Assembly: GCA_051313645.2 (NCBI GenBank)
Contig: JBNRSN020000010.1
Location: 96,472,001 to 96,536,000 of the forward strand
Source: Centroscyllium fabricii
Lineage: Eukaryota
DNA: 64,000 nucleotides
Direction of reading: 5' to 3'
Made by a program: the position numbers and the translations under genes. The notes beneath the pieces were generated by a model. That model did no database searches. It was not told the DNA's origin and saw nothing but the letters and a program-made list of their open reading frames with translations. Numbering within the stretch: position 1 is the first letter of the stretch; the number at the start of each line of letters is the position of its first letter. Positions 1 through 64,000 of this stretch are shown here, in pieces.

Positions 1-345
1 TCCCTGGAGACTACAAAGACACCGAATTTGAAGTTCTGTAAAACTTAAATTAAATCAATCACTCCCACTAATTATATTACATTTATTGATTTAACAGAGA
101 CCCTAGAAACTAGAAACTCTATTAGGAAAGTAGAGAAAGATATTAGGAAAGTAGAGAAAGAAAATAAAGTAAAATACTCACCAGCCAATCACTTACCCGC
201 CTTCTGGTGACGTCACACTAAGAATACTTTGTTTCCTCCCTGGAACCTGAATTGGTACGCCTCGCCTCGCTCCTCCTTTTGTAGCCGCCTCTCGGTCCTG
301 AGATCCCGCTCTCCGCGCTGGTCTCGGGCCTCGCCTCGCTCTGCT
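1..345 (-). mobile_element. Probable 5' UTR of a CR1-type LINE running off the window start
   Basis: Homologous to 38815-39125 (ccctagaaact, tactcaccagccaatcacttacc, gtgacgtcacac, gaattggt.c.cctc), which is joined to a CR1 3' end. Contains a 21-bp tandem duplication at 120-161. Confidence 0.55.
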
Positions 346-449
346 AGACGACCCCAGCCAGTGTACCCAGAAGGGTCCATAATATGATAAAGTTGAATTG
401 TGCCATTTGGTGGTCAGAAAGGATTCATCTTAAGCAACCATGTGCTCAG

Positions 450-518
450 CAATGTTCCCCCTAATTTTATTTCGGGTGTACGGCCCCTTTAAGGCCACAC
501 AGCTTAGATGGAATGTTG
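450..518. mobile_element. Tiny degenerate hAT-like MITE
   Basis: Ends caatgttccc / ggaatgttg, imperfect 8-bp TSD gtgctcag/gggatcag; same termini as 58641-58786. Confidence 0.4.
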
Positions 519-1807
519 GGGATCAGCCTGAAAGATGTTTTAATAAAGCTTGAGAGATTCTGCAAACGGCCTCCCAAAGAGGAGTTGTTGTTTAGATCGG
601 CTACAACCCTTTACAGAATGTCAGAACTGGGATGGGAATGGAAGATTTAAACTTCCAGACCATAATGAAATCAGAAGAAATTGTTGAAGTGTGGAGAAAA
701 TGGAAACTACACTTCAAATATGCACAATAGCTGCAGACTTGGGAGACAAAACAAATAAAATACAGGCCAGTACTTTACAATGTGATAGATGAGGAAACAG
801 AGTGTATATGGTGAGGGCGATTATAAATGGAAGGTATTAATGGGTACGTTTAGAGAATATTTCACCTATCACAGAAATATAACTTGCAAAGGTCATATGT
901 TTAATACCAGCTGCCGAGCTGAGGGATGGGTGGGGGGAATTAATCATGTAATAGCTTTATAGAAATAGTCCATATCTTTTGAGTAAGAACTCCTCAAACA
1001 GCTTCATTAAAGACGTCATTGTAATCTGTATAATAAATGATTAAATTCGAGGCAGTTTACTAGAAGAGTAAAATGCAATTGATATTTGCATGGCTGTAGA
1101 TGCCAACAAATGCAGCTTACAACAACTATGTAGTACTGGTAGTGCTATAAGTAATGTGAGTGAAGGAGATATGTCACTTCATACACAAGCTAATTCTAGC
1201 TGATTTACAGATTGTAAATACTTTGGTAAAGCGCACGCAACAACCAGCATTCAACAAACTATATGATTTTATTAAAATCAAATTAAAAAAATGAACCCGA
1301 AGTATGCAAAACCATTCTCATCTGGTTCGATGAAGCTGATAAAATGTGGTATGAACATAAAGACACATACCACAGTCTAGAGTTTCAAATTATGGTACAG
1401 CTAGTATAGTAGTTCTTGAACTTAAAACATGCCAGTTTGGGTGTTTGATCAAAAGAATTGATACAATCACTAACAATAAATGGTTAATGTGACACACAAA
1501 AATTTGCTGACATATTTAAAGTTTTGCGATGTATAGCAGGAAAACAGAATATACGACTATGCCAGATGTGCAACCAGTCATATGTCTGCCAAGGAATGTT
1601 CTAGTTGCACTTTGTGGCAAAGTTTGAGATGATCTAGATAGAAAAAAGAAACTTTAGGTAATAAAGGAAGTCAAAGAACCAAACCCAAATAGGAAGATAA
1701 CTTGCAGCTTGTACTGTTTGGGTGCAAAACATTCTGCCAGTAGGTGTATGCAAGAAACCTGGTGGTGGAGACTGATCATAAACCTCAACACTGTCATGAA
1801 AAAACTG

Positions 1808-1983
1808 TAAGAAGTCGCACAACACCAGGTTATGGTCCAACAGTTTTATTTGAAATCACAAGCTTTCAGAGCGTTGCAACGCTCCGAAAGCTTGTGATTT
1901 CAAATAAAACTGTTGGACTATAACCTGGTGTTGTGTGACTTCTTACATTTGTCCACCCCAGTCCAACACCGGCACCTCCACAT
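1808..1983. mobile_element. Fold-back mini-insertion of the terminus of a Penelope-like element
   Basis: About 70-bp inverted arms centred on gagcgttgcaacgctc; same sequence as the ends of 51183-55877; near-identical flanking duplication tcatgaaaaa(a/g)ctg. Confidence 0.8.
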
Positions 1984-2309
1984 CATGAAAAAGCTGCTCA
2001 ATGAAACCCCACAAAGACTAGAGTACGCTATGTAAGTTGGAAAAGTAGTTTGACACAGAATACAAGAAAGGCACAGAGCTGTATTTACCCAATGTATTGT
2101 GACAACAGATTTTAAAGATGATCAAGTAACTGTGTGCATGACGCCCTGTCTCCTGTCTGAAGCAAGACTAGGTGAGATTAAACTTTAATGAAAAGTATAT
2201 TAAAGGCACCAAGGAATTGTAATGTCAAAAGGTTACGAGAGATGGATGTTCTTGCTTGGTATGTCAGTATAAATTGCAGATGTGATTTGCTGATGGCCAT
2301 CATTACACT

Positions 2310-2630
2310 ACATAGAATTTACAGCATAAAACTAATCATTCAGCCCAATAGGTTTATGCTGGTGTTTATGCTCCACATGAGTCTCCTCCCATTTTATTTC
2401 ATCTCACTCATCCCATATCCTTCTATTCCTTTTTCCCTCATGTACTTGTCTAGCTTCCCCTAAAATGGATCTGTGCTATTTGCCTCAACCACTCCATGTG
2501 GTGCAAGTTCCAGTCTCACCACTCTCTGAGTAAAGAAGTTGTTCCTGAATTCCTTATTGGATTTATTGGTAACTATCTTGCATTTATGGCCCCTAGTTTT
2601 GGACTCCCCCACAAGTGAAAACATGGAACG
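2310..2630 (-). mobile_element. CR1 LINE 3' fragment
   Basis: Minus strand encodes [37 protein letters not shown], followed by a CR1-type tail. Confidence 0.8.
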
Positions 2631-2729
2631 CATATGAAAAGTGCACAAAGAACCAATGAAAACTCAATGTTTCATGATAATCTTGGCAGAAAGTTGGGAC
2701 TGATTTATTTGAACTTGATTCAAATTAAT

Positions 2730-3497
2730 GGGCCAGAAATTCCAGTCTGCCCATATTGGGTTTAAGCTCTGGTGCGAGCGCACCAGAGCTTAAATCCGCA
2801 GGAAGCAGCCGGTAGCGCAGCTTCGGGTTTTCCTATGCCGGCCAGCGGGGGGGGGGGTTGGAGTTCCTGCGAGGTCCAGCGCAGGAAGCAGCGAACTACG
2901 GGTGCGTCCAGACATTCTGATATTTTTTTTAAGTTTTTCTACGGACCAAGACCAGGATTTTCTACGCTGGGAAAAAGCAGTCGTAAGTAGCCGTTTTTAT
3001 CTGGTAAGTGTGTATTTTATTGATTTTAATTGTTGTTTTTTCAGGTTTGTAATTGTTGATAACTTTAAAGACAGGTAAGTATTTTTTTAGACCTGTTGGA
3101 AGTTGAAAAATGTTTCTGTAAATCTTTATTTTTTCTTTAAAATAGGTTATTTGTGTTAGTTGGGGTAATGTTAAAAAAATGTGGTGTTTGTAAAATTTTA
3201 TTTTTGTGTTCAGATGTCTTTTGGGCAATCTCTCCTTTCAGAACTCGCACAGATTTCTCAGTGGAAGTTTTGAACGGAGAATTGGCTCCACTGATTGGCT
3301 CCCTGCCAATCAGGTGGTCTCAAAAGCCATCTCGCACTAATTACGCCCTTCAGATGCCCATGAAACTCGCACGGAGCTCTGACAGGCTGGGCTAACTGCA
3401 ATTTCTGAGTGCAAAAAAGCAAACCTGAATATGGGCAGTTCAAGTGCGCTAAGCAGGTACTGCACCCGCACGAAGGCTCCACTGCAATTTCTGGGCC
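2730..3497. mobile_element. PIF/Harbinger-like MITE
   Basis: TIRs gggccagaaattccagt / actgcaatttctgggcc, 3-bp TSD aat; splits the Gypsy integrase remnant. Confidence 0.7.
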
Positions 3498-4167
3498 AAT
3501 ACTACTTAATGACATTTTTTGAACTTCAGTTAGCCAGTTCCAAGAGTTTAAATATGAATGTGCATTGCAACCAGCTGTTTATTAGATATGGTATCTCGGA
3601 AGAAATAGTTTCTTATAATTGGCCCAGTTAACAAGTATGGAATTCAGAAAATTCAGTGATGCCTACAGATTTAAACACAATCTTATCACCATGCTACTCG
3701 TAAACCACCGAGAAAGCTGAGCAGGCTATTCAAATTGCCAAGAAAGCAACCAGTTAAGACTCGCATTTAGCCCTGCTTGTTTACCAAGATGGTATGATGT
3801 TGCCAGCACTATTATTGATGGGATGGACTGTAAAACACAAACAATTCTTCCACCTCCAACATCTACTTTGACCAAATATTATCCAGGAGTTTCACAACAT
3901 CTCAACCACAATAAATGTAAGCAAACAATGTACAGCAATATGAATAAGGAGCGTGGCCTTTTAAAACCACTGCTACCAGGAGATACAGTGAGAGCACATT
4001 CAAAATAAATGGAAACGGGCAATTATTCTGCATAAGAGTGATTAACAAAGATTATAGAAAAGCAGACGATATAACAGAATTGATCACTTCAGAACATCTG
4101 AAAGGTTGAAGCTGGTATGAAAAGAGCTGACAAAAACCTAAAACAAACAAAACCTGAGATTGGAAAA

Positions 4168-4480
4168 CATAGAAACATAGAAGATAGGAGCAGGAGTAGG
4201 CCATTCGGCCCTTCGAGCCTGGTCCGCCATTCAATGATGGCTGATCATCCAAACCCAGCACCCTGTTCTTGCCTTCTCCCCATATCCCCCTCGAGCCTGC
4301 ACCGTCACATATCCCACCCTATGCCCGTAACCCCACATATTCAATCCCCCGAACACTAAGGGTCAATTTATCCTGGCCAATCAACCTAACCCGCACATCT
4401 TTGGACTGTGGGAGGAAACCGGAACACCCGGAGGAAACCCACGCAGACACGGGGAGAATGTGCAAACTCCACACAGATAG
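4168..4480 (-). mobile_element. HE1-like V-SINE, 5' truncated
   Basis: V-core (tgtgtggagtttgcacattctccccgtgtctgcgtgggtttcctcc) plus CR1-type tail ending (ttctatgt)n. Confidence 0.85.
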
Positions 4481-7327
4481 AAAGGAGTGCACTGGAATGG
4501 AGGTACTCAACCAGAATACAAAAAATTATATGATGAAATATAATAATCTTGTATAATTTTATGTTCATTTGAATTGCATTTTGTTTTAAGTTGCCTCAAA
4601 TGAAGTAAAATGTAAAGGTAAGTTATGTAGGACCATCTAGTCAGAGATTCGATTGACATTAAAAACAACATATGCCCAGCCCTGAAGCAGACGTTTTTAG
4701 TAAAGCTTGAGACATGCTGCAATCTGTCTTCTGAGGAGCTGTTCAAATCGCCGACAAAATTTTACAGGATTCACCTGATAATTTTTCTTTTTTTGCACAA
4801 GCATCTCAGAATTGAAACCCTTTGTTGGTGAGGAGAAAGAAGACCACAGTGAGCACCTCAAGCAGCCCACAATGGAAATCTTTTGTCAGGGAGGAGGAAG
4901 ACCACCACAATAAGCACCTCAAGGATGGCATATTTGACCAAAGTTTCCGCTTTACAGAAGCCACCAATTTAGATAGCTCAAAATCTGAATATACGCTGAT
5001 TCGTAGAACCCTTCATGCAGTGCATGCATCGATCACCGCCAGTAGCTTTCATACAGTTTGTTTTACCTGCTTTCCTGTGGGCTGCGGTCGTATCTGTGCT
5101 GTAATCATTGAGATCAGTCCTCACAACAGATCAAGGAGTGATCAGAACCATTTTATAGTGACTCAGTTGAAGATTGGCGGGGTGGCCTTACAGGTTTTTT
5201 TTTCCCGGCATAGGAAGCTCACTATGCACAATACAAATCTTGAATGTCCAGCTGAAGTATGGTTGCATTTAATTTTACAAATATAGCTTCAAGGATCCAG
5301 CTAGGTCAGATGTGGCAAGGCTCACTGGACAAATACTATTTCTCATCAAAGCAGACTGCTGTGCTACAGCAGCAGTTTACATCTTGGACTTGCTGAGGTC
5401 TATCACATTTGCTTTGCAGCATGGTATGGATTAATCTAGTGTCACACCATTCGAGTAACAGCAGCATTGACTGCAAATGCTTTTGCCAAGAACAGCATAT
5501 TTGATGCCTAGATCAAAACATTACTGCAAGTTTCATGGGAAATTGCACAAAAAAACTTCCAACGGCCCAGTTAAGTGTTTCTCATTCAGCTGATGGGCTA
5601 TTGACCATCCCAATATAGTATCAGCCCTTTTGTAAGGCTTCTGAGCTCTAGCATAAAATGGCCCATTGCTTGGGCCTGTGATCGACACCAAGCAGACCTA
5701 TGCTAAAAGGCTTTCACCACAGTTCCTTTTGTGGTTTCAACCATCTTCCAGTCTCCCAGCAATGACTTGAGGGATATTCCATAACTACATTGTTGACATT
5801 AGTTTCAGCATGTACAATTAGTAAACTACAACCCCTTATTCTAGATCAGCCTTATGGTTGATTTTGGAATTCTGATTAGGTGGTTTTTAGAACTCAAAGT
5901 TCCTACCAAACATTTCCCAGGTTTAGTTGGGTCCATTGCTTTTATCTACACCAATCTGAAGGAAGATATCATTTTCATCATTTTAAAAACTCGTACAGCA
6001 TCAGGTTACTGTTTATCTCATACAAAGCAATTTCATAAATCTCGACTATGCATTTGTTTGCTACGATCCAATCGATGCTGGTGACTGAACAGTAGATATC
6101 TAAATAGAGGCTTGCGTGCTTTCTATGCAAGCATAGGTTAAAGGTCATTCCACTGCTGCTTCTAGAGCACTTGTGTCAGGTTCTGATTGATATTTCCAAA
6201 GCTACTACGTAGAGTAATACACACACAGTCTAGATTTGAGTGCTGCTTGCAGTTATATCTTTGTTAGATCTGTGGTGGCAAATGCCGTTATGGCTGCTCT
6301 GCAGGGGACTACCATCATCCCTGAATTGGCATTACTTTGGTATACTCATATGGTATTGTTCCCTTTGTTCAGTCTTCATTTAAAAATAATATGCACCTTC
6401 CAAATGATCAGACTGAACCGTTTCCTCTAGCCTTGTGATGGTATAGGTCTTGGGATTTGCTAGTTAGTTTCTGTTTGTTTGCGTTCAGGTCAAAATGAAC
6501 TGGCACAATGCTACAGTTCCTGGTGCTTTATAGGATATGTGAACAGGACACCATGTGCAACACCGTAGATTTATTTTACACGGATGCGGAGGTGCATTTT
6601 ATGGCAAATATTTTCTCCAAATACAGTCCATGTATCTATTTAGTCAGTTTCGTAGAGGTTTAATCGTTCAGTTCATTACAAATTTTCTGTAGCAGAAATT
6701 AAGGAAACTCTTATTATATAAATTGGTTTAGGAAATGTGATTTTTTTTCAAATCTGCTAGCCTAAAACTTCACTCAATTTCTAGGTAAGTGTTTTGTATC
6801 TGCTTCTCTGTTTAGCTCAACATATGGAACTGTTCTCAGTGATATTCTGAGCTGCCTATGTGTCAGTATGTAGCTGGTTTTCTAAAGGCTTTCTGCTTGA
6901 ACAATCGTATTCTTCATGTCGTTCCCCTCATTTGCTTCTCGTCCCACCTTCACCACCCCCCTCCCCCAAAAAATTATCTAGTTGACTGGAATAAGGAAAC
7001 AAAAGAAAGTAAAGAATTTAGTTAAAATATTGCTGACCATTTTTGAGAATGCTGGTTGGACTGGCAGAATGAACATCTGTTTGTTCAGAATATCAGCTGA
7101 GCTCTTTGGTTTATTTTTGTCCGAGTTTTGGTTCTATAAAAGCAAAATTAACATTTTGTAAATATTTTTGCATTAATTTTTAGTTTCTACTTTTCTAGAG
7201 ATGCAAGCGAAAGTTTTGGCTGCTCCTTTAAATGATTTGCACAACCTTCTCAATCATGCTTCCCCAGGATTTCATTTTGCTTAAAACGGGGGTTCATAAT
7301 AGTCGTCATTTTTTGGTTCTGTTCTAG

Positions 7328-7501
7328 GCTTTAGCTTTGGCAGTGAAACCATTTCTACCATATACACTGAAGCAGATCCAGGACCACCACGACAAACTGC
7401 TGAGGAGCAAGAGTTGGCGAGTTTAACTGCTATGCACATTGATTCCGAAACTAGTAGCCTCAATCTGCAGACCACTTCTGCTGACACAGTTACAATCACA
7501 G
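7328..7501 (+). CDS. RALGAPA1: RALGAPA1 exon (174 bp, phase 1-1)
   Basis: ttctag|gc...acag|gtttgt; [58 protein letters not shown]. Confidence 0.88.
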
Positions 7502-10500
7502 GTTTGTTGTGCTTACTGAGGAAAGGTCAAAGTCAGCTGTTGGCTTATTAACACAGTCCTCCTGTTCCTCTGCCTTATTGCCTCAATAAATTATACCAGC
7601 ACTGTTTCTTGCCCTTCTGGAAGCTGGATAAGTTGCATTTTTGTACAAAATAAGATACCGAATGCAACACATTTTAAAGAATATTTTGTTGGTAATTAAG
7701 TGGGACCGTATTTATCAAACATACAAACTAGCTAATAAGGCCCAAGATGGACTGCCGCACTTTTCCATTGAACGTGCGCACAATTTGTTCAATTTTCTGC
7801 ACTAGATTAAAAGAATAGTGTCTTGTGATAAATGCAATGTTATAAACTGCATTTCTCTTGAATAAAGTAGAATGGATTGAGAGATTTGTGCCAGAAAATT
7901 CCGTCAGTGAATAGACTTGAAATTGAAAGAAAATGAGAGCCTTAAAATAGAAATTGTCCTGCCAGTGTTTTGACTATTGTTCTCGGTTATATGCACAAAC
8001 TGTAGTCCAGCAGTTTTTATTTATCTAGCTTTAATATTTCATGTTTTTCATGGGTGATATTCTTTGTGTTTTATGGGTTATTACCAAGTGCTGCTATGTC
8101 ATCTATTCCCTTGTTTTCAATTTCAGTTTTTGTTTCCTATTGTACCCTCCTCAGTTACTATTTTTTAAATTTTTTCAGGCTCTGAGAGTGCTTCTCCAAC
8201 CCATTCAAATGCATGCTCAAGATCCCAGACGCCTTCTCCATCCACTTTGAATGCAGATCATGTGGAGCAAAAAGATTTACCGCTGGATGAAAAGCTGCAC
8301 CATTCAGTCTTGCAGACTCCAGATGACTTGGGTATTACTTGCACAGTTGCTTCATTTCAAATTGAATATGCAGCTTGTTCCAAACTTTTAATCTTGATCC
8401 CAGAAAGGAAACCGCTAATATGAGACACAATAAACAACATATATGTGACTGACCTTTGTACGAGCTGTTTGTGTGGTAAGATACTCAGGATGCTCAGTAA
8501 AGAAACTTATGTGATCAGGGCAAAAGGAGATGGTGATGGGACAGGTTAAGAAACAAAGGGTAGCTCTACATGAAGTGTAAATTGCGCTGGCAGAATGAAA
8601 GACAGCTGCCATGTGGGAGAAAAGAAGCACAAACAAAAAGTGTGGATAAAAAATATATATATGATGGGGGCCGAGGTTATGATCTGAAATTGTTGAACTC
8701 TATGTTGAGTCCAGAACCCTGTAAAGTGCCTAATCAAAAGATGAGGTGCTGTTCCTTGAGCTTAAGCTGCGCTTCAGTGGAACAATGCAAGAGGCCGAGG
8801 ACGGTGAGGTCTGAGTGGGAGTGGAGCGGAGAATTAAAGTGACCGGCAACTGGAAGCTCAGGGTCCCTCTTATGGACTGAACGGAGGTGTTCCGCAAAGC
8901 ACTCCACTCACTTCCTCCAAATCAAAGGTGTTGCTTTGGGAACCCACATGGGTCCTTTTCGTGGGATATGTGGAACACTCTTTGTTCCAGTACTACTCAG
9001 GTCCCCTCCCTCGCCTCTTTTTCCGGTACATTGATAACTGTATCAGTGCCGTTTCCTGCTCTCTCCCTGAACTAGATAATTTCATCCACTTTGCTTCCAA
9101 TTTCCACCTTTCCCTCACCTTCACATGGCCCATTTCTGACTCTTAGCTTCCCATCCCTTCCTTGACTTCGCCATCTCTGGTGATAGGTTATTGACAAACA
9201 TTCACTACAAGCCCACTGACTCCCACAGCTACCTGGACTACACTTCCTCCCACTCCACCTCCTGTAAGGACTCTATTCCATTCTCCCAGTTTCTCCATCT
9301 CCGCTGCATCTGCTCTGACGATGCCACCTTCCATACCAGTGCTTCCGACATGTCTTCCTTTTTCTTCAACTGAGGATTCTCCTCTACTGTGGTTGACACG
9401 GTCCTTGACCGTGTCCGTTCTATCTCCCGCACTTCTGCCCTCACCCCTGCCCCTCCCTCCCGGAACCACGATAGAGTCCCCTTGTCCTCACCTTTTCACC
9501 ACACCAGCCTCCACATTCAACGGATCATCCTCCACCATTTCTGCCAACTCCAGCGTGATCCCACCATCAAACACATCTTCCCCTCACCTCCCCTTTCAGC
9601 ATTCTGAAGGGACCGCTCCCTCCGCGACACCCTGGTCAACTCCTCAATCACCTCTTCCCCATCGCCCAGCACCTTCCCGTGCAAGCGCAGGAGATGTTAC
9701 ACATGCCCTTACACCTCCCCCCTTCCCACTGTCCAGGGCCCCAAACACCCCTTCCAGGTGGAACAGCGATTTACTTGTACTTCTTGCAATTTAGTATACT
9801 GTATTCACTGCTCACTATGTGGTCTCCTCTACATTGGGGAGACCAAACGCAGATTGGGTGACCCCAAGCTTCCGGTCGCCTGTCACTTTAATTCTCCCCT
9901 CCACTCCCACTCCGACCTCACTATCCTCGGCCTCTTGCATTGTTCCGCTGAAGTTCAGCATAAGCTCAAGGAACAGCACCTCATCTTTCGATTAGGCACT
10001 TTACAGCCTTCTGGACTCAACATAGAATTCAACAATTTCAGATCATAACCTCAGCCCCCGTCATATATACTTTTTATCCACACTTTTTGTTTGTGCTTTT
10101 CTTTTCTCCCACATGGCAGCTGTCTTTTACTCTGCCAGTGCAATTTACACTTAATCTAGAGTCATCCTTTGTTTCTTAACCTGTCCCATTACCATCTCCA
10201 TTTGCCTTGAATATCTCTTAATGGTTCAGAAATTCGGGTCGGAGGCTTCCCGTGGGTGCAAGCCGCCGACCTGCACTGACCTAGCGCGCCGGCCGTTGTG
10301 CTGTGGGCCCGAGTGGGATTCCGATCCTGGGCCTGCTTCAACTGCCAGCGTGCAGTGCTTGCGTATCCCAGGGGTGCATTAGTTCGAAGCGTCCCCTGGG
10401 ATCACGTGTGCCATGGATAGCCAATGGTAGCAGGGAATGCCCATTCATAAATTTGACAGGAAAACCTGTCAAAACTATGAAAACAATTCAGCCCCAAAAC

Positions 10501-13500
10501 ATAACACACTTGAAATAACTAAAAAAAAAATCACATTTGTAAAATAACTATACATTACATAAAATAATTATTAAACAATAATTTTAATTTTTGGAAAAAA
10601 TAATTTGTTTCTATGAGGCTAAAAATAAACTTCCCTTTCTTTAAAGTATTTAAAAATAATAAACCTGTGGAATTTTTTATTTATTTATTTACTTAAGTCA
10701 CCACTTACCTTGTTAAAAGCAGGCCATGCACCTGCTTTTTAAACGCGCAGCTCCTGGAGTCATGCCCTCCTGGTGAAACCTGCTAAAAAAAAAAGGAAGT
10801 TCCAGGCGTATGCGCTGCCTCTCCGGCGGTGCACACGTTCAACCTGTGAACCCTGTCCTTTAAGGGAATGGAAGTTCCGGTTTCCCGTGCATGTGCAGTG
10901 CATGCACGAAACCGACACTTTCGTTGGGCCTACGCATGAGTACCCAGCGCGTACTCACCCATGTTGACCCAAATTTCTGGGCCAATGTCTTTTAACTGCT
11001 CCTGCCTTCTATCCTATCACAGACCTTCCCTTATTTCATCCCCTTCCCCCTTTACCAGCCCCTATACTTGATTAAAAATCTGTTTGATTTCCTGACTTCC
11101 AGTTCTGACGAAAAGTCATCGACCTGAAACATTAACTCTGTTTCTCTCTTCACAGATGCTGCCTGACCTGCTGAGTATCTCCAGCATTTCTATTTTCATT
11201 TCAGATTTCCAGCATCTGCAGTATTTTCTTTTTGTGTTGTGTGATCAGTTTTATTAAGTACAAGAACTTTATACAATTCCTATTGCGTTGGTGGCACTAT
11301 AGTTTCTGTATGGTGATATTTTCAAGAAATTAAAAATGTGATTTTATAGATCTTTATTTTATACATGTTTTGAGATTGAATTTAAACTTTAAAAATGTAA
11401 TACAAGTGCATATTGCCTGTTACTAACTATAAATGTTATATTGAGCAGAAAATAGTGAGTTTCCAAATGAAGATTGCAGTGTGATGGCAGGAGGGAGTCT
11501 CAAAGGATGGCATGAAGATGTTGCTACAGTTATGTGGCGACGAATGCTTGGCATTTTAGGAGATGTCAACTGCATTAAGGATCCTGAAATTCATGCACAA
11601 GTCTTTGACTATTTGTGTGAACTCTGGCAGAATTTGGCCAAGGTAAGCAGTTAACGTAAAATAAAAACAGAAAATGCTGGAAATACTCAACCGGTCAGGC
11701 AGCATCTGTGGAGAGAGAAACCGAGTTAACGATTCAGGTCGATGACCCTCCGTCAGAACTGGGAAAAGCTGGAGAACGAACAGGTTTTTAAGCAAGTGCA
11801 GGGGCAGGGAAAGGGGGGACTCAACATATAATTTAACAATTTCAAACCATAACCTCTGCCCTTATCTTTTTTTCCATTTTTTTTCTCTCTCATGACAGCT
11901 GTCTTTCATTCTGCCATTTACATTTCATCTGGAGTCATCTTTTGTTTCTTAACCTGTCCCATTACCATCATCTTTTGCCTTGCACCATCATCCCTTTTGT
12001 CTCTTAAACTCTCCTGCCTTCCATCCTGTCACAGACCTTCCCTTTTGTTCTTTCCTCCCCTCCCCCCTTGCCCTGCCCCTGCACTTGCTTAAAAATCTGT
12101 TCCATCTCCAACTTTTCCAGTTCTGACGAAGGATCATTGACCTGAAACGTTAACTCTGTTTCTCTCTCCACAGATGCTGCCTGACCTGCACATTTCCAGC
12201 ATTTTCTGTTTTTATTTCATATTTCCAGCATCTGCAGTATTTTGCTTTTGTATTAGTTTTAAAGCAGTTAACTTAATTTTGCTTGTAACGGTTAGCAGCG
12301 CTACTATGGAATCAACTTTCCACATATATGATTCTTGACATTTTGTGTCTACCCTGTATAAATACATAGAAAATGTATAGTGTATAGCAGTGATTTATGG
12401 ATGAAAAACTATAATAGGAGCCCAAAGTTGAGCAGGTTATGTGGTTTAATTTTGCAAAGGCAGGTTGCAGTGTAAATTCCTACAGCCCAAATGCCAGTTG
12501 AAGCAGTTGTCTGCCTGATTATTTTAATCACCAGTATTTAGTTTTCAGCTCTGATGGATGGAATAGGAGAAAGCAGAAACTACCTGAGCCAGAACCAGTT
12601 CAGGCTAAGCTTGGAACATAGATAAATAAAAGGTAGAGCGAAAAGGACGTGGAGCTGCAGCGGGTTGGGATAGCACTCTAATGGGCTGCTACAGAATCTG
12701 TACTGTCTTACGACATGACAGAAATGTGTTTGTGCTTTAATTGTGTCGTATTTGCCATGGACTGCACTTTGTTGTTGGTTACTCAGGCTTGTCACAGAAT
12801 CATGTGGAGGCATTACATGAAATCTGCCAAAATCTTTGTAACTGGGTGTGGCAGCTTTGCAGAAATAATCATGGCTGTATGGTAAACGTTTATCTTCACC
12901 TTCGGACAGATGACTGCTAATTCCGCACTCACTTTCTCGTCTAGTGAAAGCAAATACCAAGTGATACATTTTGGTCAATTGTTGCATTCGTGAAAAGTGC
13001 GTCCCATGTATGCGAAAGGTAGTATTGGGTTCAGCTACATACCATCACTCATCACGTCGGTGCAGGCTCGATAGGGATCGAGGGATATTGGGACAAGGCA
13101 GGGGCGGGGTGCTGGGTTTGGATGATCAGCCATGATCTCATTGAATGGCGGAGCAGGCTCGAAGGGCCGAATGTCCTGCTCCTATCTTCTATGTTTCTAT
13201 CACTGTCGTATCAGAGTATAGTTGGTGCGGTGTTGGCTGGCATTAAACCTTGATTTTATTCAAGCTTGTAAGTCTGTATTTTTTTTGTTGAGGCTTCAAA
13301 GTGTTATATAATGACCTAGAGATTTTGCTATATAATGGCTGCAATGATCGGCAAAAAGTGTTCCTTTCTGACTTTAGTCTTTGTTCGATTGAAGAACTTT
13401 CAGTCTGTTTATAACCTTGATGCAAACTTGGTGTCTAGGTGAGTAGTGACATCCTTGCATGTGGCTGTAAAAATGGCCTGAATAGGCTGAATGCTAAGCA

Positions 13501-16500
13501 CAGCCTTACTTTGCACCCTTCAAGAACTAATTAGAGATGTTCTCATTGACAATTACTCTGCTCATTGTCCTTGATATACAATTTTGGTCAATTTGGCTAT
13601 GGAACCAAATGCCAGAGACGCTCTTAGCTCATGGTGTCAAAAGCCTTGGTTAGGATGACAGAGACCATGCATAGGTTGATGACTTTTTGTTGATGAAACA
13701 CTTCTTGGATCTGCCTAGTTATAAATTTGCATTGCAGTTTAGGCACATTGTTGGCAAAGAATTCTTGATAAAGAGTTTCCCTCTAATGGATAGGAGGAAT
13801 ATGTCATGGTTACAAGCTGATCTTTCACCCTTTCTTGCAGCAGTGATATCTTCCATTCACTTAAGGCCGCAAGTTTCCAACTTGGAGCATGTTGCTTCTC
13901 TCAAAACGAGGGCTATGTGACGTAATGGATGATTGTTGTTTTCTTTAAATTTGCTTTTCCTCCCATTCTGCCGAAAGGAAGAGCATTGACCCCACATGTT
14001 TTTGCTGGGGCATGGTGTCATTGGCACTCTCTGGCATATTGCTCATGTCCCTATTATTCCTGTGTTAGCCTGACCTCCATTCGTCCCCATCCAGCAGGGA
14101 TAACAATCAGAAGAGGAATTTTGGCCATTTTTTCTTTTCCCCATCCCCAACTCTGGAGAAACTGAGACCACTGGTAGCGCTTCTGCTGTAACTTCAGCCG
14201 AGATCACCTACCTTGGTGGTCAAGCCCACTGCCTATGACTAAGTTACTCACTATATAAACTTACTGAGCCATGAGAGGAGCCATAGTGTTCAGGCTTTCA
14301 TCCAGGAATATCATACATTCCATATCACAACAGTGAGTAGTTGGTTGGACTTTGATGGCATGATTGAAGCTGTTAGCTGCTATTTGCTTATCAGATTGAG
14401 ATCAAACAGCCAATGTTCACAGCACTTTTTGTCTAAGCCTTTCCCGGTTAGTGAGCAGTATGATCCTAAAAAGGGTTGTCAGCCACACGGGATATTGCTG
14501 TTAAAATTATTTTTTATTTGTTCTTGGGTTGTGGGCGATCCTAGCATGGCCACATTTATTGTCCATTTCTAGTTGCCATGAGGATATGGTGGTGGATTTT
14601 CTTGAAACGCTGCAAATCTTGTGATCATCAGGGGGGGCATTCCAAAATTTTTACCCAGCGACGATGAAGGAACAGTGATGTATGTCGAACTCAAGGTAGT
14701 GAGCAACTTGCAGGTCATGATGTTTCAGCAATGTTTGCTGCTTCTGTTCTGCCTACTGGTAGAGGTCCCAGTGCTCGGAGGTGCTATTGAAGTTAGCGTG
14801 ATGAGTTGCTGCAATGCCGTTTTGGGAGTTGATGGTGGTGCAGTTGAAGGTCAGGGGGAAATGGTTGGGCTTTTTCTTGTCGAAGATGGTCATTGCTTGA
14901 CACTTACAGGACACAATTGTTACTGCCACTTGTCAGCCCAAGCCTATGTTTTGTCCAAGTCCTGCTGTATGATAAGCAGCTTCATTATTGGAGGATTTCT
15001 AAATGGAGCAGAATACTGTAAAATAGTCAGTGAATGGCTCCACTCCTGACCTTTGTGACAGAGAGAAAGTAATAGATGAAGTCACTGAAGATGGTTGGGC
15101 TGAGAGCACTGTTCTGAGGAACTCTTGCAAATGTTTAGGGACTGCAATGATTCCCCTCTGTATGCCTGGTATGAGTACAAACAGTAAAGGATTTTGTCTA
15201 TGGCGCTCACGAATATCAGTTTTGTTAGGTTCCTTAATGTCAATTGGCTAAGTGCCATCTTCATGTTAAGGCGGTTGCTCTCAACTCTCCTCTGGCATTT
15301 AATTCTTGTAATCCGTATCTAGATTAAGGTTATGATGAGTTCTGAAGCTGAGTTCTGGCAGAACCTGAATTGAGCATCAATGATTAGGTTATTGGTGAGT
15401 AGGTGCCCGAGATGACATTATTGATAACTTATTTTAAAGTAATTGGTCGTAGGATTACAGGGGAATTGAGGAAAAATGTTTTATCCCAGCGGGTGGTGGG
15501 AGGTCTGGAAGGGTGGTAAAGACAGAAGCCCTCGTCGCATTTAAAAAGTACTTGGATATGCACTTGCAGTGTTGTAACCTACAAGGCTGTGGGATTAGGC
15601 TGGATAGCTCTTTTTCGGCTGTCATGGACACAATGGGCTGAATGGCCTCCTTCTGTGCTGTAAACTTCTATGATTCTAGAATTCATCCAGGATAGTAGAA
15701 CCAGAAGACACAGCCTGTGCTTGTAGAAGGGTAAATTCAAAACGAATTTGTGTAAACATTATTTCAGTGAGCGGGTGGTAAATCTGTGGGCCAGGATCCC
15801 TAGAGAGACAGTGGAAGCAGATAGTGTTGATTCATTCAAATGCAAAATAAATAGATTTCTTTCAGAAAAAATATTTTGGGATACAGTATAAGTAATTTAA
15901 GATATGACATGGTAAGTGCGGCATGCTGGGGAGGAACAGGTGACTTTGGACCTATGGTTTCCAAAGCTTTCCACCACTGGAGGTTTCCTCGCCTCGTGTC
16001 TGGGTCTGTTTCAGATGCATTGATAGAGATTGCTTACGTTGATTAGTCAACAACTCCATTATCATTGTGTCATATGACTACCAGGATGGTAAACAGTGAA
16101 CTAGATGGATTATGGTCTTTTCTCACATACCGATTCCTGTGTTCCAAGTGGCCATGTGCAGTATATACGGTTATAAATTTTATACTGTTTCATTTATTGG
16201 TTAAGTTGTACCAGTACTTCACAACAAGTTAAACTCTTATCTTATAAATTTCAAATAGTTTGGTTTGTAAACGTTTAGCATTTAGCCAGTTTCTTTATAA
16301 AGTTAGTGACTAAATGTCATTCTTATTTTTACCGAAAGTATTTATCTTCAACTCCTTGCGTGTTGAAATGTTCCCATTTAGTTAATGTTGTCTTATTTTA
16401 GCTTTTTAAATTTTGTTTAAAGGTGAGAGATAATCTTGGAATTACAATAGACAATCAGACCTCCCCACCACCTCCAGTTTTGATACCACCTCTCCGAATT

Positions 16501-19500
16501 CTAACTCCTTGGCTATTTAAGGTAAGTTAAGATTTTGTTTCTAAAAGATGAGTGATCTATTTTTCACTCTTCTATTTTCATCAATAGATACATGTACCAA
16601 AGGGAGTCTCTAATGCATTCAGAAATTTCATGCTGTGTCTTCACTAAGTGTTGGTCTTGGCTTAGTGGCAGCATTCTTGACTCTAAGTCAGAAGCTGTGT
16701 GCTATCTTTCAGATGAAATAGTAAACTCTTTGCCTTCTCAGGTGCATGTAAAAGATTGATGGCAGGGAAGTTCTCTTCAGTGTCCTGGCCATGGCTCAAT
16801 TGATAGCAATCTCGTTTGAGTCAGAAGGTTGACAACTCAAGTGCAACTCCAGAGATTTGAGCACGAACTCCAGGCTGACGCTTCAGTGCTGTACTGTCAG
16901 AGCTGCCATCTTTTGGATGAGACTTTAAACTCTGAGGCCCTGTCTACCCTCTCAGATTGGCATAAAAAATCTCATGGCATTTTTTGAAGAAGAGCATGGA
17001 AGCTTTTCCCAGTGTCCTGGCCAATATTTATCCCTCCATCAATGTCACTAAAACAGATTATCTGGTTGTTATTACATTGGTGTTTGTAGGCCTCACTGCG
17101 CAAATTGGCTGCTGCATTTCCTGCATCACAACAGTGACTACACTTCAAAAGTACTTAATTGGCTATAAAGTGCTTTGGGATATCCTACGGTTGTATCTCT
17201 CTGCCAACACCACCAAAAACAAATACAAATGAACTGGTCAGTCATATTTGTTGTTAGTGAGACCCTGCTCTGCATAAATTAGCTGCCATGTTTGCCTACA
17301 AAACAGGTAATTCATCCTAAGGACTTGAAAGGTGCTATATAAATGCAAGTTCATTCTTTAAGTTACATTTATCAGTTTTAAGTTGTAATTGTTTGATTTC
17401 TTGAAATTCTGGTTTAATAATTGGTTATGAATCAGTCTTGTCACTTTAAGGATAATTTATTACTTATCTGTTAAGAGAGTTACCACTTACAGCCCATAAT
17501 AGTCTTGCATAATTTTTGTTTATATTGATGCTTCAAATTTCTAAGGAGAGCATATATTTTCCAGATTTCATATGTTCATCTAATCATCTGCATTTAATAC
17601 AACACTATCTGTATAATTTTTTTTTAGTACACCATAATTGCATCAATGCATCTTATTTGGTAGTACAGGTTGAGCACTGTTAATCCGGCACGGGCGGGAC
17701 CAGGTCTGTGCTGGGAACGTGAAAATCCCGAACGATTGAAGCTTCGGCGAGCGCATGCGCGGACCATTCAAAATGGCCACCGCGAAAGGTCGGCGTCCAT
17801 TTTGAGTGCTCTGCGCATGCGCTGATCGTTCGGTAAGGCCCGGTTCGGGAAGGCTCGGTGAGGCGAGGCAAGGCCCGGCTCAGTAAGGCCAGGCTCGGGA
17901 AGGCGAGGCCCGGCTCGGGAAGGCCCGGTCCGGGACGTTCGGCAGCACATGTGCAGATCATTAAAAACTTCACGGCGGTCATGGTGAATGATCTGCGCAT
18001 GCGCAGATCATTCACAGAAGCATCAATCACAGCAGCCATTTTGCGCATGCGCAGGGCAGTCAGGGCAATTTGTTCTGGAAGACTGAAGCTGCCAGCTTAT
18101 CGGGTAATGGATTAACGGTGCACAACCTGTATAATGGCTGTTTTATGCATAGTAGTGTGATTCACCTTTAAGATCCAGATTTTGCAGCATGCAATGCTTG
18201 TACTTCACGTTTCTGCAGAATGCTTAAGGTTTTAGTGGTGCATCACCTAAAATGAATTTAAATTTCTTATTTGCCATTAAGGATTTTTTTTAAGCAGCAT
18301 GAAAATCGAATGCAAATGGGGTTTTGTGTCTGTCTGTCTTGTTTTTTGTACCTTTGGGATTGAGTACTACATTTCTACATTTGTTAACCGTTGAGCAAGA
18401 GGAAAAGTGCAAATGTTAAAACTTGTATAATTCTTTCATGGTCAGGATTAGGTTTATTAATTGGATTTTTTTTTCAGTGCAGCAATTCAATCATTTTGTT
18501 TTGGTTTTGGGAAAGGAAGACTGATTAGGATAGCTACCAAAATCTATGCTGGGGTAAAGTTTAGTGGCACCATATGTTGCAACTCTGGGGTAAAATGTTG
18601 TGGTACAGTATGTTGCAACTCCAAGAAACAGGCATGGAATGGGTTCATGTCCTATAATTTTCTGCATGATAAATTCTGGGATCAGCTCCAGCATCAGGAG
18701 GTGGTGGGAGAAGGAGGGATGAGTAGAGACTAAGCGGTTCCCAATAGGGCTAAAGGAAAGATTGTGCAAGTCCTGCGGGCCAAAAACAGAGAATTGTGTT
18801 ATCAATCACGTGGTTAGCAGCATCAATAAGATCCCAAACCATTAAAAGTGAAGTGGTTATAAAACCATAAACATTTACAGCACAGAACAAAGCCACTGTG
18901 TCATGCTAGATCCCATATTGGCCTCCTCACCTCTGCCCCAGTTCAGCAGCCAGCTTCCCAACTCTACAGTGATGCTATCCCAACTTGGTTCTGGGAAATG
19001 CCTCCATTAACTGTTCCCAGCGTGATCATTGTTGTCACACTTGACATTGTCACACCTCAAACTTGAACTAAAGCTCACTTTGAGTCTGGCCCTGACCCGC
19101 TTTTCTGTTGTACCCTTGTACAGATGGAAAGCCTACACAGGTTAGCAAACCCTTTAGGGAAAAAGTGGCATAAATACAACTGAGTTATGTTTAACATTCA
19201 GAAAGACTCGCTAAAAATCAATAGTCATGTTCAATTATTTTATTAAAATTTGATTTCTCTGTCTTCAGATATAAACAATAATTAAATGTAGTACTGTATA
19301 TTCCTTTTATAAAATTACTGAATGTAGTCATTTTTAATATTTGCATATGTATTTATTTACAATTTAATATATTTGATACTTTTTATATTGTGTCTGGAAG
19401 CACAGTCCACATTTATAGTGGAAACTCTAAACTTGTCACACTGAATTGCACTCTCCTGCCAGTGTCAGCACTGCGCTGCCAGTGGTGAGAGGATGTAATT

Positions 19501-22500
19501 ACAGTGTGATAATTGGTATAACTTGATTATAGCTGGAAATATTTATGCAATTAGATATATCTCTAAATTTTTACACTTTGAATAGTTCTAATATTTACAT
19601 GTAATTTGATCTATTGTATATTTTGTAAGTTTCTGATGATCATCTGTTCTGTTCCTAATTATTATACATTGAGGCACACAATCATGACTGAGGGATTTGC
19701 ATTTATTGACTCTTATAATTGTAGTCCTTGAGGGGCATTGTTTTATTTATCTAACTGCACTGAGTGAGGGCCACACTTTTTTTCAGAATTTTTATCCATG
19801 AGCATTGGAGATCTACTACAGTAGTTTCATTTTATACATAAATCAGACTATTTTTCCTTCATTTAAACAGTAATGTTTTCAGTTTATAAACTGGCAAAAT
19901 ATTTTGTTTACCTCAATCTAATATTTAACGCTATATTTTAATTCTCATTTAGGCAACAACATTACCAGAAAAATACAAGCAAGGAAAGCTGCATGCATAT
20001 AAGCTTATCTGCAAAATTATGAAACGGCGTCAAGATGTTTCACCTAATTCTGATTTCCTGGTTCACTTCTATAATATAATGCACAGTGGACTCTTAAATC
20101 CTGATCAGGTCAGTTTTTTGTTACTCTTTAACATCGGTTCACTACTTTTACTGAAATCTATATTTACAGAGTTGTATCGAGTTTGAGCTGTTAAATTTAA
20201 AGTTTACAAGTTAATGGTGCTGTCTGGTATGAGGTTTTTTCTTTTTAGTTGGAGGTTTGGGGACTGATGTTTGTACCGCTGTTGGAGGTCTAGGTTTATG
20301 AGCTGCTTTGTTGCTGTACTCAAGATTCTGCAACAGGAATAAGGCAGTCAGGCCGAGACCAGGGCAAATGACCATCTGTTCAAAGTTTTAATTATTAGGC
20401 TTGAACGTTCTGCACAAGTGTCTGCTCCAGCAAGCATTATGTGAGAAGTAATGGGGAGAATTTTTTTTTATAACCATTTAGATACATTGAAAAAAGACAT
20501 CGGGGGGTTGGGGGGGAAGGAATAGAGAAGGGAAGAAAAAACAAATAAATGAAATTGCTTAAATCTTAAGAAAACACTGCAAATTTGCTGGGAGTGATGG
20601 GGCAAAAATAAATGTACAACATAACTCATTGTGAAGTCTTATTCTTTCTCTTTCACTGCTGGTAATGTGTGTAAATCTTGTGTAACTCATGTGATGTACT
20701 GCTTCAGTACATTTGCTGTGTTACAACAATTAGCAAATCATTTCTGCACTTGGTTTGATGTGGGCACTGCAATGAACATCCAAAACTGCACTCCAAGTAC
20801 AAGAGTGTCTGTGACGAGGCATAGGAGTTCTACTAGTCAATGTCATAATGAAGAATGAATACCTGTACAGGTACACAATCCCTTAGCCGCAACTCCAAAA
20901 ACCAAAAAGTTCCAAAAACCGAAGTCCAGGGTTGCGCCAACATAATCATTTTTTTCTTAAATAAATTGAAGCTGCAGCAGAAAAAACACGTTCCTACCCT
21001 GATCTCGTGCTGTTGATGCCGTGCTGAGGAAAAAAATGGCCGATCTCCCCCTGCAAACGGCCGATCGCCCCCTGCAAACGGCCGATCTCCCCCTGCAAAC
21101 GGCCGATCTCCCCCTGCAAACGGCCGATCTCCCCCTGCAAACGGCCGATCTCCCCCTGCAAACGGCCGATCTCCCCCTGCAAACGGCCGATCTCCCCCTG
21201 CAAACGGCCGATCTCCCCGCTGCAAACGGCCGATCGTCCCGCTCCAAACGGCCGATTTGTCGTTCTCCAACTGTGAGCTGGGCCGCAAACACGGCAGTGC
21301 GCATGCGATCTGCGCATGCGCACTGGGGCCAACTCTAAAAAGCATATTTATCTGAAAACCGAGTCCGGCCCAGTCCCGAGGTTTTCGGATAAAGGGTTGT
21401 GTACCTGTACTACATTTTTTTTTTGTGAAATCTTACATTGTCTTCAAATCTTGATTAATTTTCAATAAGTAACAATCAAAATGAGAAATTCTTAAAGCTT
21501 GCCGTTTTGGTTTGTATCAGGTGAAACTCTAAACGTGCAATTTTATATTTTGGTGACTTGCATTGTTGTATTTGATTTATATCATATTGTGGAAATTGAT
21601 TGTGTCCACTTTAGTTGTCTTCCACTTTAATACTTTTTTCAAAAACTTTTGTAGGATATAGTGAATACCATCATCAAGCACTGTTCACCGAGGTTCTTTT
21701 CTATTGGGTTGCCTGGTGCTACCATGCTAATTTGGGACTTTATAGTTGCTGCTAGCAAAGTGACATTCTCCTCTTCACTCAACGTAGGTCAACAAGCATA
21801 TTACTATCTTTATTGGTGGCTATGAAACAAGGTTGAAAGATGGGCTTTTGAAATGCTGGTTTGACTGTTAATTGGTTTATATTGGAAATGAAATGGACAT
21901 TACTATGTGAATTTTTAAAGGTCTATCTAAAGAAGAAAAAATGGTCACATTCAGCAACAAAATGCTAGTAAAGATTTTCTGCATTTCGATAAATGTAGAT
22001 CTATTACATTTTTTAATTCTTTGATAAAGATTCGGAAGGGAATTAAATGGTTATATGTGGGATTGTCATTTGGCCTTATTGAACATTGATGTAGCCCCTC
22101 AATGACTTGTATTTCTCTAGATTTCAGTCAAACTTTATAAGCATCCTAACAATAAAGTGTTCCCTTTGAAAGTGGAAATGTTCAGATGTATTCCAAGTGT
22201 ACTTTTTACGCTTAAAGAAAAAGTCATTCTGGATTTATCACTAATCTTGGCCAGTTATTTCATGGCCTCATCTGGATTTCTTTCCAAGACACTTCTGTAA
22301 GGACAGTCAGTGTACTTCATCTATAGATCAATACATTTTGTTTACTTGTACAGTTGGAACATATGAACAAGAGTAGGCCATTCAGCCCCTTGAGCCTGTT
22401 CCACCATTCAATGAGATTATGGCTGATCTGCGACCTATCTCCATATACCAGCCTTTGGCCCATATCCCTTAATACCTAGTTTCTAGATATTCCTTGAATA

Positions 22501-25500
22501 TAAAAATACTAAACCAGATGTATTTCCTTTGACTTTTTTTAGATTATACTGACTTATGTAGATACTTTTACAGTTGATCCCTGATGGTTCAGTGGGTAAA
22601 TGTAGTCTGATGATGTCCTAAACTGTACAGTCCAGGAACATCTCAGATTTGATCTCTGATCTGTACTAAGTTAGCTGATCTCAGCAAGATTACTGCTGAA
22701 GATACTATTGGTCTTGGTACTCGTATACAGGAAACTCTTTATTGTCCAGCACCGACGGGACCGGTGTGTTGCCGGTTTATCAAAATTTCCGGATAACGGA
22801 GAGGGTTATCTACTGAGGCTTTTTTTTAAACAAAGAAAAATTCTGTACCCATGGATTGGAGGGTAGCTAATGTTACCCCACTATTTAAAAATGGTGGTAG
22901 AGAGAAAGCGGGGAATTACATCGTAAGCCTGACATCGGTAGTGGGGAAAATGCTAGAGTCCATTATAAAGGATGTAATAGCTGAGCACTTGGAAAACAGT
23001 GACAGGATCGGACAAAGTCAACATGGATTTACTAAAGGTAAATCATGCTTGACTAATCTACTGGAGTTTTTTGAGGATGTAACTGGGAAAATAGATAGGG
23101 GAGAACCAGTAGATGTGGTGTATTTGGACTTTCAAAAGGCTTTCGATAAGGTCCCGCATAAGAGATTAGCGTGTAAAGTTAAGGCACGTGGGATTGGGGG
23201 CAAGGTATTGACTTGGACAGAGAACTGGTTGGCGGACAGAAAGCAGAGAGTAGGAATTAACGGGTCTTTTTCTGAGTGTCAGGCAGTGACTAGTGGGGTA
23301 CCGCAGGGATCGGTCCTTGGACCCCAGCTATTCACAATATACATGAATGATCTAGATAAGGGAACTAGATGTAATATCTCCAAGTTTGCAGACAACACAA
23401 AGCTGGGTGGGCGTGTGCGCGCTGAGAGGAGGATACCAAGAAACTCCAGGATGATTTGGACAGGTTGGGTGATTGGGCAGAAGCGTGGCAGATGCAATAT
23501 AACGTGGATAAATGCGAGGTTATCCACTTTAGTGTCAAAAACAGAAAGGCAGACTATTATCTGAATGGAAATAGATTGGGAGACGGGGAATTGCAACGGG
23601 ACCTGGGCGTTCTTGTGCACCAGTCATTGAAGGGAAGCATGCAGGTGCAGCAGGTGGTGAAGAAGGCAAATGGTATGTTGGCCTTCATAGCGAAAGGGTT
23701 TGAGTACAGGAGCAAAGATGTCCTGCTGCAGTTGTACAGGGCCTTGGTGAGACCACGCCTTGAGTTCAGGTTGAAGTTCGTTAATCCCGCACCCGAAAAA
23801 CCGGCAGCTTCAGTCGTTCGGCACAGATTTTCCCTACTGCCCGGCGCATCAGCAGACAATTCAAAATGGCCACCGTCCGGGCTGGGCTTCCCTTTCACCT
23901 AACATATACTCACTGGATCCCGGCTTAGTGACCACCCCGATGCCGATGGTGAATCCCAGGCCCAGAAGATGAACTGTTGTGCTTTCGCAGGATGTGGTAC
24001 AGGCAATTCTCGGTGCCCATAGCTGCCGGAGGCTCCTGCCTGCTTGCGTGCTGACGTCACCGCGTTCAGAAGCTGGCGTGCGGTGGCGTCACGTGAGCCG
24101 GGCTTGAGCCGCGCATTGGGCCTCAGGCCCGCTGGAGCCATGCAGCCCGCTCCCTGATTCGCAGCAGAATCGAGTGCAAGTTCCACCCGACCCTTGGGCC
24201 GAAAATCAACTTCCAGGTACCGGCGAGCGCATGCGCAGAGCATTGAAAATTGCGTGGCGCCCATTTTGAATGCGCCGCCGTGGCTTCAATAATTCGCCGT
24301 TTTCAATAATCCGGCAGGGTGCTGGACCCGACCCTGCCGGATTAACGAACTTCAACCTGTACACTGTGCAGTTTTGGTCGCCTTATCTGAGGAAGGATGT
24401 TCTTGCCATGGAAGGAGTTCAGCGAAGGTTCACAAGGCTGATACCTGGGATGGCAGGAATAACGTATGAGGAGAGATTGGGTCGATTAGGCTTATACCCA
24501 CTGGAGTTTAGAAGAATGAGAGGGGATCTCATCGAAACTTATAAAATTATGACCAGTCTGGACAAACTAGACGCAGGAAGAATGTTCCCGATGGTCGGAG
24601 AGTCCAGAACCAGGGGTCATAGTCGAAGGATAAGGGGTAAGCCATTCAGGACAGAGATGAGGAAGAATTTCTTCACCCAGAGAGTGGTGAACTTGTGGAA
24701 TTCTCTACCACAGAATGTAGTTGTGGCCAATTCATTAAATATATTCAAGAAGGAGTTAGATATAGTTGTAAGAGCTAAAGGTATCAAGGGATATGGGGAG
24801 AAGGCAGGTACATGGTACAGAGTTTGGATGATCAGCCATAATCTCATCGAATGGCGGAGCAGGCTCGAGGGGCCGAATGGCCTACTCCTGCGCCTATCTT
24901 CTATGTATCTATGTAAAAAATCAAGAAATGTGCAGCATACAGTAATTGGGTACTCACCTACAGAATGTTGTGTTAAATGGATGTAGATTGTGGCAGTTTG
25001 CCGAACTACTCCCACTGATTAACTTAGACTCCACGGGAGACTCGGACTCGGCAACATTGCTGGTTATTGAGGTGTTGTTTTCAGATGAGAATTTTCCCGG
25101 TTAGCAGAGAATTCTGGATATTTAGGTGCCGGACCTGTGCTAGGCAAAGGATGATAAACTGGGGTCCTTGTTGATTGTTATCCAGTGACCCCTGCTTTTT
25201 GTGTATTTTTGTTGTGACTTTAAAAAAAATATATATATATATATATAGTGATATATTGTGTGTATTATAATATAAAAATGAATTTTGATGACTGGATCGA
25301 GTTTGGCTGTGAAGCTCCTCCATGATTGATGAAATAGTCTGATGACCCTTACTGCCTCGGAAATCATGAAAAATGGCAACTTGGGTGATATGCCAGCGTG
25401 AGTCACTGCTGTCAGTGGAGATGGGGTGAGAAGAGAAAAAATCCAGAAACAAACAAAAATCTAATTTACTTGTAAGCATTGTTTTGAGTCTCCAGCTAAG

Positions 25501-28500
25501 TCAAATAAAAAGTATGGAAAAGACAATGACCCTTTCTGCCACCATGAATTTACGAAAGTAATGCTCCACCAAACTATTTCTTCTTTAGCTTTAAACCTTA
25601 TTGGTCATTAAACCAAGTCTTAAAAACTGTAGATTTGCAGAGATGTAATGGCCTAGGTTTTCTGATTAAAAGTTAAATGGTAACCCATTCATTTTGATAA
25701 ATTAGTGTCTATTACAATTGGAAAATCTAAACCAATGTTAAATTTTAATTAAATATTGATCGTTTTCAGCAGGTTTGCCCTGTCTTAACAAGACACGGTG
25801 GCATAGTGGTTAGCACTGTTGCCTTGCAGCACTAGAGACCCGGGTTCAAATCCAGCCTCTGGTACTATCTGTGTGGAGTTTGCACATTCTCCCCGTGTCT
25901 GCGTGGGTTTCCTCCGGGTACTCCGGTTTCCTCCCACAGTCCAAAGATGTGCGGGTTAGGTTGATTGGCCATGAGCAATTGACCCTTAGTGTTAGGGGGA
26001 TTGAATATGTGGGGTTACGGGGATAGGGTGGGATATGTGTTGGTGCAGGCTCGATAGGGATCGAGGGATATGGGGACAAGGCAGGGACGGGGTGCTGGGT
26101 TTGGATGATCAGCCATGATCTCATTGAATGGCGGAGCAGCCTCGAAGGGCCGAATGGCCTCCTCCTGCTCCTATCTTCTATGTTTCTATGTAAGACAAAA
26201 GTTTGCCTGGAACTTCTAAATCTCCCCTTGTTTCATTTCAGGCTCCCAGAGTAGAAGCTCAGATTCTATTGGGCTCTTTAGTCTGTTTCCCAAATTTATA
26301 TGACGACCTCCCTACATTACAGCCTTCTCTTGCTGACATTTTGTCAACAAAATGCGATGATGTTAAGGTAAGGTTTCTGGTGTAAGTGTTGGTAAATGTG
26401 TTTGATTGTCACCAAATTGTTCTTTTTCCTCCCAAAACACCCACTGAAGTAGTGCAATGTTTTTTCTCAATTCCATTATTTGTCTGGGTATATTCTATAT
26501 GTTCCTTTGGTCCATGCTTGACCAAATCAAAATGAATGACCCGGATTTTGCAGTACAAGTAACGGTGAGGCTATCGGCGCTCACCATTATTTTGGTGTAA
26601 ATCGGACAGCAACTTCCGGTGACCACACTTGCGCAGCTAAACATGGAAATCAGGAAGTTGCTGTCCGAGTTGCCCTGCTCCTCCAGAATTTCCCCGAGAG
26701 CCTCAACATTAAAACACATCGAAGGGTGTGAATTATGGTACTTGTGTGATAGCTACCCACCAAACTTGCCAGAAAAAGTTGTGGCTTGTCCATTCCAGTG
26801 TAAGTAAATTATTAATGACATGATAAATTTTAATTGATGCCAGACAACCTCTCTGGCACTGAAAGTTAACTTTTTACAAGTGTGAAGTCTCATTTCTCAA
26901 GATTTTAATTATTGTTGAAGATTTGAAAAAAAATTCATTAAAAAAATGTAATTGGCTCTTTTATCTCTCAATCCCATCTTTCTTTCCCCCCTCTTTATTT
27001 TGCTTTCTGCACATGATTTAGCATTGAATTAACTATTCCAACTTACACTTCCTGGTTCAGACTCTGCATGCCTCAGAAACAATTCTTCAATCTGATTGGT
27101 TAAGGAGATGCACAGATGACGACAGCAGTCTTTTGAGCCCAAAGTATCTTTGCAAACATATTCTCCTTCCAGGTTTTGCTGTTGTCCACAAATTAACTGG
27201 CACTAGTACCAAGCATGTGATTAAATAGTATAGATCTTCAACGAGCAATGCTGCAGTGTTGTTGCCACCCCCATCAACAGTTTTGTTTTGGCATCCTGTG
27301 GATCTGATATCGGTTGCAGTAAATAATACAAGCATGATGGAAAGCACCAGTTAATGAATCCTTGTATCAGTTGGGGTCTCTCAATTGCAAGAGCAAATTA
27401 TCAAAGGAAACTTTAAAAGTATGTACAGGTACACAACCCTTAATCCGAAAATCTCAGGACCGGGCGGGTATCGGTTTTCGGATAAATACCGTTTTTAGTG
27501 TTGGCCCCAGTGCGCATGCGCAGATCGCATGCGCATTTCCGTGTTTGCGGCCCAGCTCGCAGTCGGGGAACGGCATATTGGCCGTTTGCAGGAGGAGATC
27601 GGCCGTTTGCAGGAGGAGATCGGCCGTTTGCAGGAGGAGATCGGCCGTTTTTTTCCTCCACACGGCATCAACAGCATGAGATCGGGGTAGGAACGTGTTT
27701 TTTCTGCTGCAGCTTAAATCACTTTTTTCTTAAATAAATTGAAGAAAAACTTCGGTTTTTGGAGCTTTTCGGTTTTTGGAGTTGCGGATAAGGGATTGTG
27801 TACCTGTAGTACCAACTATCACTAGTTATTCCAAGCAAATGGCTGTATTTGTTTAATTTCTCCATATTGCAGTTGCAGTATCTTTCAAACACTAGTCTAT
27901 TCGGTCCTGGCAAAAATGCTTATGTGAAGCCAATGATTGCTTTCTTTCAAGAGGTTTATCCCACCTTCTCTGATAAAGAGAATGAAGAAAGGAGAGGGGA
28001 GATCTGCACCCTCGAAGTGTCATCCGTGGCTCAGTTGGTAGTTCCCTCGCCTTTGAGTCAGAAGGTTGTGGGTTTAAGTTCTACTCCAGAGGCTTGAGCA
28101 CATAAATCTAGGCTGAGGGAGTGCTACACTGTCGGAGGTGCTGTCTTTTGGATGACTTAAAAGACCCCATGGTACTATTTGGAAGAAGAGCAGGGGAGTT
28201 ATCCCTGGTGTTCGAGACAATATTTATCCCTCAACCAATGTCACAAAAGCAGATTATCTGGTCATTATCACATTGCTGTTTGTGGGATCTTGCTGTGTGC
28301 AAATTGGCTGCTGCGTTTCCTACGTTACAACAGTGACTGCACTTCAAAAGTACTTAATTGGCTGTAAAGCACTTTGTGACATCCCGAGGTTGTGAAAGGT
28401 ACTATATAAATGCAAATCTCTTTCTTTTCCCAGTATGTGCCCTGTCTTCACTCCCTCAAGCCCAAGGGACACAGGCATGAGTATATCCGGCACAACTATT

Positions 28501-31500
28501 TTAGCCATCCATCAGCAGATCTGGCTGTAGCATACCAAGTATTATTGGGTCTTGTTCCCTTCTGTAAAAACTGCTCACTACTCCAGGATCACCTTGGAGA
28601 GCAAAAATAACCCCAGCATTTTTATTCAACTACAAACTATCTTCTTAAATAGTCACCTCTCCACTTTCGCCTCCAATAAGTGCAAGGAGCTCATGGACTT
28701 CTTTGTAACTAAGATTGAGACCATCCAATCAGCTGCCTCTGCTGCTTTCCACTAAACCAAACATCTCTCAAAGCTCCTCCATTCTAGTCCTCAAAATGCA
28801 TCTTTCTCTAGTTTCTCTCCTCTCCCCTCAAGTTCTCTTCAAATTCATCTTGTCCATGAGATTCATCCCCTGGTCCCTTGACTCCATTCCATCGAAGCTA
28901 TTGACCATCCAACTTCCATTCCTGGCTCTCGTGCTAGCTGACATTTATAAATGGTTCCCTCTCCTTGGTTACTGTCCCCTTCCCTTTCAAAACCACCATC
29001 ATCACTCCCCACCCCCCCCCCCTTCGCCTCCCGCACCCCCCCCCCCCCCAAAAGAAAACTGCCCATGAATCTTCTAACTGAAAACTAGTTCCCAATCTCC
29101 CTTTCCTCTCTCAAGCCCTTGAATATATTGTTGCCTCCCAAATCAATGCCTGTCTTTCCTGCAACTCAATGTTTGAATCTCCAATCAGGTTTTCACCGCT
29201 GCTACAGCACTGAAATGGGCCCAATCAAAAGTCACAAATGGCATTCTCTGGCTGTGCCCATCATGCACTATCCGACCTCGTCCTTCTCAATTTCTCTGCA
29301 GCCTTTGACACAGTTAACCACACCATCCTCCTCCAACATCTCTCCATTGTTCAGCTGAGTGGAACTTCCCTTACTTGCTTCCACTCTTGCCTATCTGATC
29401 ATCCCTAGCAATGGCTTCTCTTCCCACCCCTCTGGAGCCCCTCAAACATTTATCCTTGGACCCTGTTCTCTTCCTCGTCTACATGCTGCCCCTTGGCAAC
29501 ATCATCTGAAGACATGAGGACAGCTTCCACATAATGACAACCAGCTCTCGCTCGACCACCTGTCTCGACTCCTGCACTGCCTCTGTATTGTCAGACATCC
29601 TGTCTTAGATGAGCTGCAATTTCCTCCAATTAAATGTTAGAAACCGAAGCGGTCAGCCATCACAAAAAAGTTTGTACTCTCACCACCAGATCCGTTGCTC
29701 TCCCTGGCCACCATCTGTTTCAGGGTGAACCAGATTGTTCACAACCTTGGTGTCCTGTTTGTCCCCAAGCAGAGCTTCTGATTCCACAAACTTTCCATCC
29801 ATCTCTGTAACATCGCCCGCATCCACCCCTGTTTTGGCACATCTGATGAAACCCTCATCCATGCCTTTGTTACCTTCAGGCCCGACTCTTCCATTGCTCG
29901 CCTAGTTGACCTCCCATCCTTCACCCTCTGTAAATTTCAGCTCCTCCAAAACTTTGGTTCCCATATCCTGTTCCACACTGAGTCCTGCTCAATCACCAAC
30001 GCTGCCCTCGCTGATGAAGGGTCATCGATCTGAAGCGTTAACTCTGCTTCTCTCTCCACAGATGCTGCCTGACCTGCTGAGTATTTCCAGCATTTTCTGT
30101 TTTTATCCCACACAATTGTGATGGGCTAAGCATAATGGTTAGCAACCCTGTACCCACCAGCAGCCATGTCATCTCCAGGGAGGGGCAATTAAAAAAAAAA
30201 AAAAAAAAAAAAAAAAGTCAATTTGGGAAACAAACTGCCCCAGCTCAGAACTTGTCCAACTGTCTCAGGTTAGCAGAGAGTCAGCACTCACTGTGCAAGC
30301 TAGCAATTTGTTTAAACAGTCTACTATCCTCTGTGAAAAGAAGAACTGCCTAATATGTAACCTAGCCCAACCCTTGCATAACTTATACAAATGACCCCTT
30401 GTCTTCTCCAGTATATAATATTGAAATAATCTAGTCCTTTAATTATTTTATATACTTCTATCAAATCACCTCCAACTCTGCATTTCTAAAGTTACTAGAC
30501 TTTTTAAGCCTCTCTGAGTAATATGAGGTTTTTATGCAGCGTATCATTCAGGTGGCCCTCTGAACGTTTTCCTTAGCCCCTCTTATCACCCACCATGTGA
30601 GGAAACCAAAACTGGATGCAGTATTAATGGGGTCCAACCAAGGTCTCGTACAAGGATAAAATGGTGTACTTCGTTTTATATTGAATAGTCCTATTAATAC
30701 AATTCAATACCCTATTTACTCTGGCTATGGCTTCTCAGCATTGGTCATCAGGTTTTAGTGAATTATGAACAATAACACCAAGATCCTTTTCTCTTTCAAT
30801 GGATTCCAGTTCTATTCCATGTCGAGTGTAAGTCTACTTGGTGTTGCTCCTGCCCAAATGCATAACACTATACTTATCTAGGTTAAATACCATTTGCCAG
30901 ATTTTTGTTTGTTCTCCTCCACAATCCTAACACACGCTCACATTTTCGTATATACCTCTTTGACCAAGCTTTTGGCCACCTGTCCTAATATCTCCAAGTG
31001 GCTCAGTGTCAAATTTTGTCTGATAACGCTCCTGTGAAGTGCCATGGGACATTTTACTACGTTAAAGCTGCTATATAAATGTAAGTAATTGTTGTATCAT
31101 CACCCAACACCTATATCCAGGTCATTTACGAAGAGTAAAAAGCAGCGGCCCTAATCAATCCCTGTGGGATACCACTGGTAAACGTCCTCCATGAAGATCC
31201 GCAACCATCAATACTAGTTTCTACCTACAAGAATATAGCCCATTCTTAATTCAAAGCAGAAACTTTGCACTGATTTCACTTCCCTGTTCTCTTTTAAGGC
31301 CCTCCTCGAAAGCCCTGTTTGACCAAGCTCTTGGTCACATGTCTTAATATTTCCTTTGGCTCTCTGTCACTTTTGTCTGATTATGCTTCTGGAGAGCATC
31401 GTGGGACATTTGCAACAACATAAACAAGAAGGTCTATTTACTCAGCTGGTACAAGTTGTTTCCAGAGTTGTCCTCTTCACTAATTTGTATATTCGGTGTC

Positions 31501-34500
31501 TCCAGTTAGTTGTATGTGTCCTTTGTTTTGTTGTCTGTTTTTGAAGTACTCTTGACTAATGCTGTTTCAGGCAGCTTCCCATCCTCCACCCTCCGTAAAC
31601 TTCAGCTCATCCAAAATTACGTCTGTATCCTATCCCTCACCAGGTCCCGCTCATCTCTGTCCTTGATGATCTACATTTGTTCCTGGCCCTCCATTGCCTT
31701 AAATTTAAAATTCCCAGTGGTCCAGATTTTGCTGGAGTGGGGTATCTCGAGGCATGCCCCATTAGTTAGACTTTTTCCCTTGCCCTTCAACTCAGATTTT
31801 TTGCCCTGCATGTTGCTGAAAGTGCAAGCTTCTAACTGAGCATCTGGGACCTTGATGAACGACAGGACCAACAGTCTATCTCCTTAACCAATAAGATTTA
31901 AGTATTGAGAAAGTAATGCAGTAATGATGAAGGAAATATGGTGAATTGGAGTCAAATCAGGTACAGAAAGAGAAATAGAGAGGGAAATATAGATTGGATT
32001 AAGAGAGAGAAAAAAGAGACAAAGGAATAGTAAGAATTTTTTAAATTTAAAACGTCTCTAGCAACAATTTCCTACCTGTAGGAATGAGACTCAGCTGTTT
32101 AAATTGTTCCCTTTCTGGACCGGAGAGGTTAAGTGGCATTGCAGGAACATAAAGATTCTCATTAAAAAAGTACTTGCGCTGTTAAGTCGCAGCCCTAACT
32201 TTCTGCAGCGAGTTTAATTAATGCACAAATGCAGCAATTTCATGTGGGTGGAGGGCGAGCTGCCATTTTTGCAAGACTTAAGGCACAAATCGTCCAGCTA
32301 CTTGTGGCAATTTTCATTTCACGGGGGGTATCTTCCTCGCCACAAGTTGCTGGACAATTTACGCATTCATAACAGCAAGTACCATTAAACTCTCCATTAT
32401 TTTGGTAACAAAATCTGAGCCATTGTATTTAAATCTCATGATGACATTTCCCCTCCCTAGCTCTAATTTCCTCCAATCCTACAACCTCCCCCCCCTCCCC
32501 CCCCCCCCACCTCCCCAAACTCTGTTTCTCTGACTCTGCCCCCCTTGTGCGGCCCCCTCCCTTTGCTCCACCTTCAGTCACCGAGGCCCCACACTCTGGA
32601 ATTCTCTCCCTAAACTCCTCCACTCCCCCCTCTTCCTTTAAAGACCCTTAAAACCTGCCTCTTTGATCAAGCTTTTGGCCGCCTCTCCTAATATCTCCTC
32701 CTTTGACTTGGCATCCATTTTTAAAATTGCATCTCTATAAAGCGTCTTGAGATATTTTTCTGCATTAAAGGCACTATATAAATGCAGGTTGTCTTGTAAT
32801 GCAGAACTGCCAGTGGGAAATTATAGGAGGTCCAACAATGTCATCTGTTGAATGTACATGAATTTTTTCTATATGGGGTATCATCTGCCTAAAGTAAGTG
32901 CACAAGGTCAGATTGTTGTGGTATCCACTAGCCTGGGAGACTGAGATTCACAACCAGTTCTACATTACAATACTGTAGCAATCTTTATTAATAGGTTTCA
33001 GTCTAATAATGGAAATCCATTTTTGGAATTAAAAAAACCATTTCCTAGTATGTGATGCATCTAAAATGCATGCATACCAAATGTCTGACATTTTGCAGTT
33101 CTGGAGCCTTTTACAGTCCCTGAGGATTTGAATTTATATCTAACCTGTTTCTGCAGGCCTGACCTGAACAATAAGAATATTGTAGCGCCGGCAGGCCTAG
33201 GAACCACACGTGAGCCAGAGCTAGAGAGAACACAGCTTTAATCAACTAGTACAAAACAAGAAAGAGAGTGAACCACTCGAGACAGGCATATTTCAACGGT
33301 CCCGCGGTTGGTGACGTCATCGCGTCGGCCGACATGACGTCGTCGCGTCACCCGGATGAGCGGAGCTTTGCTCCGCGGAGTCCCCGTGGCGGATTCGATG
33401 CCCCAGTGGGCGTGTCGCCACACAGCTCCCCCCAGAATCCGTCCGGGAGGAATAGTGACAGTGTCTATGTATGCCGTTGGGGTGGCCGGATGATGCGGCC
33501 GGACCGTGTTGCTTGTAGCCTCTGGTTCTGCGGTGGAGTGTGGGCGGGTTTTGTTGTGGGAGGGCGACCGCGTTGCGGTGGTTGTGCGGGGACCGTAGTC
33601 TCGCCCGCTATCACGTGTGCCGGCTTGAGCCGGTCTATTGTTACAGTGTCAGTCCTGTTACCCATTTGTAATTCGAAAGCTTTCGCTCCCGCCCGAAGCA
33701 CTCTGTAGGGGCCATCGTAAGGTGGCTGTAGTGGGGATCGGTGTCCGTCGCGCCGGACGAACACAAATTTAGCATTTTTAATGTTGTCTGGCACCCGAGC
33801 TGCCGGCTCTCCGTGCCGGGCCACTGGTAGTGGCTGGAAAGCTCGTGCCGGGTTAGCAAAATCTTTTAAATACTGGTCGGCTGACCAGGGAGCGTTGGGC
33901 TCAGCCAGGAACTCGCCCGGCACCGTTAAAGTTTGGCCGTAGACGAGCTCCGCTGCCGAGGCGTTGAGGTCTTCTTTGACTGCCGAGCGCAGCCCGAGGA
34001 GGACCCATGGAAGGCGGTCGGTCCACGATGCGTCTTTTAGCGTGGCCCGTAGTGATGCCTTCATCGAGCGGTGGAACCGTTCACATAAGCCGTTCGCCTG
34101 TGGGTTGTATGCGGTGGTTCGGTGTAGTGTCACCCCGAGGTCGCGGGCGATGGCCGCCCATAATGCCGACGTAAATTGGGGTCCTCTGTCGGAGGTGATG
34201 TCTGTGGGCACGCCGAATCGGGCGACCCAGGTGGCGATGAACACCCTGGCCAAGTCCGTAGTGCCGGTGGCGGTGAGGGGGACTGCTTCTGGCCAGCGAG
34301 TGTTGCGGTCGACCATGGTCATTAGGTGCGTGTGGCCCCGGGATGGCGGTAGTGGCCCGACGAGATCGATGTGGACATGGTCAAAACGCCTGGCCGGTAC
34401 TTTAAAATTTTCCAGCGGTGCCCTGATGTGCTTATGCACTTTGGAGCGCTGGCAGGCTATGCAGGAGCTGGCCCAGGCGCGGACGTCCTTGCGCAGGCCG

Positions 34501-37500
34501 CGCCATACGAATCGGGCCGATATTAACTTAATGGACGCGCGTGCGCCGGGGTGGGACAGGTCATGGAGGGTCCTAAATATATGTTGCCTCCAAGCGTGGG
34601 GCACGACTGGCCTGGGCTGCGGCAGGGATACGTCGCAGCAGACGACGGTGGCAGCGGGGCCGTGCGCGATATTGGCCAAGTGGAGGCCGGGGAGATTAGT
34701 TGCTGCGTTGAGTAGGTCGGGGTCGGCCAGCTGGTCAGCGGCCAGCTGGGCGTAATCGACCGCCATTTGGGCGGCGTTAATGGTGGGGCGTGAGAGGCAG
34801 TCAGCGACCACGTTGTCGCGGCCGGAAATGTGCTGGATGTCGGTTGTAAATTCCGACACAGCCGCGAGTTGGCGCTGCTGCCTGGCCGACCAGGGTACAG
34901 CGACCTTAGCCATTGCGAACGTGAGTGGCTTGTGGTCGCTGAAGGCTGTAAAGTGGCGGCCCTCCAAGAGGAAACGAAAATGTCGCACCGCCAGTTGGAG
35001 AGCGAGTAGCTCCCTATCAAAGGCGCTGTATTTAACCTCTGGGGGCCGGAGTTGCCGGCTGAAAAAGGCCAGGGGCTGCCACGAGTTGCCGGTCCACTGC
35101 TCAAATACGGCCCCGACCGCGTGGTCGGAGGCGTCGGTGGTGAGGGCTACTCTGGCGTTGGGCCTAGGGTGGGCTAGGAGGGTGGCGTTTGCCAGGGCGG
35201 TTTTAGTTGCGGTAAAGGCGGCGTCGGCCGTCCACTCGACCGCAGCCTTATTGGACTGCCCGCGGGTGGCCTGGTATAAGGGGGCCATGAGAGCGGCTGC
35301 TCCCGGGATAAAGCGGTTATAAAAATTAACCATCCGCAAAAATTCCTGCAGCCCTTTAATGGAGTGCGGGCGGGGGAATTCTTGTACCGCCTGCACCTTA
35401 GAGGGCAGGGGTATGGCCCCTGTTTGGGAAATGCGGTGGCCGAGGAAATCAATGGTCTCGAGGCCGAATTTGCATTTGGTGGGGCTTAAGATAAGGCCGT
35501 GTTCGGTAAGGCGTTGGAACAGGGTCCTGAGGTGCAGGAGGTGTTCCTGGGGTGAGGTGCTGGCCACGAGGATGTCGTCTAAGTAGACGAAGATGAACTT
35601 TAAGTCCCGTAGGACCGAGTCCAGGAGGCGCTGAAAGGCCTGGGCCGCGTTTTTAAGGCCGAAGGGCATCCTAAGGAACTCGAAGAGTCCGAAGGGGGTA
35701 ATTACGGCCGTTTTAGGAATGTCCGCCGGGTGCACCGGAACCTGGTGGTAGCCACGCACCAGGTCGATCTTCGAAAAGATCGTACAACCCGCTAATCTGG
35801 CGGAAAAATCCTGGATGTGGGGTACGGGGTACCTATCCGGGGTGGTGGCATTGTTAAGGCGGCGGTAGTCGCCGCAGGGGCGCCAGCCTCCGTCGGGCTT
35901 GGGGGCTATATGGAGCGGAGAGGACCAGGGGCTGCTGGAGCGGCGGATTATACCGAGTTGCTCCATGGTGCGGAACTCGGTGCGCGCGATCTCCTGTTTG
36001 GCCGGGTCGAGCCTACGGGCGTGGGCATGGACGGGTGGGCCTGTGGTAGTTATAAAATGTTCCACCCCGTGTTTGGCCTTGCGGGCGGTGAACGTGGGGT
36101 TGGTTAGGGCGGGGAACTCTGCCAGGAGCGTGCCGTAGGCATCGGAGTCCCTGGAGCGGCATTGGGCTGCCGCGTGGGCCAGGAGTGCGGGCCCTGTGGA
36201 GCATGGGATGGTCGTCATGGTATTTATATTTACCAAGCGGCGCCGAGTTACATTGACCAGTAGGCCGTAGGCGCAGAGGAAGTCTGCCCCGAGGAGGGGT
36301 GAGGTGACCTGGGCCGTTACAAAATCCCAGGTGTACGCGTGGCTTGCAAGGGTTATAGTTAGCTTGCGGGTGCCGTACGTTTTTATATTAGAGCCGTTGG
36401 CTGCCGCTAGTGGCGGGCCCCGGGTACCTCGTTTGGTTTCTGCAGGGGAGGCTGGCACGATGCTGTGCTGCGCGCCTGTGTCGCAGAGGAACCTGAGGCC
36501 GGTACCGCTGTCTGTGGCGAAGAGCAGTGCTCCTGTGTGGCCTACAGACATGGTGGGGGCTGAGTTGGGCCGTGGCTTGAACGCGCATGGCTGGACGCAG
36601 CGGTCGGTGCGCTTTGTGTTCGAACCGCGTGTGGTAGTAGCACCAGCCGGTGCTAGAGGGACGCGGTTGTCTGGGCGGGCGCGGGGCCCTAGGTTCAGGC
36701 GTAAAGTTGTGCCTGGGGGGTGATTGGCTGCGCGCTACCGATGCGGAGTTAGGTTCGCACGTGGTAGAGCGGGTGCGCTGCGCCTCCATGAGCCTGTCGG
36801 CCTCCTCTCCGAGCTCGTCATCGCTCCGGTGGCCAAGGGCCGCCAAGGCCGGTCTGATGGCGCGGGGCAGTTTGAGGAGGAAGACGGTGCGGAAGAGGGA
36901 GGCCAAGTTGGGTGTGAGCGCTTGCATCTGACCTAAGAGGTCCGATGGGTCTGCGTCCCCGAGTTCGGGGAGGTCGAGGAGCTGGCAGTCGCGCTCGAAT
37001 TGGGAGGGGGTAAATTTTTTGCTAAGCGCGGCCTTAAGCGTTTCATACCTGCCTGCGACGGGCACGCGCTGTATTTTTGACCACATCCGATCAATCGTCG
37101 TCTGTGGTAGGGCTGAGAACACCAGGTCGTAGCGGTCGTCCCCTTGAATGCCATGTGTGCGGCAGCTGGCCTCAATACAGATGAACCAGGCCGTTGCTCC
37201 CAGAACTCGGGTAGGGTAAGTCCACGTTCTGTCCAGCTCCCTGCGTTCGTGGAGCTTGGTTTCTTGGGTTTACCATGTTCTCTGATAACAGTCTTTGGCT
37301 GGTGGTCCCAGATCCGGCGGCAGCTTTTCTTCTCTGGAAGTCGTTCCAGTTCGGGGTCACCACTGTAGCGCCGGCAGGCCTAGGAACCACACGTGAGCCA
37401 GAGCTAGAGAGAACACAGCTTTAATCAACTAGTACAAAACAAGAAAGAGAGTGAACCACTCGAGACAGGCATATTTCAACGGTCCCGCGGTTGGTGACGT

Positions 37501-40500
37501 CATCGCGTCACCCGGATGAGCGGAGCTTTGCTCCGCGGAGTCCCCGTGGCGGATTCGATGCCCCAGTGGGCGTGTCGCCACAATATGAAGGTTTAATGAA
37601 CATTTGTGATTTTAATTTTTAAGTCCTTGAGTGATGTTTGCAAGCTCTTCCTTAATGTCTTTGCTTGTTATGTTTGGTATCGGCACAGCACAATATTTTC
37701 TGAGAAACTAGCAGGGCATCGGTACTGAGGAAGCCCTGTACTGTCATAGGGGGAAAAATTTGGTTGCTTGCACCAGCCGTTAGCGCCCTAAGATGGCTGC
37801 TAATGGGGCGCAAGGCACCTAGTGTCTGGGCTGGCGCCTCCTGCGATATTCAGCGGGGGGCTAGCGGCGGTGACAACCAGTAGCAGCGCCCCGGCCGTGA
37901 ACTTCAGTCGCCCCTGCTCACTTACCACCGGGCGCTGTCACCGACAGGGTCACGGGGGCGTACTTGCAGCAGGGACAGCGATATTTAAAGGGAGGGGTGC
38001 CGGGTGGCCATTTTTCTTGCTGGCTGATTGCCAGCACCTGCCCCCTCTGTCGTCCCCGGCCTTCCCCGATGGCCCCCCCCCTCCCCCCGGCGGAGTGCTG
38101 GCTGTACTCAGTGAGCCCGGCATTTCCCTCGAGTGCCGGGCTCCTTTGGTGGCATTGCGATCCCCGGCGGTCCAACAGGGCTCCGGGCCGAGCCGCGCTA
38201 GGCCACTCCCCTTTAAGAAGGGGAGGAAGGCCTGCAGTACCGCGGCGTGGCGTGTTGCAGAGCGTGGCGCTGTAACCCGTAGCGCCCAAAGAACAAGGTG
38301 GGGCGCCTGCAGTAGCGCCCCACCTCCTACTTGGGGTGCTAAAACCCAATTTCAGAAGGAACAGCGCTAATTTTTTCAGGGCGCTAAAAGTAGCGCCCCG
38401 CCGAGGTTAGCGCCCCAAATAGGGCGCAACCCAATTTTTCCCCCATAGAGTCATTGTTATACAGCACAGAAAGAGGCCCTTCTGCCCATCGTGTCCACGC
38501 TGGCCATCAAGCCCTGTCTACTCTAATCCCATTTTCCAGCTCTTGGTCCGTAGCCTTGTATGTTATGGCATTTCAAGTGCTCCTCTAAATGCTTCTTGAA
38601 TGTTGTCCCATTTTCCAGCACTTGGTCCGTAGCCTTGTATGTTGTGGCGTTTCAAGTGCTCGTCTAAATGCTTCTTGAATGTTGTGAGGGTTCCTGCCTC
38701 TACCACCCTTTTTCAGGAAGTGAGTTCCAGATTCCAACCACCCTCTGGGTGAAAAAGTTCTTCCTCAAATCCCCTCTAAACCTCCTGCCCCTTAGCTTGA
38801 AGCTATGCCCCCTGACCCTAGAAACTATAAACAACAGAATTGAAGTTTTGTAAAAAAGGAAGAAAGGGAGAAGTACTCACCAACCAATCACTTACCTGCT
38901 TTCTAGTGACGTCACACTTTGATTACTTTTTACCTCTCTCTCCTGCTGTTGAATTGGTGCCTCACTCCTCGCTGCTTTTGTAGCCTCCGCTGCTTCCTCA
39001 CCGCTCAAACCACACCCAGGTCCGCTCCGCACTGCTGCTGTGGTCTGGGCCTCGCTCCATACCGCTTTTGTAGCCTCCGCTGCTGCTCAAGCCACACCCA
39101 GGTCCGCTCCGCGTTGCCGCTGCTCCTGTTCCACACCAGCTGCAGTATAACTGCACCTGGTACAAAGTTTAAAATGTAAGCTGGTGACCTGTGACACTAG
39201 CTTAAAATTGCTACTGTTAAAAAAGAGGTGATCATTTTGCCAGCAATCAGTGGCTTGGTGTAATGTCATTGTGGTATTTGATATGATGTATGTTGAAAAA
39301 TGACATTTATATTTTTTAAATAAAATAAAATCAGATCCTCCTGAAAAACACATTTACCAACAAAAATAACTTATGTTACTCTTATTAGAATTCCATAAGA
39401 AACAGTGGTAACTAGTTTAATTACTAGGATCCAGGTTTATTTTAAATTGTACTTGTCCTATTTCTTTGAACACTTTTTTTTACGACCCTTTTAGGTTTCC
39501 CATGCCATACATCATTCTCCAGCCAAGCTGGGAAAACGGCAAACTACTCCTGGGCCTATGTAATGTGCTTGAGCTGGGCACTAGACCAGGGAGTGTGCAA
39601 GTGCTCACCATCCTTAATAGTTGTTTTTCCCTTTCCTAACCTTCATTTGAAGACTCCCTCTGACAATAAAGTAGAGACTAAGAACTTGACCTGTAGGGAA
39701 AGGGCAGATGCAAAATTGCATCCTGCTGCCCTTTGGCACAGTGTTATGAAGTGCCAGTGTTATCCACCCAAACTTCAAATATAATCCCGTGAGATTTTTT
39801 TTAAATACCTGATTTAGTATTCTGAATAAAAGCTCTGTTACTCCTACATGGAAGTCGAATTGTTTGGCATTGTTGGAGTATAAGAGAAGTCTTCCCTCCT
39901 CTCAAGCAGACCTCCTGAGATAACAACCCCTTATCTTGGATAAGTTTCATGATCTTTATTCATGCATATGCATGGGGAAAATCTCAGTCTCATCCCAGAG
40001 AAAGGATTCTTCCACCGAGTATCAAATACATACAGCAATTATACCCTAACTTGAGGCGTGCACCCTCCTTCTATGCTCATTGATTGGCCTACAGAATCAT
40101 GCTTTGAGAATCTGTATGTCCTGCCTTATCTTAAGCAAGGCCACAAGACCAGCTTATTAGTTTTACAGTTCCTGACTTATCAGGACCCTACATATCTGAA
40201 CAAGGATAGGAGACAAACTTATCAGCTTTCTAGTGTCCACTAATTTTAATTCTAAGAAGTTATAGTTACTTCTGACTTTTAATTCTAAGTTATTTTTGTC
40301 CCCTACAGCATACTACACAGAGCATGAACCTACTGAATTGTAATTAGTATGCTATCTTAGAAAGCAAAATACCATAACATTTTTCTTCTGATATGCTACA
40401 CTTTTGAACAAACTTTAGTCATCTTCAATGCAGTTGATTTGATAGTAACATTTCTAGTTTTTCTTTTTAACATAAAAAATGGGATTATCTGCTTGTTTGA

Positions 40501-43500
40501 AATCTGAATGGTTTTTTTCAAATTACTAACTGTTTTAAAAGACAATTACTTTGTCTTTATTTTTCTGAAAATAATTCTGCTAAACCTGAGAGCTGTTTAA
40601 CTGAAAGTACCAATACAAAAATGTTCCACTGAGTGTGCATTTTTCAATATGTATGTATTTTCCAAAAAAGTACAATTATTTTGTTGCCTTCAAATTTTAC
40701 ATGCTTACTAATAATTCTGTGCATATTTGATTAGGCCCCCTCTATTTGTTTTCATAGGAACTTGTAATTAAGAGTATTTTAAAGTCAGCAAGGGAAGAAC
40801 CTTCTGGGCCAGCTAGGTAAGTATTTCCAATAATGATAACTGGTAACGCAAATCTTGCTATCAATATGATGCCTATTTTTGTGCTGATGAGGAATAGAAC
40901 ACGTTCTTATTTCAGATATTCGGGGATAGCATCCTAGACTCCCTGGTCAATTACAGCACAGCCAGCAGCCGAATAAAGTTCCTTCCACTCAACCCAACCA
41001 CAATAAAGTACTCAATGCACCACTGTGGCATGTCTATTTCCTAGTAATTCTGTGGCCTCTTAGTCCATTTGCCATGTTTGTTTTGAGCCTGTACATAGTA
41101 AGAACTGGGTTAAGTTTGGCCTAATTTTTTTAATGTAGGATCCTTTAGGCCAATAGGGAGATCGGGTTAGTCTGGCTGGAGTCAAACCAAAATCCCAGAA
41201 GTAAAAGGACTGTGTACCAACCACTGCCATCCAGTTCTGCGCTTCTCCCATAATATCTTTAATATTAGTGCAGTAGTGTGTCTCATTCTCTGGTTACTGA
41301 TTTTAATATATTAGATAATAATTAGTGTGTGCAGTTTCTGGCAGATATAACAGGATGGTTAATTTACTTCATTTTTGATTTGAAATAATCTGAACATGCG
41401 ATAAAGATTAAAATAACTATTTTCTGAATGGTACATTATTGGCTTTCAGATATTTTCATAACTTTGATCTATTTTATATAATTTTTATTTACATAAGAAC
41501 ATAAGAAATAGGAGCAGGAGTAGGCCAATCGGCCCCTCGAGCCTGCTCCGCCATTGAACAAGATCATGGCTGATCTGATCCTAACCTCAAATCTACTTTC
41601 ACTCTCCATCCCGTCCGAACCCATGATAAATTCAAATTTTATTTGTCATATGTACTACAATGCAACGAGTGCAATCTAGACAGTGAAATGCTTTCTTTAC
41701 GGTCCGAGCGCACTGCGCAACAAAGAACACTAAGCTGCCCAGCACTCCCGGTGCCCGTAAGACGGCAACCACTTCACCGGCGCCATCATCATAGGTCCCG
41801 TTCTCGCACCGCTCCGGCCTCTCCTGCTCTTAGTCCAATGTTCTTCAAAGAACTGCAGCCCATCCGCCCGTCAGTCGCGAACACGATGATGCCACCGCTG
41901 AAGTCAAAGCCGCCAGTTCCAACCACAGAGCTTGGCTTACACAAAGCAAACTGCCTCCCCACTCCACAGTCCCAAAGTCCACATGAGCTATCTGCAGAAC
42001 CGGTCAACACCTGCCCCATGTCCCAGTCAACGTCCACACACCATACAGCTCCGGCGCGTCCATTGCAAGTGCCGAGCCTCTCGCCGTCCAGGGAACACCA
42101 GACACCAGCACAGGAGAACACCAAATCACCCCCCTGGCTGCATTCAACCTGTGCGACCGATCATCCACGACCCCGCAACAAGATGGGCCTCATGGCGGCT
42201 GCTGGTGTTGATTGCCCGGCCGGCGGCCTCTCACTCACGTCTCGGCACCCCACAGATCCACTGCATTCCTGGGAAATGGACATTCGCTGGTGGAAAGTTG
42301 GGTTGTTTCCCAACTACTGCCCAGCGAAAGCCCATGAAACTCTTATGCCTGGTAAAAGCAGGCGTAGGTCCTTTTATCAGCGTAAGAGTTTAAATATATA
42401 TTTAAAAAATGTTTAATTATTTACTCCCAAAACTGTAAAAATTAGTTATAGGTTGTTTTTAGCCCCTTTAAAATGGTTAAATTTATTTTTCAAAAATATT
42501 TTTTGTTTTAAATGTTTAATTTAATTGTATTTTAATTAATTTTGAACATGTAATTTACTTTTATTTAACTGGTGTGTAATTGTGTTTTTTAGAGGATTCC
42601 TATTCATGCTTATGGGGCTTCCATACGAAAATGGAATCCCCATAGGCATAATGGGATCCCCCTTTTTGATTGGTTGACCTGACCCACGTGATCCATGGGG
42701 CACTTGTGACCCGCATGCGCCCCTGGGATATTTGGGCCTTTGCGCATGTGTACGTGTAGAGGCCCAGGAGCTCGCGTCTATGAGCCTCCTGGACCATCAG
42801 GTAAGTTCATATTTTTCTTGTGGTTCGGAAGCCTCCAACTGCATATTCAGGCCCCTGATGTGAATTACTATCTCTTTTGCAGATGTGTTGCACTTTGCAG
42901 CCTTGGCATTTGGCTTTGTGAAGAATTGGTACATGGTACTCACCATCCTCAAATCAAAGATGCTCTAAATGTAATCTGTGTAACCTTAAAGGTAAGACAT
43001 TTTTTCTATAGTGATTTTTGTTACAGTTCAGCTTTTGAAAATGCCATATCAAAATTTTAAAGAATAAAATAAAACTTGTTAAAATGTATTTGCAGTTCCC
43101 AAACAAAGCAGTTGCGCAAGTGGCTTGTGATATTTTGCATTTATTGATCAATTATGTGGACAAGCTTCAAAATTATCCACCAGATTCTCCAAAAAAAATT
43201 CTTGAGGTAAGATGCATTTATTTATTCTATTGATTGGATATTAGCCTGTGAAAGTATTCTCAGCCAGTTAAGTTTATTGGCTATGCATGCTTGCATTGAG
43301 TAAATGGCTGGTTAGCTTACCAGGGATGATCATTTGCATTTATACAGCACATTTAACATAGAAAAATATCCCATAGCACTTCACAGGAGAAAAATATCCC
43401 ACAGCACTTAACAGGAGAGTAAACAGGCAAAAATTGACACCGAGTCAAAAAAGGAGATATTAGAAACTGTAACTAATAGCTTCATCAAAGAGGTAGATTT

Positions 43501-46500
43501 TAAGAGGGTCTCAAAGGAGGAGAAAGGGGTGATCGGGTGGCGAGGTTTAGGGAGGTAACGCAGAGCTTCGGGCCGAGATTCCTGAAGGCAAGGCTGCCGA
43601 TGGTGGGATGAAGGGAGTGGGTGAGAGATGTGCAAGAGGCCAGAGTTGGAGGAATGCCGAGTTCTTGGATGTTGCTAATAAGTTGGTTATAAGAAAAAAA
43701 TAGTTTTGAAAGATTTAAACAATTTTGGTTTCCTTGTAATAAATACAGCAAAAGCTGCTAAAAATGGTGGGCTAAGCAAATTTAATGAACATTAGTAGGT
43801 ATTGTGGCTTTCTGGAGGCATTTGTTTTTCACAAGACTTTTAAAGTGCAAACGCTGGTTTGAAGATGGTAAATTGGATGCTCACTTGGCAACATGGATCA
43901 GTGGTATAAATTGGCCCTCAAGCTTCTTACAGTTCATAATATTTAATCAAAAATGTTGCATCTGCTATGCGTGTGCCACATATTCATAGGACATTAGTAT
44001 TAAAAAATAAGATTGCTAACATAATAGATCAACAAATCACTAAATTTACCCACATAATTACTTATGCCATCTTAAAAATGCCTCCCATAATTTTCACTGG
44101 GGAGGCCTGCACCTCTTTTTAAATGTCTTGGATTTGCTTTTTCTTTGTTACTGAAGCTTGGATATTTTATATGGGACTTCCTGGATCAGCTCGGGATGTT
44201 CCTTAATCATTGCTTTCATATTCCATGCATCTGTGACTTCTGTTTTCTTATTTCCACTCATGCATGCCCCTCGATCGATTTTGTGATATTTGTACATGCA
44301 CATCACCTGACTTCTGTCGTGTTTTTCTTTTTTTTATGTCAAACTTAAGTGGTGGCTGCCACTTAACCCCCCCCCCACCGAGTGCAAATGTTGCCTAGCT
44401 CTTGGCTACTGATGGTGCTTTCATCACCCAGCTGCTCCTTATGAGATCTGCTGTTTACAAATAAACCTTTTTTTTTGACAAATAGGATTACATGCAGAAG
44501 ATAAGTTCTGCAGTTCTACCTTTTCCTTCCTTTTTTACAACTTGCTTTTTCCTGTTTCTCTTATTTTCATTTTTCTGTTTATATGTCCTTCCAGTGTTCT
44601 AGTTTGCTCTCGTCTTTCTTCTGTAGTATGTAAGAAATGTAAACGGGCTCGGGCAAAACAAATTGCGAAACAAATGATTAAAACAGTTAGTGCTTACCCT
44701 GCTCCTCCTCCACGCGTTTCGGACGACTTTGGTCGTTTGCTGGAGAGATCAAGCGTATGAATGATGAGGTGGTAGTATAATGAATCGGGGAACACTTTAA
44801 TTAAACACTCATCTGATGTATACCCGGTGCCTCGACGGGTGGCCACCGCGACAGGACTCACACCGAGCCTTATGCAACAGATGGGTGACTTCCTTGGAGC
44901 AGGCAGAGGTCCAAAAAAGGGGGCGGGTGATTAATGAAGTAGGTTTAGTAACGGGAAGAAGCCTCAATCATTTGTGCTAGTAGTTTCCCAGTACTAGCTA
45001 TTTGTAGATATGCACACTGTCCAACCCACCTTAAGATTTCCTTTCGGGGGGTTGGAAGGGGGGGACTGTTGGGTCGCGAAAATAGGCCTGTGAACTAATG
45101 GCCTGACTCCTTCAGTCTTTAAATACACTAACCCAAGCCGTAGGGCTGTAATATTAGAAATCATGTTTAAAAGCTGATTCGTTTCCTTTGTAGCAGTATG
45201 GATATATTAAAAGTGCCCAGATAGTAGTACAGGTCGCCGGGATACTTGACTTAAATTAACACTTAGTCACCCAGTTTTGTGGAAACAACAATTCACCAGA
45301 CTCGGTCTCCTTCCTGCAGATTCCAAAACATTTCGGGATGTGATGTTACTGCAGCTGGGTTTCTGAGAGGATAAGGGGAATGGAACTTCACAGGGAGTCG
45401 GCTATTACTGCCCTTGTTTCGAACACCTTATCTCTCTTGGAATGTTCGCTCGACACTCGAAGCAGATATTGTTTATCACAATAAGCTTTTCTCGAGAATG
45501 AATGCAGTGTTGTTTAGGTAAAAAGCAGAAGAAGGAGAGATATGCCTGGTGCGGCCTTGCTCCCAGAGATACATTGAAGCCTGACACGGCTTTGCCCAAG
45601 GGCCCCCACCTCCATCTAATTTTGTTTGTTGTGTTTAATGTCACCTAACACCTCAGGGCGGCTCCTAATATTGAGTAACTAGACACACTAATCAATAAGG
45701 GAGTAATGGTAGTGACGTTGTTCGTACAGGTACGCCCACTTTTGTAACCCATGGGCGGTATCTATTGAAAGGTATATCAATGCTTGCAGGATGTATTTGC
45801 GTTGAGAGGATAGGTCCAAGTCTGAAGAGGCTGACCTCTCTCTCCTTTGTGCACAGGTCTTTCTGGATATTTCTAATAAAACTTTTACTTTATATTCAAT
45901 TCCATCTCCGTCTAGAGTTTCTCCTAAATTCGAATCTAACACTATGATCTTTAATAGATTATTCAATGTTTGTGTGTCACTAATTTCCCTCAGTTTACCA
46001 AACTAACTGTGACTTATTAGAAAATGTTGAGGGCCTTTGCGTGCCTGTCAATCTATAACATCCATCACACAGAATAGATGGAGGGGAGTAGGGTGATTTA
46101 TTTCTCCCTCTCCTGCCAAGAGAGTCTCTGGTTTCCACGAGAGACCAGTTGTAGTTTCTTTGTGACTGCAGACTATTTTTATTCCCCGGGAGCTTCTCTG
46201 TCCATCAGCCCAGATCCCACCTGCTGCTAAGAAACCGCACCATTGAGGCTGAAGCAGGTGTTCAGATCACATTAAGAAAACCTTGCTTTCCTTTTGGCAG
46301 CCTGAGATTTAACAAGGGGACCCACCAGCCATGCAAGATTGACACACTAGTGGAGATATCCCCAGCTACCCTGCGGTTAACAATTCACAGATCACGTAGT
46401 TGTAATTTAACTTTTCAATTTATAATTCATTTTTTAGTGATCTCCTTTAGAGATTGTCTCTGGTTGCACAACAGTTTCTTCATCTTATTTTGTGTCTGTT

Positions 46501-49500
46501 GGAATTGTAATAAAGTGATTAGATTTTCTCGGCATTTGTTTTGGATAAAGTAATGTCTAATTGCTGAAAGAATGGGGAAACCAGGAATTGAAGATATCAG
46601 TAAACATTTAAAAGATGTATTTGAAAACAGCAGAAAAGTATAACCCTTTTATTCATCATCGACCTTTAAAAGACAAATTTAGTTTGATCCCTTCTGTGAT
46701 GAAGAATGTAGCAAGTAACATGCATTTTTAAATAGCAATTATTTGTATGCCTTCTTGGGTTGCATCCTTCTATCAACAACTTGACAGCCCAGGTAAATTC
46801 TTTTATTTGCTAACTGCCTAAATTAAATGTAGTTGCTGGGACGGCAAGCCTATCAAAATACCTTCGATTTATTTGATATCATTAAAAGTATTTAATTTGA
46901 ATATTGATCTTTTAATGATTTGGCTGAATGTTGCTCTATCATACATTAAAAATCATGGGGGTGAAATTCATCTTGGGGTGGATAGCGAATAGGCAGCCTG
47001 TTTTATACTCGGCCTGATGCTGATTCCCTATCGGCCATTTTGTGCAAGGCCCAATATTAACGCCCCCCACCCCCCCAGTGAGTGGTCTCAACATTCCAAC
47101 GGTATTGCACCCTGTATATGGCGTTGTGCATAATATTATGTGACCAAACGTAATGCAACTGGGCCACTAACATGAGAAATTAGAAACTCACCTTTTCAGC
47201 ATTATAGGGAAAAAAGGAAGACCTGTTTTAAAAAAATAAAAAAAATAATAAAAAAATTAAATCAGGAATATATGCAAAGTGTTAGAGTTGTAAACAAAAT
47301 CATGAAGGTAATTTCATGAACTGAAGAGTCTGCAAGGTGCCATGGCGATACATTGGCATAGAAAAACAAAGTCATACATCTACAATAAAGCGGCAGAATA
47401 AAGTAGCACACTGCAAAAATTAAAATCCTGTAATACCACAATATCACCTGATGTAAAACAAAGTAATGCAACCAAGCAAACACCAAAGGGCAACACAAAA
47501 AAAGTGCAACTGAATGTCCAGTGACAAAGTTGTGAAGGTTGAAGCGAAAATGAAATGAAGCATCAACAAAGAAGCTTTAAACACTGCTTTTGATGAGCAT
47601 ACAGTTTGGTGGGCCAAACATTTCCCCAGTATGAGGATGACATTGAAAACCGACCCCGCCATCCCCCTTTTCCCCAGAAATAGCCTGCAGAAACCACCCC
47701 CTCCCAGAGAGGCACAAATCAGTGGTGCCACCCCCTGGCCAATGTTACGGGACTGCACGGGCCATTCAAAATTCCACGCATGCGTGGTTTTTGTATTCAA
47801 AAGCCGGCACATCGGTTGCGGGGACCTGCGGAGAGCCACACGGCCACACAGCTAATAGGGAACATTGTCCCTGGCCCCCTCTCCCATTGCCCCCATGATT
47901 CATAAATAAGGAGCTGTAAACGCCTTCACTTTGTCTGAGGCACAAATCGATGGCCGGGATGTCCCGCCTGGCCCTCAAATTGAGGCTCCGATCACACCCA
48001 GACACTCACCGTCCCCGTTTGGGCAAATTCCCCTTGCCCCTACCCCCTCATCTCTCTCTCTTATTTTCCCCACTCTCTCCCCTTATCTCCATCTCTCCTT
48101 CCTTTGATCCTCTCCTGAAAACCGTCATTGGTCTCAACTCTCCATGTGCAATGTCACAGGAGATCAATTAGTAAATCTAAATATTACTAATGCATCTGGT
48201 CAGTTATATTGTTTCAGTAAATTTACTTTATTATAGCAAAGCGTGAATCACAGTTAACACCAGAAACCTTGTTGCGCATCTCTGACTACCATAAACAGTA
48301 AAATAATGCAAACTTATTTTTTTCTCTATCCTCTTTCCAAGAGGAAACCTAGTCTTGTGAAACATAATTAGATTCCTATGACTGTATTTTCTTGTTTTCT
48401 GGAAATGTGATTGTCCCTTTTGGATGGTCAGGAGAAACCTTCACTTGTGTTTTTCTTTCATCCAGATATTGATGGCAACAATAACGTACCTGCTGCCTGG
48501 GACAGAAGTATCGCCACATGAGCAAGATAAAAGGGTGAGAACAGGGCCAATTGGAGATGGGCAATGGAGGGGCGGTGTTTGCAAGTTTCAGCTTCTCTTA
48601 ACTTTCTTTGTTTTGTGACTTATACTTCACAGCTAGTAGTATCCTTATTGCTGTGCCTTTTGGACTGGTGCATGGTGCTGCCTTTAAAAACACTGCTACA
48701 GGTTGTCCAAGCTGCAGGACAAGATAAGGACAGTGCTGACAAATCTATTCTCAGTTGTATTTACAAGGTATACTTGAGTAAAATTTGCATTAAAAAATAC
48801 TTAGATTTATATTTAAGAATTTGGACTGATTTCTAGATTTTTTCATGTTGCATTGTAATACTATTTCCTCTTGAGATGATGTCTAGATAAATTTCTGTTT
48901 GTTTGAGAAGTCCCTTGCTTCAGACCCAGATCCATTTCCCCATATTCTATCTTATTTAAAGAGACTGTTCTTAATTTAGTTTAAAGCTGAGTTTCTATGT
49001 TACTTCCCCATTCACTATGTGCTTGGACAGTGATATCATAAGTTCTGTTTGATGGATTTGACTCATCATCTTACAAACATGGTCATCACTTGGGATCTGA
49101 ATTTCTTTTTGTAAAAGAGGAAAGTCATTACGTTTTAAAACAGATTTGGGAAATGTAATGACATCTTCGACCTCATGCACAGTAGTTCATTTTTCAGATT
49201 CTCTACACAGTTACTGATGATGTGTGTGAGAATACAATGAAAATTATCCTGTCTAATTAATTCACTTTCTAAACTCAGCTCATATCATTTCTATTTAAAA
49301 CAACTAATTTTTGTACTTCAAAATTAGTTTTGTGGAAAAAGGCTAGTGCAATCAACCTCTATCCACAAAGTAAGCAATTGTATGCTATTTGGTTTTCCTT
49401 TATTTGGAAGTTCTGTTTGGTTTATTTGTTCACTTTCAACAAAATAATATTTCCTCCTTAAAGTGGGTTTCAGATTTCACCTCAAATTAATTATTTTGCT

Positions 49501-50162
49501 ATCTGTTGCCTGCCCTCCAGTTGTCTTAACTAGGTTGCAAGCACAGTATTAAAATTTTCAGCTTCAAAAATAATCACCCTTGCCCCTCTAAAAACAACAT
49601 TTGCCATTATTGAGAGCCAGTTGATTTCCACGGAAGTAGACAATCTGCAGGAGGAGAGATTACCTTCTGCTTTCCATTTTAATTTCTCTGGTAATTGTTA
49701 CTGTGTGTTGTTTGTGTGTGTGTGTGTGTGTGTATGATCAAAGAATATACTATCAATGAAGGTTTGATTTTTTAAAATATATTTATTTAGTAATTCTTGT
49801 CCTAATTTTGCCATCCATACAGACCTCCTTTTCCGTTTGGAAAAAGTCAGTTTTGCTGCAATATCACAAATTAACCCATATAGTCATTTGTGATGAGAGT
49901 GTTCATTGTTTTGTAGCATTCTCAGTGGTGAGTGTTGATCTTTAATTGTAAAGCATCCTTGCTGTCTTTTGTCAACAGGTGCTGCATGGCTGTGTGTATG
50001 GAGCTCAATACTTAAGTAATCCTAGATACTTTCCTCTGAACTTATCAGATCTAGCCTCTGTTGAATATGATCCGTTCTTACATTTGGAAAGCTTGAAAGA
50101 GCCAGAACCTTTGCACTCCCCTGACTCCGAGCGCTCATCGAAACTCCAAACTGTCACAGAGG
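7328..50162 (+). CDS. RALGAPA1: RALGAPA1 (Ral GAP catalytic subunit alpha 1), internal 13-exon portion; gene extends beyond both window ends
   Basis: 13 AG/GT-bounded exons with compatible phases translate to GFSFGSE...[20 protein letters not shown]...[22 protein letters not shown]...[12 protein letters not shown]...[21 protein letters not shown]. This matches RALGAPA1 as I recall it better than RALGAPA2 (e.g. [24 protein letters not shown]). Confidence 0.93.
8179..8331 (+). CDS. RALGAPA1: RALGAPA1 exon (153 bp)
   Basis: tttcag|gc...ttgg|gtatta; [51 protein letters not shown]. Confidence 0.92.
10223..10983. mobile_element. PIF/Harbinger-like MITE nested in the Penelope-like element
   Basis: TIRs ggttcagaaattcgggtc / gacccaaatttctgggcc, TSD aat. 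Confidence 0.7.
11101..11137 (+). ncRNA. Minimal hammerhead ribozyme motif (PLE-associated)
   Basis: agtt-CTGACGA-aaagtc atc gacct-GAAA-ca-tt-aact: stem I agtt/aact, conserved core, stem II hairpin; stem III palindrome carries one mutation. Confidence 0.65.
11449..11642 (+). CDS. RALGAPA1: RALGAPA1 exon (194 bp)
   Basis: gagcag|aa...aag|gtaagc; [65 protein letters not shown]. Confidence 0.93.
11656..12261. mobile_element. Short Penelope-like insertion with inverted termini, 13 nt downstream of an exon
   Basis: 11656-11815 is the reverse complement of about 12065-12215; 11-bp TSD aagcagttaac (11645-11655, 12262-12272). Confidence 0.85.
12119..12155 (+). ncRNA. Minimal hammerhead ribozyme motif (PLE-associated)
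   Basis: agtt-CTGACGA-aggatc att gacct-GAAA-cg-tt-aact; palindromic AACGTT stem III. Confidence 0.7.
13057..13200 (+). mobile_element. HE1-like SINE 3' fragment
   Basis: Matches 26040-26190. Confidence 0.8.
14510..15420 (-). mobile_element. Degenerate non-LTR retrotransposon (LINE) fragment
   Basis: Terminus homologous to 61253-61380; decayed RT-like sequence on the minus strand; family not determined. Confidence 0.5.
15440..16145 (+). mobile_element. Two adjacent CR1 3'-end fragments
   Basis: RKNVFxQRVV-like and TRRHSL...FSERVVNLW remnants with gggctgaatggcctcc...ttctatgattct tail. Confidence 0.6.
16423..16521 (+). CDS. RALGAPA1: RALGAPA1 exon (99 bp)
   Basis: ttaaag|gtg...aag|gtaagt; [33 protein letters not shown]. 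Confidence 0.93.
16645..17358 (+). mobile_element. Cluster of Deu-domain tRNA SINE copies (SacSINE1-like)
   Basis: tRNA head (tggctcaattgatagc...gagtcagaaggtt), Deu-like core (gtcctggccaatatttatccctc, aaattggctgctgcatttcc), L2-type tail gctatataaatgcaag. Confidence 0.65.
17666..18129. mobile_element. Tc1/mariner (Tigger/pogo-like) MITE, family A
   Basis: TIRs caggttgagcactgttaatcc / ggattaacggtgcacaacctg, TA TSD; second copy at 61586-62081. Confidence 0.85.
19953..20108 (+). CDS. RALGAPA1: RALGAPA1 exon (156 bp)
   Basis: atttag|gca...cag|gtcagt; [52 protein letters not shown]. Confidence 0.93.
20868..21407 (-). mobile_element. Tigger-like MITE, family B, with internal minisatellite
   Basis: TIRs caggtacacaatccctta / taaagggttgtgtacctg, TA TSD; inverted relative to 27426-27806. 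Confidence 0.85.
21038..21256. repeat. 21-bp minisatellite (ggccgatctccccctgcaaac), about 10 copies
   Basis: Direct tandem units with no spacers; explains the overlapping repetitive ORFs. Confidence 0.95.
21655..21783 (+). CDS. RALGAPA1: RALGAPA1 exon (129 bp)
   Basis: ttgtag|gat...aac|gtaggt; [43 protein letters not shown]. Confidence 0.93.
22728..22806. mobile_element. Truncated Tigger-like MITE end
   Basis: ta-caggaaactctttattgtccagcaccgacgggaccgg...ccggataacggagagg; other end missing, abuts a CR1. Confidence 0.45.
22841..24913 (+). mobile_element. CR1 LINE, 5'-truncated ORF2 RT pseudogene, split by a MITE
   Basis: [74 protein letters not shown]; frameshift near 23430; tail (ctatgt)n. 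Confidence 0.95.
23767..24359. mobile_element. Tigger-like MITE, family C, inserted in CR1
   Basis: Perfect 21-bp TIRs caggttgaagttcgttaatcc / ggattaacgaacttcaacctg; interrupts the CR1 LEY-CVQFW motif at a TA site. Confidence 0.88.
25795..26190 (+). mobile_element. Full-length HE1-like V-SINE
   Basis: Pol III A box tggcatagtgg and B box ggttcaaatcc, V-core, CR1-derived tail. Confidence 0.9.
26242..26367 (+). CDS. RALGAPA1: RALGAPA1 exon (126 bp)
   Basis: tttcag|gct...aag|gtaagg; [42 protein letters not shown]. Confidence 0.93.
26538..27125. mobile_element. Harbinger-like MITE fragment (related to 31719-32421 and 50938-56354)
   Basis: Starts gacccggattttgc; shared internal motifs (cagcaacttcc, gcgcag.taaac, aatccca.cttt); right end not found. 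Confidence 0.5.
27426..27806 (+). mobile_element. Tigger-like MITE, family B
   Basis: TIRs caggtacacaaccctta / taagggattgtgtacctg, TA TSD; 3 copies of the 21-bp unit. Confidence 0.85.
28025..28430 (+). mobile_element. Deu-domain tRNA SINE (SacSINE1-like)
   Basis: tggctcagttggtag head, Deu-like core, tail actatataaatgcaaatctctttctttt. Confidence 0.7.
28480..30000 (+). mobile_element. Degenerate L2-clade LINE ORF2
   Basis: [47 protein letters not shown] remnants with frameshifts. Confidence 0.75.
30011..30105 (+). mobile_element. Penelope-like 3' terminal fragment beginning at a degenerate hammerhead core
   Basis: CTGATGAagggtcatcgatctGAAGcgttaactctg...cagatgctgcctgacctgctgag, same family as 11101 and 12119. 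Confidence 0.75.
30400..31290 (-). mobile_element. Old CR1-like fragment with nested L2 tail
   Basis: Minus-strand remnants of [31 protein letters not shown]. Confidence 0.6.
31719..32421. mobile_element. Harbinger-like MITE inserted in an L2 3' end (31560-32795)
   Basis: TIRs ggtccagattttg / caaaatctgagcc; flanks encode LRKLQLIQN and end with an L2 tail gcactatataaatgca. Confidence 0.6.
33181..33422 (-). repeat. 3' LTR (242 bp)
   Basis: Direct repeat of 37364-37582; preceded on the minus strand by PPT ggggggag; ATTAAA on the minus strand. Confidence 0.95.
33465..36551 (-). CDS. Gypsy pol polyprotein (protease, RT, RNase H, integrase), 1028 aa open frame
   Basis: LCDTGA protease, YLDD RT, TDAS RNase H, H-H-C-C zinc finger, HIDLVGP / SDRGPQF / NGLCERFH integrase, YDGPY module. 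Confidence 0.95.
36552..37276 (-). pseudogene. Frameshifted gag of the CsRn1-clade element
   Basis: LPEFW and TAWFICIEA lie in different frames; a 4-bp accg duplication near 36605 breaks [18 protein letters not shown] and the gag-pol junction. Confidence 0.8.
37364..37582 (-). repeat. 5' LTR (219 bp)
   Basis: By eye identical to the 3' LTR except for a 23-bp indel; followed on the minus strand by the PBS (37351-37362). Confidence 0.95.
37749..38444. mobile_element. GC-rich PIF/Harbinger-like MITE
   Basis: 19-bp TIRs gggggaaaaatttggttgc / gcaacccaatttttccccc, TSD ata; many subterminal (t)agcgccc motifs. Confidence 0.8.
38448..39126 (-). mobile_element. Short CR1 derivative: putative 5' UTR joined directly to the 3' end
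   Basis: Minus strand: GC-rich repeated head, then [33 protein letters not shown] and tail; internal duplication of about 77 bp. Confidence 0.7.
40758..40816 (+). CDS. RALGAPA1: RALGAPA1 exon (59 bp)
   Basis: tcatag|gaa...ctag|gtaagt; [20 protein letters not shown]. Confidence 0.92.
41492..41600 (-). mobile_element. CR1/HER1 3' tail
   Basis: gatcagccatgatc...ggcctactcctgctcctatttcttatgttcttatgt on the minus strand. Confidence 0.85.
41855..42245 (-). pseudogene. EIF3I: Processed (intronless) EIF3I retrocopy: 5' UTR plus about 118 codons, A-to-G hypermutated
   Basis: gccgccATG at 42193; [102 protein letters not shown] aligns with EIF3I [24 protein letters not shown]...NGERLGTY.GHTGAVWCVD.DWDTK.VLTGSADNSCRLWDCETGKQ...GNIIMFSTDKQMGY. 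Confidence 0.93.
42280..42854. mobile_element. Harbinger-like MITE with left end missing (family of 62163-62802 and 10223-10983)
   Basis: Collinear with 62300-62802; right TIR gcatattcaggccc. Confidence 0.7.
42883..42991 (+). CDS. RALGAPA1: RALGAPA1 exon (109 bp)
   Basis: ttgcag|a...aag|gtaaga; [36 protein letters not shown]. Confidence 0.93.
43096..43206 (+). CDS. RALGAPA1: RALGAPA1 exon (111 bp), after a 104-bp intron
   Basis: ttgcag|ttc...gag|gtaaga; [37 protein letters not shown]. Confidence 0.92.
43335..43670 (-). mobile_element. L2 LINE 3' end
   Basis: Reverse complement of the tail seen at 32580-32795 (ttgcatttata..., ggagatattag). Confidence 0.65.
44627..45941 (+). mobile_element. 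Probable endogenous retrovirus / LTR element 3' end: short coding remnant, PPT and about 1-kb LTR
   Basis: PPT aaaaaagggggcggg (44913-44927) directly followed by TG; TATA-like gtatatc near 45772, AATAAA at 45875, ends ...ctaaCA at 45941; no second LTR or TSD seen. Confidence 0.5.
48466..48534 (+). CDS. RALGAPA1: RALGAPA1 exon (69 bp)
   Basis: atccag|ata...agg|gtgaga; [23 protein letters not shown]. Confidence 0.92.
48633..48767 (+). CDS. RALGAPA1: RALGAPA1 exon (135 bp), after a 98-bp intron
   Basis: tcacag|cta...aag|gtatac; [45 protein letters not shown]. Confidence 0.92.
49712..49733. repeat. (TG)n microsatellite
   Basis: About 10 TG units. Confidence 0.9.
49979..50162 (+). CDS. RALGAPA1: RALGAPA1 exon (184 bp), last exon found in the window
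   Basis: caacag|gtg...gagg|gtacgt; [61 protein letters not shown]. Confidence 0.93.
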
Positions 50163-50367
50163 GTACGTACCAAAGCTGAACTCTATGGGTATACGTCAAT
50201 TGATCTCCTTTGAGGGAGGGATAAGGCATCCAAACTGATTTTTTTCCCAACTTAAAAATAACTAAATTAAATTAAAGTGGTAAAATTAGGGGAATTGAAA
50301 ACAGTACTATTTAGTGCCCATTGGTAATGAAAGCCATCCAGTGAATAATGTAACACAGGTAGAGGCT

Positions 50368-50422
50368 GGGGGGGGGGGGGGCGGGGGTGGGGGTGGGGGG
50401 GGGGGGGCGGGGGGCGGGGGGA
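50368..50422 (+). repeat. G-rich tract (potential G-quadruplex)
   Basis: About 55 nt of G runs separated by single C or T. Confidence 0.8.
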
Positions 50423-51331
50423 AAGAGCATTTGGAATGATCACTGATCATACCCTGAAAGCATCTGGTCATTATGAATCAATATGGCAGGTCATGGGATT
50501 ACAAGTAAATGATGAGACCACTTCTGTACAGATCAATGGTGGAGCAACTAGTGAGTATGTCATTCGGCTTTGTCATCCCACTTCTCAATAACGACATAGA
50601 TTTGTTAGAAAAGGGTTAGAAGTCACCAAGATGACTCTAGGCAATGGAGGACTAAGTTACAAAAAAAAGGTTCAAGCAATTAACTCATTTTTGTTGAAGA
50701 CTGATGGGGATATGCTGTTTAAAATGACAAATGAGAGGCATGAGGTTAAAATAAGTAAACATGAAATTCAACAATACGCATAGGACTATAGGACACAAGT
50801 ACAAAATTCACAAGCTGAGAAAGAGCTTAGAAGCCCCTCCCCAAGAAACAAGAGTTGATTTGGGGTCATTTGACAGCTTTAAAATGTAGCTCGACTGATG
50901 GCTGTTGAGCTAGAGGATTGAGGCTTCTCGACATATTGGCCTGAAATTTGTGAAACTGTCAGCAGTTGCTGTCATTACTCTGTGAAACTAACAGCAACCT
51001 CTGGCATCCACACATGCGCAGGTAAACTCAGAAATCCACAGGGTGCGCTGTTGAAATACTCACAGATGGAAATCTTATAAATCACTTGAATCTTTGTGAA
51101 TTTTCACTTTTTACACTCTAATCTCGCTGTAAAACCCCCCCAAAAAGTTAAGCCTCGTTGAATGAGGTGTAACTGGGTTTTAATGATGTGGAGGTGCCGG
51201 TGTTGGACTGGGGTGGACAAATATAAGAAGTCACACAACACCAGGTTATAGTCCAACAGTTTTATTTGAAATCACAAGCTTTCGGAGCGTTGCTCCTTCA
51301 TCAGGTGTAAGAGAGATGCATTTAAACACAG

Positions 51332-53440
51332 CATAGAAAGATAGGAGCAGGAGGAGGCCATTCGGCCCTTCGAGCCTGCTCCGCCATTCAATGAGATCAT
51401 GGCTAATCATCCAAACCCAGTACCCTGTCCCTGCCTTGTCCCCATATCCCTCGATTCCTATCGAGCCTGCACCGACACATATCCCACCCTATCCCCACAT
51501 ATTCAATCCTCCTAACACTAGGGGTCAATTTATCATGGCCAATCAACCTAACCCACACATCTTTGGACTGTGGGAGGAAACCGGAGCACCCGGAGGAAAC
51601 CCACGCAGACACGGGGAGAATGTGCAAACTAAATGTGCACGGAGCCAGAGGAAATTGGGGAAGCACTAAATGAATATTTTGCGTCCGTGTTCACAAGGGA
51701 GAGGGAACTAAAAGTAGAGGGGGAGTTCAAGATACAAGGGGAAAAGATGGGGGAAGTAAATATTCAGAGGGAGGAGGTATTAGAAATTTTGGAGAAACTA
51801 AAGGTAGACAAATCTCCTGGGCCGGACGGGATTTATCCAAGGATTCTCTGGGAGGCGAGGAAAGAAATCGCAGAGCCACTGACCTCTATCTTTAGATCAT
51901 CGCTATCCTCGGGGATAGTCCCTAAGGACTGGAGAGAGGCGAATGTGGCTCCCATATTTAAAAAGGGGAGCAGGGACGCGCCAGGGAACTACAGACCAGT
52001 CAGTCTCACCTCAGTGGTCGGAAAGGTGATGGAAAGGGTCCTGAAGGACAGGATCTACGACCATCTAGACAGGGGCGAATTAATCAGAAGCAGTCAGCAC
52101 GGATTCGTTAAGGGCAAATCGTGCCTGACCAACCTGATAGAATTCTTTGAAGAGGTGACCAGGAGTGTGGACGAGGGAAAGGCGGTTGATGTCATATATA
52201 TGGACTTCAGCAAGGCGTTCGACAAGGTCCCGCACGGTCGACTTATGAGGAAAGTAAGGAGATGCGGGGTAAGCAACAAAGTGGTGGGATGGATTGAGAA
52301 CTGGCTGGCTCAAAGGAAGCAGAGGGTAGTGGTAGAAGGCCAATACTCGGGCTGGAGACCGGTCACCAGTGGGGTACCACAGGGGTCGGTGTTGAGGCCA
52401 CTACTGTTTGTAATCTTCATCAATGACTTGGAGGAGGGGACTGAGGGGTGGGTCAGCAAGTTTGCGGACGACACAAAGATAGGGGGAGAAGTGGATGAGG
52501 AGGAAGGAGGTAGAAAGATTCAGAGGGACATAGACAGGATGCAGAGCTGGGCTGAAGAATGGCAGATGGAGTTCAACACGGGGAAATGCGAGGTGATGCA
52601 CTTCGGCAGGGCAAATAGGAAGAGGGAATATAGGGTCAATGGCAGAATCCTGAGTGAAGCAGAGGAGCAAAGGGATCTGGGAGTATATGTACACAGATCA
52701 CTGAAGGCTGCCACCCAGGTGGACAAAGCAGTGAAAAAGGCCTATGGGGTATTGGCCTTCATCAACAGGGGAATAGAGTTTAAGAACCGGGAGGTCATGC
52801 TGCAGCTGTACAGGTCACTGGTGAGGCCACACGTGGAGTACTGTGTGCAGTTCTGGGCACCGTACTACAGGAGAGATGTGGAGGCGCTGGAGAAGGTGCA
52901 GAGGAGATTCACCAGGATGCTGCCGGGAATGGGAGGAAGGACATACGAGGAGAGGTTGAGGGAGCTGGGACTCTTCTCCCTGGAACGGAGAAGGAAGAGG
53001 GGGGACTTGATAGAGATGTTTAAAATGATGAAGGGGATCGATAGAGTAAACGTGCAAAGACTGTTTCCCCGGGCGGGAAGAACGTCAACAAGAGGACACG
53101 AGCACAAGATTCAAGGAGGAAGATTCAGAAGGGATGGCAGGGGCAGGTTCTTTACACAGAGAGTGGTCGGGGAATGGAATAGGCTACCATCTCAAATAGT
53201 GGATGCGGACAGTCTGGGTGCTTTTAAAAGGATGATAGACAGGTACATGGAGGGGAAGGAACAGTAGGGGGGAAAGGAAAAATCAGAGATGGACTAAGGG
53301 CGGCACTACATTGAGGGCCCAAGGGCCTGTACAGTGCTGTATGTTCTATGTTCTATGTTCCACACAGATAGTACCCGAGGCTGGATTTGAACCCGGGTCT
53401 CTAGTGCTGTAAGGCAACAGTGCTAGCCACCGTGCCGCCC
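51332..53440 (-). mobile_element. HE1-like SINE split by a CR1 (pieces 51332-51630 and 53360-53440)
   Basis: The SINE sequence gtgcaaact|ccacacagat is interrupted exactly by the CR1. Confidence 0.88.
51631..53359 (+). mobile_element. Young 5'-truncated CR1 LINE with uninterrupted 544-aa RT ORF (51633-53267)
   Basis: [57 protein letters not shown]; tail (ttctatg)n. Confidence 0.95.
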
Positions 53441-55171
53441 CATATATGTGAATGGTGTTTAAACAGGTCAGTTAAGCAGGCACCACCCTAGGAACAATGA
53501 GGTGCAGTCGCAAAGGGTCAAATGTTGCAGTCTGGGTCTGTGTGAAAACCCACACAGAACAATTTTTTTTTAAAGATTTTTTTTGCTGGAAATCGCAGCC
53601 GGTACAGCCGCATCTGCGTGGTGAGGACAAGCCAAAGACGACTCGAGTCTGGATGACTCTACGTCAGGTGGGGTCACATGTAGCGCGACATGAAGCCAAT
53701 ATCTCGGTTGAGGCCGTGATCATGAGTGCGGAACTTGGCTATAAGTTTCTGCTCGACGATTTAGCATTGTCGTGTGTCTCAAAGGCCGCCTTGTCTCAAA
53801 GGCCGCCTTGTCTCAAAGGCCGCCTTGGAGAATGCTTACCCGAAGATCGGAGGCTGAATGTCCTTGACTGCTGAAGTGTTCCCCGACTGGGAAGGAACAC
53901 TCCTGCCTGGCGATTGTTGTGTGGTGTCCGTTCATCCGTTGTCGTAGTGTCTGCATGGTCTCGCAGATGTACCATGCTCCGTGGCATCCTTTCCTGCAAC
54001 GTATGAGTTAGACAACGTTGGTCGAGTCACATGAGTATGTACCTGGTGTCCTCACGTGTGATGATGGTATCTGTGCTGATGATCTGGCATGTCTTGCAGA
54101 GGTTGCCGTGGCAGGGTTGTGTGGTGTCATTGTCGCTGTTCTCATGAAAGCTGGGTAATTTGCTGCGAACGATGGTCTATTTGAGGTTAGGCGGCTGTTT
54201 GAAGGCGAATAGTGGAGGCGTGGGGATGGCCTTAGTGAGGTGTTCGTCATCATCGATGACATGTTGAAGGCTGCGAAGAACATAGCGTAGTTTCTCCACA
54301 CCGGGGAAGTACTGGACGGCAAAGGGTACTCTGTTGGTTGTCTCCCGTGTTCGTCTTCTGAGGAGGTCTATGCGATTTTTCGTTGTGGCCTGTCGGAACT
54401 GTCGATCGATGAGTCGAGTGTCATATCTCGTTCTTACAAGGGCATCTTTCAGTGTCTGTAGGTGTCCATCGCGTTCCTCCTCGTCTGAGCAGATCCTGTG
54501 TATTCGCAGGGCTTGTCCATAGGGGATGGCTTCTTTAACGTGGTTAGGGTGGAAGCTGGAGTAGTGGAGCATCGTGAGGTTGTCCGTGGGCTTGCGGTAG
54601 AGGGAAGTGCTGAGGTGTCCGTCTTTGATGGAGATTCGTGTGTCCAAGAATGAAACCGATTCACAGGAGTAGTCCATGGTGAGTTTGATGGTGGGATGGA
54701 ACTTGTTTATGTTATCGTGTAGTCTTTTCAGTGATTCTTCGCTGTGGGTCCACAGGAGGAAAATGTCGTCTATGTATCTGGTGTATAGCGTTGGTTGGAG
54801 GTACTGTGCAGCGAAGAAGTCTTGCTCGAACTTGTGCATGAAGATGTTGGCGTATTGTGGTGTGAATTTGGTCCCCATGGCTGTTCCGTGTGTTTGGGTA
54901 AAAAACTGGTTGTCGAAGGTGAAGACATTGTGGTCAAGGATGAAGCGGATGAGTTGTAGGATGGCGTCTGGAGATTGGCTGTTGTTGGTGTTAAGTACTG
55001 AGGCTGTCGCAGCGATGCCGTCATCGTGGGGGATACTGGTGTAGAGTGCCGAGACGTCCATCGTGGCGAGGAGTGTTCCTGGTTCAACCAGTCCGTGGAT
55101 GCTGAGTTTCTGTAAGAAGTCTGTAGTGTCGCGACAGAAGCTGGGGGGTTTCTGTACGATGGGTTTCAGGA

Positions 55172-55570
55172 TAGAACATAGAACATAGAAGATAGGAGCA
55201 GGAGTAGGCCATTCGGTCCTTCGAGCCTGCTCCGCCTTTCAATGAGATCATGGCTGATCATCCAAACCCAGTACCCTGTCCCTGCCTCGTCCCCATATCC
55301 CTCGATCCATATCGAGCCTGCACTGACACACATCCCACCCTATCCCCGTAACCCCACACATTCAATCCCCCTAACACTAAGGGCCAATTCATCCTGGCCA
55401 ATCAACCTATCCCACACATCTTTGGACTGTGGGAGGAAACCGGAGCACCCGGAGGAAACCCACGCAGACACGGGGAGAATGTGCAAACTCCACACAGATA
55501 GGACCCGAGGCTGGATTTGAACCCGGGTCTCTAGTGCTGTAAGACAACAGTGCTAACCACTATGCCACCG
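55172..55570 (-). mobile_element. Full-length HE1-like V-SINE inserted in the PLE ORF
   Basis: Reverse complement of 25795-26190; the PLE frame resumes at 55571. Confidence 0.9.
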
Positions 55571-55790
55571 ATGCCCTCGATGTATCCACACAGACCCAGA
55601 CTGCAACATTTGACCCTTTGTGACTGCACCTCATTGTTCCTAGGGTGGTGCCTGCTTAACTGACCTGTTTAAACACCATTCACACCTTTGATTGCCATGA
55701 ATATCTCTCTGCCGAGGTGTGATGTAGAGCAGTTGGAAAGATTACATTGTTCTCCGTCTATACATGCTGTGTTTTAATGCATCTCTCTTA

Positions 55791-55825
55791 CACCTGATGA
55801 AGGAGCAACGCTCCGAAAGCTTGTG
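55791..55825 (+). ncRNA. Minimal hammerhead ribozyme motif (second PLE family); antisense twin at 51273-51307
   Basis: cac-CTGATGA-a-ggagc aac gctcc-GAAA-gc-tt-gtg: stem I cac/gtg, perfect 5-bp stem II, AAGCTT palindrome. Confidence 0.75.
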
Positions 55826-57538
55826 ATTTCAAATAAAACTGTTGGACTATAACCTGGTGTTGTGTGACTTCTTACATGGGTTTTTAATGGTGTACTAAGT
55901 CATAATTACTGCTGAACAATCTCTGGGCCTGAAAAATGAATTTTATATTTGTGGAATGTCCAATTTCTTCATAGTGATAAAAAATTCCCATAGCTTTTTA
56001 AAATATAATATTTTTTGTTGAAATTTAGGATCTTTCAGCTTCTACATTACTCTTGTGTATGTCCCAATCTTTATTTCACTCTCTATAAAATGATTAAAAA
56101 ATGAAGGATAATTACTACTTTTTACTTCCGGGTTTGCTGTCTGAGAGAATTCTTCAATGTGATTGGCTGTGTAGCCTGCTTGATGCCATTACTGTTGCTG
56201 GGTGCTGTAGATCCCCTATAGGTGGCGCCAGAATAGCATTAACATTGGGAGAGGTGAAATCCACGCCACAGAGAGCACTAGATCTTTGTGGATGGCTTTC
56301 TTTGAGGTCAGCGGCACGCACCCGCACTTCACTGCTGACCACAAAATCCAGGGCATCAATAACACTTTTTCCCCCCCTATGGGGATGTTGAGAAAGGGAA
56401 TTAATGTCCTTTAAAGTAAGGGGATCAAGCGTTGGTAGTGGGCAAAGTCTGTGATGGAGTAATCATACATGGACTCTGGATGGAATAGCCTTGGTGGCTA
56501 AATGACCTTTTCTTGCTGCTTGCCCTGAGTTTGTTTTTTTATTCTTTTTTCTCTTATTTAATTTTTCTCTCAAGTTTTATTTCTCGGTTAGGAAAATCTA
56601 TCCATTCATAGAACCATAGAATAATACAGCACAGAAGGAGGCCATACAGCCCATCATGCCTGCGGCGTCGTCTTCGAAGAGCAGTCCAGTTAATCCCACT
56701 CCCCAGCTCGAGGGGCTAAATAGCCTACTCCTGTTCCTATGTTCATCACCTTTTTTATCTCACCGTTGAGCTTAGTTAAGTGATGCAACAGCTAGCTGTC
56801 AGTAGAGGGCATCTTGCACTTTCATTTGTTTGAAGTCCAAGTAATTTGTAGTTAGTTCCTTTGCAGAAAATGTATTTCCAGTTCCTTTGCAGAAAATTTA
56901 TTCCCAGAGATCTGCATTCTTGTTTAGGTGCATTATTATTTTAGTGCAAATTTCATACTGATTTTTTTTTTAAAGTACTGTAAGATAGTATCTTTGTACT
57001 TTTAATACTTGTTTCAATTTGTTTTCTATCTTCATGCGGTGCTTGTGGTAAATAAAGCATAGAAAATTCCTGCTGTGAAGGAGTTATTTATGCCCCAACA
57101 TTCTGCAATTCAAATTTTATAAATTTTCACACACTTGAGTTTGGTACAGAATACATAATGCTTATGGCACCGAGCCCTGAGTCTGCCAATTGCTTCAACA
57201 ATTTGTAAATGCATTTTCATATTTTCAGTAAGCTGATTGTACTTTACCGTCCCTTCAAAAACAATAACAATTATTTTGGGAATCTGGTCAAAAATGTGCC
57301 TACAAATTAGTGTTGCTAAGTAATCTCAAAAAATGAAAATTTGTGTATTGGCACCTGCCAAGTATATCACATTTACATTGTTGCATCGTCTCAATTCATG
57401 TTTAAAATGTTCAATTTAACTTTGAATTTTCTTGGCTTATATTTTTACAGTATTAGAATTGTGATTGGCGCATCCATAGTGGTGTAATTTTGAATGTAAC
57501 TCACATTTTTGTGTTTTTTTACATATATATTATGTAAA

Positions 57539-57590
57539 AGGATCTTTTCTCTCCAGATACACACATATATATCTGGAGAGAAAAGATCCT
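57539..57590. repeat. Perfect 21-bp inverted repeat with 10-nt loop
   Basis: aggatcttttctctccagata-cacacatata-tatctggagagaaaagatcct. Confidence 0.9.
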
Positions 57591-58640
57591 GACGTCTCGA
57601 AGCAAACAAAAAATTGAAACAGATGAGTTCAATATCTGTATGATAGGCTTTATGTAGTGCTATTCACTATTCATGGTGAGTTTCCTTCAGGGCACCAAAA
57701 TGGTATTAGAGATTAGATAAATGCTGAGCCCTTTTGCTATGTGCTAACAGCAGGTGATTTTTCTTGCCTATAGCATCTACGTGATGCTTTTCATTGGAAG
57801 AAAATTACTAATCATCACTGCATTGTCCAAAGCATGTTTCATTCTTTTCAAGCAGTTTTGAACCATTGGTGAAGTGCCAAACTACTCTAAACATAGCTGT
57901 CCCTAATAAGCTCAGCATTGGATTCAACAAGCATGATTGGTAGTTGTCAGTAGGATAAGAGGTAATTACTAAATGCAACAGCACTGACGCAAGGTAGTTG
58001 GCCATTTGTCAAAAGCAGTGCCCTGATAGTAAAATAAAGATAATCATCTGTAGACTTACAATCAAAAGAGGGTTTGAAAAGACTTCTGTGCTACCTATTG
58101 GTATTCTTACCTTTCAAATTATCGATTGAGAATTCAATAAATGCAGCAAAAAACTTGTAATTATATTTCAGTTGTATTACATTTAAAAAATATATATAAT
58201 TTACCTTTAGACTTTGGCATAGGATTCATTCAACCTGATGTGACAAAGTGACATTGAAAACCTGCTGCGTATAAATAGTTCAATGTCTCCTTTTCTACCA
58301 CATGCACATCTCCATATGTTTTGTTCTTCCAAAGATAAAATATTGTGAAGCATATTTTTAAACTAAGTTGGATTACAGAAGCACAAAATATACAACAATA
58401 AAGTACCATTCAGCCTTTCAAATCCATACCTTCTAATCTGCTCTATTGTGGACTCCACCCAAAGAATTTAATATTCTGCAGAGCTTTTCTGCCAAGATTG
58501 TTCCTACCCTGCCCCAAAACATTAAAAAATGTATCTGACTTTGTATCTACATTTTTCATTTTTAGTTTTCCTTGATATGAGATATCAGAAGCTCTAAAGC
58601 CATAGTGTTCCACAGAATGTTCTCATCTCATGCTTGTAAC

Positions 58641-58786
58641 CAATATTCTCTTTAAGCCACGCAGTGTTTTAGGGGTTCCGCGCAGCCGGTGAGCTGACTT
58701 TTAAATTAAAAAAAGCACACTTGTGCGAAATTTTGAATGGGCCGCGCAGTGCGTTAAAGCCCCCCCAAAAATTCCAGGGAACATTG
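58641..58786. mobile_element. hAT-like MITE (146 bp)
   Basis: Perfect 8-bp TSD cttgtaac; ends caatattctct / agggaacattg. Confidence 0.8.
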
Positions 58787-58829
58787 CTTGTAACCCTCAT
58801 TTCTAACCAGATATTCATCCATTTTTTAA

Positions 58830-59930
58830 AAATTAAAATAATGTTAACTGACACAGCATTAACTGCCTTAGCCGGAAATCTTTTCCACATACCCACCACA
58901 CTGGGAGGGCAGGGAAACAAATATAGTTGGAATCTTTACGTGTTATCTGATGCTTATTAATTTTATACTTATGCCTTCTAGTCCTCTGTTAACAATTTAA
59001 GTTAATCTTACCGTTATTACGATTTTGAAAACTGAGATCACAATTTCATTCAATCTTTTTTGCAAGTTCAGTTCTGGTATTACGCCTACATAATTTAAAA
59101 CTCTTAAGTCATTGAATCAAACTTGTAACTCTTCACCAGCTCAGTGTATCAGTGTTGATTTGAGGATAAGATGCCCAAAATTGCACACAATTTTCCAACT
59201 GTGGCATTTTATTTGTACACTGTTAGAATCATTTGTTTTGATAGTCAAATTTTTTTGGAATGTATCTCAGGAAATAATTAGTCTTGTTGATCGCTTCAGG
59301 ATAACTGGATACTTGCAATGAATAATCATTTTTCCTTTACCATCTTTACTCACATTCAATCCTTCATTATGTGCATGCTCTTTTTGTTGTGCTTAATTTT
59401 ACATTTATGTCTTAATTAAATTTGCTGCCACTATGGCCCACATGCTTAATTGAATTAGATACCTTTAGAATGCTACCTGGCCACATAGCTTGGTGTTGCT
59501 GGCAAATTTTGTAATATACTAGTAATGTCCTTCATGAATAGTTTGAATAGCAAGGGTCCCAGATCCCTATGGAGCTTCATTCATCATTATCCTCTCCACC
59601 AGAGCCTTTTCATTGCAATTTAATTAGCTAATTTGCTGTTAATTACAAGCATTTTTAATCTTTATATGCCTCCTATGTTTAACATTGTCAAATCCAGTCT
59701 GAAAATCCAAGTAGATTATTTCTACTGGATTGCTGACCTCCACTAATTTAAGCACCCTCTTCAATGAATTCCAGTATTTTTGTAATGCATGACCAATTGG
59801 CTTTGAATCTGCACTTGTGTGGTCTTGAGATGACCATTGATGGTGTCCTGTAAAATGCTCCTGAACATTTTCATCACTGCCATGGTTAGGATAACTGTTG
59901 TATAACTCCTTCATGCTTTCCTACTTTGTA
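58830..59930 (-). mobile_element. Very old CR1 fragment
   Basis: PVEIIYLDFQTGFDNVKH and VVGMWKRFP remnants. Confidence 0.6.
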
Positions 59931-61585
59931 TACATTTGCTTCGCATCTTAAGTTAAAAATCATTACTATGGATTATGTGAACAAGAAGCTGGATTGCTAT
60001 TTTCCTGACCTACACATCCACCTTAGAGAGGAGATTTTTGTCCCACAAATCTGAGCAGGATTAAATCCAGGTTACGGAAGTGGCAAGATAGAGTTCAGTC
60101 TCTCAAGCTCTAACTCCCTTGCCATTTAATTATTCATTTCAAATTTTGAAATGAAAGCAAACTATAAAATCAACATTATTTTATTCTTTATTGACATCCA
60201 ATATGTATTTGTACAATATCACAATTTTCATTTTATTGGAAAAAAAAATTTGCTCTTTAAAAAATACCCTGTGAATCAATCCAAAAGTGATTTGGAACAA
60301 ATAGTATTTCATAAAGTTAATCGTCTATTACTACTGACATAGTTGTGTTTTTTTTTTACTCTGCTAATGATTAAACACTCAGTCTCTGTCATTTCCACCA
60401 CTAGACAAAATTTCCTCTTCATGGATATCTTCAGACATGCTTCATATACAGTTTGTATTCAGGCAGTATTCACAAACTACATCGCTATTCCCTTTGTATA
60501 AAGTTTTAAACTATTTTCTCCAGGTACTGTGCCAAGCACTGATTGAAACATACACCTTTTGGTGGCTCGCCGAATCTCTTGCGTATGGCGTTTGTTCAAA
60601 ATTTGTGAAGGTTTCTTATATCTGTTGAAAGACGATGGGCTAGATTTCCCACTCATTCACAGTCGATTGGTGGGAAAACTAGCCCCCACACCCACTTTAG
60701 TAAATCACAACACAGAAATGGACTTTTCGCCAATGTACCCCCTCATTTTTGGTGCACGGTCCCTTTAACAGGCTACATGACAATTCAAAATTTCGCACAT
60801 GCGCAAAATTTCACACTGGAATAGCCTGTCCCTGGCTGCACAGCACCGCCAGACAGCTCCGCAGCTTAGTGGGAATGTTGCTGTTCACCCAACCATTCCT
60901 TGTTTATCCTCCACGTAATCCCATGTGCCCATCTTTCCATATCCAATTATTTCCCCTTTCCTTCAACCACCTATCTCGCCTATTCTTAATTGTTGCCCTG
61001 TTCTCTGCCTCAATCACTAACTCTGGTGGTGCATTCCATAACCTTGTAAAGACGTTTTTCCTGCCCACTCGCATTAATGATATCTATGTCCTCTCGTACT
61101 AGACCTTCCAATCACTGGAAATGGTCTGTTTCTATCTATGTCCTTATACCAGGCAGCATCCTCGTGAATCTGCAGTGTACCCTCTCTGTTGCCTAAACAT
61201 CCTTCCTGTAGTCTGAAGCCCCAAACTACACACAATACACTAATAGTGCTCTTTTTTATTTGTATGTGGGATGTGGGCATCGCTGGCAAGGCCAGCATTT
61301 ATTGACCATCCCTAATTGCCCTTCAGAAGGTGGTGGTGAGCCGCCGCCTTGAACCGCTGCAGTCCGTGTGGTGAAGGAGTATACTTTTTGGAGCTGTTTG
61401 GTACAACTGAGTGGCTTATTCGACTATTTCAGAGGACAGTTAAGAGTCAACCACTTTGCTGTCAGCCTGGAGTCACATATAGACCAGACCAGGTAAAGAT
61501 GGCAGGTTTCCTTCCCTAAAGGACATTAGTGAACCAAATGTGTTTTTATAACAATCTGGTAGCTTCATGGTCACCATTACTGATG

Positions 61586-62081
61586 CAGGTTGAGCACCGT
61601 TAATCCGGCACGGGCGGGACCAGGCCAGTGCCGGGAAAGTGAAAATCCCAAACGATTGAAGCTTCGGAGAGCGTATGCGCAGACCATTCAAAATGGCTGC
61701 CGCAAAAGGCCGGCGGCCAGTTAGAGTGGTATGCGCTTATCGTTCGGCGAGTCCTGGCCCAGCATCGTTCGGATGGTCCCAGCCCGCGTTCGGGGAATCT
61801 CGGCCCAGCCCGCGTTCGGGGAATCTCGGCCCAGCCCGCGTTCGGGGAGTCCCGGCCCAGCCCGCGTTCGGGGAGTCCCGGCCCAGCCCGCTATCGGCTC
61901 GGAGAGACCATTGTGAATGATCTGCGCATGCACTCGCCATTCGGCGGCGCATGCGCAGATCATTCGCCGAAGCATCTATCGCGGCGGCCATTTTGCGCAT
62001 GCGCGGCGCAGTTGGGGAAATTATTGCCAGATGTTCGAAGCTGCCGTTTTTTCGGGTAACGGATTAACGGTGCTCAACCTG
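61586..62081. mobile_element. Tigger-like MITE, family A, with 26-bp internal repeats
   Basis: Perfect TIRs caggttgagcaccgttaatccg / cggattaacggtgctcaacctg; about 4 copies of cagcccgcgttcgggga.tc.cggcc. Confidence 0.88.
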
Positions 62082-62162
62082 TACTAGTTTTTTTTTTTAT
62101 TCCAGATTTATTTAATTAACTGAATTTAAATTCCCCAGCTACCATGGAGGGATTTGAACTAT

Positions 62163-62802
62163 GGGCCATAATTTGCAACCCCCTACGGGTGCATACAAGG
62201 TGTGCACATGCCCATAGGGACCATGCAAGTTCCGGAATTAGGCATGCAAAACACATAAGCGAAAACCCAGAACTTGCGATCTGTCAAGAATCTTCTTGGC
62301 AGATCCTCCCTATCCCCAACTTCTGCCCAGCAAATGCCCTTGAAATTCTTACGCCTGGTAAAAGTAGATGTAAGACCTGCTTTTATTAGCGAAAGAGTTT
62401 TTTTTTAATAGAAAAATAAAATGTTATCACTCATTTATAGATTAAAAGCCCTGTCCAATAAGACAAGTTTTTAGCCCCATTAAAACATATAAATTAAAAT
62501 GGCATTTTAATCCATTTTAAAAACGTAATTTTTTAAAACTTATTTCATGTTTATGTATTTTTTAGGTGATCCTCATTCATACTTATGGGAGTTCCGTACA
62601 TACGGAATCCCCATAAGTATAAATGGGGATTCCCCTCCTTTTATTGGTTAGGCCATCCCACCTGGGATACGTGGGCCTCTACCTGTGGGTATCCGGAGAG
62701 GGCCAGGCGTACGAATCTATGAACCACCAGGTAAATTCGTAGATTTTTTTGCAGGTTGGAGGCATTTGCCTGCGGGAAGCTTCCGACTGCAAATTTTGGG
62801 CC
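62163..62802. mobile_element. PIF/Harbinger-like MITE
   Basis: TIRs gggccataatttgca / tgcaaattttgggcc. Confidence 0.7.
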
Positions 62803-62899
62803 AATGTCTCTGGATCCTTAATCCAGGCCTCAGGATAACTAGTCCAGTAACATAACCAGTATGCTACTGTACTCCTGTACTGAGGTTTTATATAAATTT

Positions 62900-63445
62900 A
62901 CCATTACATATCAACTTTTATGTTCTATATCACATGTCATAAAACCCAGTATTCCATTAGCTTATGTTTATGGCCTTACCCGAAATGTACCATCTCACAC
63001 TTACTGACATTGAATTCCATCGACCACTATTTTTCCCATTCCATCATCTCAATAATATCCCCTTGCAGTTTCCTTTGGTCTGCAGACTTATTCACTATGC
63101 CTCCTATATATTATTGTCTGCAACTTTGGACAACACTCCCTCTAGCCCTCAATCCAAATCATTCATGTACACAGTGAACAGAAGCGATCAGAATAAAACC
63201 CTGTGAGGCACCACTACCCATTTCCAACCGCTCTTAAGAAACTGCCCTCAACTGCTGCTTTCCATTTCCTCCCTTCTAACTGGTTTTTAATTCAATTTAC
63301 TAAACTTCCCATAATTCCATAGCCTTGGTCTTCTCCAGTAGTCTCTTGTGTGGCATCTTTTAAAGGCTTTGTGAACGTCCATGTTTTCCACATCGACTAG
63401 ATTTCCCCCATCCAACATGCTTCCTCAAAAGAACTCTTATCTGAT
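62900..63445 (-). mobile_element. Degenerate CR1 RT fragment
   Basis: Minus-strand remnants: DVENMDVHKAF, SGASQG, SKVAD, MEFNVSKCEMVHFG. Confidence 0.65.
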
Positions 63446-64000
63446 CTTTGCCCCTACAAGGAGGAGGAGCCACTTTGAAGTGGTACTGACCGTGCTGCAT
63501 GAAAATCAAACTTACTTTGGCAATTCCTAAGCACAGTGCTCTCTGGTTTAATATCTTTGGTGCATATTGGTAATGATTGGTCCATTCTTTGACCTTTTAT
63601 ATTTGTCAATATCAACAAGCTCGGCCTCATTTTGAAAAGCGACATTATTGTTGGTCAGCACCTGTTCAAAGGCTTGTTGCCAGTGAACTCAAATTCTACC
63701 TCTCGGTATTCCATATTAGCTAATACCAAACCATCAGCTTTTATTGCAGCTCAGTTTTCGATTTGTATGCAGTCTGTCATTTAATGTTTCCTAAATGGCA
63801 ACAGTGCGTACACTTCAAAATTTACTTGATTGGCTATAAAACGCTTTAGGATATCTTGAAGTCATGAAATAAATAAGAGGTTTTTGACGAGAGGTTTTGA
63901 TAAAGAGTAGATATAGAAAAATTATTCCCTTTGGCAAGTGGGTCAATAATTAGAGGTCATAGATTCCAAATCAGTGGCAAAAGATCTAGAGGGAAGATGA

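Follow-up and report, generated by a model that had tools for sequence, protein, structure and literature searches.

The window, which is the whole 64,000-nucleotide stretch of Centroscyllium fabricii DNA analysed here, carries a 5'-truncated, EIF3I-headed SINE-like retroposon on its minus strand at 41628..42253. This copy aligns with positions 57-690 of a 693-nucleotide family founder and belongs, by clustering, to edited subfamily 10. The original prediction had placed a retrocopy of spliced EIF3I at 41855..42245. The feature is longer, and its spliced origin is borne out: the minus strand reads EIF3I codons 1-119 (41851..42193) across all four junctions of parental exons 1-5. This coding head contains 48 A>G changes, a 15-nucleotide deletion and a stop at codon 11. 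It is preceded by an EIF3I 5' UTR remnant (42194..42253, minus strand, aligned with parental exon 1 and the founder) and followed by a non-EIF3I tail, delimited by alignment and nearly free of edits (41628..41850, minus strand). The tail includes the right arm of a perfect 19-bp inverted repeat (41813..41831, minus strand; founder positions 487-505, which pair with 4-22) and finishes in a LINE-like 3' end with a TTTGAA repeat (41628..41669, minus strand) that resembles the 3' end of an abundant LINE encoding reverse transcriptase. Other short repeat families in the same genome have tails related to the 3' two thirds of this one. The first ~45 nucleotides of the family, including ACTTCCGG and the left inverted-repeat arm, are absent from the window copy.

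Translation of 41855-42245 on the minus strand gives a degenerate eIF3i N-terminus, with a PDB match to eIF3i at E 4e-34 and a match to the Pfam EIF3I profile at E 2e-24 that lies below the whole-protein cut-off. Among named proteins, those of rays and sharks come closest. On the opposite strand, an internal exon of a RalGAP alpha gene occupies 42883..42991 (plus strand; RalGAPA2 residues 1182-1216, E 3e-11, with splice signals). The plus strand appears to carry two RalGAP alpha exons within 42883-43206, and the database match rests on the first of them. Because the retroposon lies 630 bases before this exon and on the other strand, it is likely to sit antisense within a RalGAP alpha intron, the upstream exon of which was not located.

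Parental EIF3I exons 1-5, cut at splice sites, lie at G000:C834:26067577-26083393, on a contig found by using the C-terminal portion of a shark protein as query. In the present gene, exons 2-3 give Pro32, Ala33 and Thr49; at these three positions, the residues of the founder and of two ray proteins are Thr, Val and Asn. The founder thus agrees with other cartilaginous fishes and differs from the present parent, which suggests that the ancestral parent resembled the founder and that the EIF3I gene changed after capture. Parental intron 3 (G000:C834:26076459) begins with GTATCCTT, which resembles a minor-spliceosome (U12) donor. A separate 49-codon fragment resembling mid-EIF3I (L024, G000:C800:57497099-57497245) is 77% identical and lies outside the range covered by the family.

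Structure and abundance of the EIF3I-headed family

The founder, defined from fourteen near-parental copies, consists of a 108-nucleotide 5' leader, EIF3I codons 1-119 and a 227-nucleotide tail ending in TTTGAA repeats. A DNA search returned 942 candidates, of which 40 were scored; apart from the window copy, these show 81-89% identity, most over nearly the full query. The 123 matches of a protein search mostly stop near codon 91 or 120. A pattern spanning the head/tail junction has 275 exact matches on both strands; this pattern recovers 12 of the 27 loci selected by their tails, and 44 of 117 when all loci are taken, from which we estimate about 600-750 copies. In all, 127 distinct loci were aligned. 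Twelve loci carry heads without tails, several visibly cut by other repeats, and show no recurring alternative junction.

Copies share a fixed 3' end with a simple repeat and vary in 5' truncation. Target-site duplications, as matches of at least 8 nucleotides, are found in 4 of 46 full-length copies. By alignment, the head derives from EIF3I exons 1-5 and not from tRNA, 7SL, 5S or snRNA, and because it comes from an mRNA rather than a small RNA we label the family "SINE-like". Passages of Kojima 2018 (PMC5786205) list SINE heads from 7SL, tRNA, 5S, U1/U2 (SINEU), 28S and GC-rich sequences. The EIF3I family resembles the classes described there in its composite head, its LINE-derived tail and its many copies of one structure, and differs from the heads listed in those passages in having the 5' end of a spliced protein-coding mRNA, with what would be a Pol II promoter. 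Like processed pseudogenes, the copies are intron-less and correspond to a housekeeping mRNA. Unlike them, they retain no more of the coding region than its 5' third, lack poly(A), have a LINE-type tail and have been repeatedly re-amplified as a unit; the stop of the EIF3I part at codon 119 and the founder alleles also set them apart. Reading the window copy as a single retrocopy is ruled out by the multicopy family and by the shared, inherited edits.

Several copies depart from the founder in form. L098 (G000:C336:803000-807500) carries a pair of unedited copies that point the same way, 2.4 kb from each other, and later insertions have split both. Edited subfamily 6 (L067, L072, L077, L213) has lost ~115 nucleotides within the head and continued to amplify, and subfamily 9 is without the head/tail junction. 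Edited subfamilies have their own 5' extensions of 10-25 nucleotides before ACTTCCGG (L004, L008, L014, L060, L068, L142, L148), as though each master locus had been transcribed from a start site a little way upstream. In unedited copies, the 5' flank often contains a TGACGT-like sequence.

The last ~50 nucleotides of the tail resemble the LINE 3' end in all five LINE copies compared, with local alignment scores of 44-55 against shuffle maxima of 37-45, each score exceeding all of its shuffles. The resemblance falls short of identity, and blastn gave no significant match. The LINE found ends in TTGAA repeats and the element in TTTGAA repeats, and the exact partner LINE was not found. One LINE copy (L169) carries RVT_1 and PF09004 domains. 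From its PF09004 domain, we provisionally take this reverse transcriptase-coding LINE to be of the Rex1/Babar type. A sister family (L034:2110-2730 on the minus strand, and L180-L204) has the same tail module with a different head, which is G-rich and A-poor (G 237 and A 95 of 620) and starts with TTCCGG repeats. This sister family is young, the best 40 of 1010 candidates being 98-99% identical, and it is therefore unusable as a control for editing.

Strand-specific A-to-G change and its boundary

Over 344 aligned coding bases, the window copy differs from this genome's own EIF3I exons by A>G at 48 of 98 sites and by T>C at 1 of 83 (Fisher P 4e-15). The other transitions are few (G>A 2/89, C>T 7/74). 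Edited sites by 5' neighbour number 5/24 after G, 10/13 after U, 18/27 after A and 15/31 after C. The central observation of the original prediction, a strand-specific A>G excess free of T>C-type damage, is thus confirmed, and more strongly than first described, against the parental gene, where A>G dominates both T>C and G>A and adenosines after a G are spared. Aspartate codons retain their A, as had been noticed, in 8 of 8 aligned cases. Other details need revision. The count of A>G changes is 48, not about 30. The remaining differences had been put down mostly to CpG decay, but just 4 of 19 are at parental CpGs; several others are at CpGs made by A>G (codons 64, 83 and 95), and several are differences between founder and parent. 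The stop at codon 11 had been read as CGA>TGA and derives from a parental AGA.

The sequence itself has genomic support: its pattern recurs at 10 other loci, and pieces of 78-84 bases inside the edited part are matched with zero differences by contigs of runs X12, X13 and X14, from two samples; this support comes from contigs, and no single piece covers the whole copy. All 48 head edits of the window copy are present in the consensus of the 11-copy cluster 10. This indicates that the window copy inherited its edits and, judged by its sequence, descends from an edited master and not directly from an edited RNA.

Across lineage consensuses, with polarity set by the parental exons, the coding head shows A>G at 943 of 2259 sites and T>C at 25 of 1927, with 6 A>C and 3 A>T changes. 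Only the sense strand is changed, the A>G rate is ~30-fold above that of T>C, and A>C and A>T do not rise above background. With each lineage counted once, rates by 5' neighbour are 0.77 after U, 0.51 after A, 0.34 after C and 0.17 after G (25 sites after G versus 81 others, site-level P 5e-8). Rates by 3' neighbour are nearly even (0.43 for G, 0.46 for A, 0.40 for C and 0.37 for U), with no enrichment of a 3' G.

Passages of one published account give the 5' preference of ADAR1 as U=A>C>G (PMC11120146), and passages of another describe hyper-edited human sites as depleted of 5' G and enriched in 3' G (PMC4365171). The even 3' pattern found here differs from that of the human sites, which counts against an ADAR reading. 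In the parts of these sources concerned with it, the published form of the 3' G feature varies between enzymes (PMC11120146, PMC4365171), and it is a weaker ADAR feature than the 5' context. The order U>A>C>G found here matches published ADAR1 preferences, which points to editing of the ADAR type: ADAR acting on RNA, followed by reverse transcription, would have made the A>G changes. The part of the original prediction that invoked A-to-I editing and then reverse transcription is therefore well supported by the strand and spectrum of the changes and by their neighbouring bases. A pattern of A>G alone on the sense strand does not fit APOBEC, nor does it fit GC-biased conversion or a reverse transcriptase that is error-prone in general. 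The genome has five A_deamin loci, and an expansion of ADAR genes is not seen.

Editing is unevenly distributed along the element. Observed editing relative to that expected from context falls from 1.00 in the coding head to 0.29 in positions 467-505, 0.06 in 506-600 and 0.02 in 601-693; the leader stands at 0.69. The change point falls at 438-516 in 16 of 22 cases, so editing stops at about the right inverted-repeat arm (window 41813..41831). Even among tail sites after U, the best context, no site has G in more than 1 of 21 lineages. This suggests that the tail lay outside the editable duplex and was thereby free for the LINE enzyme. At position 526, G is tolerated in a 23-copy subfamily but occurs in only 1 of 21 lineages; selection alone therefore does not account for the spared tail. 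Editing also reaches positions 475-499, past the EIF3I homology, which suggests that the duplex partner included element sequence.

Edited lineages and the RNA from which they came

Of the 127 aligned loci, which were chosen by similarity and not at random, 120 have at least 200 nucleotides of coding head and the other 7 were dropped. The A>G distribution among these copies is two-peaked: 95 have at least 15% A>G, 24 have less than 10%, and none exceeds 8% T>C. A less biased sample comes from 30 junction-pattern loci taken by position, although subfamily 9 escapes the pattern. Once a duplicate and three short copies are set aside, 26 remain; of these, 22 are edited, and the sample shows A>G at 792 of 2223 sites and T>C at 41 of 1891. 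Such editing, which the original prediction allowed might be widespread, is thus widespread within the EIF3I-headed family.

The 95 edited copies form 22 clusters, comprising groups of 29, 23, 11, 6, 4, 3, 3 and 2 copies and 14 singletons, and the residual correlation between lineages has a median of 0.04. Clusters 19 and 20 probably represent a single lineage. Clusters 9 and 10 have 43 edits in common where 35.5 are expected (P 0.0016, uncorrected for 231 pairs), and together with four other shared variants this makes a common edited ancestor likely. Three further edit patterns occur in the position-ordered sample of 30 loci. We count about 20-23 independent hyper-editing events in what is a partial sample, and at least about 20. 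The edit patterns are common to up to 29 loci on many contigs, whose copies are ~4% diverged from their own subfamily consensus by ordinary changes. Near-founder heads are also present: ~27 (24 plus 3 more) were found among scored search candidates, and in a search with the unedited head identity falls from ~90% to 84% within the best 40 matches.

The identity of the edited RNA is indicated by sites at which founder and parent differ. A glycine codon at position 82, where the parent has a conserved glutamate, occurs in 22 of 22 edited lineage consensuses and in 116 of 120 copies. This site has the disfavoured 5' G, after which the rate is 0.17. At the other diagnostic sites, no lineage has the base of the present parent except through A>G or CpG change. 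Gly82 in all lineages and founder bases at the diagnostic sites argue that the RNA that was edited was element RNA and not EIF3I mRNA. The exon 4/5 junction has two length alleles, each found among unedited as well as edited copies, which suggests more than one source.

The original prediction had named a lone hyper-edited EIF3I mRNA, and this part of it gives way to a multicopy family with a 227-nucleotide LINE-type tail, inherited edits and the founder Gly82. In a broader form, parental EIF3I mRNA, perhaps paired with antisense copies, would have been hyper-edited and then retrotransposed directly or template-switched onto the tail. Such an origin would account for the near coincidence of the edited zone with the EIF3I-derived zone, and Thr32, Val33 and Asn49 of the founder would fit an ancestral parent like the founder. 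Against it are Gly82 in 22/22 consensuses and 116/120 copies despite the low rate of 0.17 at sites after G, editing that runs past the EIF3I junction, and the single junction and founder 5' end common to all edited copies. We consider a parental-mRNA origin very improbable, and on these sequence features it appears largely refuted already.

Mechanism, alternatives and implications

The family has one chimeric founder, near-founder copies and many hyper-edit patterns, several of them re-amplified, with edits on the sense strand of the head. Our main reading, to which we assign a probability of roughly 0.85, is that ADAR edited the element's RNA in the germ line, that a reverse transcriptase, presumably of the Rex1 type, fixed the changes, and that the window copy inherited them from an edited master. 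The captured EIF3I 5' end, with its ETS-like ACTTCCGG motif, would let copies be transcribed. Founder-type RNA would form a long duplex over the head to about position 500, leaving the tail free, and ADAR would convert about 25-60% of head adenosines. The LINE enzyme would then prime on the intact tail and read I as G, and edited copies would turn into masters, which may now be the source of most copies.

The partner strand in this duplex is less certain. The element's own fold (z -1.9) has no long rod, the only inverted repeat being that of 19 bp, and self-folding of the head is not significant; only tail positions 551-650 fold well (z -4.0). No inverted head was found within 10 kb of 20 unedited copies or near eight more (6 at 10 kb, 2 at 5 kb; 28 loci in total), elsewhere in the 64,000-nucleotide window, or in 80 kb around parental exons 1-5, and the best 40 founder-like heads include no close inverted pair. 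Pattern searches gave 0 matches for head-to-head pairs within 30 nucleotides and 0, with one diagnostic pattern, for a flipped head between the inverted repeats. We give about even odds that the partner was antisense RNA from other family copies, ending near the inverted-repeat arm; such RNA would stop or start near this arm, whose opposite strand resembles the 5' end of the element itself. An antisense-directed case has reportedly been described in Xenopus oocytes. In descendants of subfamily 19, a 150-nucleotide stretch is still unedited and has not been hyper-edited again, with at most 5 of 42 A sites changed per copy in 29 copies, against 17.5 expected (67 A>G versus 25 T>C in total). Passages of a study of human tissues state that sense-antisense duplexes are rarely edited and that editing comes mostly from intramolecular folds (PMC13445718). 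Both observations disfavour a partner acting in trans, and the lack of re-editing in subfamily 19 is better explained by fold-back at a source locus now lost or unassembled.

Such a fold-back is a serious rival, if on balance a doubtful one. The enzyme would be the same and the duplex different: one or a few source loci with an inverted, head-only arm in a read-through transcript would yield an edited hairpin, and priming at the internal TTTGAA repeat would leave the inverted arm uncopied. This would account for the common end of editing near 440-515 (16/22 change points at 438-516) and for the want of second-round hyper-editing at new loci, and would fit the mostly intramolecular human editing described in those passages (PMC13445718). 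It is at odds with the lack of an inverted head near 28 copies (10 kb for 26, 5 kb for 2), of a close inverted pair among the best 40 founder-like heads, and of any head-to-head or flipped-head pattern match (0 of each), and with the presence of two junction alleles among edited lineages.

The failure to find a duplex partner in the loci and patterns searched could also be taken to favour a process that needs no RNA duplex, namely an adenine-biased reverse transcriptase or an ADAT-type DNA adenine deaminase, and an amphioxus tRNA-editing enzyme is said to have A-to-I activity on DNA, which would count for the latter. We judge this improbable. The tail is copied first and yet is spared (observed/expected 0.02-0.06), A>C and A>T do not exceed background, and ~27 copies are nearly unedited within a two-peaked distribution; deamination of first-strand cDNA, moreover, predicts sense-strand T>C, which is absent. 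The ~4% by which copies have ordinarily diverged from their subfamily consensus could speak for ordinary decay, for gene conversion biased towards GC or for an artefact of assembly. Conversion and decay are strand-symmetric, however, whereas the A>G rate here exceeds T>C ~30-fold, and an artefact is opposed by patterns at up to 29 loci on many contigs and by pieces matched in contigs of two samples. The strand asymmetry already refutes these explanations.

A stronger version of ADAR editing of element RNA, in which ADAR is the main generator of subfamilies, at least about half of founder-type insertions were hyper-edited and editing helped copies to become masters, is tentative, and we think it somewhat less probable than not. 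The fraction is estimated from ~27 near-founder copies and, in a partial sample, at least ~20 edit patterns. Edited copies may escape pairing or silencing aimed at EIF3I-like sequence.

Every ingredient of this system has precedent, and the combination is an mRNA-headed retroposon with subfamilies that are likely ADAR-defined. For APOBEC, DNA editing of retroelements is reportedly the subject of Carmi 2011. Passages of a further paper describe mutation scars that this editing leaves in endogenous retroelements (PMC2873906). As in that description, the EIF3I family has deaminase mutation clusters in genomic retroelement copies; APOBEC causes G>A through cytidine deamination of cDNA, whereas the family shows sense-strand A>G in an ADAR-type 5' context. 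The avian retroviruses RAV-1 and ALV undergo A-to-G hyper-editing by ADAR, as cited in passages of a review of the subject (Felder 1994; Hajjar and Linial 1995, in PMC8586724). To the extent that those passages describe them, the viruses share with the family clustered A>G in RNA that is later reverse-transcribed, and differ in that the carrier here is non-viral and non-autonomous and the changes are genome-fixed, have arisen repeatedly and define amplified subfamilies. ADAR also acts on RNA of Alu and other SINEs, according to parts of a 2016 review (PMC4982230). Unlike Alu as described there, the EIF3I family has DNA subfamilies defined by A>G, and no inverted neighbour was found near the loci searched. 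One finding that counts against an ADAR reading comes from HeLa cells, in which, in the relevant passages of PMC5224506, L1 RNA was not edited by ADAR1.

Neither ADAR-derived SINE subfamilies nor a retroposon with an EIF3I head turned up in the literature covered, mainly open papers. In the parts concerned with the question, the same 2016 review treats the role of ADAR in Alu subfamily evolution as undetermined (PMC4982230), and the EIF3I family offers genomic evidence on whether ADAR editing shapes SINE subfamilies. Because the parent, unedited founders and ~20 independently edited lineages are present in one genome, the direction, rate, context and boundary of editing can be measured. Copies look 15-20% diverged from one another, yet with A>G set aside they differ by only ~4%; ages inferred from the divergence of such repeats would greatly overstate how old they are. 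The family also presents the 5' end of a protein-coding mRNA acting as the head of an amplifying retroposon. If the version in which ADAR is the main generator of subfamilies is true, each singleton would be a single-molecule record of an ancient ADAR reaction, and RNA editing would be a heritable, selected mutational force in the vertebrate germ line.

Follow-up and report, generated by a model that had tools for sequence, protein, structure and literature searches.

The window, i.e. the whole 64,000-nucleotide stretch of DNA analysed here, contains at 42253-41628 on the minus strand a 5′-truncated member of a retroposon family of about 694 nt (family A). This copy lies antisense inside an intron of a RalGAP-alpha gene and thus is itself a case of a host intron carrying an antisense element copy. 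The features of the locus are the following:

41492..41627, minus strand: last 136 nt of a CR1-type LINE subfamily, a separate neighbour outside the element
41628..41669, minus strand: Rex1-type LINE tail with a TGAATT-type repeat at its end, the true 3′ end of the element
41670..41790, minus strand: GC-rich core of the 3′ module, beginning gatgatggcgcc at 41790, unedited
41791..41849, minus strand: first part of the 3′ module (family nt 465-525), with homology to family C
41813..41831, minus strand: inner arm of a 19-bp inverted repeat, family nt 485-503
41850..42193, minus strand: spliced EIF3I coding fragment, exons 1-5, to codon 120, with its ATG at 42193
42194..42253, minus strand: part of the EIF3I exon-1 5′ UTR, family nt 38-105
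42254..42854, strand not given: MITE-like repeat, left end short by about 80 nt, abutting the truncated 5′ end of the element
42883..42991, plus strand: host-gene exon, RalGAP alpha subunit (match at E 2.7e-11; splice sites read from the sequence)

Read on the minus strand, the coordinates reproduce the order given in the preliminary description, namely 5′ UTR, EIF3I coding part, the segment beginning gatgatggcgcc, a tail and a CR1-type end, and they agree with its statement that poly(A) and the 3′ half of EIF3I are missing; the coding part stops at codon 120. Translation of the minus strand yields the EIF3I N-terminus with one stop, the head matches EIF3I in the PDB (E 6e-35), and its best protein matches are ray and shark EIF3I. 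The coding fragment is hyperedited and possesses an in-frame stop at codon 11 as well as a 15-nt deletion at the exon 2/3 joint. The copy lacks family nt 1-37, including the left arm of the inverted repeat.

The repeat at 41627-41492, which we take to be CR1-type, is 92-94% identical to six other copies, which run upstream into a LINE coding end, and gave 214 hits in 137 of the 269 loci (1.17 Mb of fetched DNA). It is thus a very common repeat, unrelated to family A. Among 113 family copies only 3 are followed by a CR1 tail in the same sense, and these three differ from one another in CR1 position or distance; hence the earlier view that it forms part of the unit, which would make the element two-tailed, had to be abandoned. 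The loss of the left end of the MITE had been noted correctly, with about 80 nt missing at the truncated 5′ end of the element. The missing piece was not found on the far side of the element (alignment score 29.5 versus 73-83.5 in two intact relatives), and another, more complete member of this MITE-like family is located at 62200-62860 of the window. In 54 full-length copies no consistent target-site duplication was apparent, a longer local repeat being present in 2. A single insertion that deleted target DNA between the CR1 3′ end and the MITE would explain both truncations and the absent target-site duplication.

An EIF3I head on a shared 3′ module

Using a 3′-half protein query, we located the intron-bearing EIF3I source gene in the same genome. 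Its exons 1-5 yield the head of the family, which corresponds to the spliced first 464 nt of the EIF3I mRNA with the introns removed. The fusion to the module follows coding nt 359 at codon 120, inside exon 5 and 41 nt before its donor, and the consensus of the nearly unedited copies is identical to the gene at 422 of 453 positions. A processed copy of the EIF3I 3′ half was not found among the 7 matches of 27 scored candidates. An L1-type processed pseudogene was rejected as a classification because, although the introns are gone, the mRNA 3′ end, poly(A) and a consistent target-site duplication are absent.

Searching the genome with the head returned 958 first-look candidates as DNA and 1385 as protein, figures that are not copy numbers. 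The best 30 loci have the head, the junction and the module in common, 28 of them extending to the equivalent of window position 41628 with TGAATT-type repeats, and hundreds of relatives have their end at this first, Rex1-type tail. When a consensus was built from the least edited copies and 151 loci were projected onto it, 132 remained once overlaps had been removed, of which 122 retained 200 nt or more of coding head; the 45 loci added from a pattern census brought the total to 167 copies, a sample biased by the queries. The module is present in 159 of them, with the same junction and the same 3′ end across copies. A pattern of 25 nt, in which A or G was allowed, occurs at 64 places, one of which is the EIF3I gene, and both TA sites are kept in 15. 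From its match rates in the sample (11/23 unedited and 7/87 edited copies), a rough capture-recapture estimate would put the head-bearing copies at some 25-30 unedited and about 600 edited ones. The earlier guess of a multi-copy family is substantiated by the candidate searches, the A/G-tolerant pattern and the 167 fetched copies, and that of a composite non-autonomous element by the combination of the EIF3I head with a shared 3′ module. Two near-unedited heads stand in tandem 2.4 kb apart at one locus (L138).

Contigs of the organisms A, B and C cover head and module, those of organism C bridging the junction by at least 31 letters on each side. On the plus strand, T>C places number 78 in organism A and 80 in organism B, as against 14 for A>G, which equals A>G on the element; organism A may be the source of the assembly itself and is thus not independent. 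The contigs of organism F have zero cover on the module, which is not evidence of absence.

The 3′ module comprises 230 nt and is common to family A and two sister families, B and C. Over its last approximately 200 nt (family nt 493-694) its similarity is 74% to family B and 81% to family C, and the likeness to family C begins at the EIF3I junction. What had been described as a spacer of no known origin is hence the 3′ module of these sister families. In the family A consensus, nt 1-19 are the perfect complement of nt 485-503 and form the 19-bp inverted repeat. The first 19 nt of family C pair at 17 of 19 positions with its own module start, in a register shifted relative to family A, and in family B the pairing is weak. 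Compared to shuffled sequences, the module folds better (z -2.4) and the head does not (z 0.35). Family B (also L119-L137) is a young retroposon of about 780 nt with 95% identity, 3175 first-look candidates and a different GC-rich head, one reading frame of which had no match in the PDB at E up to 10. Family C (L243-L271; 6090 candidates) comprises about 600 nt plus a variable tandem repeat of about 78 nt and is related to family B along its length.

No tRNA, Rfam family or A/B boxes, the latter searched as simple box patterns, were found in the EIF3I-headed element, and a classical SINE head (tRNA, 5S or 7SL with Pol III A/B boxes) was accordingly rejected. Family A is SINE-like in being short, multi-copy and equipped with a LINE-shared tail, the similarity to the partner being modest. 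Full-length copies possess subfamily-specific 5′ leaders, at most about 30 nt long, which abut a 5′ core and whose As stay unedited. We take the words in these leaders to be CRE-, E-box- or AP-1-like and the core to be ETS-like. A convergent antisense promoter at the inner arm was considered as a possibility; this arm lacks the ETS-like core of the element 5′ end.

The last 47 nt of the module resemble an abundant LINE at its 3′ end (about 78%), with a score of 55 versus a maximum of 49 among 1000 shuffles, and a second test gave 59 versus 47.5 for the best of 500 shuffles. This LINE encodes an endonuclease, a reverse transcriptase and PF09004, has teleost relatives at 55-70% and returned 131042 candidates. 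We call this LINE and the tail of the element Rex1-type, an assignment that we presume from PF09004. The proposed likeness of the first tail to Rex1/Babar ends is thus upheld by a match above shuffles. A second LINE family was matched less consistently: in two of its three copies, 2 and 34 out of 500 shuffles reached the score of the tail. This second family (L272-L307) is very young, with reverse transcriptase and PF09004, 99% identity between copies and 1644 candidates. Rex1 elements have been described as LINEs with endonuclease and reverse transcriptase whose conserved 3′ region is followed by oligonucleotide repeats (PMC6274825), and high Rex1 coverage has been reported in rays (PMC13343379). 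Family A likewise has a conserved 3′ region with oligonucleotide repeats that resembles an endonuclease- and reverse transcriptase-encoding LINE. By sequence likeness, family A is likely mobilised by a Rex1-type LINE, and the LINEs compared here are candidate partners, with a tail identity of only about 78% over 47 nt and inconsistent scores for the second family. When the module was compared with the 5′ ends of both sampled LINE families, no match exceeded shuffles; an origin of the module from a bipartite LINE found no support in these two families.

Recurrent A>G hypermutation of the head

Compared to the EIF3I gene of this genome, the window copy reads G at 48 of 97 aligned As, an excess well outside chance next to a single T>C; the remaining differences are 7 C>T, 2 G>A and 8 transversions. 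In its 3′ module 2 of 50 As are changed. When copies with at least 12% of their coding As read as G are counted as hypermutated, 142 of the 167 carry such sense-strand A>G changes, and together they exhibit A>G at 6306 of 13969 coding As (45%) versus T>C at 235 of 11917 Ts (2%). The edited copies form about 38 patterns at a clustering distance of 0.20 (30-45 for distances of 0.25-0.12). Two or more copies are found in 18 of the 38, the largest having 27, 21 and 17 copies, and the 17-copy pattern is that of the window. Since these 18 patterns have several dispersed copies, edited copies acted as new sources; segmental duplication among copies was found for two pairs only. An excess of shared edits over the site-rate null (z>3) is limited to 5 of 703 pattern pairs, and the strongest of these are single copies with edits added to the 27-copy pattern, i.e. 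re-editing. The preliminary description had suggested counting copies with the same A>G set and assumed that the mRNA piece was already edited when captured. Instead, the patterns are mostly independent, and nearly unedited copies that match the gene exist. Editing took place later than the capture, on element RNA, and many times.

Editing depends on the 5′ neighbour of the A. Over the 38 patterns the edited fraction is 484/621 (0.78) after T, 616/1171 (0.53) after A, 427/1162 (0.37) after C and 166/916 (0.18) after G, and the depletion of 5′ G is significant at the level of sites (p=2e-11, first 18 patterns). A 3′-G enrichment is absent (38 patterns: G 0.46, A 0.47, C 0.42, T 0.40). As G is reported to be depleted upstream and enriched downstream of ADAR sites (PMC4365171, PMC8096273), one of the two features of this motif is found here and the other is not.

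The changes are confined to one part of the element. Observed over expected editing amounts to 0.6-1.2 at nt 1-464 and 0.37 at nt 465-484, and lies at background beyond. At nt 465-484, A>G is seen at 33/251 As in edited copies versus 3/173 in unedited ones (p=1e-5), and from nt 485 at 13/258 versus 9/167 (p=1), with 5/871 in the tail. Editing hence spans the head, passes the junction and ends at about nt 480, shortly ahead of the inverted repeat's inner arm, and the module is spared. A 1-nt frameshift that is specific to the element and impossible for the gene forms the background of 25 of the 38 edited patterns, and edited copies retain the 5′ arm, which does not derive from the gene. Both observations argue that element RNA rather than host mRNA was edited.

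Among the first 122 copies, subfamilies differ from the unedited consensus by 35-71 A>G and only 2-11 other changes, and their members are 3-4% from their own subfamily consensus, like the unedited class. Such subfamilies therefore appear old and diverged though they are not far from their own consensus, which calls for caution in dating and annotation, as edited subfamilies mimic old, diverged ones. In subfamilies of 25, 17 and 20 copies, editing raises the CpG count of the head from 25 to 34-38 and its GC content from 52% to 61-64%, and CpGs made by editing decay like native ones (62/593 versus 60/681). No A>G excess was observed in 19 copies of family B and 29 of family C, all of them best hits to unedited queries. 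An edited family C searched as a three-edit pattern gave 0 matches; the family A control recovered a median of 8% of copies and zero in 15% of 130 windows. The sparing of family C from editing is thus suggestive only.

Proposed origin and life cycle

We consider it very probable that the window carries a 5′-truncated copy of a multi-copy, EIF3I-headed and LINE-tailed retroposon whose A>G changes are likely ADAR edits fixed by reverse transcription. Two steps of its history are observed directly: the spliced EIF3I head was fused within exon 5 to a module in use by families B and C, and the copies consist of a small unedited class and about 38 edited patterns. The other steps are conditional. 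Since exon 5 is cut mid-exon and not at a splice donor, a single origin by template switch from a C-like RNA onto EIF3I mRNA may be assumed. Transcription by Pol II would start from the CpG-rich exon 1 and the CRE/ETS-like 5′ leader, a putative promoter judged by its motifs, and the LINE reverse transcriptase would recognise the tail. The head would pair with antisense element RNA, ADAR would edit the duplex and reverse transcriptase would read I as G. The 19-bp stem and the folded module might be spared because they stay closed or because selection keeps them intact. The stem alone is insufficient to explain editing, as family C pairs at 17 of 19 positions yet is apparently unedited, and self-folding of the head as the ADAR substrate was rejected, its folding being no better than that of shuffles. 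We favour antisense element RNA as the duplex partner of the open head, a pairing that would not in itself account for the sparing of family C; the missing 3′-G enrichment and the lack of an inverted head at the loci searched speak against this model.

An alternative that differs only in the origin of the antisense strand is a fold-back source, i.e. one or more source loci whose transcript contained the head a second time in inverted orientation and so supplied the hairpin for ADAR. Hyper-editing has indeed been reported to occur usually in nearby inverted repeats (PMC4365171). However, no inverted head was found near any of the 151 + 45 projected loci, where most flanks comprised 1.2-2 kb and sources may have been lost; the 10 kb on the downstream side of 20 mostly unedited copies and the rest of the window likewise contained none. 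Moreover, several backgrounds were edited each, with and without the frameshift and with different 5′ leaders, so that we regard this source as unlikely.

A biased reverse transcriptase or an imbalance of nucleotide pools instead of ADAR would be in line with the absent 3′-G preference and with the report that human L1 RNA is not edited by ADAR1 in culture (PMC5224506). Against this stand the strong U>A>C>G bias of the 5′ neighbour, the sharp domain boundary within one RNA, an A-rich tail that is untouched and the lack of an A>G excess in families B and C, which share the module; we therefore deem such a bias very improbable. We assign an equally slim chance to repeated recapture, according to which antisense element RNA pairs with host EIF3I mRNA, ADAR edits this mRNA and reverse transcriptase repeatedly switches onto it. 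It would account for the near confinement of editing to the EIF3I part and for the unedited look of family C, but it is largely refuted by the element-specific frameshift of 25 patterns, by the non-gene 5′ arm that edited copies retain and by editing that extends about 15 nt beyond the gene/module junction, and could apply only to some of the 13 patterns without the frameshift. Least credible of all is a one-off two-tailed chimera of already edited EIF3I mRNA made by successive template switches onto Rex1 and CR1 tails: the parts do abut gaplessly in the same orientation and tripartite template-switch chimeras are on record (PMC4476161), but the hundreds of relatives terminating at the first tail refute it for the family, same-sense CR1 follows so few copies and at such differing positions and distances, and unedited copies exist.

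Going beyond the edited, LINE-tailed retroposon that we prefer, we tentatively raise a broader reading, which we hold to be somewhat less probable than its opposite. Here a Rex1-dependent platform would swap its 5′ heads, including host mRNA, and keep the pairing between 5′ end and module, and in the EIF3I-headed family ADAR editing would belong to the regular life cycle. Almost all transposing RNAs would then be hyperedited, the likeness of the head to host mRNA would be broken and edited copies would outbreed unedited ones. If this were true, RNA editing would act as a heritable driver of retroposon subfamily birth rather than as a defence.

Comparison with known elements

By analogy, the closest counterparts of family A appear to be SVA_F1 (MAST2 exon 1) and chimpanzee pt_SVA_D6 (STK40 exon 1), described as composite non-autonomous elements that exchanged their 5′ part for the GC-rich beginning of a host mRNA and amplified thereafter (PMC6139936). 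A tandem-repeat middle as in SVA is found here in the sister families B and C. Unlike SVA_F1 as described there, family A has five spliced exons that are cut mid-exon and not spliced to an acceptor, a LINE-type tail in place of poly(A)/L1, pervasive A>G editing and an estimated 600 or more copies versus 84-94 in SVA_F1/pt_SVA_D6 (PMC6139936). Because a splice junction, L1 and poly(A) are missing, family A is not a member of this type.

Family A further resembles the U6-L2, U6-Mon-1 and U6-AnolisSINE2 chimeras, in which a 5′ piece of a cellular RNA is joined to a LINE/SINE 3′ end, and template-switch chimeras of stringent LINEs have been proposed as the birth route of SINE families (PMC4476161). 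Unlike the U6 chimeras of that account, family A captured a Pol II mRNA, and the chimera then sourced many further copies. With the cartilaginous-fish SINEs SacSINE1 and CmiSINE (PMC5499810) and HE1 (PMC3747384) it shares a short, non-coding build, the tail of a partner LINE and the exchange of modules; these SINEs are described with tRNA heads and L2/CR1 partners, in contrast to family A, which is without tRNA, A/B box and Rfam match. Bipartite non-autonomous LINEs are likewise of Pol II type and can gain a new head by template switch, but the account in PMC5786205 names only RTE, Ingi, Vingi and R2, and the module of family A is unlike the two LINE 5′ ends compared. Clustered one-strand changes are also known from ADAR A>G hypermutation of avian retroviruses. 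They are similarly fixed by reverse transcription in the APOBEC G>A editing of LTR elements (PMC4866542); unlike in that report, the changes here are A>G, affect most copies of a non-LTR, non-autonomous family, and edited copies founded subfamilies.

Neither an EIF3I-headed element nor a genome-fixed ADAR-edited non-LTR family was found in the open full-text literature, a search whose scope did not extend to Repbase or Dfam, where a consensus of family A may already be deposited. Family A is a real mRNA-headed retroposon family with recurrent heritable hyper-editing that is probably undescribed so far. It demonstrates that the start of a protein-coding mRNA can head a successful SINE-like family beyond primates and L1, and it provides a large fossil record of likely germline A-to-I editing, in which a single known substrate of 460 nt was hit independently dozens of times. 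As this genome also contains the source gene and the unedited ancestor, it becomes testable in vivo whether ADAR restricts or helps non-LTR retrotransposition; for human L1 in culture, restriction has been reported to be editing-independent (PMC5224506).

Some further arrangements were seen in the fetched DNA. Nested insertions among families A, B and C and a LINE occur at four loci (L117, L175, L132 and L156), e.g. as a family A copy within a family C tail. A 130-nt unspliced EIF3I piece (exon plus intron, 96% identical) lies beside a CR1-type tail (L309:5065-5194, G000:C800), and a family B copy is inserted in sense within an EIF3I intron (L085:6290-7050, G000:C834).
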